Assembly: GCA_964435545.1 (NCBI GenBank)
Contig: CAYSZI010000001.1
Location: forward strand, 16,079 to 53,654
Source: an uncultured Candidatus Saccharibacteria bacterium
GTDB taxonomy: Bacteria; Patescibacteriota; Minisyncoccia; Phycocordibacterales; UBA9973
Reading direction: 5' to 3'
DNA: 37,576 nucleotides
How positions within the stretch are numbered: position 1 is the first letter of the stretch; the number at the start of each line of letters is the position of its first letter. Below, piece by piece: positions 1 to 37,576 of the stretch. The translations under genes and the position numbers were made by a program. The notes below the pieces were generated by a model. The model was not told the DNA's origin and searched no databases. It saw only the letters and a list, made by a program, of their open reading frames with translations.

Positions 1-1
1 G

Positions 2-436
2 ATTTCATCAACTTCATTTTTTAATAAGTTTCAGGCTTTTATTATTCCATTGGTTTTATTAGTTTTGTCATATTTTATTTTCCTTCAAGGATATCAATTT
101 GATTTTTCTAATAAAATTAAAATATTTTTAGATTTTGGTTATCCTTTAGGTCAGGCTTTTTATGTTTCAATTGCCATTCTTATTCTGATAATGTCTAGAA
201 AATTTCTTGGAGGTTTAATGAAATTGCCTATTATTCTGTTTTTATTTGCACTTATTGTTCAGTACGCCTCTGACTTTAATTTTTTATACAGTGCGAATAA
301 TAATACTTGGCATGTTGGTGGAATAGGAGATTTTTTATATATGTTTTCGTATTTATGTATGACCATGAGTATAGTTTTTGTAATACAAACTTTTAAGCAT
401 ATAGAGGGTAACGATACTAATAATTTACCGCAATAA
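2..436 (+). CDS. Polytopic membrane protein, C-terminal part (5' end outside the window)
   Basis: The frame is open from nt 2, and the track's first M at 50 is a TTG. The product is dominated by hydrophobic TM-like runs (AFYVSIAILILIM, LPIILFLFALIV, FLYMFSYLCMTMSIVFVI). TAA stop at 434-436. No family recognised. Confidence 0.55.
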   Translation: MSSTSFFNKFQAFIIPLVLLVLSYFIFLQGYQFDFSNKIKIFLDFGYPLGQAFYVSIAILILIMSRKFLGGLMKLPIILFLFALIVQYASDFNFLYSANNNTWHVGGIGDFLYMFSYLCMTMSIVFVIQTFKHIEGNDTNNLPQ

Positions 437-440
437 TTTT

Positions 441-737
441 ATGGATACAGCACTAAATGTCTTCAATCAAATATCGGTGCGAATAATTAAGGAACAGGAG
501 GCTATTATAGGCCCACTTGCTTGGGCTGAGGCTGGAAAGGTTAAAGGACTTGAGATTGTTGATAAGGATAAGCAGATTGTTAACATTACATCTGAAGATC
601 CAAAAGAAGTAATCAATTCTCTTGTCTCGAGATACGAACAGCTTTTTGGAAGATTGTCTCGTGATGTAAGTCGCGAGGCGGTGTCTGATTTAACTGCAGA
701 TATTCCAAACGAAGACATTCCTTCAATTCTTAAATAA
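441..737 (+). CDS. Hypothetical small soluble protein (98 aa)
   Basis: ATG lies 4 nt after the preceding stop. The ORF is clean and is followed directly by a hairpin terminator. No recognisable motif. Confidence 0.5.
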   Translation: MDTALNVFNQISVRIIKEQEAIIGPLAWAEAGKVKGLEIVDKDKQIVNITSEDPKEVINSLVSRYEQLFGRLSRDVSREAVSDLTADIPNEDIPSILK

Positions 738-765
738 AAAAACTAACGTTTTGTTAGTTTTTTTA
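736..765 (+). terminator. Intrinsic terminator hairpin
   Basis: AAAAAAACTAAC-gtttt-GTTAGTTTTTTT: A-tract, 7-bp core stem and T-tract immediately after the stop at 737. Confidence 0.7.
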
Positions 766-788
766 TTGTGTGTTTTTTAAGATCGGTA

Positions 789-824
789 AAAAATAATTCA
801 CAAAAATTTTTGTGAATTATTTTT
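789..824. repeat. Perfect 36-bp palindrome (18-bp arms, no spacer)
   Basis: AAAAATAATTCACAAAAA|TTTTTGTGAATTATTTTT, checked base by base. It lies between the 736-765 terminator and the kinase promoter region. Its AATTCACAAAA arms recur in the 5682-5727 hairpin. Confidence 0.9.
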
Positions 825-884
825 ATATTTTATGAACAGTAAACATTAGTATAATTTATTTTTTAAGTTATAATATTATTATAA

Positions 885-2282
885 ATGTGGCCATTTGATC
901 ATAAAAAAGAAAATACTACTTCTGGTGAAGCGGAGGGTGCGTCTTTGTCTCCGTCTGATATTAATGCGCTTTTGTATAAGCGTAATACTGAGCTTGCTAC
1001 AAAAAATAAAGCACTTTCACTTTTGGGTCATCTTTACGAAATAAGTATTCTCACTCTTTCTCCAGACCAGCTCGCCAGTAATATTTTATCTTCAATTCGT
1101 GAAGCGCTAAACTACGAATCAGTTTCAATTTTTCTTTTTAACAAAGAAAAAGATGATATGCACCAGATTGGCTCTGTAAGATCAGAAAGATACCAAGAAC
1201 AGCTTCGCTTGTCTGGAATAAATTTGGATAATGATGTTGACTTAAAAGGAGTTTCTAAACTCGAATTTTTTGAATCGATTGTTAATAAACGAGAGCCAAT
1301 TTTGAATAAAAAATTTGGCTATTTATTGATAAATGGTGTTTTGGGCGAGAAAGAAATTTCTATGCTTGCAGATAGGGCGCACCTCAAATCTTCAATTATT
1401 TACCCTTTGGCTCTTGGTGACCGTGTTCTCGGAATGCTCATCATTACAATGAATCGAGAATATGAGCTTTTAGCAACTTATGAAAAAGAAATTATTGGAA
1501 ACATTGTGAACGTGGTTTCTCTTGCTTTTGATAAGTCTTTGACTTACGAGGCACTTCAGGATGCAAATATCAAGCTTCAGGGTCTTGATAAACTTAAAAC
1601 AGAATTCTTGTCGCTTGCTTCACATCAATTGCGTAGTCCTCTTACTGCAATCAAAGGATATACTTCGATGCTTCTTGAAGGTTCTTTTGGAACCGTCAAC
1701 GATAAACAGAAAGAAGCAATTGATCGAGTTTTTCAATCAAGCAACCACCTCGCACGGGTTGTTGAAGATTTGCTAAACGTTTCAAAAATCGAAGCTGGCG
1801 GAATGAAATATGAAATGGCTCCATTTGATTTGGAAAAGGCAGCACACGACCTAGCTATGGATCTTTCAATAACTGCTCAGAAAAAAGGATTGACCTTGGA
1901 ATTTAAAATTGACGGCAAGGCACCATATACAATAAATGGTGACATGGAAAAAATTCGTCAGGTTATATTGAATATCATAGACAACGCTATCAAATACACC
2001 CAAAAAGGCGGTATCACAGTATCTCTTTCAAAGGATACAGCGAAAGGATTGGCATGTATTGCTATTACAGACACAGGAATGGGTATTTCTCCCGAAGAAA
2101 AGGAGAAATTATTTCAAAAATTTAGTCGAGGAGAGGGAGGTAAAACAAACACAGGCGGTTCAGGTCTTGGTTTGTATCTTGCAAAACAAATTGCTGAAGC
2201 TCATGGTGGCTATATTTCAATCGACTCTCCTGGTGTTGGGCTTGGTTCAACATTTAGCATATTCTTTAAATTAAACGCATGA
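885..2282 (+). CDS. Sensor histidine kinase, cytoplasmic, with a GAF-like N-terminal half
   Basis: H-box FLSLASHQLRSPLTAIKGY, N-box IIDNAIKYT, G-boxes DTGMGI and GGSGLGL. No TM segment. TGA stop. Confidence 0.9.
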   Translation: MWPFDHKKENTTSGEAEGASLSPSDINALLYKRNTELATKNKALSLLGHLYEISILTLSPDQLASNILSSIREALNYESVSIFLFNKEKDDMHQIGSVRSERYQEQLRLSGINLDNDVDLKGVSKLEFFESIVNKREPILNKKFGYLLINGVLGEKEISMLADRAHLKSSIIYPLALGDRVLGMLIITMNREYELLATYEKEIIGNIVNVVSLAFDKSLTYEALQDANIKLQGLDKLKTEFLSLASHQLRSPLTAIKGYTSMLLEGSFGTVNDKQKEAIDRVFQSSNHLARVVEDLLNVSKIEAGGMKYEMAPFDLEKAAHDLAMDLSITAQKKGLTLEFKIDGKAPYTINGDMEKIRQVILNIIDNAIKYTQKGGITVSLSKDTAKGLACIAITDTGMGISPEEKEKLFQKFSRGEGGKTNTGGSGLGLYLAKQIAEAHGGYISIDSPGVGLGSTFSIFFKLNA

Positions 2283-2326
2283 TAAAAGACGACGAATTTG
2301 TTATTGTCGTTGTATTTTTAACTATA

Positions 2327-2353
2327 ACAGCACTAGTGCTGTACGGTTTTTTT
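2327..2353. terminator. Shared terminator between convergent kinase and cysS genes
   Basis: ACAGCACTAGTGCTGT inverted repeat followed by ACGGTTTTTTT. It lies between the stops at 2282 (+) and 2365 (-). Confidence 0.6.
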
Positions 2354-2364
2354 GTATACGGTTT

Positions 2365-3762
2365 TTAGATTTTTTGAATAAGGGTTTCAGTGTCGTTGTC
2401 TTTTACACGATATCCTTTTTCTTCGATCTTTTTTCTTATTTCATCTGCAAGAGCCCAATCTTTTTTTAACCTTGCTTCAATGCGCTCGCTTGAAAGTGTT
2501 AAAATTTCTTGTGGTATTTTTTCTTCGTGTATTGTATTTAAACAAAATCCAAAAACATTATCAAAATCAAGTAACGTTGCTTTTTTATCAGCGTTACTGA
2601 TCTCTTTATCTTTTAGAAGTTCCCACATCAACGCAAGAGCTTTAGGTGTGTCTAAATTGTCATTTATATATTCTTTAAATTTATTTTTATATCCATCATA
2701 AATCACGCCAGTTTCTTTTCCGAGTTCATAAAAAATGGAATACAGGTTTTTTAGAGCATTATTTGCTCCATCAAGTGCCTCCCAAGTAAAATTTAGATGT
2801 GAATCATATCGCGCTGTGAAATAAAAATAACGAAGGGCGATAGGATTGATTCCTTTTTGCTCGATGTCAGAAATTTTGTAGGTATTACCCAAACTTTTTC
2901 CCATGCGTCCGCCATTTACTTGTAGGTGTGCACCATGAATCCAGTAACTTACAAAAGGACTTCGGTTTGTTGCACCCTGAGATTGAGCAATTTCATTTGG
3001 GTGATGTGTACTTTTCAAATCCTCGCCACCAACATGAACGTCAAATTGCTCTCCCAAATATTTCATACTCATTGCCGAACACTCTATGTGCCATCCAGGA
3101 AAACCAACACCCCAAGGGCTTTCCCATTCCATGTCGCGTTTTTCGTTTGTGGGACTAAATTTCCATAGTGCAAAATCATGAGGATTTTTTTTCTCAGTGT
3201 TGTACTCAACACGTGCGCCAGCTTTTATTTGGTCAAGGTTTGAAAGTTCTCCATAAACAAAACCTAATGCTTCATAAGCTTGAGTATCAAAATATATTCC
3301 GTCTGAAATTTTATAAGCAAGATTTTTGTTTAAAAGTTTTTGGACCAAATCAATTTGCTCTGGAATATGCTTTGTTGCACAAAGAAAAGATTCTGGTTGA
3401 ATGAGATTGATTTTTTTGTAATCTTGCTTAAAACTCTCTGCATAAAATTCGGCGATTTCATATGCATTTTTTCCTTCACGTTTTTTTGCCTTTTCCATTC
3501 TGTCTTCGCCTGTGTCCGCATCACCAGAGTTGTCTCCAGTGAGATGTCCAACATCCGTGATATTCATGTAATAACGCACATTAAAGCCATTGTAGGCGAG
3601 TGTACGCACAACAAGGTCGCTTAGTATATACGTGCGCCAGTTTCCGATATGAACATAGTCATACACTGTCGGGCCACAAGTATAAACCCCGACATGATCG
3701 TCTTGGAGTGGAATAAATGTTTCGTTTTCTTTAGATAACGAATTGTATAATTTTAGAGCCAT
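2365..3762 (-). CDS. cysS: Cysteinyl-tRNA synthetase
   Basis: Class I motifs: YTCGPTVYDYVHIGNWRTY (HIGN) and RMGKSLGN (KMSKS-like). 465 aa, with CysRS-typical N-terminal sequence. Confidence 0.93.
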   Translation of the reverse strand: MALKLYNSLSKENETFIPLQDDHVGVYTCGPTVYDYVHIGNWRTYILSDLVVRTLAYNGFNVRYYMNITDVGHLTGDNSGDADTGEDRMEKAKKREGKNAYEIAEFYAESFKQDYKKINLIQPESFLCATKHIPEQIDLVQKLLNKNLAYKISDGIYFDTQAYEALGFVYGELSNLDQIKAGARVEYNTEKKNPHDFALWKFSPTNEKRDMEWESPWGVGFPGWHIECSAMSMKYLGEQFDVHVGGEDLKSTHHPNEIAQSQGATNRSPFVSYWIHGAHLQVNGGRMGKSLGNTYKISDIEQKGINPIALRYFYFTARYDSHLNFTWEALDGANNALKNLYSIFYELGKETGVIYDGYKNKFKEYINDNLDTPKALALMWELLKDKEISNADKKATLLDFDNVFGFCLNTIHEEKIPQEILTLSSERIEARLKKDWALADEIRKKIEEKGYRVKDNDTETLIQKI

Positions 3763-4664
3763 TTTTTAGATCGGAAGTAAATAAATGAAATAAGACCAAC
3801 GACAATCATACTACCAAAAACGAGTATAATAGACAAAGCATCATCTAATCTCAAATATATCGAATTCATTCCAAAAATAAAAACAATTAGCATTATTGGA
3901 AGAACGACAACATTTACAGCTGTAAGTCTGCGGATTGTTGCTGTTGATTTTGCAGAAAGAAGAGAATCGTTTGTTTCGCGAAGATCACGAATCATTTGGC
4001 GATTTTCTTCTGCGAGTTGCTCAATACGTTCATATTCACCGGCAATTGCGTTTAGATAATACGCAAATTCATCGCCATACATTTTTATGCATGCTTGATT
4101 AAAAGATTTTAAAGTTTCGCGATGATAGCGCATTGATTGCTTTATATCAATAAGTGCACGGTTGATTTTTGAAATATTTGCAACCATTTCAGCTTCGTTT
4201 CCAGCAAAAATTTTCTTCTCGACTTCATGAATCTCGTGACCAAGTGATTCGAGTATAAACAATGAATTTTTATATAATTCGCGCATTGCAAAGAAAAATA
4301 AAAAACCAGCGTGACTATTATTTTTTCCGCTGTTTAAGTAACTTCCAACCTCAAAAACTTTTGCAAATTCATGAAGAGGTTCTACTAGCTCGTAATGAGT
4401 TGTAATGAGATTGTCTTGAGTGAGAATAAAATCAACCTCGACTTCCTCGATGTGCTCAGTTTTGTTGTTATGAATAGGGAAGTGAAGTATAAGATATATT
4501 GAGTTTGAATAAACATCTACTTTTGCACGTTCTGAAGGGGCAAGTAATTCATTTGAAACAACGGGGTGTAAATCAAATTCTTCTGCGATTGTAACTATTT
4601 CTTCGTGTGTAGGTGATTCAAGGTCGATCCAGTTTATTTTTTGGTGATTGTAACGCGATATCAT
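3753..4664 (-). CDS. corA: CorA-family magnesium/cobalt transporter
   Basis: GMN signature (FIFGMNSIYL) between two C-terminal TM helices, with a soluble N-terminal domain. Its stop overlaps the cysS start by 10 nt. Confidence 0.88.
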   Translation of the reverse strand: MISRYNHQKINWIDLESPTHEEIVTIAEEFDLHPVVSNELLAPSERAKVDVYSNSIYLILHFPIHNNKTEHIEEVEVDFILTQDNLITTHYELVEPLHEFAKVFEVGSYLNSGKNNSHAGFLFFFAMRELYKNSLFILESLGHEIHEVEKKIFAGNEAEMVANISKINRALIDIKQSMRYHRETLKSFNQACIKMYGDEFAYYLNAIAGEYERIEQLAEENRQMIRDLRETNDSLLSAKSTATIRRLTAVNVVVLPIMLIVFIFGMNSIYLRLDDALSIILVFGSMIVVGLISFIYFRSKKWL

Positions 4665-4704
4665 ATATGAATATTATACCGTGAATTAAATTGTTTTTCT
4701 AGTT

Positions 4705-4713
4705 TTATCCACA
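4705..4713 (+). promoter_or_regulatory. Perfect DnaA-box-like 9-mer TTATCCACA
   Basis: Exact consensus 9-mer in the corA upstream intergenic region. On the corA strand it reads TGTGGATAA, 3 nt upstream of a TAGAAA -35-like hexamer. The TATAAT -10 (4673-4678) sits 8 nt from the corA ATG. Confidence 0.5.
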
Positions 4714-4742
4714 GATATTTTCGAAATCATTTTTTTAAAAAT

Positions 4743-4769
4743 AAAAAAAGCGCTCCGTAATGAAGCGCT
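4743..4769 (-). terminator. Intrinsic terminator of the 4799-5248 gene
   Basis: The minus strand reads AGCGCTTCATTACGGAGCGCTTTTTTT (6-bp GC stem plus T7). Confidence 0.7.
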
Positions 4770-4798
4770 GAATGTTTTTAGAACATAAATAATTTTTA

Positions 4799-5248
4799 TT
4801 ATTTATAATGTGTTTTTATATACGCGTTGTCACAGCGTAAAATCGTTTTTTTTGTATTCTTCCCAATATAGAAGGTTGCAGGAACATATACAATTCCACC
4901 TGATTCATATTTAGGAAAATCCATATACAAGTTTGAGTTTACAATTACTTTAACTTTAATTAATCCTTTCTTGTTTTCTAAACCCTTTACTTCTATAACA
5001 TAGGAAGAATCTTCCCATGATGCATTTACTTCTTCTGTACCTCGTACCAGATCAGTTTTCATTGCTATGGCTCCAAGGCTGAATGAGTCAAACTTAAAAT
5101 CTGTTTTAAATCTGATTGTCAATTCAGACTTATCAAGATCTCTAATGTAAACATGATTGATCTCGCACTCCGTGTACGGTGCAACTTCCATGAAATAATA
5201 AAGGGCTATAGCCGCTACTACGATAAACGAAAATACATATTTTTTCAT
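4799..5248 (-). CDS. Hypothetical membrane-anchored protein (149 aa)
   Basis: N-terminal signal-anchor MKKYVFSFIVVAAIALYYF followed by a beta-rich soluble part. No family recognised. Confidence 0.55.
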   Translation of the reverse strand: MKKYVFSFIVVAAIALYYFMEVAPYTECEINHVYIRDLDKSELTIRFKTDFKFDSFSLGAIAMKTDLVRGTEEVNASWEDSSYVIEVKGLENKKGLIKVKVIVNSNLYMDFPKYESGGIVYVPATFYIGKNTKKTILRCDNAYIKTHYK

Positions 5249-5326
5249 TGTTCAAATTTTCAATACATTATCATATATATTAGCACATGTCAAACGCATC
5301 ATTTTTAGCGCAAAACGCCGGTATTG

Positions 5327-5354
5327 TTGACTTTTTTAAGCTATCGTGTAAAAT
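5327..5354 (+). promoter_or_regulatory. Sigma70-type promoter of rplU
   Basis: TTGACT-N16-TAAAAT with TG immediately upstream of the -10. The -10 ends 8 nt before the rplU ATG. Confidence 0.6.
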
Positions 5355-5362
5355 GGCTCCAT

Positions 5363-5683
5363 ATGAAAGAATTTGCGATTATAGCAACTGGGGGCAAACA
5401 ATATCCGGTATCAGTCGGAGATGTTATTCACGTTGAAAAGCTTCCTGGTGAATATGTTAAAGGAGACAAGGTTTTCTTTAAAGAAGTGCTTCTTGTAGAC
5501 AACGGCCAAGATACAACAATCGGTACACCAACAATCGACGGAGCCGTAGTTGAAGGAATCTTCCAAGAAAACGCTCGAAACAAGACAGTCATAGTTGCAA
5601 AATACAAAGCTAAATCTCGATACTACAAAAAGAACGGACATCGCCAACCATACTCAGAAGTCAAAATCTCAGCAATCAAATAA
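5363..5683 (+). CDS. rplU: 50S ribosomal protein L21
   Basis: MKEFAIIATGGKQYPVSVGDVIHVEKL is a typical L21 N-terminus. I prefer the ATG at 5363 over the track's upstream start at 5324, which would lie inside the promoter. No rpmA (L27) follows. Confidence 0.9.
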   Translation: MKEFAIIATGGKQYPVSVGDVIHVEKLPGEYVKGDKVFFKEVLLVDNGQDTTIGTPTIDGAVVEGIFQENARNKTVIVAKYKAKSRYYKKNGHRQPYSEVKISAIK

Positions 5684-5727
5684 TTCACAAAATAAAGCCA
5701 CCGAAAGGTGGTTTTATTTTGTGAATT
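5682..5727. terminator. Very long hairpin (21-bp stem, GAAA loop), probably a bidirectional terminator
   Basis: AATTCACAAAATAAAGCCACC-GAAA-GGTGGTTTTATTTTGTGAATT with one G-U pair. It starts within the rplU stop codon. Confidence 0.75.
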
Positions 5728-5806
5728 ACATCCAAAACTACATCTATCGACAAATAGCACTATATATGCTATAATTTGAAGGTACATTTAAAAATTCAAA
5801 AAAGTT

Positions 5807-6130
5807 ATGGCAGAATTAACCAAGCAGGAGATACAAGAAAGTATCGACTTACAGATCAGAGAAAAAAAGGCAGAGCTAGAGAGGACAAACAAAGAAGTGA
5901 TTGAAGCGATAGGCGAGGAGGGACTTAAAAATTTAGATAGCTTTACCGAAGAGCTTGCTCTTGGAATAAAGTATCTGGTTATTAAAAACCCTTCGGCAGA
6001 AATGCTGAGTCTTATTAAAAACTTCGCCGACAACATCTACGGGCAGTGTTACCCCGGATGTATGAACGGAAAACCCAAAAGGGTTTCCGACGCCTTAAAA
6101 GTTTTTACGGAAAAAACTAATTTTTCGTAA
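5807..6130 (+). CDS. Hypothetical protein (107 aa)
   Basis: Clean ORF with an upstream TGCTATAAT extended -10 at about 5766-5775. The N-terminal half looks like coiled coil. No family recognised. Confidence 0.5.
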   Translation: MAELTKQEIQESIDLQIREKKAELERTNKEVIEAIGEEGLKNLDSFTEELALGIKYLVIKNPSAEMLSLIKNFADNIYGQCYPGCMNGKPKRVSDALKVFTEKTNFS

Positions 6131-6153
6131 ATGTAAACACAAAACAGCTAATC

Positions 6154-6188
6154 AAAATAAGTTAAACCATCAAGGTTTAACTTATTTT
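6154..6188. terminator. Bidirectional terminator between convergent genes
   Basis: AAAATAAGTTAAACC-atcaa-GGTTTAACTTATTTT: perfect 15-bp stem with internal A and T tracts. Confidence 0.7.
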
Positions 6189-6228
6189 TTATTTATATAA
6201 CAAAGTGCGCCGAGTAGGTTTCGAACTT

Positions 6229-6837
6229 CTATCTTCTAGACTGAAGTGCGTTTGAGAGTGTGTCTGCGTCGGAATACTCAATTTCTGTGCCGGTTGAAAG
6301 ACCTTTGCCTAATACTGTGATTTTTATTTTTTCTTCGGTTGCGTTATTTAAGGTTACTTTAAGTAATGCGTTTGTACGTTCTCCGTCGGGCGTTGCTGAG
6401 AGAGCAAGAATTATTTCATTCAATCCTTGATTCACTTCTTTTGAAACTAAAGATATAAGTTGATTTGTTCTAATATATGAAGCAACATCGTTTTCTATTG
6501 CTGGAGCAAGTCCACCTAAAACAAAATAAGTACCGGTGTATGTTCTTGATTTTACAAACCTTTCTCGGTCGGCATCTTTTTCTACGACAAGCAATTGATT
6601 TTTATTTGTCTTTGGGTCATTACAAATTGCACATTTTTCATTTACGATTTTTTCAGACAACGCAAAACATCTTGAACATCTTTTTACATTTGCTTTTAAA
6701 TCTTTTATTGTTTCAATCAAATTTTTTGTATAACCCTCATCTGCGGTCGCAAGAAAATATGCAAAACGCATTGCTTGGCGTTCACCAATTCCTGGAAATC
6801 TTTTAAATAATTCCTGTAAACGTTTTAGTGTATCCAT
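6229..6837 (-). CDS. recR: Recombination protein RecR
   Basis: N-terminal HhH LQELFKRFPGIGERQAMRFAYFL, a C4 zinc finger (CSRCFALSEKIVNEKCAICND) and a Toprim-like VVEKDADRE. Confidence 0.92.
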   Translation of the reverse strand: MDTLKRLQELFKRFPGIGERQAMRFAYFLATADEGYTKNLIETIKDLKANVKRCSRCFALSEKIVNEKCAICNDPKTNKNQLLVVEKDADRERFVKSRTYTGTYFVLGGLAPAIENDVASYIRTNQLISLVSKEVNQGLNEIILALSATPDGERTNALLKVTLNNATEEKIKITVLGKGLSTGTEIEYSDADTLSNALQSRR

Positions 6838-6842
6838 AAAAA

Positions 6843-8237
6843 TTAAAATTCTACATCATCAAAACTAGATGATTGCTGTTGAGCTGTTTCTGAGAATGCA
6901 TTTCCGTTACCTTTATCGATAGACAAGAAACTTGAGGTTTTTTCGTCGAAGAATAATTCGATATGACCTGTGGGACCGTTACGATGCTTTTCAATCATGA
7001 TTTTTGCAATACCTGGTGGGGCATCTTTGTTTGTACGATCTTCACGGTGAATAAACATAACGACATCGGCGTCCTGCTCGATAGATCCTGAGTCACGAAG
7101 GTCTGAAAGGCGAGGTTCGCCTCCACGAGCTTCAACGGCACGAGAAAGCTGTGATAACGCGAGGACTGGAACATCAATTTCACGAGCGAGGGCTTTGAGC
7201 GAGCGAGAAATTTCTGTAACTTGGTTGACCATACTATCGTAATTTTTTGCAGTCGACATAAGCTGGAGGTAGTCGATAATAATAAATCCGATATTGTGTT
7301 CAGCTTTCATTCTACGACAAGCAGAACGAATATGGACTATCGAACTCGATGGTTGATCATCAATATATATTGGGGCTTTTGAAAGTTTGTCGAGCGAATC
7401 GCGAAGTTGTGAAAATTCGTGATCTGAAGAAAGGCGACCTGTGCGCAAATTCCAAGCATTAACTTTTGATTCAGCTGCAAGCATACGGTCTACGAGTTGC
7501 TGTGAGCTCATTTCCAGCGAAAAAATTCCAACACCGATATTGTGACGTGTTGCAGCGAGACGCGCGAAGTCGAGGGCGAGTGTTGTTTTACCCACAGATG
7601 GACGCGCCGCTAAAATAATAAGGTCTGAATTTTGAAAACCAGAAAGCATATCGTCGAGTGCTTTAAAACCTGTCGGAACTCCACGAAGTTCACCTTTGGT
7701 TTCGTGCAGTCTCTCGAGACGAGTCCATGCTTCAGCAAGAGTATCTTTCAAGGTCAAATATTTTGCACGTTTTGGACTTTCTGCAATTGCAAAAATTTCT
7801 TTTTCTGCGATGTCCAAAATATCTTCGAGAGGTTTTTGGTTTGTGTCGTAACCAAGCTCGGAAAGTGTGTTTGCGGAATCGATCAAACGGCGAAGAATAT
7901 ATTTTTGCTCAATGATATCTGCATAATATTCTGCGTTGGTTGAAGAGGGAACTGAATTTGAAAGTTCTGTGAGGTATTTTGAACCACCAATAGAATCAAG
8001 AATTTTTTTCTCTTTTAGATGATGAGAAAGTGTGAGGACGTCGATAGGCTCGTTTCGCCCAGAAAGCTCAAGCATCACATCAAAAATTTTTTTATGTTTA
8101 TCGCTATAAAATGCTTCAGATGAGAGCTTGTCTGCGATTTCTATAAACACAGAGGGGCGAAGCATAATAGAACCCAAAACAGCTTGTTCTGATTCGAGAC
8201 TTTGTGGTGGAACTCTAAGTTGTGTACCTTGTGCCAT
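6843..8237 (-). CDS. dnaB: Replicative DNA helicase DnaB
   Basis: PPQSLESEQAVLGSIML N-terminus, Walker A ARPSVGKTTLALDF, Walker B IIIDYLQLM, SRSLKALAREIDVPVLALSQLSR. 464 aa with no intein. Confidence 0.95.
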   Translation of the reverse strand: MAQGTQLRVPPQSLESEQAVLGSIMLRPSVFIEIADKLSSEAFYSDKHKKIFDVMLELSGRNEPIDVLTLSHHLKEKKILDSIGGSKYLTELSNSVPSSTNAEYYADIIEQKYILRRLIDSANTLSELGYDTNQKPLEDILDIAEKEIFAIAESPKRAKYLTLKDTLAEAWTRLERLHETKGELRGVPTGFKALDDMLSGFQNSDLIILAARPSVGKTTLALDFARLAATRHNIGVGIFSLEMSSQQLVDRMLAAESKVNAWNLRTGRLSSDHEFSQLRDSLDKLSKAPIYIDDQPSSSIVHIRSACRRMKAEHNIGFIIIDYLQLMSTAKNYDSMVNQVTEISRSLKALAREIDVPVLALSQLSRAVEARGGEPRLSDLRDSGSIEQDADVVMFIHREDRTNKDAPPGIAKIMIEKHRNGPTGHIELFFDEKTSSFLSIDKGNGNAFSETAQQQSSSFDDVEF

Positions 8238-8317
8238 AGTCTAGATAGTAACACGCAGAATTATTAAGCAAAATGATTTTTGGGAAAACCCTGTTACTTG
8301 TCTGTTGATATCTTTTT

Positions 8318-8347
8318 TTGACTTTATTTGCAAGCAAAGAGTATAAT
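8318..8347 (+). promoter_or_regulatory. Sigma70-type promoter
   Basis: TTGACT (8318-8323)-N18-TATAAT (8342-8347). This makes the track's TTG start at 8328 and the ATG at 8346 implausible. Confidence 0.6.
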
Positions 8348-8363
8348 GCCTCATGTAAAAAGT

Positions 8364-8537
8364 ATGGATACCGACGAAAACTCACAAAAAATAAAAACAA
8401 TATACGATGAAGCAATCGAGAAATTAGAGGCTCTTGGTGTTGAACGCAAAATGATCGTAAAAGATTATATAGCTGAGCTTGAGAAGCAAAAAATCGAAGC
8501 AATAAAAAAGAAGCTAGAGTTTAATTTATCAGAATAA
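8364..8537 (+). CDS. Hypothetical small coiled-coil protein (57 aa from the ATG at 8364)
   Basis: First ATG downstream of the predicted promoter. Charged and helical (KIKTIYDEAIEKLEALGVERK). The start is uncertain; the track gives 8328. Confidence 0.4.
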   Translation: MDTDENSQKIKTIYDEAIEKLEALGVERKMIVKDYIAELEKQKIEAIKKKLEFNLSE

Positions 8538-8547
8538 AAATATAAAT

Positions 8548-9687
8548 ATGTCATCACAAGAAAATAAACCAGGTGCTGGTGTGTCAAAACAAGAAGAGAC
8601 TGAAAATTCTGATAAAAATAACCAAGAGAATCAAGTAGTCTCGCCAGAAGATGTTGAGTCTAATAACGAGGAAAAACTTTCCAATACAATAGAGCAATCA
8701 AGCTCTGAAATTGCTTCCGTAGAAAATGAAGCTAAAAGAATTTCTCCTAGTCAAACAGCTAGGATAGAAGAAAGTGGTTCAATGACCATATTAAATGAAA
8801 AGACAGGTGAAGTAGATAAAAAAATCGAAAGTGCAAAAGTTGAAACTAATCAAAAAGTTTTAGGTGAGTTAATGAATCAGTTTAATGACTGGAAAGCTAA
8901 ACTAGAAAAAAATAGCCGTTCCGCGCCTCGTGCAATCAAATACACAGTGGACGAAGTTACAAAATTTTGTAATAAAAACGGAATACCAATACCGAAAGAA
9001 ATTTTAGATGCCACACAAGCACCAAAAGAAAAAACAAAAAAAGAGAAAGCCCCACAAGCGCTATCTACAAAACCCGCTGAAGTAAATACAAACGTTGAAG
9101 CTCCGCAAGTAGAACAAGTACCTGAGCCAGAAAAACCGGTTGAGACACAACAAGAAGAAACTTCTGTCGAACAAACAGTCGCGGAAGCACCCGCAGTTGA
9201 ACAACCAAAACCTATCGAAACAAAACACGAAGAAGGTATTGAAAAAACTCCTGTGACAGAGCCAAAAAATGAAGTCGTTTTTCAAAAAATTGCTACACTT
9301 CCACCTGTTGAAAATATTGAAGCGTCAAAAATGAGCGAGACTATTCGTAATTTAGTTATGAATAATCAAGAAATTGAGAAGCGTATTCAAGCAAGAGCAA
9401 TAGATACTGACGACATAAGAGCCATTATTACTTCTGCAATAAGAAATGAGGATTTATCTGTAAGCGAATTAAATTTTACAGTTGAAGGAAATAAAGCAAA
9501 CTTTTCTCAAAAACTCAATGACGCAATCGAGGAAAACGTAAAAAAGCTTAATTTAAACGGAAATAAAAAACTAGAATCCTTAAAATCCCAACTGGATATT
9601 ACTGGACAAGAAGAGCGTTCAAAAAAAGCAGACGACAGACTCATAAAAATAGGAAGTCAGACTAAAAGAATTGTCAGCAGAGAATAA
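8548..9687 (+). CDS. Hypothetical acidic, low-complexity protein (379 aa)
   Basis: Long ORF rich in E/Q/K/P/V, with a PEKPVETQQEETSVEQTVAEAPAVEQPKPIE tract. No TM segment or signal peptide. No family recognised. Confidence 0.55.
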   Translation: MSSQENKPGAGVSKQEETENSDKNNQENQVVSPEDVESNNEEKLSNTIEQSSSEIASVENEAKRISPSQTARIEESGSMTILNEKTGEVDKKIESAKVETNQKVLGELMNQFNDWKAKLEKNSRSAPRAIKYTVDEVTKFCNKNGIPIPKEILDATQAPKEKTKKEKAPQALSTKPAEVNTNVEAPQVEQVPEPEKPVETQQEETSVEQTVAEAPAVEQPKPIETKHEEGIEKTPVTEPKNEVVFQKIATLPPVENIEASKMSETIRNLVMNNQEIEKRIQARAIDTDDIRAIITSAIRNEDLSVSELNFTVEGNKANFSQKLNDAIEENVKKLNLNGNKKLESLKSQLDITGQEERSKKADDRLIKIGSQTKRIVSRE

Positions 9688-9692
9688 AAATT

Positions 9693-9721
9693 TTGCAAAA
9701 AAGTAACCTATAAGGTACACT
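9693..9721 (+). promoter_or_regulatory. Sigma70-type promoter of trpS (leaderless geometry)
   Basis: TTGCAA-N17-TACACT, with the -10 ending 6 nt before the trpS ATG at 9728. Confidence 0.6.
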
Positions 9722-9727
9722 TTCATT

Positions 9728-10672
9728 ATGAAAAAAGTACTGCTTTCCGGAATAAAACCAACAGGGGATTTGCATATCGGAAATTATTTTGGCGCGATTC
9801 GCCAGTGGCTAGAAATGCAAGAAACTTATGATTCCTATGTTTTTGTTGCAGATTTGCATGCTTTAACAACACTACAAGACGCAGACACACTGAAAAAAAA
9901 TATTTTTAATATGGTGGCATCATACATGGCGTGTGGTCTTGATCCAGAAAAAATTACTTTATTTAAACAATCATCAATCGGCGGTGAAGTTTCAGAACTC
10001 GCATGGATTTTTAATTGCATAACTACAGTGCCATATCTTGAACGCGCACATGCATACAAGGATGCTGTTGCAAAAGGAAACGAAGCAAACGTTGGACTTT
10101 TTGATTATCCACTTTTGATGGCTGCCGATATTTTAATGCAAGACGCAGATGTTGTTCCTGTTGGTGCAGACCAAAAACAACATGTTGAAATTACTCGAGA
10201 CACAGCAGAAAAATTTAATCGTATCTGGGGAGAAACTTTTAAAATTCCAGAACCGCTTATTTTAAACGAAGTTGCTATCGTTCCTGGAATTGATGGACGA
10301 AAAATGTCAAAGAGTTATGGAAACACAATTCCACTTTTTGCAAACAACGAAGAGATCACAAAATTGGTAATGTCTATTGTTACAGACTCTAGCGGAGAGC
10401 GTCCAGAAAATGTTTATGCCATCCACAAACTTTTCCGCCCAGAAAATGAACTAGAAAAATTATACGAAGAAAACAAAGGTAAATACAAAATTTTGAAAGA
10501 AACTCTCGCTGAAGATATAAAATCATTCATCAGACCTATGCGTGAAAAATATGAATTCTTGCAAAGCAACCCAGAATTCGTAAATGAAGTTCTTAAAAAT
10601 GGAGGAGAAAAAGTAAAAGAAAAAACTGAACAAAAAATGCAGATTATTAAAAAAACAGTTGGTTTAATATAA
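9728..10672 (+). CDS. trpS: Tryptophanyl-tRNA synthetase
   Basis: SGIKPTGDLHIGNYFGA (HIGH-type) and KMSKSYGN (KMSKS). 314 aa, class Ic layout. Confidence 0.93.
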   Translation: MKKVLLSGIKPTGDLHIGNYFGAIRQWLEMQETYDSYVFVADLHALTTLQDADTLKKNIFNMVASYMACGLDPEKITLFKQSSIGGEVSELAWIFNCITTVPYLERAHAYKDAVAKGNEANVGLFDYPLLMAADILMQDADVVPVGADQKQHVEITRDTAEKFNRIWGETFKIPEPLILNEVAIVPGIDGRKMSKSYGNTIPLFANNEEITKLVMSIVTDSSGERPENVYAIHKLFRPENELEKLYEENKGKYKILKETLAEDIKSFIRPMREKYEFLQSNPEFVNEVLKNGGEKVKEKTEQKMQIIKKTVGLI

Positions 10673-10676
10673 CTAT

Positions 10677-10919
10677 ATGATTATTTGGAAAGTAATTAGA
10701 TTTATAATAATTTCACTTCTCATGGTTGTTTATTGGCCAATGAACATGATTTTTTTGCAAATCAAAAAGCATTATTTCAAATGGAAAAAAGAAGACAGAA
10801 TTTCTTTCTGGCTTGCAACTCCTTTTTATTGGTTTTTCTTTTTGCTTACTGCAATTATCGCATTTCCATTCGAAATGCTAGGTGAAGCTGCGCATCCACC
10901 ACTCGACGGCTTCAGATAG
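10677..10919 (+). CDS. Small two-TM membrane protein (80 aa)
   Basis: ATG lies 4 nt after the trpS stop. Two hydrophobic helices (VIRFIIISLLMVVYWPMNMIF, FYWFFFLLTAIIAFPF). Confidence 0.5.
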   Translation: MIIWKVIRFIIISLLMVVYWPMNMIFLQIKKHYFKWKKEDRISFWLATPFYWFFFLLTAIIAFPFEMLGEAAHPPLDGFR

Positions 10920-10951
10920 CCGAAAATCACATTTTGTGTTAAATTATTTGT

Positions 10952-12301
10952 ATGAGAAATAGAACTTATACAAAAGATTTATCAAATAAAGTAGGGGAAA
11001 CAATCACGCTTGCGGGCTGGGTGAATATTCGTCGAGATCAAGGAAAAATGGTCTTTTTTGACCTTCGTGACATGACAGGAATTGTTCAATGTGTTGTTTT
11101 ACCAAACCATGTTGAAGCTGTTACTATCGCAAAAGAAATTCGTTCAGAGTGGGTTTTAAAAGTTGAAGGAATTGTAAACAAGCGCCCAGCAAAAAATATA
11201 AATCCAAACATCGCAAGTGGAGATGTTGAGCTTGAAGTTACAAAAATGGAAGTATTGTCCGAGGCTGCTGCTTTGCCTTTTGACATGTCAAACGAAGGTT
11301 ACAATCTAGACTTATCAACAGAGCTCGACAATCGCTCGCTAGTTTTGCGTCAACCAAAAATCCAAGCAGTATTTAAGGTTCAAGAAACAATCATCGATTC
11401 ATTCCGCGAATTCATGAAGAAAAATGATTTCTTTGAATTTCAAGCACCAGCAATAACTCCAGCAACAGCAGAAGGCGGAGCTGAAGTTTTTAAAATTGAT
11501 TATTTTGACAAAAAAGCGTATCTCACACAATCACCACAACTTTACAAACAAATTGTAATGTCTGCATTTGAAAGATGTTTTTCTGTAAACAAAGTTTTTC
11601 GCGCAGAACCATCTTCAACAACACGACACCTCACTGAAATTGTTTCTCTCGATGCAGAGATGGGATTTATTGATTCATGGACAGATGTAAAAGACATGGC
11701 CGAAGAAACAGTTCGATTTATTTTACAAAACGTAGAAAATAAAAATTCTGAACATCTTAAACTTATCGGAGCAACACTTCCTGTGATGATCGAAAAAACT
11801 CCAACCATTTCTCTCACCGAAGCTCAACAAAAAATATTTGAAGTAAACGGTCGTGACACACGCGGAGAAAAAGATTTGAATGCACAAGACGAACGTGAGC
11901 TTTGTGAAATAATTAAAAATGAAACAGGTTCAGACTTTGTTTTTGTTTATGGATACCCAACACGCCAAAAACCATTTTATGTATTTCCAAATCCAGAAAA
12001 TCCAGAATTTAACGAAGGCGTGGACTTGTTGTGTCGTGGCGTTGAATGGCTATCTGGAGGACGTAGAATAAACGAATACAAGCAACTCATGGAGCACGTA
12101 GAGAAGTGGAATATGGATCCAGCTAAAGTAAAAATGTTTCTTGAAGCATTCAAATACGGTGTACCACCCGAAGGAGGATTTGCCTTTGGTGCAGAACGCA
12201 TAACAATGCAATTGCTCGGTCTTCAAAACGTTCGCCAAGCCTCAATGTTTCCTCGTGATATGAATCGTATCGACGAGAGACTCACCGAGGACGGATACTA
12301 A
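10952..12301 (+). CDS. aspS: Aspartyl-tRNA synthetase, short archaeal/eukaryote-like type
   Basis: OB-fold N-terminus (ITLAGWVNIRRDQGKMVFFDLRD). Class II motif 2 VFRAEPS and motif 3 GFAFGAERI. 449 aa with no bacterial insertion domain. Confidence 0.9.
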   Translation: MRNRTYTKDLSNKVGETITLAGWVNIRRDQGKMVFFDLRDMTGIVQCVVLPNHVEAVTIAKEIRSEWVLKVEGIVNKRPAKNINPNIASGDVELEVTKMEVLSEAAALPFDMSNEGYNLDLSTELDNRSLVLRQPKIQAVFKVQETIIDSFREFMKKNDFFEFQAPAITPATAEGGAEVFKIDYFDKKAYLTQSPQLYKQIVMSAFERCFSVNKVFRAEPSSTTRHLTEIVSLDAEMGFIDSWTDVKDMAEETVRFILQNVENKNSEHLKLIGATLPVMIEKTPTISLTEAQQKIFEVNGRDTRGEKDLNAQDERELCEIIKNETGSDFVFVYGYPTRQKPFYVFPNPENPEFNEGVDLLCRGVEWLSGGRRINEYKQLMEHVEKWNMDPAKVKMFLEAFKYGVPPEGGFAFGAERITMQLLGLQNVRQASMFPRDMNRIDERLTEDGY

Positions 12302-12305
12302 TAAA

Positions 12306-13283
12306 ATGAAAACAATTTTTGCTGAAAAAATAAAAGCAGGAGATACTATCGCAATAATTGCGCCGTCTAGTTCTGCCTCAAGTTTTAAAAAAACATTTCA
12401 CAATAAAGCAATAAGAGTTATAAAAAAGGAACTCGGTCTAAATATTTCTTTTAGTAAAAATGCTTTTGAAAAAGATATTCTTGGTTCATCTTCTGTTAAA
12501 TCAAGAATCGAGGATTTGAATAAAGCTTTTTCTGATAAAAATATTAAAGCAATTATTTGCGTACGCGGAGGATTTAATGCTAATTCATTATTGAAATATA
12601 TTGATTGGGAGAATATAAAAGCAAACCCAAAACCTTTGTGTGGTTTTTCTGATATCACAGTACTTACAAATTCAATATACGCAAAAACAGGAATTGTTTC
12701 TTATGTCGGGCCAAACTTTGCAAGTTTTAGTGCAAAAGAAGGCGTGGATTATGTTGTTGAATATTTTAAAAAATGTTTGATGACAAACGAACCATTTGAA
12801 ATATTGCCAAGTAAAATGCAAGGCGAAAGAAAAGTTAAATTTAAAAAAAATCCCGGATGTGTTGTTTTGCAAGAAGGCGAGGCACAAGGAATTTTAATAG
12901 GAGGACACATGTCCACTCTAAATTTATTACATGGCACTGAATTTATGCCGTCACTAAAAAATTCAATTTTATTTCTTGAGACAGATAGTTTTGGAGGTAA
13001 AGAATCTGTCATAGAATTTGAACGTGATTTGCAATCAATTTTACACATTACTGATGCAAAAAATATTAAAGGTATTGTTTTTGGTCGTTTTCAAAAAGAA
13101 TCTAAAATGACCCTTGAAAAATTGAAATTCATCGTGTCTTCAAAAGACGAACTCAAAAATATTCCAATAATAGCAAATGCTGATTTCGGACACACTCAAC
13201 CAATCGCCACACTTCCAATAGGAGGTACTGTAAAAATCGAAGCAAAAGGAAAACTTTCAAAAATTGAACTACTAAAACACTAA
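12306..13283 (+). CDS. Peptidase S66 family: LD-carboxypeptidase (LdcA) / MccF-like
   Basis: IAIIAPSS N-terminus, nucleophile motif GFSDITVL, late ADFGHTQP histidine. Starts 4 nt after the aspS stop. Confidence 0.8.
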   Translation: MKTIFAEKIKAGDTIAIIAPSSSASSFKKTFHNKAIRVIKKELGLNISFSKNAFEKDILGSSSVKSRIEDLNKAFSDKNIKAIICVRGGFNANSLLKYIDWENIKANPKPLCGFSDITVLTNSIYAKTGIVSYVGPNFASFSAKEGVDYVVEYFKKCLMTNEPFEILPSKMQGERKVKFKKNPGCVVLQEGEAQGILIGGHMSTLNLLHGTEFMPSLKNSILFLETDSFGGKESVIEFERDLQSILHITDAKNIKGIVFGRFQKESKMTLEKLKFIVSSKDELKNIPIIANADFGHTQPIATLPIGGTVKIEAKGKLSKIELLKH

Positions 13284-13323
13284 TCTACTTTACTTTGATA
13301 AAGTGGAATGATATAGTCATTTT

Positions 13324-14163
13324 ATGGATGCCATTAATGACCCAATAGAAATAACAGGAAAGAATCTTGGACCAGTAAGCGTAATACTTGCAGGTGTTCA
13401 TGGTGACGAACTCGGTGGAATTAAAGCGTTTGAAGAAATTTTACCAAATTTAAAGATAGACAATGGTAAGGTTTATTTTATATATGGAAACCCTGAAGCG
13501 ATCAAAAAAAGTGTACGTTATATTCAGTCAAACCTAAATCGAATGTTTAAAAATGAATCAGAGATTAATGAAATAGATAAGATTTCATATGAATATAACC
13601 GTGCTCAGTTTATAAAAAAATACCTAGATAAATCTAATGCTTTGCTCGACATTCACTCAAGTTTTACACCTGAAAGTAAGCCATTTATTATTGCAGAAAA
13701 TAATTCGATTGAAATAACAAAGTTTTTACCATTTGATCTTGTGGTTTCAGGTTTTGATAATGTTGAACCAGGAGGAACTGATTATTACATGAACAAAAAA
13801 GGAGGAACAGGTATTTGTATTGAATGCGGTTATCTAACAGATGATAGTTCGCAAAAAATCGCAAAAGAAAGTATACATTCTTTCTTAAAGTTGCGAGGCC
13901 ACATCAACAATGATGGAAGAATGAACCAATTAAAACAATCAAATGTAAATATTACAGATATTTACTACACAAAAACAAATAATTTTACTCTACAAAAGCA
14001 TTTCTGTGATTTTGAAAAAGTCTCGAAAGGACAACTTATTGCAACAGATGGGGATGAAAAAATTTTTGCAGAAAAAGATGGAGTCATTTTGTTTGCGAGA
14101 AATTTAAACGAAGTCAATGATGAAGGATTTCTTTTTGGTGAAAATATAAAAACCCTTGTGTAG
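13324..14163 (+). CDS. M14-like zinc hydrolase, AstE/AspA (succinylglutamate desuccinylase/aspartoacylase) or MpaA-like
   Basis: Zinc-ligand pattern GVHGDELGG (HxxE) and a downstream LLDIHSS histidine. 279 aa. Confidence 0.7.
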   Translation: MDAINDPIEITGKNLGPVSVILAGVHGDELGGIKAFEEILPNLKIDNGKVYFIYGNPEAIKKSVRYIQSNLNRMFKNESEINEIDKISYEYNRAQFIKKYLDKSNALLDIHSSFTPESKPFIIAENNSIEITKFLPFDLVVSGFDNVEPGGTDYYMNKKGGTGICIECGYLTDDSSQKIAKESIHSFLKLRGHINNDGRMNQLKQSNVNITDIYYTKTNNFTLQKHFCDFEKVSKGQLIATDGDEKIFAEKDGVILFARNLNEVNDEGFLFGENIKTLV

Positions 14164-14178
14164 TGTTACACAAGGGTT
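14151..14178. terminator. Hairpin between convergent genes (12-bp stem, 4-nt loop)
   Basis: AACCCTTGTGTA-gtgt-TACACAAGGGTT overlaps the TAG stop at 14161-14163. There is no strong T-tract, so terminator function is tentative. Confidence 0.5.
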
Positions 14179-14184
14179 AAATTA

Positions 14185-14799
14185 TTATTCAAATGAAAGA
14201 GTCATGATTATTTTTTTTGAACCTGGTAATGAGAGAACATTTTCTCCACCCATTTTTTTAATCAAAAAATACATCTGTGAATCAATCATTGTTCTTAAAA
14301 GAATATTTTTTTCATTTTGTTGATGAAAAATATGTTCAATTATTTTTCGGCCAAATCCTTTACATTGATTATTTGGTTTTATTCCAACTTCATCAAGATA
14401 AAAAAACTCTCCTTCGCCCAATTTCTGATTTAAACCCAGAAATCCTAGATACTTATCTGTATTTTCGCACATGATAATTTTATAACCCCAAGCAAACCCG
14501 ACAATTTCTGAGTCGAGATATGCAACAAGGCAAACAGAAGCTTCCTTTTTCATTTCTTGATAGAAATCAGAAACTACTTTTTCAGTAGGCCAGTAGTGTA
14601 TTAAATTCACACTACTATTATTACTGCTACAAGCTGGGCATGTCTTCTTGCTTTCGCAAGATAACGCAAAATACTCGCCGCATACGGGACACAAATATCC
14701 TTCATTCCAAGGAGCCCCACCAAAAGTTTCTTGATAAACTTTTGCGATTTCCATTACAACCTCTGGTTGTTCAAATGGATTAATTTTTACGATTTCCAT
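14185..14799 (-). CDS. GNAT-family N-acyltransferase with an inserted CxxC...CxxC zinc ribbon
   Basis: GNAT core (LDEVGIKPNNQCKGFGRKIIEHI acyl-CoA loop). The CPVCGEYF...CPACSS insert follows the FGGAPWNEGY segment. Confidence 0.7.
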   Translation of the reverse strand: MEIVKINPFEQPEVVMEIAKVYQETFGGAPWNEGYLCPVCGEYFALSCESKKTCPACSSNNSSVNLIHYWPTEKVVSDFYQEMKKEASVCLVAYLDSEIVGFAWGYKIIMCENTDKYLGFLGLNQKLGEGEFFYLDEVGIKPNNQCKGFGRKIIEHIFHQQNEKNILLRTMIDSQMYFLIKKMGGENVLSLPGSKKIIMTLSFE

Positions 14800-14827
14800 A
14801 ATATATTTAAATTTAAAAGAACAGTAG

Positions 14828-14898
14828 CGTCTTCGAAGGGATTTGCACCCTTATAAATCTTTTCACAAAAGATGACTCTTCTATTGAGCTACGAAGAC
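14828..14898 (-). tRNA. tRNA-His (anticodon GUG), atypical, no encoded CCA
   Basis: Hand-folded cloverleaf. Acceptor GTCTTCG/CGAAGAC (7 bp), D stem GCTC/GAGT, anticodon stem ATCTT/AAGAT with loop TTGTGAA, T stem AAGGG/CCCTT with loop TGCAAAT. Discriminator is G and the base at -1 is T. Confidence 0.7.
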
Positions 14899-14900
14899 AT

Positions 14901-14930
14901 TAAAAGACCCTCCCGAAATTGGGAAGGGGC
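14901..14930 (-). terminator. Intrinsic terminator of the yerC-like gene
   Basis: The minus strand reads CCCCTTCCC-aatttc-GGGAGGG followed by TCTTTTA. GC-rich stem with one bulge. Confidence 0.6.
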
Positions 14931-14959
14931 TAGCTTCGAGTATTTATGTTTTTGTTTTG

Positions 14960-15295
14960 CTATTTTTTGTGCAAAGACAACCCTTTCCCAATTTGAGTTT
15001 GAGAATGGTGATGATGTAGCTTTGAAATGATGCCTTTATAGCCTCCGGTACCGCTATTGAGCCATTTTGAGACTCTGGCAACGGTCGTAGAAGAGAATCC
15101 GGTTTCTTTTTCGATGGTAGAGTAGGGAATTTTATTTACAAGCATTTCTGCTGTCTTTAGTCGCTTTGCAAATTCCTCAATTTCACCAGACGTCATAAGG
15201 TCACGCAAAAAAAGCTTGGCTTCGTCGGCTGTTTCAAGAGAAAGAATCGCTTCAATCAATTGCTTATTTTCTTTTGCATTCCAATCAAATTTCAT
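14960..15295 (-). CDS. YerC/YecD-family TrpR-like DNA-binding protein
   Basis: LIEAILSLETADEAKLFLRDLMT...EEFAKRLKTAEML...STIEKETGFSSTTVARVSKWLNSGTGGY matches the YerC/YecD pattern. His-rich tail. Confidence 0.8.
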   Translation of the reverse strand: MKFDWNAKENKQLIEAILSLETADEAKLFLRDLMTSGEIEEFAKRLKTAEMLVNKIPYSTIEKETGFSSTTVARVSKWLNSGTGGYKGIISKLHHHHSQTQIGKGLSLHKK

Positions 15296-15305
15296 AACAC
15301 TTTCA

Positions 15306-15321
15306 CTTTAGCAAACTAAAG
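15306..15321. promoter_or_regulatory. Inverted repeat CTTTAG-N4-CTAAAG just upstream of the yerC-like start
   Basis: Perfect 6-bp arms, 11-26 nt upstream of the ATG at 15295 on the minus strand. Candidate autoregulatory operator. Confidence 0.3.
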
Positions 15322-15350
15322 CACTGCAGTCAAGTAAAGTACCTATATGT

Positions 15351-15396
15351 AAAATAAAACCGGACGAAATTCGATTTTTGTCAAATTTGTCCGGTT
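15351..15396 (-). terminator. Terminator of the 15432-15881 gene
   Basis: AACCGGAC...GTCCGGTT: 8-bp stem with a structured loop, followed on the minus strand by TTATTTT. Confidence 0.5.
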
Positions 15397-15431
15397 GTGT
15401 GTGATTTTGCAAAAAGAGTTTGTTGATATTT

Positions 15432-15881
15432 TTAATTGGTATATTTATCAGCAATGTCTTTTAGTTTTTTCTTCATACTTGCATATGAAGTATGAAAGTT
15501 TCGATAAAGCATTCTGTAGGTAATTTTTTTAATCGTATCATCAGGTGTAAAGCTTAAGGGTTGCGGCATAATTATTTTGCCAAACAATTTTTCGCAGAAG
15601 CTTTTATATTGTTCCGAAATCAGGTCGCTTACATTTAATTTTCCAGAAGCATGTATGCTCCAGATTTTGACGACCTCATGATTTGCATACAACTGCTTTT
15701 TTTCCTTTGCCTTAAACTCAAGTTTAAGAAGTAATATCAAGTACATTTTATAATACCCGATCATTAAATCAATCTCTTCCTGAAAATAGTCCGAAAGGAG
15801 CTCATTTTCAACGAAAGAAAAATCCATTGAATTAATAAAATTAATTCCCTCATCTAGTGTGAGGATTTTTACTGTTGCCAT
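15432..15881 (-). CDS. Hypothetical protein (149 aa)
   Basis: Clean ORF 36 nt downstream of the M20 peptidase gene on the same strand. No motif recognised. Confidence 0.5.
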   Translation of the reverse strand: MATVKILTLDEGINFINSMDFSFVENELLSDYFQEEIDLMIGYYKMYLILLLKLEFKAKEKKQLYANHEVVKIWSIHASGKLNVSDLISEQYKSFCEKLFGKIIMPQPLSFTPDDTIKKITYRMLYRNFHTSYASMKKKLKDIADKYTN

Positions 15882-15917
15882 ATTATGAAAATTTTAATGT
15901 ACAAAAAAATTTATTTC

Positions 15918-17027
15918 TTATATAAGAGTAATCAATTTTTTATATACTTGCAATCCTTTTTCCATTTTCTTAAGTTCGCAATATTCGTTTGGCTTATGCA
16001 CAGCATTTTCCGTACCGGAACCTAAAATAATCCCCGGAATATTAAGTTCCGAAAAGAAACATAAGTCCGTGGAAACTTTTCCGATACTTACTTTTCCGAT
16101 CAACTTTTTTCCAATCTGTGCAATTTTTTCATCAGGCGAGGTATATCCTGGTGGAGCTGGGTTGTAGATTATTTTTACTTCAGCATTAAATTTTGAAATA
16201 CATTTTTCAATCAGCTTAAAAGCGACTTTATCCAATTTTTTTGTTGTACGAACGTCTATTGTCATAGCACAGCTATCTGGAAATTTGTTTGGAGAAATAA
16301 ATTCACCGCCGTTTATTGAAGTAACTGCAATTGAAGGATTTCCCAGTACAGCATCACTATATTTTTTAATCCATGATTTTTCGAGCTTTCCTAATTCTTT
16401 TATTATTTTGAGTGTTTCAAAAATTGCCTGGTCTTTGACCTCATGTGGTTCAGAGCCATGACCCGATTTTCCTTTTACAGTTATTTGAGTATTAAAGTTT
16501 CCGCGGTGACCAAGACGAATTTCTTGCATATCTGTGGGCTCACAAATCACAGCATAAATTTCATAATATTTATTCAAATGACCTTGATTTTCAAACCATT
16601 CCAAAAATCTTTTTGTGCCATTTCCTCCAATTTCTTCCTCGCAAACAAAAACAATCCAAACATCCACATCTGGAGTTTTATGTTTCAACTCAACGGCAAG
16701 CTTCATCAAAACTGCAATACTGCATTTATTGTCGCTCGCACCAAGCCCAAAAATTTTGTCACCATTTTTTATCCCAGCGTCTTCACCGTATGGGGGATAG
16801 TCCCAACGTGAAAGTGCACCAGGGGAGATAGTATCCATGTGTGCATCAAAGATAATTGCTTTGTTTGAATTTTTTCCCTTAATTTGCAAGACAATATTCC
16901 CTGATTGTTTAATAGGTTTAAAACCAAACACAACAAGTGACGTAAAAATATAGTCGGCAACGTTGCGTTCATGTGTCGAAAGTGAGCTTATTTTTATGAG
17001 TTTTGTGACGATTCTCTCAATTTCCAT
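15918..17027 (-). CDS. M20-family metallopeptidase (ArgE/DapE/dipeptidase-like)
   Basis: IIFDAHMDT, GLGASDNKCSIAV and FVCEEEIGGNG metal-ligand motifs. I prefer the ATG at 17027 because the track's GTG at 17036 lies 1 nt from the TATAAT -10 at 17038-17043. Confidence 0.8.
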   Translation of the reverse strand: MEIERIVTKLIKISSLSTHERNVADYIFTSLVVFGFKPIKQSGNIVLQIKGKNSNKAIIFDAHMDTISPGALSRWDYPPYGEDAGIKNGDKIFGLGASDNKCSIAVLMKLAVELKHKTPDVDVWIVFVCEEEIGGNGTKRFLEWFENQGHLNKYYEIYAVICEPTDMQEIRLGHRGNFNTQITVKGKSGHGSEPHEVKDQAIFETLKIIKELGKLEKSWIKKYSDAVLGNPSIAVTSINGGEFISPNKFPDSCAMTIDVRTTKKLDKVAFKLIEKCISKFNAEVKIIYNPAPPGYTSPDEKIAQIGKKLIGKVSIGKVSTDLCFFSELNIPGIILGSGTENAVHKPNEYCELKKMEKGLQVYKKLITLI

Positions 17028-17103
17028 AACGCACAAAATTATACATGTAAATTCTAAAAAGTAAAGGTTTTGGGTTGTTTCTGGTGAAATTTATGAAGAT
17101 AAG

Positions 17104-17112
17104 TTATCCACA
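17104..17112 (+). promoter_or_regulatory. Perfect DnaA-box-like 9-mer TTATCCACA
   Basis: Lies in the divergent M20/M14 intergenic region, 12 nt upstream of the TTGAAA -35 at 17125. Confidence 0.5.
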
Positions 17113-17124
17113 GTTTTTAATTTA

Positions 17125-17153
17125 TTGAAAAACCTGACAATAACACCTAATAT
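17125..17153 (+). promoter_or_regulatory. Sigma70-type promoter of the second M14-like gene (leaderless geometry)
   Basis: TTGAAA-N17-TAATAT, with the -10 ending 7 nt before the ATG at 17161. Confidence 0.6.
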
Positions 17154-17160
17154 TTGCTCC

Positions 17161-18222
17161 ATGAATCAAACAACAAAATTAATCAAAATTCAACAACTTC
17201 CATCTGGAGATACCTTAAACATAAAAGCACATAAATTCACCGGAAATGGAACAAAAAAAATTTATATACAAGCAAATATTCATGGACCAGAAATGGTTGG
17301 AATTTTAGTTGCAAAAAAATTAATACAATATATTAAAAAACACGGCGGTAATTTTAAAGAACTTATAATTGTACCAAGTTGTAATCCAATAGGTCTTAAT
17401 CAACAATTTATCGGACAACAAACAGGTTATGTAAACCATATTACTGGCACAAACTGGAACAGAATTTACAAAAACTTGTGCGCTGGTTCTGAAATTAAAA
17501 ATGGAATCACAATGAAGGAATTCAAAAAAATTCTTTCAAAAAACATAAAAATAAGAAAAATATCAGAAACTGATACTGAATCACAATTAGCACTAATTCT
17601 CCAGGAACTTTCTTTTGATTCAGATATAATAATTGATTTACATACGGCTTGGGGTACCGCTCCACAATATGTATATAGTTACGAAGATTATATTGAAAAC
17701 ACTAAAAAATTTAATATTGAAAACATAATTTTATTGGAAAACGAAAATTTTTCAGGTGTTTTTGACGAGTCTCATTTATACCCATATTTTGCTAATAAAA
17801 ATAAGATAAAAGATTTTAAATTACCCAAACAAGTTTTTACACTTGAGCTTGGTAGTGACTGCACTGTTAACGATAAAGATGTAGAATCTGGGTTTTATAA
17901 ATTAATGTCTTATCTTTCCTCTGAAAAAATAGTAAAAAATATTGATCAAAACGACATCGCGGTGAAAAAATTTGATATATGCGAGCTTAATAATTTTATT
18001 TACTACAACGCTCCAAAAGGCGGATTGTTGGTATGGAAGAAAAATGAAAACGAACATGTAAAAAAGGGAGAAACTATTTGTGAAATACACGAAATATTAT
18101 CTGAAAATGTTATTAACGTAACAGCAACAGAGCCATGTAAACTCATAATAAAATTTAATGCTACAGCAGTACATCAAGGACAGAAAATTGCAAAAGTCAT
18201 GATCTCTATAAAACAGAATTAA
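17161..18222 (+). CDS. M14-like zinc hydrolase, AstE/AspA family (second, divergent copy)
   Basis: YIQANIHGPEMVG (HxxE) and IIIDLHTA motifs. The start is set at the ATG at 17161 because the track's TTG at 17125 is the -35 hexamer. Confidence 0.65.
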   Translation: MNQTTKLIKIQQLPSGDTLNIKAHKFTGNGTKKIYIQANIHGPEMVGILVAKKLIQYIKKHGGNFKELIIVPSCNPIGLNQQFIGQQTGYVNHITGTNWNRIYKNLCAGSEIKNGITMKEFKKILSKNIKIRKISETDTESQLALILQELSFDSDIIIDLHTAWGTAPQYVYSYEDYIENTKKFNIENIILLENENFSGVFDESHLYPYFANKNKIKDFKLPKQVFTLELGSDCTVNDKDVESGFYKLMSYLSSEKIVKNIDQNDIAVKKFDICELNNFIYYNAPKGGLLVWKKNENEHVKKGETICEIHEILSENVINVTATEPCKLIIKFNATAVHQGQKIAKVMISIKQN

Positions 18223-18348
18223 TTTTCTTAATTTTAATTCCCGGGATCTCTCTTGCATATTTAAATTTTATAAAATATACAAGAATGATCTCAGGAAAGA
18301 GGTCAAAGTTTTATATCATTCTTTTATAACTAAATAAAAAATTGTATT

Positions 18349-19545
18349 ATGAATTTGCAAGTTGCACAGAATTTTGTTGAGGAAAATGGTTGTTATCATA
18401 TTAACATTAACAACATTCCAAAAGTACAAAGGATAGGCGATTATGTCTACGAAATGAGTAAAGAAGAAGAATTTCTTCGCACCGAGCAAGCGAAATTTTT
18501 CAAAAATTTTTGCGGCGGGGATTTTTTGAGAATCCTAGGAGAAGATCCTGAACTCAGGTTTAAAATGGGTATCCCACAAAAGTGGATTGATTTTGCTTAC
18601 GAAGCTAATCCAAACCACCTTCCAATGGCCATATATATTGGCTTTGATTTGTGTGGAAAAAACCTTGTTATAAACGATCTCAATTCAGACAGAGCAATTG
18701 TTGCGGGCTATCAGCCAGAAATAGCAATGGCTTTTAATCAACAGCAAAAGGAAAGAAATTTTCGTAGCTTTTATGATGGGTTAAATAATGCATTTAGGTT
18801 GTTTACAGGAAAAAGTAATCCGAGGGTATTTATATTGAGAGACATTAATGATCCTCATATTTATGCCTTTGAAAACTTTTCAAGAAGATTGGGTTATTCC
18901 TTGGGTTCTATATTAGATTTTAATCCAAAAGATTTTGATATTGTGTTTAGAACAATACGAACACACGACACGATCTTGCAAGAACCTGAGAAATACCGAA
19001 GATTAACAGATGCATTGAAAAGCGGAATGCCTATGATAAATCCTGTTGGAGCAGCGCTTGCTGGACACAAAGGGTGGGTACCGTATCTTTGTCATAAAAA
19101 GCTTGTTGATCACACATGGTTTCCTGAATCATTTCTTGTATCAGAAAACAATGTCATATGTTCCGATGGAACAACCAAGGATAAAACCTGGATTAATGAT
19201 GTTCTACTGAAACAAAGAAAAGATTTTATTGTGAAAAATGTTTTTAGTGCTGGTGGTAGACAAGTAACCAAAGGTGGTGAATATAAACTCAACGAATGGA
19301 TTGCTTTATGGAACGAGTCGTTTAAAAAAAACATTCCAATGCTGGTAGAAAAGAAACAGGAAAAGTTTTTTAAAAGTATCGATATTATTGATAATAATGA
19401 AATATTCAAAAAAGAACTAAACTTGCTTCAGAGAGTTTATACCATCCACGGAACAGATGAAATCTATTCTGAATTATTTGGCTGTGAGGGTTGGAAGGTA
19501 AATGCTTCTGGTTACGCATTTCCTGTTAATTTTGCAAAATCTTAA
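18349..19545 (+). CDS. Putative ATP-grasp amidoligase, glutathionylspermidine-synthase-like / circularly permuted ATP-grasp-like
   Basis: Motif-level resemblance only: IGFDLCGKNLVINDLNSD (RxD...lE-N-D-like), INPVGAALAGHKGWVPYL (NK-L-LLW-like) and IVKNVFSAGGRQV (vKP..gReG-like). Confidence 0.4.
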   Translation: MNLQVAQNFVEENGCYHININNIPKVQRIGDYVYEMSKEEEFLRTEQAKFFKNFCGGDFLRILGEDPELRFKMGIPQKWIDFAYEANPNHLPMAIYIGFDLCGKNLVINDLNSDRAIVAGYQPEIAMAFNQQQKERNFRSFYDGLNNAFRLFTGKSNPRVFILRDINDPHIYAFENFSRRLGYSLGSILDFNPKDFDIVFRTIRTHDTILQEPEKYRRLTDALKSGMPMINPVGAALAGHKGWVPYLCHKKLVDHTWFPESFLVSENNVICSDGTTKDKTWINDVLLKQRKDFIVKNVFSAGGRQVTKGGEYKLNEWIALWNESFKKNIPMLVEKKQEKFFKSIDIIDNNEIFKKELNLLQRVYTIHGTDEIYSELFGCEGWKVNASGYAFPVNFAKS

Positions 19546-19567
19546 TAAAAAAACAACTAATACAAAC

Positions 19568-19599
19568 AAAATGGCTACTTTTTGGTAGCCATTTTTTTT
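19568..19599 (+). terminator. Intrinsic terminator
   Basis: AAAATGGCTAC-tttttg-GTAGCCATTTTTTTT. Confidence 0.7.
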
Positions 19600-19645
19600 A
19601 TTTATACATTTTTTAAAATCACTAAAATAATGTTAATATATAAGG

Positions 19646-20401
19646 ATGGAAGAAACTGCTCAAAAATCGGCTTATACTGTAAAAACTTCAGCTTTTGAAG
19701 GCCCGCTTGAGCTTTTGTTGTCGCTAGTGGAAGGAAGAAAACTTTTTATAAACGAGATATCACTTGCTTCGGTAACAGACGAATATATTTCGTATGCCAA
19801 AAATTTAAATAAAAATGACTTATCAGAACTCACATCTTTTCTTTCAATTACTGCAACTTTGATACTTATAAAATCTCGATCACTTTTGCCAGGATTTGTT
19901 GTAACAAAAGAAGAAGAAAAAGATATCAAAGATTTGGAATCACGACTCGCTTTGTATGCACTCATTCATGAAATCAGCGCACAAATTAGTGAAAAATATG
20001 GCGCAAAAAAAATATATCTCTCTCCTGAACGCGGGATAACAACTCCAGTATTTGCACCAGATCCAAAACTTTCGATTGGAGTTTTGCATTTATCTGCAAT
20101 TGATGTAATAAATCGTGTACCAAAAGAAGTAAAACTTCCACAAGTTCGTATTAGAAAAATAATGAGTATTGAAGAAATGATTTTTGGACTTACCGAGCGT
20201 ATTGCTTCTGCCACACGCGTTTCTTTTAAAGAATGGCAAAATTCAGTAAAAGGAAACGACAGAGAGGTTGTAAAAAATAATATAATAGTGTCTTTTCTTG
20301 CAATGCTTGAAATGGTAAGGCAAGGAATGATGGACGCTTTGCAAAATTCTGATTTTGAAGATATCGAATTATTAAAAGTTGAAAATAATTTAAAAGAATA
20401 A
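19646..20401 (+). CDS. scpA: Segregation and condensation protein A
   Basis: FEGPLELLLSLVEGRKLFINEISLASVTDEY is the ScpA N-terminal signature. 251 aa. A TG-n-TAATAT -10 ends 6 nt upstream of the ATG. Confidence 0.9.
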   Translation: MEETAQKSAYTVKTSAFEGPLELLLSLVEGRKLFINEISLASVTDEYISYAKNLNKNDLSELTSFLSITATLILIKSRSLLPGFVVTKEEEKDIKDLESRLALYALIHEISAQISEKYGAKKIYLSPERGITTPVFAPDPKLSIGVLHLSAIDVINRVPKEVKLPQVRIRKIMSIEEMIFGLTERIASATRVSFKEWQNSVKGNDREVVKNNIIVSFLAMLEMVRQGMMDALQNSDFEDIELLKVENNLKE

Positions 20402-20412
20402 TCTATAAACAC

Positions 20413-20997
20413 ATGAATACGTCATCACTAATTGAAGCCTTACTTTTTTCAAAAGCTGAACCTTGGACTGTTTTTGAGCTTTCAAAAACTCTAGACAAAA
20501 GTATCGAAGAAATAACAAACGGATTAACCGAACTCGAATCAAATCTTCAAAATCGCGGATTGGTTTTAATACGCACAGATGAATCAATCACTCTCGGCAC
20601 ACACCCCGAAGCAAATATAATTTTGGAAAAAATTTATAAAGAAGAACTAAGTAAAGGACTTTCGAAGGCATCTATCGAAACACTTTCGTGTGTGATGTAC
20701 GGCGACGAGGTGACTCGTGGAAAAATCGATTATATTCGTGGTGTAAATTCTGGATTTATATTGCGCTCACTTCTCGTGCGTGGACTTATAGAACGCAAAC
20801 CATATCCAAAAGACAGAAAAAGTTTTATGTATATTCCAACGATTGCATTACTTTCATCACTCGGAGTTTCCAATATAAAAGATTTGCCAGATTATGAAAG
20901 AATTCATGATGAAATCGAAAAAGCATCTTTCGGGGCTGAATTGATTTCAGAAGAAAGTTCCATCGAAGAAGCAAAACCATTGTCAGTAAATAATTAA
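20413..20997 (+). CDS. scpB: Segregation and condensation protein B
   Basis: SLIEALLFSKAEPWTVFELSK and a winged-helix repeat with YIRGVNSGFILRSLLVRGLI. Confidence 0.88.
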   Translation: MNTSSLIEALLFSKAEPWTVFELSKTLDKSIEEITNGLTELESNLQNRGLVLIRTDESITLGTHPEANIILEKIYKEELSKGLSKASIETLSCVMYGDEVTRGKIDYIRGVNSGFILRSLLVRGLIERKPYPKDRKSFMYIPTIALLSSLGVSNIKDLPDYERIHDEIEKASFGAELISEESSIEEAKPLSVNN

Positions 20998-21001
20998 TTA
21001 T

Positions 21002-22306
21002 ATGAATTCGATCAAAAGTAAAATTCCAGATTTTATAAAAGTACCAGGGCATTTTATGCGTTCCCATTTGGCTGCAATTTCAAATGGTTATCCTGCTAAA
21101 AAAATGATTGTTGTTGGCATCACAGGCACAAAAGGAAAGACATGCACTGCAAATTTTGTTTGGTCAGTTTTGCATGCCGGGGGATACAAAGCTGGCTTGA
21201 TTTCAACCGCAATTATTCGTTTTGGGTCAGATGAAGAACTAAATCCATATCACATGACGATGCCCGATGCGTTTATCGTGCAAAATACTCTCAAAAAAAT
21301 GAAAGACCAAGGAATTGAAATTGTCGTTATCGAAATGACATCCGAAGGAATGAAACAATTTCGTCATGCTGGAATTCCTATAGATTTTGCAATTTTTACA
21401 AATCTTTCTCCAGAGCATTTACCTTCACACAAAAATAATTTTGAGGTTTACAAAAAAGCGAAATCAAAATTGTTTACATCATTTGGTGACGGACACAAAA
21501 AATTGCGAGGATTTTCTGTTCCAAAAACAATAATCGCAAATAGTGATAACGAACATGCTGATTATTACTTGTCTTTCGATGCTGATAAAAAAATTTCTTT
21601 CGGAGTAACGAATGGAGAAGTAAAAGCGGAGAATATTTTGAGCGACAAGAATGGAGTTTCTTTTGAAATAAATTCTGAAAAATATAATATTTCAATTTTA
21701 GGAGCATTCAATGTTTATAATGCATTGCCAGCAATCATTGTTGGTAATATTTTGAATATCCCAACTGAGAAAATTAAAAAGGGACTAGTCTCACTTGCTG
21801 TTATTCCAGGAAGAATGGAGGAAATAAACGAAGGACAAAATTTTACACTTTTTGTTGATTATGCTCACGAGCCTGTAAGTATTAATGCAGTTCTAACAGC
21901 ATCAGAAGCTATCAAAAAACCAGATTCGAAAATAATTATATTATTTGGAGCAGAAGGTGGTGGTCGTGACACAAGAAAACGTTTACCCATGGCAAAACTC
22001 TGCGCACAGATGGCAGATTTTGTAATAGTGACAGATGTTGATCCATACAACGACGACCCTCAAAAAATAATTGATGATGTTTCGCTTATGGTTGAGTTGT
22101 CTGGAAAAATTCGAAACAAAAACCTGTTTGCGATTTTAGATCGAAAAGAAGCCATCGAAAAAGCCTTATCTTTAGCCTCAAACAATGATATAGTAATAAT
22201 TACAGGAAAAGGCGCCGAGCAATCGATGGTTACCAACAAAGGTACAATACCTTGGAACGAGCGCGAAATTGTTAGAAATTTACTCAAAAAATTATTAAAG
22301 AAATAA
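21002..22306 (+). CDS. murE: Mur ligase family protein, MurE-like with a short N-terminus
   Basis: P-loop VVGITGTKGKTCT, DYAHEP, GAEGGGRDTRKRLPM. Position upstream of mraY fits MurE. Only about 40 aa precede the P-loop, and the DNPR region reads DVDPYNDDP. Confidence 0.7.
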   Translation: MNSIKSKIPDFIKVPGHFMRSHLAAISNGYPAKKMIVVGITGTKGKTCTANFVWSVLHAGGYKAGLISTAIIRFGSDEELNPYHMTMPDAFIVQNTLKKMKDQGIEIVVIEMTSEGMKQFRHAGIPIDFAIFTNLSPEHLPSHKNNFEVYKKAKSKLFTSFGDGHKKLRGFSVPKTIIANSDNEHADYYLSFDADKKISFGVTNGEVKAENILSDKNGVSFEINSEKYNISILGAFNVYNALPAIIVGNILNIPTEKIKKGLVSLAVIPGRMEEINEGQNFTLFVDYAHEPVSINAVLTASEAIKKPDSKIIILFGAEGGGRDTRKRLPMAKLCAQMADFVIVTDVDPYNDDPQKIIDDVSLMVELSGKIRNKNLFAILDRKEAIEKALSLASNNDIVIITGKGAEQSMVTNKGTIPWNEREIVRNLLKKLLKK

Positions 22307-22307
22307 A

Positions 22308-23357
22308 ATGTCAGACGCATTCAAAATTTTTGTGCCAACGATTATTTCATTTATTATTGGAATAATAATCACGCCGCTTGTTGCACATTATTTATATAAA
22401 TGGCAATTATGGAAAAAGACGAGTGTAAGAAAAACCACAGACGGTCGCGAAGCAACAATCTCGAACAAACTCCACAACGACGAAATCCGAAAAACACCTC
22501 GCATGGGTGGAATTATAGTATGGGGAAGTGTTCTAATTACAACATATCTTTTATACGCGCTGTCTGTAATTTATCCATACAATTTTGGGAAACTTTCTTT
22601 TCTATCTCGAAGTCAGACATGGCTTCCTTTGTTTACGCTAATATCTGCCTCACTTGTTGGTCTTATTGATGATTATTTTGTAACACGTGACAAGGGGAGT
22701 TTTATAGGAGGAGGACTTTCATTAAGTAAAAGATTAATCGTCGTATTTTTTATTGCACTTATCGGAGCACTTTGGTTTTACTCAAAACTTGGAATGACAT
22801 CAGTACATATTCCTTTTGGAGACACTGTAAATCTTGGAATTTTATTTATTCCATTTTTTATTTTAACGATGATTGCAATGTATGCCGGTGGAATTATAGA
22901 TGGCGTCGACGGACTTGCTGGTGGAGTTTTTGCGATGATCTTTTCTGCACTTTCAATCATGGCATATTTTCATAACCAAATTGATTTAGCTGCATTTTCT
23001 TTAGTCATATCTGGTGGATTACTTGTTTTTTTATGGTTCAACATTCCACCCGCAAGATTTTTCCTATCTGAAACTGGAACTATGGGTCTTACAACAACAG
23101 CAACGGTTATCGCTTTTTTAACAGGAGAGGTTTTACTTCTTCCGATAATTGCATTTCCTCTTGTTATCACAATTTTATCCGACATTATTCAACTCACATC
23201 AAAAAAATTCCGAAATGGTAAAAAAGTTTTTCTTGTTGCACCACTTCACAATCATTTTATTGTAAAAGGATGGTCGCGTGAAAAAGTTACAATGAGATAT
23301 TGGATATTTTCGTTTATGTGTGCCGTTGTTGGTCTCGTGATTTCTCTAATATCATAA
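22308..23357 (+). CDS. mraY: Phospho-N-acetylmuramoyl-pentapeptide transferase
   Basis: Polytopic. Motifs LIDDYF, GGIIDGVDGLAGG and APLHNHFIVKGWSREKVTMRYWI. Confidence 0.93.
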   Translation: MSDAFKIFVPTIISFIIGIIITPLVAHYLYKWQLWKKTSVRKTTDGREATISNKLHNDEIRKTPRMGGIIVWGSVLITTYLLYALSVIYPYNFGKLSFLSRSQTWLPLFTLISASLVGLIDDYFVTRDKGSFIGGGLSLSKRLIVVFFIALIGALWFYSKLGMTSVHIPFGDTVNLGILFIPFFILTMIAMYAGGIIDGVDGLAGGVFAMIFSALSIMAYFHNQIDLAAFSLVISGGLLVFLWFNIPPARFFLSETGTMGLTTTATVIAFLTGEVLLLPIIAFPLVITILSDIIQLTSKKFRNGKKVFLVAPLHNHFIVKGWSREKVTMRYWIFSFMCAVVGLVISLIS

Positions 23358-23369
23358 TTTTTTAAAAAG

Positions 23370-24479
23370 ATGAAAAAAGAACAAAAGTCTGTCGATTATA
23401 TTTTTTTGACTATCGCAGGAATAATTATTTTTGCGGGAATTTTGGCCTTTTTCTCTGCTTCACTCGGAGTTTTAGCTCGCAACAAAGGAATTTTTTACTC
23501 AACAATAATTAGCCAAATCGTTTTAGGTCTCATTGGGGGATTATGTGCCATGTATTTTTTTTCAAGAATCCCAGCAAAGTTTTTACGAACAAATGCCACA
23601 ATTATTTTGGTTTGTTCGATTATTATAACTGGGTTGGTTTTTGTTCCACATCTAGGTTTTTCGCATGGAGGGGCAAGGCGTTGGATTTCGATTTTAGGAA
23701 TTTCTTTTCAGCCTGTCGAAATATTAAAAATTGCATATGTTATATATTTATCAGCTTGGCTTTCATGGGCAAAAAAACGAGTTGAAAATCCTTTATTTGG
23801 AATACTACCAATGCTCGTAATTTTAGGAATTATTGCGGGAGTTTTACTTTTACAACCAGATACAAAAAGTTTGATTTTAATGGCTGGAACAGGCATATCG
23901 CTTCTATTTTTATCTGGTACACCCTGGAAACATTTACTAATGCTTTTTGCTGGCACAATTTTGGTTTTTATTATATTGGCAATCCGAACACCTTATCTTT
24001 CACAACGAGTTGCAACCTTTTTAAATCCAGCAAGTGATCCTAGTGGTTCTTCGTATCAATTACAACAATCTTTAATTGCGATCGGTTCTGGAAAAATAAC
24101 AGGGAGAGGTTACGGACAAAGTATTCAAAAATTTAGTTATTTACCAGAGCCACAAGGAGATTCAATTTTTGCCGTTATTGGTGAAGAATTCGGTTTTATT
24201 GGTTCAGTTATAATAGTTTTATTTTATATTCTGTTTGCAATGCGTGGACTTTGGATTGCACGAAGATCAAGTGATTCATTTAGTGGACTCCTGGCGTCAG
24301 GACTTGTTATAATACTTACACTGCAATCATTTATGAATATTGCATCCATCACAGGACTTTTTCCGCTCACTGGAGTTCCACTTGTCTTTATGAGCCAAGG
24401 AGGAACATCACTTATGATTTCTCTTGCCGTTGTTGGAATTATTTTAGGAATTTCTAGAGAAAGAAAGGTAAAAATTTAA
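23370..24479 (+). CDS. ftsW: SEDS-family peptidoglycan glycosyltransferase FtsW/RodA
   Basis: Ten-TM profile, ISFQPVEILKIAYVIYL, LPEPQGDSIFAVIGEEFGF, TGVPLVFMSQGGTS. Sits between mraY and murG. Confidence 0.88.
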   Translation: MKKEQKSVDYIFLTIAGIIIFAGILAFFSASLGVLARNKGIFYSTIISQIVLGLIGGLCAMYFFSRIPAKFLRTNATIILVCSIIITGLVFVPHLGFSHGGARRWISILGISFQPVEILKIAYVIYLSAWLSWAKKRVENPLFGILPMLVILGIIAGVLLLQPDTKSLILMAGTGISLLFLSGTPWKHLLMLFAGTILVFIILAIRTPYLSQRVATFLNPASDPSGSSYQLQQSLIAIGSGKITGRGYGQSIQKFSYLPEPQGDSIFAVIGEEFGFIGSVIIVLFYILFAMRGLWIARRSSDSFSGLLASGLVIILTLQSFMNIASITGLFPLTGVPLVFMSQGGTSLMISLAVVGIILGISRERKVKI

Positions 24480-24520
24480 TTTTATTATCAAAGGTAAATT
24501 TATAATCAACATAAAATTTT

Positions 24521-25645
24521 ATGAAAATTGCATTTACAGGTGGGGGAACTGGCGGACATTTTTATCCAATTATTGCTGTGGCAGAATCTGTACGTGAGAT
24601 TGCCGATAGTGAAAAAATTGTCGGTCTAAAACTTTACTACCTTGCTGATAGTTCATACGACAAAGAAGCACTCTTTGCAAACGGAATAGAATTTTTGTAT
24701 GTATCATCTGGAAAAAAGAGATTATATTCTTCAATCAATAATTTTTTTGATATTTTTAAAACAGCTTTTGGTTGTATAAAAGCGACCCTTTCACTTTTTT
24801 TACTTTACCCAGATGTTGTTTTCTCAAAAGGAGGATACTCAAGTTTTCCAGTTGTTTTTGCAGCAAGAATTCTTTTTATTCCAGTTGTGATTCATGAATC
24901 AGATTCATATCCAGGTCGTGTAAATCTTTGGTCTGGAAAATTTGCAAAAAAAATCGCCGTATCATACGACGAGGCAGGATTATTTTTTCCCAAAGATAAG
25001 GTTGCTCAAACAGGCCAACCAATCCGCAGAGCAATACTAGAAAGAAAAACCGAAGGTGCTTTTGAATATTTAAAACTCGACCATAATATTCCAACAATTT
25101 TAATTTTAGGTGGCTCACAAGGAGCAGAAGTAATAAACGATGCAATTCTAGATATAATCGTTCCTCTTCTAAAAGATTATCAAATAATTCACCAGACAGG
25201 AGTAAATCTTTTTGAAGGAGTAAAAGCCCGTGCTGAATTCTTTTTACACAACGACCCAAATAAAGACCGATATCTTCCTTTTGCATCTCTAGACGCACTC
25301 ACATTAAAAATGGCAGCGGGTGCAGCATCACTTGTAATATCTCGAGCTGGTTCAACAATATTTGAAATTGCCTCATGGGGAGTTCCTTCGATAATTATTC
25401 CAATCGAAGAATCAAACGGAGACCATCAAAAAAAGAATGCTTTCAATTATGCGCGCCATGGAGCAGCTGAGGTTGTTGAACAAGACAACCTTTCAAGCGG
25501 TGTCCTTACCTCGGAAATAAAACGCATCATCGGCGACAAAGAACGTTGGGATAAAATGTCTCAAAATGCAAAAAGTTTTTCTCAACAAGACGCTTCCAAA
25601 AAAATCGCAAGGGTATTGATAGATATTGTACTTTCACATAAATAA
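24521..25645 (+). CDS. murG: UDP-GlcNAc:lipid I N-acetylglucosaminyltransferase
   Basis: MKIAFTGGGTGGHFYPIIAV N-terminus, ILGGSQGA, SRAGSTIFEIASWGVPSIIIP. Confidence 0.93.
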   Translation: MKIAFTGGGTGGHFYPIIAVAESVREIADSEKIVGLKLYYLADSSYDKEALFANGIEFLYVSSGKKRLYSSINNFFDIFKTAFGCIKATLSLFLLYPDVVFSKGGYSSFPVVFAARILFIPVVIHESDSYPGRVNLWSGKFAKKIAVSYDEAGLFFPKDKVAQTGQPIRRAILERKTEGAFEYLKLDHNIPTILILGGSQGAEVINDAILDIIVPLLKDYQIIHQTGVNLFEGVKARAEFFLHNDPNKDRYLPFASLDALTLKMAAGAASLVISRAGSTIFEIASWGVPSIIIPIEESNGDHQKKNAFNYARHGAAEVVEQDNLSSGVLTSEIKRIIGDKERWDKMSQNAKSFSQQDASKKIARVLIDIVLSHK

Positions 25646-25649
25646 AAAT

Positions 25650-25686
25650 CTCAAAAGGTTCTAAAATTTTCCTTTGAGCTTTTTTG
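25650..25686. terminator. Terminator between murG and the convergent 25707 gene
   Basis: CTCAAAAGG...CCTTTGAG stem with one bulge, followed by CTTTTTT. Confidence 0.6.
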
Positions 25687-25706
25687 TTGATTATTTTTTA
25701 TATAAT

Positions 25707-26180
25707 TTATTTACTTTTCCAAATTAGGGTTTGAACGTTGCAGTGCATACCAAACGTAAAAACGCTTAAATTAGGGCTGAAATTATTTCCAATTTCAGCA
25801 TACAGAAAAAAAGTTACACTACCCGCATGAATAAATTTTTCCATACCAACACCAGCATACTTACTTTCAGTACTCAAGCTTTTTGATAGGGCAAGATATA
25901 TTCCTATTTCGTTACTATTTTTATAGGCGTTGATTAACTTTAGACCGTTGTTTGCTGTTGTATACAAAAAATTTGTATACGTGTTTCTGGTTAAAAAACA
26001 AACGTCCGGGGAAAAATTATATCCCAGAGTAGGTGCTTTAAAACCACTGGAAAACGGCATGGTACCCGAAGCAGCAAACACTCCGCCAAAATTAACAAAC
26101 TGCTTTAGACCTTCGGTCTGAGCGTGAGCCTTCGAATTGCAAATAAATAGCAACGAGGCAAATAATAAAACTTTTTTCAT
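25707..26180 (-). CDS. Small secreted protein with beta-barrel-like alternating pattern (157 aa from MKKVLLF)
   Basis: Signal peptide MKKVLLFASLLFICNSKAHA|Q, then short amphipathic strands rich in G/Y/F/N. The ATG at 26180 is preferred over the track start at 26219. Confidence 0.5.
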   Translation of the reverse strand: MKKVLLFASLLFICNSKAHAQTEGLKQFVNFGGVFAASGTMPFSSGFKAPTLGYNFSPDVCFLTRNTYTNFLYTTANNGLKLINAYKNSNEIGIYLALSKSLSTESKYAGVGMEKFIHAGSVTFFLYAEIGNNFSPNLSVFTFGMHCNVQTLIWKSK

Positions 26181-26297
26181 AAACTTTTTAAAAGAATTGG
26201 TGGGTTTTAACTTTATCATAAAAAATCATTGTGTCAATTTTTATATAAAAATATATTATTATTCGCAAAAATCTAGTTTTTTTGCTAGAGTGTATCT

Positions 26298-27755
26298 ATG
26301 GAAGAAATGAAAAAAGTAGTAACCAGATTTGCCCCAAGCCCAACAGGATATATGCACATCGGTGGAGTAAGAACTGCACTTTTTGCATGGGCTTTTGCTC
26401 GTAAAATGGGTGGTACTTTTATACTTAGATTCGAAGATACAGACAAGGAACGCGAAGTGGAAGGATCAAAAGAACATATTATAGAATCATTAAAATGGCT
26501 AGGAATCGAGTGGGATGAGGGTCCGGATGTTGGAGGACCAAATGCTCCATATATTCAATCACAAAGACTTGATTCATATAAAAAATACGCGCAAATGCTC
26601 GTAGAAAAAGGTCGTGCATACGCAGATCCATATACAAAAGGCGAACTCGATGAATTTCGCAAGTTGTCGGAAATGGAAGGAAAGCCATTTTTGTACAGAA
26701 ATCACAGACCTGAAAATCCTCCTGTTTGGGATGGCACACAACCACTTAGATTAAAAATCGGTGATGTAAAAAAATATATATGGAATGATTTGGTACGCGG
26801 AGAACTTTCTGCAGGAGAAGAAGCTCTCGACGATTACGTAATAATAAAAAGTGACGGATATCCAACATACAATTTTGCTCACATCATAGACGATTTAGAA
26901 ATGGGAGTAACACACATAATGCGCGCCGATGAATTTATTTCTTCAACACCCAAATTTCTCGCGCTTTATGATGCACTAGAAATAAATAGACCGGAATTTG
27001 CAACCTTGCCGCCAATCATGGCAGAAGGTGGAAACAAGAAACTCGGCAAGCGTGACGGCGCAAAAGATATTTTGGAATATAGAGATGAAGGATACCTACC
27101 CAATGCAATGATGAACTTTTTGGCATTTATCGGATGGAATCCAGGAGGAGAAAAAGAAATTTTAACACCAAATGAATTTATTGAATCATTTAGTTTAGAA
27201 AAAATTCAAAAATCTGGAGGTGGATACAATACTGATAAATTAAATTGGATCAATCGCGAGCACATTAAAAAACTTTCGTTGCAAGAACAAGAAGAAAATA
27301 TTTTAAAATACTTTTCAGATTCAATAAAAAGCGAAAGTGAGTTTAGTATTGATAGATTAAATCATCTTGTACCACTAATACTTGAAAGAATAGAAAAATT
27401 TGGTGATGTAAAAACAATGGCCGATAATGGCGAACTCGATTATTTTTTTGAAATTCCAAAACTCGAAAGAGAAAAAATTTGTTTCAAAGAAACCGATGCA
27501 ATAGAAACAAAAAAACTTCTAGACGCTGTTATAAAAACAATCGAAGTTGTTAACGAGAACGATTGGAAAATAGAAACAATTAAAAATTCTGTAATGGCTT
27601 ATGCGGACACACTACCAAAACGGGGCTTGATACTTCATCCACTTAGATATTCTCTCTCGGGAGCAGAGAAATCACCAGATCCGTTTACAATCGCTGAAAT
27701 TATAGGAAAAGAAGAAACTCTTTTACGTATAAAAAAAGCAATCGAGTTACTCTAA
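26298..27755 (+). CDS. gltX: Glutamyl-tRNA synthetase
   Basis: VVTRFAPSPTGYMHIGGVRTALF (HIGH-type) and KLGKRDGA (KMSKS-type). 485 aa. Confidence 0.93.
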   Translation: MEEMKKVVTRFAPSPTGYMHIGGVRTALFAWAFARKMGGTFILRFEDTDKEREVEGSKEHIIESLKWLGIEWDEGPDVGGPNAPYIQSQRLDSYKKYAQMLVEKGRAYADPYTKGELDEFRKLSEMEGKPFLYRNHRPENPPVWDGTQPLRLKIGDVKKYIWNDLVRGELSAGEEALDDYVIIKSDGYPTYNFAHIIDDLEMGVTHIMRADEFISSTPKFLALYDALEINRPEFATLPPIMAEGGNKKLGKRDGAKDILEYRDEGYLPNAMMNFLAFIGWNPGGEKEILTPNEFIESFSLEKIQKSGGGYNTDKLNWINREHIKKLSLQEQEENILKYFSDSIKSESEFSIDRLNHLVPLILERIEKFGDVKTMADNGELDYFFEIPKLEREKICFKETDAIETKKLLDAVIKTIEVVNENDWKIETIKNSVMAYADTLPKRGLILHPLRYSLSGAEKSPDPFTIAEIIGKEETLLRIKKAIELL

Positions 27756-27792
27756 AAAGTTCTTAAAATTACAAATTTACTGAAATAAAATT

Positions 27793-28698
27793 ATGGCTTT
27801 TTCTTTTTTGCAAAAAATAAATATTAAAAAAATACTTAAATATACAGGCTATTCTGTTGTGTGCATTTTCGCATTGATAGGCGTTGCGTTTAGTTCGATA
27901 TTTATTGGAATGAAATTTGGAATGTTTAATGTTCGAGGAACGATTGCAGGAAGAAATCAATTTTTCTTAAACAACGGAAAAGTTTCTCAGAATTCAACAT
28001 CGACAACACCTTGCATTAATAAACAATTAATATGCGAATGGAACATTACACCTGAATGGAGCACTGTAAAAGGCGGTTTAACAAAAGATTCCGACATTAT
28101 AAACAGAGTCGCAAAGGAAACCGGTGTTCAAGCACGAATGATTGCAGCAGTTGTTACACCAGAACAAATTAGATTTTTTAGCTCAAATCGCGAGATCTGG
28201 AAAAGTTATTTTGAGCCATTGAAAGTCTTGATTTCATTATCACAATTTTCACTTGGCGTTTCTGGTGTAAAACAAGACACAGCTAAATCTATCGAAATAT
28301 ATTCAATAGATAAAAATTCACAGTTTTATCCAGGTGAAGGAATCGGAGATTTGTTGGACTACAAAAAAGGCACGGATCACGATACTGAACTTTACAACCG
28401 TCTAACAGACGAAAAAGATCATTATTATCAATATTTGTATACTGCAATTTATGTAAAAGAAATTGAGGCACAATGGCAAAAATCTGGATTCGATATTTCT
28501 CACAACCCAGAGACTATTGTGACTTTGTTTAATATTGGTTTCGGAAAATCAAATCCAAACAACGATCCGCTTCCAGGAGGAGCTCCAATAACAATCGGAG
28601 GAAAAACATATAATTACGGAGAATTAGGCGCTGACTTTTATTACTCAAACGAATTGGTTGACCAGTTTTCAAAAGTTAATTTATCTTACGCAAAATAA
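27793..28698 (+). CDS. Hypothetical membrane-anchored protein (301 aa)
   Basis: N-terminal TM (YSVVCIFALIGVAFSSIFIGM) followed by a soluble domain. No family recognised. Confidence 0.55.
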   Translation: MAFSFLQKINIKKILKYTGYSVVCIFALIGVAFSSIFIGMKFGMFNVRGTIAGRNQFFLNNGKVSQNSTSTTPCINKQLICEWNITPEWSTVKGGLTKDSDIINRVAKETGVQARMIAAVVTPEQIRFFSSNREIWKSYFEPLKVLISLSQFSLGVSGVKQDTAKSIEIYSIDKNSQFYPGEGIGDLLDYKKGTDHDTELYNRLTDEKDHYYQYLYTAIYVKEIEAQWQKSGFDISHNPETIVTLFNIGFGKSNPNNDPLPGGAPITIGGKTYNYGELGADFYYSNELVDQFSKVNLSYAK

Positions 28699-28700
28699 TT

Positions 28701-28750
28701 TTTCCCAAAAATAAAAACCCACCAAATGGTGGGTTTTTATTTTTGGGAAA
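28701..28750. terminator. Very long perfect hairpin (23-bp stem, AAAT loop), probably a bidirectional terminator
   Basis: TTTCCCAAAAATAAAAACCCACC-AAAT-GGTGGGTTTTTATTTTTGGGAAA, perfect. It fills the whole gap between the convergent stops at 28698 and 28752. Confidence 0.8.
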
Positions 28751-28751
28751 T

Positions 28752-29189
28752 TTATTGCTTTTTATAAGCCATAACTCCAGCTGCAATAACAGTAACGAGA
28801 GTAACTGCTCCTACAAGTGGAACACCCCAGATTGCAACATAAAGAACTGCTTTCATTATAAAGCCAAGTGATGCAACTGTTTTAAAGAAAGCTACGAAAA
28901 TTAGAGGAAAAATAAATGAGAGAATACCAGCAAGTAATTCTCGACTAATAATAACTAAGAAAGAATTACTTATTTTTGTTTTTAACATTTCAAACAAAAC
29001 ATAAGCAATGATAAAAAATACTGGTGTTAATATTGCAAGATACGACATACTCGATGTTGCACTATTAACGTTATACAAACTAGAAAGCGCCGACGATACT
29101 AATATTGATAAAACAAGAACGATCATGAATCGGTTCTTGATATTGCCCCAAACAAAGTGCTCAAGCCCTGTATTATTTTCTTCCATCAT
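28752..29189 (-). CDS. Polytopic membrane protein (145 aa from MMEENN)
   Basis: Four or five TM helices. The ATG at 29189 is preferred, with a TG-n-TACAAT -10 (29199-29204) 9 nt upstream. The track start at 29246 lies upstream of that promoter. Confidence 0.55.
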   Translation of the reverse strand: MMEENNTGLEHFVWGNIKNRFMIVLVLSILVSSALSSLYNVNSATSSMSYLAILTPVFFIIAYVLFEMLKTKISNSFLVIISRELLAGILSFIFPLIFVAFFKTVASLGFIMKAVLYVAIWGVPLVGAVTLVTVIAAGVMAYKKQ

Positions 29190-29231
29190 AATGTTCAAAT
29201 TGTAACATAAATATCTTCTATACAAAGCAAG

Positions 29232-29240
29232 ATATCCACA
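29232..29240 (+). promoter_or_regulatory. Near-consensus DnaA-box-like 9-mer ATATCCACA (8/9)
   Basis: Lies in the divergent intergenic region. On the minus strand it reads TGTGGATAT, 5 nt upstream of a TTTGTA -35-like hexamer for the 29189 gene. Confidence 0.35.
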
Positions 29241-29273
29241 ATACAATGAAAAAATCTGAATATTTTTGGTTAT

Positions 29274-29301
29274 TTGACAAATCAGACAATAAGTTTAGAA
29301 T
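29274..29301 (+). promoter_or_regulatory. Sigma70-type promoter of guaB-purA
   Basis: TTGACA-N16-TAGAAT. Leader of about 43 nt before the guaB ATG with no GGAGG-like element. Confidence 0.6.
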
Positions 29302-29350
29302 CAATTTTAATAAAAACACATTCATAATTTCATAAAAAAATCATCAAAAA

Positions 29351-30817
29351 ATGAGAAAGAAAATTCGTCCCAAAGGACTGACATTTGCAGACGTGCTTTT
29401 ACTACCAGCATATTCTGAGGTAACGCCTCGAGATGTTGAGACAAGAACACGCCTTACAAAAAAAATTAGTTTGAACATTCCACTCGTTGGAGCGGCGATG
29501 GATACTGTAAGTGAATTTACATTTGCAATTACTTTGGCTTGCCAAGGAGGTATTGCAATCATCCACAAAAACATGAGTATCGACCAACAAGTCGAACATG
29601 TAAAAAAAGTAAAGAGGGCAGAAAACGGCCTTATTCATGAACCATTCACTTTGCTGCCGACAGCAACTGTTGGTGATGCAAAAAAAATGATGAGTGAAAA
29701 ACATATCGGAGGAATTCCGATTGTAGATGAAAACAACAAATTGTTGGGCATTGTCACAAACAGTAATTTAAAATTTGAGGACGACGATAGCAAACTTCTC
29801 AAAAAAATAATGAAGCATGGAACAGAACTAATTACTGCACCTGTTGGAACTACGATTTCGGAAGCAAAAGAAATTTTGACAAAAAACAAAATAGAAAAAC
29901 TTCCGATAGTCGATAGCAAGAATACTTTATGCGGACTGTACACCTATAAAGATATTGAAGCATTAAAAATGAGACCGCTTGCATCGAAAGATGAAAACGG
30001 CCAGCTTTTATGCGGTGCAGCAATCGGAATTACTTCCGACATAATGGACAGAGTAACTGCTTTGTATAAGGCAGGTGTTGATGTTGTAGTTTTGGATAGT
30101 GCCCACGGCCATTCCAAAAATATTATTGACGCACTCACTTTAATCAAAAAAAGTTTACCTGGACTACAAGTGATTGCAGGAAATGTTTGCACATACGAAG
30201 GTGCTCGCGCTTTGATTGAAGCTGGAGCTGATGCCATAAAGGTTGGTGTTGGGCCAGGTTCTATATGTACAACAAGGATTGTTTCAGGTGTGGGTTCACC
30301 ACAACTTACGGCAATCATGGAAGCATATAGAGCTTGTAAAACCAAAAACATTCCTTTAATTGCCGACGGTGGAATACAATCATCCGGTGATATAACAAAA
30401 GCAATTGCAGCTGGAGCCGACACTGTTATGATAGGCTCACTATTCGCAGGCACCGATGAGACACCGGGAGAAACAATGATATTTGAAGGAAGAAAGTTTA
30501 AAAAATATCGAGGTATGGGTTCAGTCGAGGCAATGGAAGACGGTTCAAAAGACCGATACTTCCAGGACAGTGAGACTGATACCCGCAAGCTTGTGCCTGA
30601 GGGTGTTGTTGGAAGAGTGCCATACAAAGGCATGCTCTGGGAAGTTGTTCATCAACTAATCGGAGGCCTAAGATCTGGCATGGGATATTGCGGAGCAAAA
30701 AATATCAGCGAATTACAGGAAAATTCTGAGTTTATTGAAATAACTGCGTCCGGCGTAAAAGAAAGCCATCCACACAATATTGAAATAACAAACTCAGCCC
30801 CAAACTATAGTTTATAA
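29351..30817 (+). CDS. guaB: IMP dehydrogenase with CBS pair
   Basis: GLTFADVLLLPAYSEV, catalytic loop VGVGPGSICTTRIV, GGIQSSGDITKAIAAGAD, plus a CBS insert. 488 aa. Confidence 0.95.
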   Translation: MRKKIRPKGLTFADVLLLPAYSEVTPRDVETRTRLTKKISLNIPLVGAAMDTVSEFTFAITLACQGGIAIIHKNMSIDQQVEHVKKVKRAENGLIHEPFTLLPTATVGDAKKMMSEKHIGGIPIVDENNKLLGIVTNSNLKFEDDDSKLLKKIMKHGTELITAPVGTTISEAKEILTKNKIEKLPIVDSKNTLCGLYTYKDIEALKMRPLASKDENGQLLCGAAIGITSDIMDRVTALYKAGVDVVVLDSAHGHSKNIIDALTLIKKSLPGLQVIAGNVCTYEGARALIEAGADAIKVGVGPGSICTTRIVSGVGSPQLTAIMEAYRACKTKNIPLIADGGIQSSGDITKAIAAGADTVMIGSLFAGTDETPGETMIFEGRKFKKYRGMGSVEAMEDGSKDRYFQDSETDTRKLVPEGVVGRVPYKGMLWEVVHQLIGGLRSGMGYCGAKNISELQENSEFIEITASGVKESHPHNIEITNSAPNYSL

Positions 30818-30859
30818 GTTTTGTAAAAAATATTCTCTCACGTAAAAAATTAATTGATC

Positions 30860-32209
30860 ATGGTAGACGTACTCTTAGGTTTACAATGGGGCGACGAAGG
30901 CAAAGGTGCCCGAACGTTGGACCTCATAATGCGAGACGATTATCCTGTCACCGTTCGGTATAATGGCGGACCAAATGCAGGACATTCGCTTGATTTTGGA
31001 AACGGAAAAACAATAGCCGTTCATGTCACTCCAAGTGCAGCAACTTTGGGTGGAATAATTTCTTTGATGGGTAACGATATGGTTGTTGACCCATACGGAT
31101 TCTACACAGAAGCTCGAGATATTTTAAGAATTCTCGGAGTAGATATTACAAATAATTCGTTCCTTAGCAGGGAAGCAGGAATTATCTCGCCGTATCAAAG
31201 ACTTTTCGATTTTATTGAGGAATCAATAGCATTCGAAAAAATTGGTACTACGGGCAAAGGAATCGCTGCCACTTATGGTGGTTACAGAGAAAGAAAAATT
31301 GTTCGCGCATGTGATGTTGTAGATAAAGATAATTTCCGAATCGCAAACCAGCATATGATTCAACGTATGCAAACGTACGCAAAGAATTTTGATATTCCAA
31401 AAATACTGGAAGGTAAAAATTTTGATTTAGAAGCTGAGATGGTTAAATACTATCACGCAATAGAATGGATGCACCAAAATATTAAAATAGTTGATATGAA
31501 CAAAAAGGTGCAAGACCTTTTACGCCATAGAAAAACTAGCAAATTTTTAGCGGAAGGTGCGCAAGGGGTACTCTTAGATATTAATCACGGAGATTATCCT
31601 TATGTTACTTCATCCAACACTTGCGCATTTGGCGTATTCAATGGATTAGGAATCGGCCACAAACAATTTGGAAAATTATACGGCGTAACAAAACCATATA
31701 ATACAAAAGTTGGTGGTGGAGAATTTATTTGCGAAATGTCGACCGACAGGGAATTGCTTTTTCAACGCGACGGAAACGAAAAGGGTGCATCAACTGGCAG
31801 ACCACGTATGTGTGGCTATCCAGATATGGTGGTACTCAGACACGCAATAACAATACATCGCGGTTTTGGACCAATGCATATAATAGTATCTAAGGCAGAT
31901 ATATATCCAAGCGAATTATTGGACAAGCCAATGCTCGCCGTGGTAGCACACAAACACAGAGACGGAAGCATTTCAAAAGAATTACGTTTACCACTAAAAG
32001 ATATAGTGGGTGTAGTAACAAAAGAAATCGCTCCGTGGCAAGCAAAATATGACTTGCGTAAACACAATGAAAATGATTGTAAATTGTTTGATAACTTCTT
32101 GAATTTTGTTTATGAAGAGTTAAGTGATTTACCCAAAAATTCGTTTGTAATTGATATTGTTGGTACTGGTCCACAAATTGGCCAATACTATGAGCAACCA
32201 AAACGATAA
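30860..32209 (+). CDS. purA: Adenylosuccinate synthetase (divergent)
   Basis: GLQWGDEGKG P-loop, NGGPNAGHS, IGTTGKGIAATY, AEGAQGVLLDINHGDYPYVTSS. The ATG at 30860 is preferred over the TTG at 30854. Confidence 0.88.
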   Translation: MVDVLLGLQWGDEGKGARTLDLIMRDDYPVTVRYNGGPNAGHSLDFGNGKTIAVHVTPSAATLGGIISLMGNDMVVDPYGFYTEARDILRILGVDITNNSFLSREAGIISPYQRLFDFIEESIAFEKIGTTGKGIAATYGGYRERKIVRACDVVDKDNFRIANQHMIQRMQTYAKNFDIPKILEGKNFDLEAEMVKYYHAIEWMHQNIKIVDMNKKVQDLLRHRKTSKFLAEGAQGVLLDINHGDYPYVTSSNTCAFGVFNGLGIGHKQFGKLYGVTKPYNTKVGGGEFICEMSTDRELLFQRDGNEKGASTGRPRMCGYPDMVVLRHAITIHRGFGPMHIIVSKADIYPSELLDKPMLAVVAHKHRDGSISKELRLPLKDIVGVVTKEIAPWQAKYDLRKHNENDCKLFDNFLNFVYEELSDLPKNSFVIDIVGTGPQIGQYYEQPKR

Positions 32210-32232
32210 TCGTGCTAAAAAATATAAAAAAC

Positions 32233-32270
32233 AAAGTGCAGACGTTGTAATAACGGCTGCACTTTTTATT
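32233..32270 (+). terminator. Intrinsic terminator of guaB-purA
   Basis: AAAGTGCAG-15-nt loop-CTGCACTTT followed by TTATTTT. Confidence 0.65.
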
Positions 32271-32280
32271 TTGCAAAATA

Positions 32281-32302
32281 AAAAAGAACCGAAGTTCTTT
32301 TT
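32281..32302. terminator. Short bidirectional hairpin terminator
   Basis: AAAAAGAAC-cgaa-GTTCTTTTT, placed after the stop of the minus-strand 32321 gene. Confidence 0.6.
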
Positions 32303-32320
32303 AAATTTTATTAAAACGAT

Positions 32321-32752
32321 TTATTTATTTCTTTGTTGCTGTGCACTTTCTGAATCATTTGCAGAAAGAACAATGGTTGCAGATGCAATAAATATTCCTA
32401 TATATCCTATTAAAACGTACATGAAATTAATTTCAGGTAAACTTTTTTCAAAATATGTATTTATTAAATACAACGCCACACACATTAAAGCAAACGCCAC
32501 AGTAGCTACGATTTTTTTAGAAAAAACTATAATCATAGTGAAGAAAAAAATAACAATCAGTGCTGTTAAATAATTTTTGGAAAAAATATGCTCATTTTTT
32601 TCCCAATCAGTCCGTCCTGAAAGATTAGAAAAATAACAATACACAAAAAGTGGTTCAAAAAACAAAGCCACTCCAATAAGAAATAATATTAATTCGTTAT
32701 TTCTTCTGTGCTGTCTAAAGCGAAATTGCAACCGCAAGAATAATTTTTTCAT
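32321..32752 (-). CDS. Polytopic membrane protein (143 aa from the ATG at 32752)
   Basis: Four TM-like helices. Chosen over the overlapping plus-strand ORF 32151-32573, which runs through the purA stop and both terminators. Confidence 0.5.
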   Translation of the reverse strand: MKKLFLRLQFRFRQHRRNNELILFLIGVALFFEPLFVYCYFSNLSGRTDWEKNEHIFSKNYLTALIVIFFFTMIIVFSKKIVATVAFALMCVALYLINTYFEKSLPEINFMYVLIGYIGIFIASATIVLSANDSESAQQQRNK

Positions 32753-32827
32753 AAAAAACAAAATTAGAAATGAAGAATGATTTGCAATATATGTTACTCC
32801 GTTTATAAATATTGTCTAATCAAACTT

Positions 32828-32856
32828 TTCGATTAAATCAAAAAATATTGTATACT
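32828..32856 (+). promoter_or_regulatory. Promoter of the five-gene VOC-to-Smr operon (leaderless geometry)
   Basis: TTCGAT-N17-TATACT, with the -10 ending 6 nt before the ATG at 32863. Confidence 0.55.
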
Positions 32857-32862
32857 GGCCGT

Positions 32863-33342
32863 ATGAGTATTCACCCAGAAGTCACCATTGGTCACGTGCA
32901 TCTTACCGTCTCAGACCTAGACAGAGCGCTCGTTTTCTATCGTGATATTTTGGGCTTTGAAATCACATCTCGTTATGGCGATAGTGCAGTGTTTCTTTCA
33001 GATGGCGGATATCATCACCATATAGCACTCAATACCTGGGCAGGGAAGAATGCCACCCCCGCTCCAAAAGGCCATACAGGGCTATATCATGTGGCTATTT
33101 TATACCCAAGCAGAAAAGAGCTCGCCCGGGTCCTAAAGCGTCTCATAGACGAAAAATACCCCTTAACAGGCACCGCAGACCACGGAGTATCCGAAGCAAT
33201 CTACCTCGAAGACTCCGATCAAAACGGCATTGAATTGTACTGCGATAGACCACGCGAAACCTGGAAAGTAAAAAACGACGGGGAAGTGGAGATGGTGACG
33301 GAAGTACTAGATATTGATGGGCTACTTATGGAATTAAGTTAA
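32863..33342 (+). CDS. VOC-superfamily protein (glyoxalase/extradiol dioxygenase fold)
   Basis: IGHVHLTVSDLDRALVFYRDILGFE and LYHVAILYPS...HGVSEAIYLEDSDQNGIELY beta-alpha-beta-beta-beta modules. Starts at the ATG at 32863; the track's TTG at 32812 precedes the promoter. Confidence 0.8.
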   Translation: MSIHPEVTIGHVHLTVSDLDRALVFYRDILGFEITSRYGDSAVFLSDGGYHHHIALNTWAGKNATPAPKGHTGLYHVAILYPSRKELARVLKRLIDEKYPLTGTADHGVSEAIYLEDSDQNGIELYCDRPRETWKVKNDGEVEMVTEVLDIDGLLMELS

Positions 33343-33348
33343 TTTTTT

Positions 33349-33714
33349 ATGGCAAAAAAATCTTCCGAAAAGAATCTACAAGATTTGCAAAAAATGGTTA
33401 TTGCTTTTCGTGACGCAAGAAACTGGAAACAATTTCACAATCCAAAAGATCTTGCTCTATCAATGGTTTTAGAAGCTGGCGAAGTAATGGAGCATTTTCA
33501 ATGGAAAAATAATTCAGAAATTGAAAAATATACCTCAGAACATAAAGACGAAATTGCAGACGAACTAGCTGATGTACTTAGTTACATTTTAATTATTGCA
33601 AATGATTTAAATATAAATATATCAAAAGCTTTAGAAATTAAAACAGAAAAAAATAATAAAAAATACCCAGTCGAGAAAGCAAAAGGTAAAAGTACCAAAT
33701 ACAATAAACTTTAA
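33349..33714 (+). CDS. MazG-like all-alpha nucleoside triphosphate pyrophosphohydrolase (DCTPP1/YpjD-like)
   Basis: FRDARNWKQFHNPKDLALSMVLEAGEVMEHF plus EIADELADVLSY gives the ExxE...ExxD metal motif. 121 aa. Starts 6 nt after the VOC stop. Confidence 0.8.
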   Translation: MAKKSSEKNLQDLQKMVIAFRDARNWKQFHNPKDLALSMVLEAGEVMEHFQWKNNSEIEKYTSEHKDEIADELADVLSYILIIANDLNINISKALEIKTEKNNKKYPVEKAKGKSTKYNKL

Positions 33715-33717
33715 TAT

Positions 33718-35727
33718 ATGTCAGAAATTAAAAAATTTTCTTTTGAAAGGGAAAAATTAGAACAAATTAAATCATACAAATTCGGAAAAAATTGGCCGGT
33801 TGTTTATATAATAGAAAACGGAAAAGAAATATATATAGGAGAAACAGTTCACGCATACAGCAGAAGTAAACAACACTATGACAGCAATCCAGAAAGGAGA
33901 AAATTAAAGAATTTATATATAATTAGCGATAATGAATACAATAAATCAGCAGCCTTAGATATTGAATCTTGGCTTATTCAGTATATTTCAGCGGAAGGAT
34001 CGTTTACTTTACAAAACGGCAACAACGGACTAAAAAATCATAATTATTTTGAAAGAGAAAAATACAAAGCAAAATTTGAAATAATTTGGGAAAGACTAAA
34101 AGAAATTTCTTTAGTTAATAAAGATCTTATTCAGATACGAAATAGTGATCTTTTTAAATATTCACCATATAAATCTCTAACAGAGGATCAAATTTTTGTT
34201 GCAAAAAAAATATGTAAAAATATTGAATCTGGATTAGAAAATAAATATATAATAAACGGCAAACCGGGTACAGGTAAAACAATACTAGCAATATACCTTG
34301 TTAAATTTCTGACAGAACAAGAAAAAACAAAACACCTAAAAATTGCTTTAGTTGTACCAATGACATCATTAAGAAAAACAATAAAAAAAGTTTTTTCAAA
34401 GGTAGCGGGATTTAATGCTAAAATGGTTATAGGTCCAAGCGATGTAGTAAAAAATAAATATGATGTTTTAATTGTCGACGAAGCACATCGACTCAAACAA
34501 CGAGTAAATTTAACAAATTACCCAGTTTTTGATCAAACAAACGTAAAACTAAATTTAGACAAAACAGGTACTGAACTTGATTGGATAATCAAATCTTCAA
34601 AACACCAAATTTTGTTTTATGATAAAAATCAAAGCGTTAAACCAACAGACATAAATCCTAAAAAAATCACTGACTTGGACGCCATCCATTATGATCTCAT
34701 TAGCCAACAAAGAATAGATGCGGGTGAAGAATATACTAATTTTATAGATGACCTTTTTGACCTTCAAGATATTTCAAAGTATAAATTTTCAAATTACGAC
34801 TTAAGGATTTACACAAACATACAAGACATGGTTTCCGATATAAAAACAAAAGATTCAGAACATAAATTATCGAGAATTGTTGCTGGATACGCTTGGCCAT
34901 GGAAAACAAAAGGTAATAAACCAGGATATGATATAGAAATTGATGGTACTAAATTAATTTGGAATAGTACCGCACAAGATTGGGTTAACTCAAATAATTC
35001 GATAAACGAAGTTGGTTGTATTCACACAGTGCAAGGATATGATTTAAATTACATCGGAGTAATAATTGGACCAGAATTAGCATATGACGAAATAAATAAT
35101 AAAATTATAATTAATTCTGAAAAATATAAGGACATTAATGGTAAGCGTTCAATCACCGAACCTAAAGAATTAGAAAGATATATAATTAATATATACAAAA
35201 CATTGCTTACAAGAGGAATAAAAGGTACCTATATATACGCAGTAGACAAGTCATTAGAAAAATATTTATTAAAAAACATAAATATTAAAAAAAATAATTC
35301 TGAAATTATATCACCATATATTACTGAATATAAAATGGTTGATATACCTTTATTTGAATCGGTAGGCTGCGGAGAGTTAATGTACGCAGATCAAAATAGC
35401 TTAGAAATGATCTCGGTTAGGAAAGATTATATGTCTTCTGGTTCAAAATATTTTGTTTTAAGAGTAACAGGAGATTCCATGAACAAAGCAGGTATCAACA
35501 GCGGTGACTTAGTCTTGTGTGTTAAAAATTACCACCCTGAGATTGGAAATAAAGTTGTAGCACTAATAGGAGACGACGCAACAATCAAGGAATACCACAG
35601 AGAAAATAATAATGTAATTTTAAAACCAGTTTCAAGCAACCAGCAACACAAACCTATGAAGTTTACGGAATATGACGAAATAAAAATACAAGGTGTTGTT
35701 GTAAGAGTGTTAGACAAGGATGAATAA
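33718..35727 (+). CDS. Fusion protein: GIY-YIG nuclease + DUF2075-type P-loop helicase + LexA/UmuD-type S24 peptidase domain
   Basis: GIY-YIG: VVY28-30, YIG39-41, R49, E83. NTPase: Walker A GKPGTGKT (181-188), Walker B DEAH (254-257), IHTVQGYDLNYIGVIIG. S24: IPLFESVGCGELMYA, RVTGDSMNKAGINSGDLVL (Ser587), ATIKEY (Lys624). Starts 3 nt after the MazG stop. Confidence 0.85.
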   Translation: MSEIKKFSFEREKLEQIKSYKFGKNWPVVYIIENGKEIYIGETVHAYSRSKQHYDSNPERRKLKNLYIISDNEYNKSAALDIESWLIQYISAEGSFTLQNGNNGLKNHNYFEREKYKAKFEIIWERLKEISLVNKDLIQIRNSDLFKYSPYKSLTEDQIFVAKKICKNIESGLENKYIINGKPGTGKTILAIYLVKFLTEQEKTKHLKIALVVPMTSLRKTIKKVFSKVAGFNAKMVIGPSDVVKNKYDVLIVDEAHRLKQRVNLTNYPVFDQTNVKLNLDKTGTELDWIIKSSKHQILFYDKNQSVKPTDINPKKITDLDAIHYDLISQQRIDAGEEYTNFIDDLFDLQDISKYKFSNYDLRIYTNIQDMVSDIKTKDSEHKLSRIVAGYAWPWKTKGNKPGYDIEIDGTKLIWNSTAQDWVNSNNSINEVGCIHTVQGYDLNYIGVIIGPELAYDEINNKIIINSEKYKDINGKRSITEPKELERYIINIYKTLLTRGIKGTYIYAVDKSLEKYLLKNINIKKNNSEIISPYITEYKMVDIPLFESVGCGELMYADQNSLEMISVRKDYMSSGSKYFVLRVTGDSMNKAGINSGDLVLCVKNYHPEIGNKVVALIGDDATIKEYHRENNNVILKPVSSNQQHKPMKFTEYDEIKIQGVVVRVLDKDE

Positions 35728-36253
35728 TTTCACCCTCAAAAAATCCCGCACGACCAAACGGATTCGGATTTCGGTTCATCCTGATGGCAAGGTTAGTGTT
35801 TCGGCGCCGCAGCTTGTGCCGGATTTTTTGGTGCGACGATTTGTGGAATCAAAGAAAAATTGGATTGAGGAAAAGCTGGAATATTTTAAAAAACATCCAG
35901 TTGAAAAATCCCCATTTTTAATTAAGCCGAGAATGAATGAGGCAAATAAAAAACAAGCACTTGCGCTTGTTTATGAACGACTTAAACATTTCAATAATTT
36001 CTATAATTTCCCTTACAACAATGTCAGCATCCGAAATCAAAAAACTCGCTGGGGAAGTTGTTCGAAAAGAAAAAATTTAAATTTTAATTTTAAAATAATA
36101 TTCCTTACACCCGAACAACAAGACTACATTGTCGTGCATGAATTGTGTCATTTGCAAGAATTCAATCACGGCAAAAAATTTTGGGACCTTGTGGCAAAAC
36201 AGAGCCCGGATTATAAAAATATTCGTTCGTCAATCAAAAAATTTAGGTTATAA
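35720..36253 (+). CDS. DUF45/YgjP-like HExxH zinc metallohydrolase (M48/SprT-like)
   Basis: RWGSCSKRKNLNFNFKIIFL...DYIVVHELCHLQEFNHGKKFW. The ATG overlaps the preceding gene's last codons by 8 nt (GGATGAATAA). Confidence 0.8.
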   Translation: MNNFTLKKSRTTKRIRISVHPDGKVSVSAPQLVPDFLVRRFVESKKNWIEEKLEYFKKHPVEKSPFLIKPRMNEANKKQALALVYERLKHFNNFYNFPYNNVSIRNQKTRWGSCSKRKNLNFNFKIIFLTPEQQDYIVVHELCHLQEFNHGKKFWDLVAKQSPDYKNIRSSIKKFRL

Positions 36254-36267
36254 TACTATTTATCATT

Positions 36268-36525
36268 ATGAACAAATACTTGCGCACACCAAGCAAAATA
36301 ATCGACTTACATGGACACACCACATCCGAGGCAAAAATCGCGTTAGACGAGCTTTTGAAATCAAACGAGAGCTATGTGAGAATAATAGTGGGGAAGGGCA
36401 ATCATAGCAAAGAGGGTCCAGTACTTAGAGATTTTGTAAAGAAATATTTCTTGAGTAAAAACATTCATTTCAATCAATCAAAAATTAGTGACGGTGGCGA
36501 AGGTGCGCTCGAAGTTTTTTTATAA
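36268..36525 (+). CDS. Stand-alone Smr (small MutS-related) domain protein
   Basis: IIDLHGHTTSEAKIALDELL and RIIVGKGNHSKEGPVLRDFV motifs. 85 aa. Confidence 0.8.
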   Translation: MNKYLRTPSKIIDLHGHTTSEAKIALDELLKSNESYVRIIVGKGNHSKEGPVLRDFVKKYFLSKNIHFNQSKISDGGEGALEVFL

Positions 36526-36532
36526 AATTGGC

Positions 36533-36585
36533 AAAAAAAATTCCACGCAAATGCTTTGAAAAGCTTTCGCGTGGACTTATTTTTG
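36533..36585. terminator. Bidirectional terminator closing the operon
   Basis: A8-TCCACGC-structured loop-GCGTGGA-CTTATTTTT, between the convergent stops at 36525 and 36605. Confidence 0.65.
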
Positions 36586-36604
36586 CACTATTCAAACACA
36601 ACAT

Positions 36605-37408
36605 TTAGTATCGTGATATTATTATATTTTTTACTTTAGTAAGAATTTTTGGATATTTTTTTAGTATATCCTTAACTCTTTCGATTTTTTGTTCGCCCTT
36701 TTTGCAGACAAGCTCACCAGAATCTAAACCGGCTTCTTTAAAAATCTGCAGATATTTTTCATATTCTTCACTGTATGTGTTGGGTCCAATTTCACCAATG
36801 GCATGCGACACAAGATTTATAAGTGATTGAACTAAAAAATATTCTCCGGCAATTTTTATTGAAACCACATCTGAATTAAATTCCACATCAGAACCAGTAT
36901 GGCTCTGTTGTGAATGCCAGTATTCCTGCTGCAAAATTGAGTTTGCATATCTTTCAAAAGAAATGAGGGAATCAATTCCTTCTTTTTTTAAAAGTTCTAC
37001 TCCGACTTTATAGCTTCTTTTAATGGCGTAGCGATTTAACTCTATAAATCCACCGTTTGGTTCAAACTCTCCAGCAAAAGGTGAAATCGTATCGTCTACG
37101 ATAATCATGTTTACACCGATGAACGTACCGCAATTACACGGAACATCTCGGAATTCACCACCATTACTTCCGAAGACGGTTTTTACCTTTAAGGTCTTCC
37201 CGAAAGGACAGGGAAATTTTCCAATAGGGGCAGACATAGTCTCTTTTAAGAGTTTATCTACTTCTCTCCATCTTGGATGTGGATCGGTATTTGGATGAAT
37301 AGATTTAACAACACACAAGGTATCGGTAAATTCAGTTTTTGTAGGTGTGCTTGAATTGCCACAACCAAACAAGAAAATCAAAACGGGCAACAAAAATACA
37401 TATTTCAT
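36605..37408 (-). CDS. Hypothetical lipoprotein (267 aa)
   Basis: Signal peptide plus lipobox MKYVFLLPVLIFLFG|C. No family recognised. Confidence 0.6.
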   Translation of the reverse strand: MKYVFLLPVLIFLFGCGNSSTPTKTEFTDTLCVVKSIHPNTDPHPRWREVDKLLKETMSAPIGKFPCPFGKTLKVKTVFGSNGGEFRDVPCNCGTFIGVNMIIVDDTISPFAGEFEPNGGFIELNRYAIKRSYKVGVELLKKEGIDSLISFERYANSILQQEYWHSQQSHTGSDVEFNSDVVSIKIAGEYFLVQSLINLVSHAIGEIGPNTYSEEYEKYLQIFKEAGLDSGELVCKKGEQKIERVKDILKKYPKILTKVKNIIISRY

Positions 37409-37428
37409 GTGTGAACGAATTTAAGAAG

Positions 37429-37457
37429 ATATTAACATTATTTCGAGATATTGTCAA
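37429..37457 (-). promoter_or_regulatory. Sigma70-type promoter of the lipoprotein gene
   Basis: The minus strand reads TTGACA-N17-TAATAT, 20 nt upstream of the ATG at 37408. Confidence 0.65.
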
Positions 37458-37526
37458 ATACATAAAAAATTTAGCTCTTGGGAAAATAACTTCTATACAC
37501 ATCGCGCAAAATTTGTGTTGTTTTAT

Positions 37527-37535
37527 TTATCCACA
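37527..37535 (+). promoter_or_regulatory. Perfect DnaA-box-like 9-mer TTATCCACA
   Basis: Lies 11 nt upstream of the TTGCTT -35 at 37547. It shares the 13-mer TTTATCCACAGAT with the copy at 4704-4716. Confidence 0.5.
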
Positions 37536-37546
37536 GATGTTTTTGC

Positions 37547-37575
37547 TTGCTTGTGAACGAGCGTTCACATATACT
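37547..37575 (+). promoter_or_regulatory. Outward-facing promoter whose spacer is a GAAC-N4-GTTC palindrome (SOS/Cheo-box-like operator)
   Basis: TTGCTT-N17-TATACT. The spacer holds TGTGAACG-AG-CGTTCACA (37552-37569) with core GAACGAGCGTTC (37555-37566). The target gene lies beyond the window end. Confidence 0.5.
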
Positions 37576-37576
37576 T

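What the first reader, a model, noticed from the sequence alone, without database searches (positions are those of the whole stretch)
32828..36585. Tightly coupled five-gene operon (VOC, MazG-like NTPase, nuclease-helicase-S24 fusion, DUF45 protease, Smr) as a candidate DNA-damage or anti-phage module
A single promoter (32828-32856) and a single terminator (36533-36585) bracket five plus-strand genes. The intergenic distances are 6, 3, -8 (overlap GGATGAATAA) and 14 nt, so co-expression is very likely.

Each partner has a nucleic-acid-surveillance connotation:
- MazG/DCTPP1-like enzymes hydrolyse canonical or modified dNTPs.
- DUF45/SprT-like HExxH proteases accompany helicases and restriction enzymes.
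- Smr domains are nicking or RNA-cleaving endonucleases.

The combination therefore couples a nucleotide-pool enzyme, two nucleases, a helicase and two proteases, one of which is self-cleaving. That resembles a sensor-effector defence or repair cassette more than metabolism. Whether all five genes or only MazG plus the fusion form the functional unit remains open.
Basis: inference. Interest (0 to 1): 0.75.

Follow-up and report, generated by a model that had tools for sequence, protein, structure and literature searches.

The report
Conserved MazG plus nuclease-helicase gene pair
Of the five tightly packed genes, only two stay together across hundreds of bacteria: a small nucleotide-cleaning enzyme and a large DNA-cutting, DNA-unwinding protein with a LexA-like self-cleaving tail. 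That pair looks like an undescribed relative of known anti-phage nuclease-helicases, not a five-part machine.

Summary
The anatomy is real. There are five plus-strand ORFs (VOC, MazG-like, GIY-YIG–DUF2075 helicase–S24 fusion, DUF45/YgjP, Smr) with gaps of 6, 3, -8 and 14 nt, and a strong bidirectional terminator. A -10 box is conserved in four related loci. It sits 6 nt before the VOC ATG, which implies a leaderless mRNA.

The five-gene "module" does not hold up. MazG sits directly upstream of the fusion in 79 of 80 related loci, usually -4 to +5 nt away. It stays adjacent even where gene order is reversed or the nuclease domain differs. VOC, DUF45 and Smr are neighbours only in the window's own Patescibacteria lineage.

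The real unit is a modular two-gene system:
- a DCTPP1-like dNTP pyrophosphatase;
- a nuclease plus SLFN-g3/SF1B helicase;
- an optional C-terminal S24 domain, present in 47 of 80 loci. It has an invariant UmuD-type Cys-Gly site and Ser/Lys dyad, and it is shuffled between alleles.

The host lexA operon lies next door, but the operon carries no SOS box. Any RecA* control would therefore act on the protein itself.

My best reading is a RecA*-gated variant of the Nhi/AbiO class of anti-phage nuclease-helicases, confidence about 0.5. A DNA-damage repair role is the main rival. PADLOC and the searchable literature describe neither the MazG pairing nor the S24 fusion.

The parts
32851..32856 (+). 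-10 box TATACT of the operon promoter, 6 nt before the VOC ATG. This implies a leaderless mRNA. It is lineage context, not part of the conserved two-gene unit.
   Evidence: The block ATAT(C/T)GTATACT is conserved 6-8 nt upstream of the VOC ATG in the window, L098, L084 and L006, while the rest of the upstream DNA is unrelated. The consensus scan did not flag it.
32863..33342 (+). VOC/glyoxalase-fold protein (159 aa from ATG 32863). It is a co-transcribed lineage-specific neighbour, not a conserved partner.
   Evidence: PF00903 2e-15. Homologues are 75-100% identical across Patescibacteria. It is found with and without MazG or the fusion.
33349..33714 (+). MazG-like, DCTPP1/RS21-C6-type dNTP pyrophosphohydrolase (121 aa). 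This is the conserved partner gene.
   Evidence: PF12643 8e-18. PDB matches: 4qgp 7e-21 and DCTPP1 6sqw 2.8e-20. The metal-binding motifs E42xxE45xxE48..QW and ExxD are at least 95% conserved in 73 orthologues. It is adjacent to the fusion in 79 of 80 loci, with a gap of -4 to +5 nt in 77 of 80.
33718..34122 (+). Fusion protein, N-terminal GIY-YIG nuclease domain (aa 1-135).
   Evidence: Catalytic Y30, Y39, R49, H53, E83 and N100 are invariant.
34135..35277 (+). Fusion protein, SF1B helicase core (DUF2075 / SLFN-g3 helicase, aa 140-520).
   Evidence: PF09848 5e-66. Walker A K187 and Walker B D254/E255 are invariant in 201 of 201. Foldseek matches SLFN11 7zel, Dna2 5eax, Upf1, RecD2 and Dda at 1e-10 to 1e-8.
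35284..35325 (+). Disordered linker (aa 523-536) between the helicase and the S24 domain.
   Evidence: AF2 pLDDT is below 50 for residues 523-536. The S24-less orthologues end at about this point.
35335..35727 (+). Fusion protein, C-terminal S24 LexA/UmuD-type autoprotease domain (aa 540-669) plus the stop codon. The predicted scissile bond is Cys551-Gly552 (35368-35373), the nucleophile Ser587 (35476-35478) and the general base Lys624 (35587-35589).
   Evidence: PF00717 5e-24. The profile matches LexA and UmuD at 1e-17 to 1e-12. Foldseek matches the LexA C-terminal domain 1jhe with TM 0.88 and rmsd 2.2 A. C551, G552, S587 and K624 are invariant in 168 of 168.
35720..36253 (+). DUF45/YgjP-like HExxH metallopeptidase (177 aa). 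It overlaps the fusion gene by 8 nt and is a lineage-specific neighbour.
   Evidence: PF01863 7e-47. The HELCH motif lies at 36137-36151. It is directly downstream of the fusion only in the window, L098, L084/85, L006 and L099. None of 8 DUF45-seeded loci carries the fusion.
36268..36525 (+). Stand-alone Smr domain protein (85 aa). It is a lineage-specific neighbour.
   Evidence: PF01713 2e-12. It is adjacent only in close relatives. In L084 an EVE-domain gene separates it from DUF45.
36531..36586 (.). Bidirectional intrinsic terminator between Smr (+) and the convergent 36605-37408 (-) gene.
   Evidence: dG -23.5 kcal/mol, z -5.2, with a GC-rich stem flanked by an A-run and a T-run.

Best explanation
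**The unit.** The conserved unit is a two-gene module, not five genes:
- a DCTPP1-like MazG pyrophosphatase;
- translationally coupled to it, a nuclease-helicase (GIY-YIG plus an SF1B DUF2075/SLFN-g3 helicase).

In this allele the nuclease-helicase carries a C-terminal LexA/UmuD-type S24 autoprotease.

**What it most likely is.** I read it as a nucleic-acid conflict system directed against phages or other mobile elements. It belongs to the same architectural class as Nhi, Nhi-like and AbiO.

**Proposed mechanism. All steps are inferred; the sequence shows only that the catalytic and cleavage-site residues are intact (invariant).**
1. At rest, the S24 domain holds the enzyme in a restrained, probably dimeric, state.
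2. RecA-ssDNA filaments form on replicating or damaged foreign DNA.
3. These filaments stimulate self-cleavage at Cys551-Gly552 by the Ser587/Lys624 dyad. This happens in parallel with cleavage of the host's own LexA, and it does not depend on transcription.
4. The released GIY-YIG-helicase unwinds and cuts the DNA.
5. The MazG partner hydrolyses dCTP-type nucleotides, possibly base-modified ones. This either starves replication or stops nucleotides from degraded, modified DNA being re-used.

**The other three genes.** VOC, DUF45 and Smr are co-transcribed here only because of lineage-specific synteny.
For: **The pairing**
- MazG is directly upstream in 79 of 80 fusion-seeded loci, with a gap of -4 to +5 nt in 77 of 80.
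- The pairing persists at 35-42% identity: on Bacillus cereus-group megaplasmids (L081), on a gut contig (L083) and on IMG/VR contigs. In two of those (L106/107) the gene order is reversed but the genes stay adjacent.
- Reverse test: of 5 loci seeded with MazG alone, 3 have a DUF2075 nuclease-helicase directly downstream and in a fourth it follows an intervening RadC gene. The fifth has an unknown protein plus a PIN nuclease.

**Modularity typical of conflict systems**
- 47 of 80 loci have S24 and 33 lack it.
- There are three S24 types.
- Pairwise identity of the core and of S24 correlates only weakly, r = 0.25. Some pairs are 88% identical in the core and 39% in S24; others are 60% and 100%.
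- The N-terminal nuclease is replaced by a non-GIY domain in relatives that keep MazG; one of the two examined (L112) also keeps S24.

**All active sites invariant**.

**Context**
- 38 of 80 loci have toxin-antitoxin or nuclease-type neighbours.
- 13 of 80 have an Mrr_cat, HNH or MrcB_N-NucS restriction-type gene directly adjacent.
- The more distant MazG-less DUF2075 plasmid homologues L087 and L088 sit beside restriction and McrC genes.
- Syntenic loci lack the fusion (L101, L102).

**Architectural class proven in defence**
- Nhi, Nhi-like and AbiO are nuclease plus DUF2075/SF1B helicase anti-phage proteins.
- Phages escape Nhi-like by losing a DNA methylase. That fits a partner enzyme related to DCTPP1, which I recall acts on modified dCTP.

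**RecA*/LexA axis present in the host**
- A canonical lexA gene with a GAACGnnCGTTC box lies next to the cluster.
- The operon itself has no such box, which points to control at the protein level.
Against: - There is no experimental evidence for any member of this clade.
- PADLOC gives only partial, low-score Nhi/AbiO matches restricted to the helicase, and nothing for MazG.
- In the window's own lineage the locus is syntenic and looks vertically inherited. Between the window and L099, the fusion is 60% identical and the flanking IMPDH and PurA are 53% and 67%. So it is not obviously mobile there, and no flanking repeats bound the cassette.
- lexA, Smr, an SprT-like peptidase and a bleomycin-resistance-fold VOC lie nearby, which fits a DNA-damage role equally well.
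- It is almost absent from viral collections (5 of 2.9 million contigs) and from non-Bacillus plasmids.
- The link to modified bases is circumstantial. It rests on DCTPP1 homology and on neighbouring type IV-like nucleases.
- MazG and the fusion can occur without each other (L099, L101).
Confidence: 0.5

Rival explanations
1. **DNA-damage repair or tolerance module.** The GIY-YIG-helicase would process lesions or stalled forks, much like a UvrC-type nuclease combined with a UvrD- or Dna2-type helicase. MazG would clear damaged or non-canonical dNTPs from the pool. The S24 tail would make the enzyme a post-translational member of the SOS response. In this lineage it would have been gathered with other damage-related genes: Smr, the SprT-like DUF45, the bleomycin-resistance-fold VOC and lexA.
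For: - lexA with its SOS box is syntenic with the cluster in the window (37555-37566), L098, L084, L100 and L101.
- In this lineage the fusion diverges at about the same rate as the flanking housekeeping genes, and the locus near gltX and the mur genes is conserved in at least 8 genomes.
- DCTPP1-type MazG enzymes are classical house-cleaning enzymes (plus general knowledge).
- The fusion-DUF45 adjacency survives to 60% identity (L099, L006).
- The family is strongly constrained, with mean core identity of 59% across CPR classes.
Against: - Outside this lineage, none of the damage-related neighbours is retained.
- The context is otherwise rich in toxin-antitoxin and restriction-type genes.
- The S24 and nuclease modules are swapped between alleles, which is unusual for core repair enzymes.
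- The fusion is present in some syntenic loci and absent in others.
- Homologues on Bacillus megaplasmids sit beside a zeta toxin and an HNH nuclease.
- There is no SOS box on the operon.
Confidence: 0.3
2. **The first reader's reading.** All five genes (VOC, MazG, fusion, DUF45, Smr) form one integrated sensor-effector cassette.
For: - The spacing is tight, with an 8-nt overlap between the fusion and DUF45, and one strong terminator.
- The block recurs in L098 and L084/85. A looser version recurs in L006 and L099.
- DUF45 lies within 6 kb of the fusion in 8 of 80 loci. That exceeds the roughly 1-2% I estimate for a single-copy gene in a genome of about 1 Mb.
Against: - Only 1 of 80 fusion-seeded loci has all of VOC, DUF45 and Smr adjacent.
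- None of 8 DUF45-seeded loci carries any partner.
- VOC also occurs without the module in L102 and with MazG but no fusion in L101; the L100 contig ends 0.5 kb past VOC, so that case is open.
- Insertions break the block: Bro-N in L006 and EVE in L084.
- All recurrences are in syntenic relatives, so they are not independent observations.
Confidence: 0.07
3. **Selfish or replicative function.** The GIY-YIG-helicase would be a homing-type or mobile-element replication or maintenance enzyme, with MazG as an auxiliary nucleotide-metabolism gene of the kind carried by phages. On this reading it would not be a host-benefit system.
For: - GIY-YIG domains are common in homing endonucleases (general knowledge).
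- MazG matches a phage pyrophosphatase family, phrog_3301.
- A few copies lie on IMG/VR contigs and on plasmids.
Against: - Only 5 of 2.9 million viral contigs carry it.
- It is not inserted into host genes.
- There are no terminal repeats or integrase around it.
- It sits at a stable chromosomal position in the window's lineage.
Confidence: 0.05

Closest known systems
Nhi (Staphylococcus epidermidis SERP2475), Nhi-like (Millman et al. 2022) and lactococcal AbiO: single-protein nuclease plus DUF2075/SF1B helicase anti-phage enzymes
   Same: - All have an N-terminal nuclease fused to a DUF2075 / SLFN-g3-type SF1B helicase.
- The PADLOC Nhi and AbiO profiles hit the helicase part.
- Some relatives of the window protein carry a non-GIY N-terminus with a D...ExK motif, as these proteins do (not verified).
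   Different: - The nuclease here is GIY-YIG, not PD-(D/E)XK.
- The Nhi and AbiO profiles cover only part of the protein at 47-57 bits.
- There is an almost obligate MazG partner gene.
- A C-terminal S24 autoprotease is present.
- No member of this clade has been tested.
LexA / UmuD / phage CI S24 self-cleaving proteins
   Same: - The fold matches (TM 0.88 to the LexA C-terminal domain).
- The Ser-Lys dyad is present.
- The cleavage loop resembles UmuD (Cys-Gly) or LexA (PLVGxxxCGEPLL in type 2).
   Different: - There is no DNA-binding HTH and no polymerase-accessory role.
- The domain is the C-terminal tail of a 540-residue enzyme.
- The host's real LexA (188 aa, Ala-Gly site) is a separate gene nearby.
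DCTPP1 / RS21-C6 and related all-alpha MazG house-cleaning pyrophosphatases
   Same: - Sequence homology is clear (2.8e-20 to DCTPP1).
- The metal-binding glutamates and the FQW motif are conserved.
   Different: - It is a minimal 115-121 aa protein, genetically coupled to a nuclease-helicase.
- Its substrate is unknown.
Human Schlafen 11 (SLFN11)
   Same: - The helicase family is the same (PF09848; Foldseek 7zel, 3e-10).
- A nuclease domain is fused to the helicase.
- From my own knowledge, SLFN11 responds to ssDNA at stressed forks. That is conceptually close to sensing RecA-ssDNA.
   Different: - The nuclease is unrelated (the SLFN tRNA endoribonuclease core).
- SLFN11 has no S24 domain and no MazG partner.
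- The resemblance is analogy plus a shared helicase core only.
dNTP-depleting defence enzymes (dCTP deaminase, dGTPase; Tal et al. 2022)
   Same: A nucleotide-pool enzyme in a defence context (mentioned).
   Different: - The enzyme family is different.
- Here the enzyme is always paired with a nuclease-helicase.
- Whether it depletes canonical dNTPs or cleans modified ones from the pool is unknown.

Membership tests
Nhi / AbiO (PADLOC models PDLC02372, PDLC02350) | Full-length match to the family profile | tested here: not met
   Nhi: 3e-16, 57 bits, covering profile positions 172-376 of 470. AbiO: 5e-13, covering 111-372 of 468. Only the helicase part matches. Five relatives give the same result.
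Nhi / Nhi-like / AbiO | N-terminal PD-(D/E)XK nuclease | tested here: not met
   The N-terminus is GIY-YIG.
Nhi / Nhi-like / AbiO | DUF2075 / SF1B helicase core with intact Walker A and B motifs | tested here: met
   PF09848 5e-66. K187, D254 and E255 are invariant. Foldseek matches SF1B helicases.
Nhi / Nhi-like / AbiO | Acts as a single gene and protects against phage | not testable with these tools
   Genetically it is not a single gene: MazG is adjacent in 79 of 80 loci. The phenotype is untested.
S24 LexA/UmuD autoproteases | Ser-Lys catalytic dyad and an (Ala/Cys)-Gly scissile bond in a loop ahead of the catalytic core | tested here: met
   S587, K624, C551 and G552 are invariant in 168 of 168. 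PF00717 scores 84.6 bits against a cut-off of 23.3. TM 0.88 to 1jhe.
S24 LexA/UmuD autoproteases | RecA*-stimulated self-cleavage | not testable with these tools
   The only indirect evidence is that the host has a canonical lexA and SOS box.
LexA repressors | N-terminal winged-helix DNA-binding domain | tested here: not met
   The N-terminus is a nuclease plus a helicase. TIGR00498 lexA matches only residues 522-665, at 76.8 bits against a cut-off of 110.95.
MazG-like / DCTPP1 pyrophosphatases | Pfam MazG-like match above cut-off, plus the ExxE...ExxD metal-binding motifs | tested here: met
   64.9 bits against a cut-off of 27. DCTPP1 matches at 2.8e-20. The motifs are at least 95% conserved.
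MazG-like / DCTPP1 pyrophosphatases | Preference for dCTP or 5-modified dCTP | not testable with these tools
   Homology only.
GIY-YIG nucleases | GIY...YIG strands, catalytic Arg, His/Tyr, Glu and Asn, and the fold | tested here: inconclusive
   The window copy is below the Pfam cut-off (18 bits against 22.6), although 13 of 13 homologues match. hhalign gives 2e-4. Foldseek matches UvrC 1ycz with prob 0.98 but E 0.06. The motif residues are invariant. Taken together the assignment is likely, but no single test is above threshold.
Five-gene operon as a conserved system | Co-occurrence of all five genes around homologues of the central protein | tested here: not met
   Only 1 of 80 loci has all five. 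None of 8 DUF45-seeded loci has any partner. VOC-seeded loci vary.
MazG + nuclease-helicase two-gene module (defined here) | Reciprocal adjacency that holds despite divergence, changes in gene order and domain swaps | tested here: met
   79 of 80 in the forward test. In the reverse test 3 of 5 are directly adjacent and a fourth is separated by one RadC gene. The order is reversed in L106/107. The Bacillus plasmid pair is 35% identical. Exceptions: L099, L101 and L111.
SOS regulon (transcriptional) | LexA box in the promoter | tested here: not met
   GAACGnnCGTTC precedes lexA in five loci. It is absent (at 1 mismatch or fewer) upstream of VOC and MazG in the window. No exact box lies upstream of MazG in the 80 loci.

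The most novel reading that the evidence does not exclude
This would be a new type of bacterial immune effector in which a LexA/UmuD-type S24 autoprotease is fused directly to a nuclease-helicase. RecA-ssDNA filaments formed during phage replication would unleash the enzyme post-translationally. A dedicated DCTPP1-like pyrophosphatase would destroy the invader's (modified) dNTP pool, or the nucleotides released from its DNA. It is widespread in the otherwise poorly understood defensome of Patescibacteria/CPR and shares its helicase core with human Schlafens.
Probability: 0.3. Interest if true: 0.8.

Novelty: new variant of a known kind. Interest (0 to 1): 0.6.

Why it matters
**If the reading is right**
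- It adds a sensing principle to the nuclease-helicase class of defence proteins (Nhi, AbiO, Hna, and Schlafen-like helicases): direct RecA* sensing through a fused S24 self-cleaving domain.
- It adds an obligate nucleotide-pool partner enzyme to that class.
- It would be one of the few defence-type systems characteristic of CPR/Patescibacteria. These bacteria are uncultured, have tiny genomes and little known immunity.
- A tractable homologue exists on Bacillus cereus-group megaplasmids.

**If the repair reading is right instead**
- It would define a compact, post-translationally SOS-controlled repair enzyme in minimal genomes.

**Either way**
- The result corrects the unit of function from five genes to two.
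- It flags the MazG partnership and the swappable S24 module. I could not find either described.

Tried and rejected
- **PADLOC on all five proteins and on five relatives.** No system was assigned.
- **Literature.**
  - No paper combines DUF2075 with MazG. Only 10 papers mention DUF2075 at all.
  - Searches combining MazG, Schlafen, Nhi and DCTPP1, and S24 with helicase and anti-phage, found nothing relevant.
- **Allele-replacement idea.** I first thought the fusion had been replaced at a syntenic hotspot, because VOC is 91% identical and the fusion 60% between the window and L099. I rejected this: the flanking IMPDH and PurA are 53% and 67%, so VOC is simply unusually conserved.
- **"High identity means horizontal transfer".** This is weak. 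The fusion is more conserved than GltX at long range and less at short range. That suggests transfer but does not show it.
- **MazG against core co-divergence.** The correlation is r = 0.22, which is uninformative given the short protein and the narrow identity range.
- **SOS-box regulation of the operon.** Rejected. The exact GAAC-N4-GTTC at 32286 is part of a terminator-like hairpin after purA, not an operator.
- **Mobile-element boundaries.** Only AT-rich chance repeats were found.
- **Internal terminator-like hairpin at 35800-35823 inside DUF45.** It is within chance expectation (5 found against 3.4 expected).
- **Exact look-up of the window's fusion protein.** It is not on record. The exact VOC and MazG proteins are, on a 53.6-kb NCBI contig.
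- **The 368-aa partner of MazG in L111.** By eye it resembles a PUA/EVE-like domain plus a PD-(D/E)XK nuclease. Pfam and PADLOC gave no hit, so I do not rely on it.

Full report
**1. Observation**

Pfam confirms the domain calls:
- VOC/glyoxalase;
- MazG-like;
- a 669-aa protein with a DUF2075/SLFN-g3 helicase and a C-terminal Peptidase_S24;
- YgjP-like/DUF45, with the HELCH motif;
- Smr.

The N-terminal 135 residues of the large protein form a GIY-YIG nuclease domain. No single test clears its threshold, but four agree:
- PF01541 matches all 13 homologue N-termini, best 2.5e-5. The window copy scores 18 bits against a cut-off of 22.6.
- hhalign against genuine small GIY-YIG proteins gives 2e-4.
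- An AF2 model of the domain (pLDDT 89) matches UvrC's GIY-YIG domain (prob 0.98, TM 0.63).
- The catalytic Tyr, Tyr, Arg, His, Glu and Asn are invariant in about 200 sequences.

The terminator at 36531-36586 is strong (-23.5 kcal/mol, z -5.2) and bidirectional.

The promoter is only partly supported:
- Promoter-like matches in this AT-rich DNA are no more frequent than chance, and the proposed site was not reported.
- The -10 TATACT at 32851-32856 lies in a block conserved 6-8 nt before the VOC ATG in four loci whose upstream DNA is otherwise unrelated.
- This places the true start at ATG 32863 and suggests a leaderless mRNA.

The rest of the window holds ordinary housekeeping genes of a low-GC Patescibacteria (CPR) chromosome: aminoacyl-tRNA synthetases, DnaB, RecR, ScpAB, mur genes, IMPDH and PurA. 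The closest homologues are all CPR metagenome-assembled genomes.

**2. Which genes belong together**

*Seeding with the fusion protein.* I collected 80 loci from species-representative genomes. I then asked which of the window's genes lie nearby.
- MazG is immediately upstream in 79 of 80. The exception, L035, is cut by a contig end.
- The MazG stop and the fusion start are -4 to +5 nt apart in 77 of 80.
- VOC, DUF45 and Smr are all adjacent in a single locus, L006.
- De novo clustering of all 1,077 neighbouring genes found no other family in more than 9 loci.

*Reverse tests.*
- Eight loci seeded with DUF45 contain none of the other four genes.
- Four loci seeded with VOC, a protein 75-100% identical across many Patescibacteria, vary:

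| Locus | Arrangement |
|---|---|
| L099 | VOC-fusion-DUF45, no MazG |
| L101 | MazG-VOC, no fusion; a NOV_C nuclease gene follows a 57-aa ORF |
| L100, L102 | VOC without the module (the L100 contig ends 0.5 kb downstream of VOC) |

- Five loci seeded with MazG alone:

| Locus | Downstream of MazG |
|---|---|
| L109, L110, L112 | a DUF2075 nuclease-helicase directly downstream |
| L108 | RadC, then a DUF2075 nuclease-helicase |
| L111 | an unknown 368-aa protein plus a PIN_12 nuclease |

*Distant relatives.* The pair persists at 35-42% identity on Bacillus cereus-group megaplasmids, where the genes are annotated "nucleotide pyrophosphohydrolase" and "DUF2075 domain-containing protein". It also persists on a gut contig and on five IMG/VR contigs. 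In two of those the order is reversed but the genes stay adjacent. DUF2075 proteins at or below about 33% identity lack MazG.

*The full block.* The complete five-gene block recurs only in close, syntenic relatives: L098 at 96%, and L084/85 at 81% with an EVE gene inserted. L006 (62%) keeps MazG-fusion-DUF45-Smr but has a Bro-N gene inserted between VOC and MazG. These are not independent observations.

*Conclusion.* The functional unit supported by conservation is MazG plus the fusion. The other three genes are probably co-transcribed lineage-specific neighbours.

**3. Anatomy of the unit**

*MazG.* It is a clear homologue of DCTPP1/RS21-C6 (2.8e-20) and of an archaeal pyrophosphatase, 4qgp (7e-21). 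The metal-binding ExxExxE...ExxD motifs are conserved.

*The large protein.* The full-length AF2 model has mean pLDDT 85. It shows:
- the GIY-YIG domain;
- an SF1B helicase core similar to SLFN11, Dna2, Upf1, RecD2 and Dda;
- a disordered linker at residues 523-536;
- an S24 domain that superposes on the LexA C-terminal domain (TM 0.88, rmsd 2.2 A).

*The S24 domain.* It has a UmuD-like Cys551-Gly552 site, Ser587 and Lys624. All four are invariant in 168 of 168 S24-bearing sequences.

*Modularity.*
- 47 of 80 loci carry S24. The other 33 end just after the helicase.
- There are at least three S24 types: UmuD-like (PLF..GCGELM), LexA-like (PLV..PCGEPL), and a CI-like GNSMEP type in 42%-identity relatives.
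- Core identity and S24 identity are nearly uncorrelated, r = 0.25. Some pairs are 88% identical in the core and 39% in S24. Others are 60% and 100%.
- Many relatives with 42-52% identical helicase cores have a different N-terminal domain of about 235 residues, with or without S24. They still have MazG upstream (L108, L112).
- The exhaustive search finds 466 representatives (50%-identity clusters) at E <= 1e-30.

**4. Context**

*Pointing to a conflict system.*
- 38 of 80 loci contain toxin-antitoxin or nuclease-type neighbours: SocA/Panacea-HTH, PemK, RhuM-Fic, NYN and small GIY-YIG proteins.
- 13 of 80 have an Mrr_cat, HNH or MrcB_N-NucS_C gene directly beside the module.
- The Bacillus plasmid copy lies near a zeta toxin and an HNH nuclease.
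- Other plasmid DUF2075 genes lie beside restriction, McrC or DUF3578 genes.

*Pointing the other way.*
- In the window's lineage the locus is syntenic (mur genes, gltX, then a variable stretch, then VOC).
- The fusion has diverged about as much as the flanking IMPDH and PurA: 60% against 53% and 67%.
- Nothing marks the cassette as mobile.

*The neighbouring lexA.*
- A canonical lexA (188 aa, Ala-Gly site) is preceded by a conserved 64-aa ORF and a GAACGnnCGTTC box.
- It lies within 0.3-3 kb of the cluster in L098, L084, L100 and L101.
- The window ends exactly in that promoter, with the box at 37555-37566.
- The VOC-Smr operon, and the MazG upstream regions elsewhere, lack such a box.
- So the host has a RecA*/LexA axis, but the operon is not part of the transcriptional regulon. 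If the S24 tail responds to RecA*, it does so at the protein level.

**5. Mechanism (inferred)**

My best reading, at confidence about 0.5, is a variant of the Nhi/AbiO-class nuclease-helicase defence system.
1. The S24 domain keeps the enzyme restrained.
2. RecA-ssDNA filaments trigger self-cleavage at Cys551-Gly552.
3. The freed GIY-YIG-helicase degrades replicating foreign DNA.
4. MazG hydrolyses dCTP-type, possibly modified, nucleotides.

The modified-base idea rests on three things, and it is circumstantial:
- DCTPP1 homology;
- the recurrent type IV-like neighbours (Mrr_cat, MrcB_N-NucS, EVE);
- the published finding that phages escape Nhi-like by losing a DNA methylase.

The main rival, at about 0.3, is an SOS-linked repair or tolerance enzyme. 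In this lineage it would have been gathered with Smr, the SprT-like DUF45, VOC and lexA.

The five-gene integrated system (about 0.07) and a selfish-element function (about 0.05) are poorly supported.

**6. Comparison with known systems, and novelty**

- Nhi, Nhi-like and AbiO share the nuclease plus DUF2075/SF1B architecture and are proven anti-phage proteins.
- The window protein fails membership. Its nuclease is GIY-YIG rather than PD-(D/E)XK, and the PADLOC profiles match only the helicase part at low score.
- Neither the MazG partnership nor the S24 fusion appears in PADLOC v2 or in the searchable literature.
- I classify it as a new variant of a known kind.

**7. Limits**

- Everything here is computational.
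- DefenseFinder, AlphaFold-Multimer and a full phyletic survey could not be run.
- Organism labels on many metagenome-assembled genomes are unreliable.

Noticed in passing
window 37555-37566 (context 37520-37576): An exact Cheo-type SOS box, GAACGAGCGTTC, sits next to a TATACT -10 at the very end of the window. The same box and flanking sequence precede a conserved 64-aa ORF plus a 188-aa LexA (Ala-Gly site) in L098, L084, L100 and L101. The window therefore stops in the lexA promoter of this CPR bacterium.
   Followed up: yes
window 32851-32865: The -10 box lies only 6 nt before the VOC ATG, there is no Shine-Dalgarno sequence, and the arrangement is conserved in four loci. The operon mRNA is probably leaderless. 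One database entry (P0121, 176 aa) uses the upstream TTG 32812, which would place the promoter inside the ORF.
   Followed up: partly
L103-L105 (IMG/VR contigs), fusion ORF e.g. L104 5983-8226: Relatives at 42% identity carry a third, CI-like S24 tail (AACG ... GNSMEP ... SIKTY; PF00717 9e-12). MazG overlaps the start of the fusion gene by 4 nt. S24 is thus found on distant branches of the family.
   Followed up: yes
L106 3457-5366, L107 3125-5034: The gene order is reversed, with the fusion (528 aa, no S24) followed by MazG after a 2-nt gap. Adjacency is kept despite the permutation.
   Followed up: yes
L112 4351-6663 and L108 5125-6993: The MazG-associated DUF2075 proteins here have an N-terminus that is not GIY-YIG. 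By eye it carries a D...(I/V)IELKQW motif, suggesting PD-(D/E)XK. L112 also has the S24 tail. In L108 a RadC/JAB gene sits between MazG and the helicase gene.
   Followed up: partly
L111 4001-6448: A MazG of the same subfamily is followed, after a 1-nt gap, by a 368-aa protein with no Pfam or PADLOC hit and then a PIN_12 nuclease, instead of a DUF2075 protein. This may be an alternative effector set for the same MazG.
   Followed up: partly
L101 5649-7919: This locus is syntenic with the window's relatives, but MazG sits directly upstream of VOC. There is no fusion, DUF45 or Smr. A NOV_C (DUF3883-type) nuclease-domain protein follows VOC after a short 57-aa ORF.
   Followed up: partly
L084 12567-13034; L006 about 4770-5630: There are insertions inside the otherwise conserved block: an EVE (modified-base reader) gene between DUF45 and Smr in L084, and a Bro-N domain gene between VOC and MazG in L006.
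   Followed up: partly
L023, L061, L068, L075 (gene directly downstream of the fusion); L028, L036, L057, L059, L073: Restriction-type genes are recurrent immediate neighbours of the module: MrcB_N + NucS_C proteins in four loci and Mrr_cat + topoisomerase zinc-ribbon proteins in five. A Paenibacillus plasmid homologue (L082) has a DUF3578/MrcB_N protein upstream instead of MazG.
   Followed up: partly
window 32226-32272 and 32280-32300: Two hairpins follow purA: an inverted repeat at 32226-32272, and AAAAAGAAC-CGAA-GTTCTTTTT. They look like bidirectional terminators between purA (+) and the 32321-32761 (-) membrane-protein ORF. The second contains a chance GAAC-N4-GTTC.
   Followed up: partly
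window 32863-33342 versus homologues: The VOC protein is unusually conserved: 91% identical between genomes whose PurA and IMPDH are 67% and 53% identical. Its Pfam matches include the bleomycin-resistance-like N-terminal domain. Its function in CPR bacteria is unknown.
   Followed up: partly
window 35800-35833: A terminator-like GC hairpin followed by a T-run lies inside the DUF45 coding region on the + strand. It is within chance expectation and I did not examine it further.
   Followed up: no
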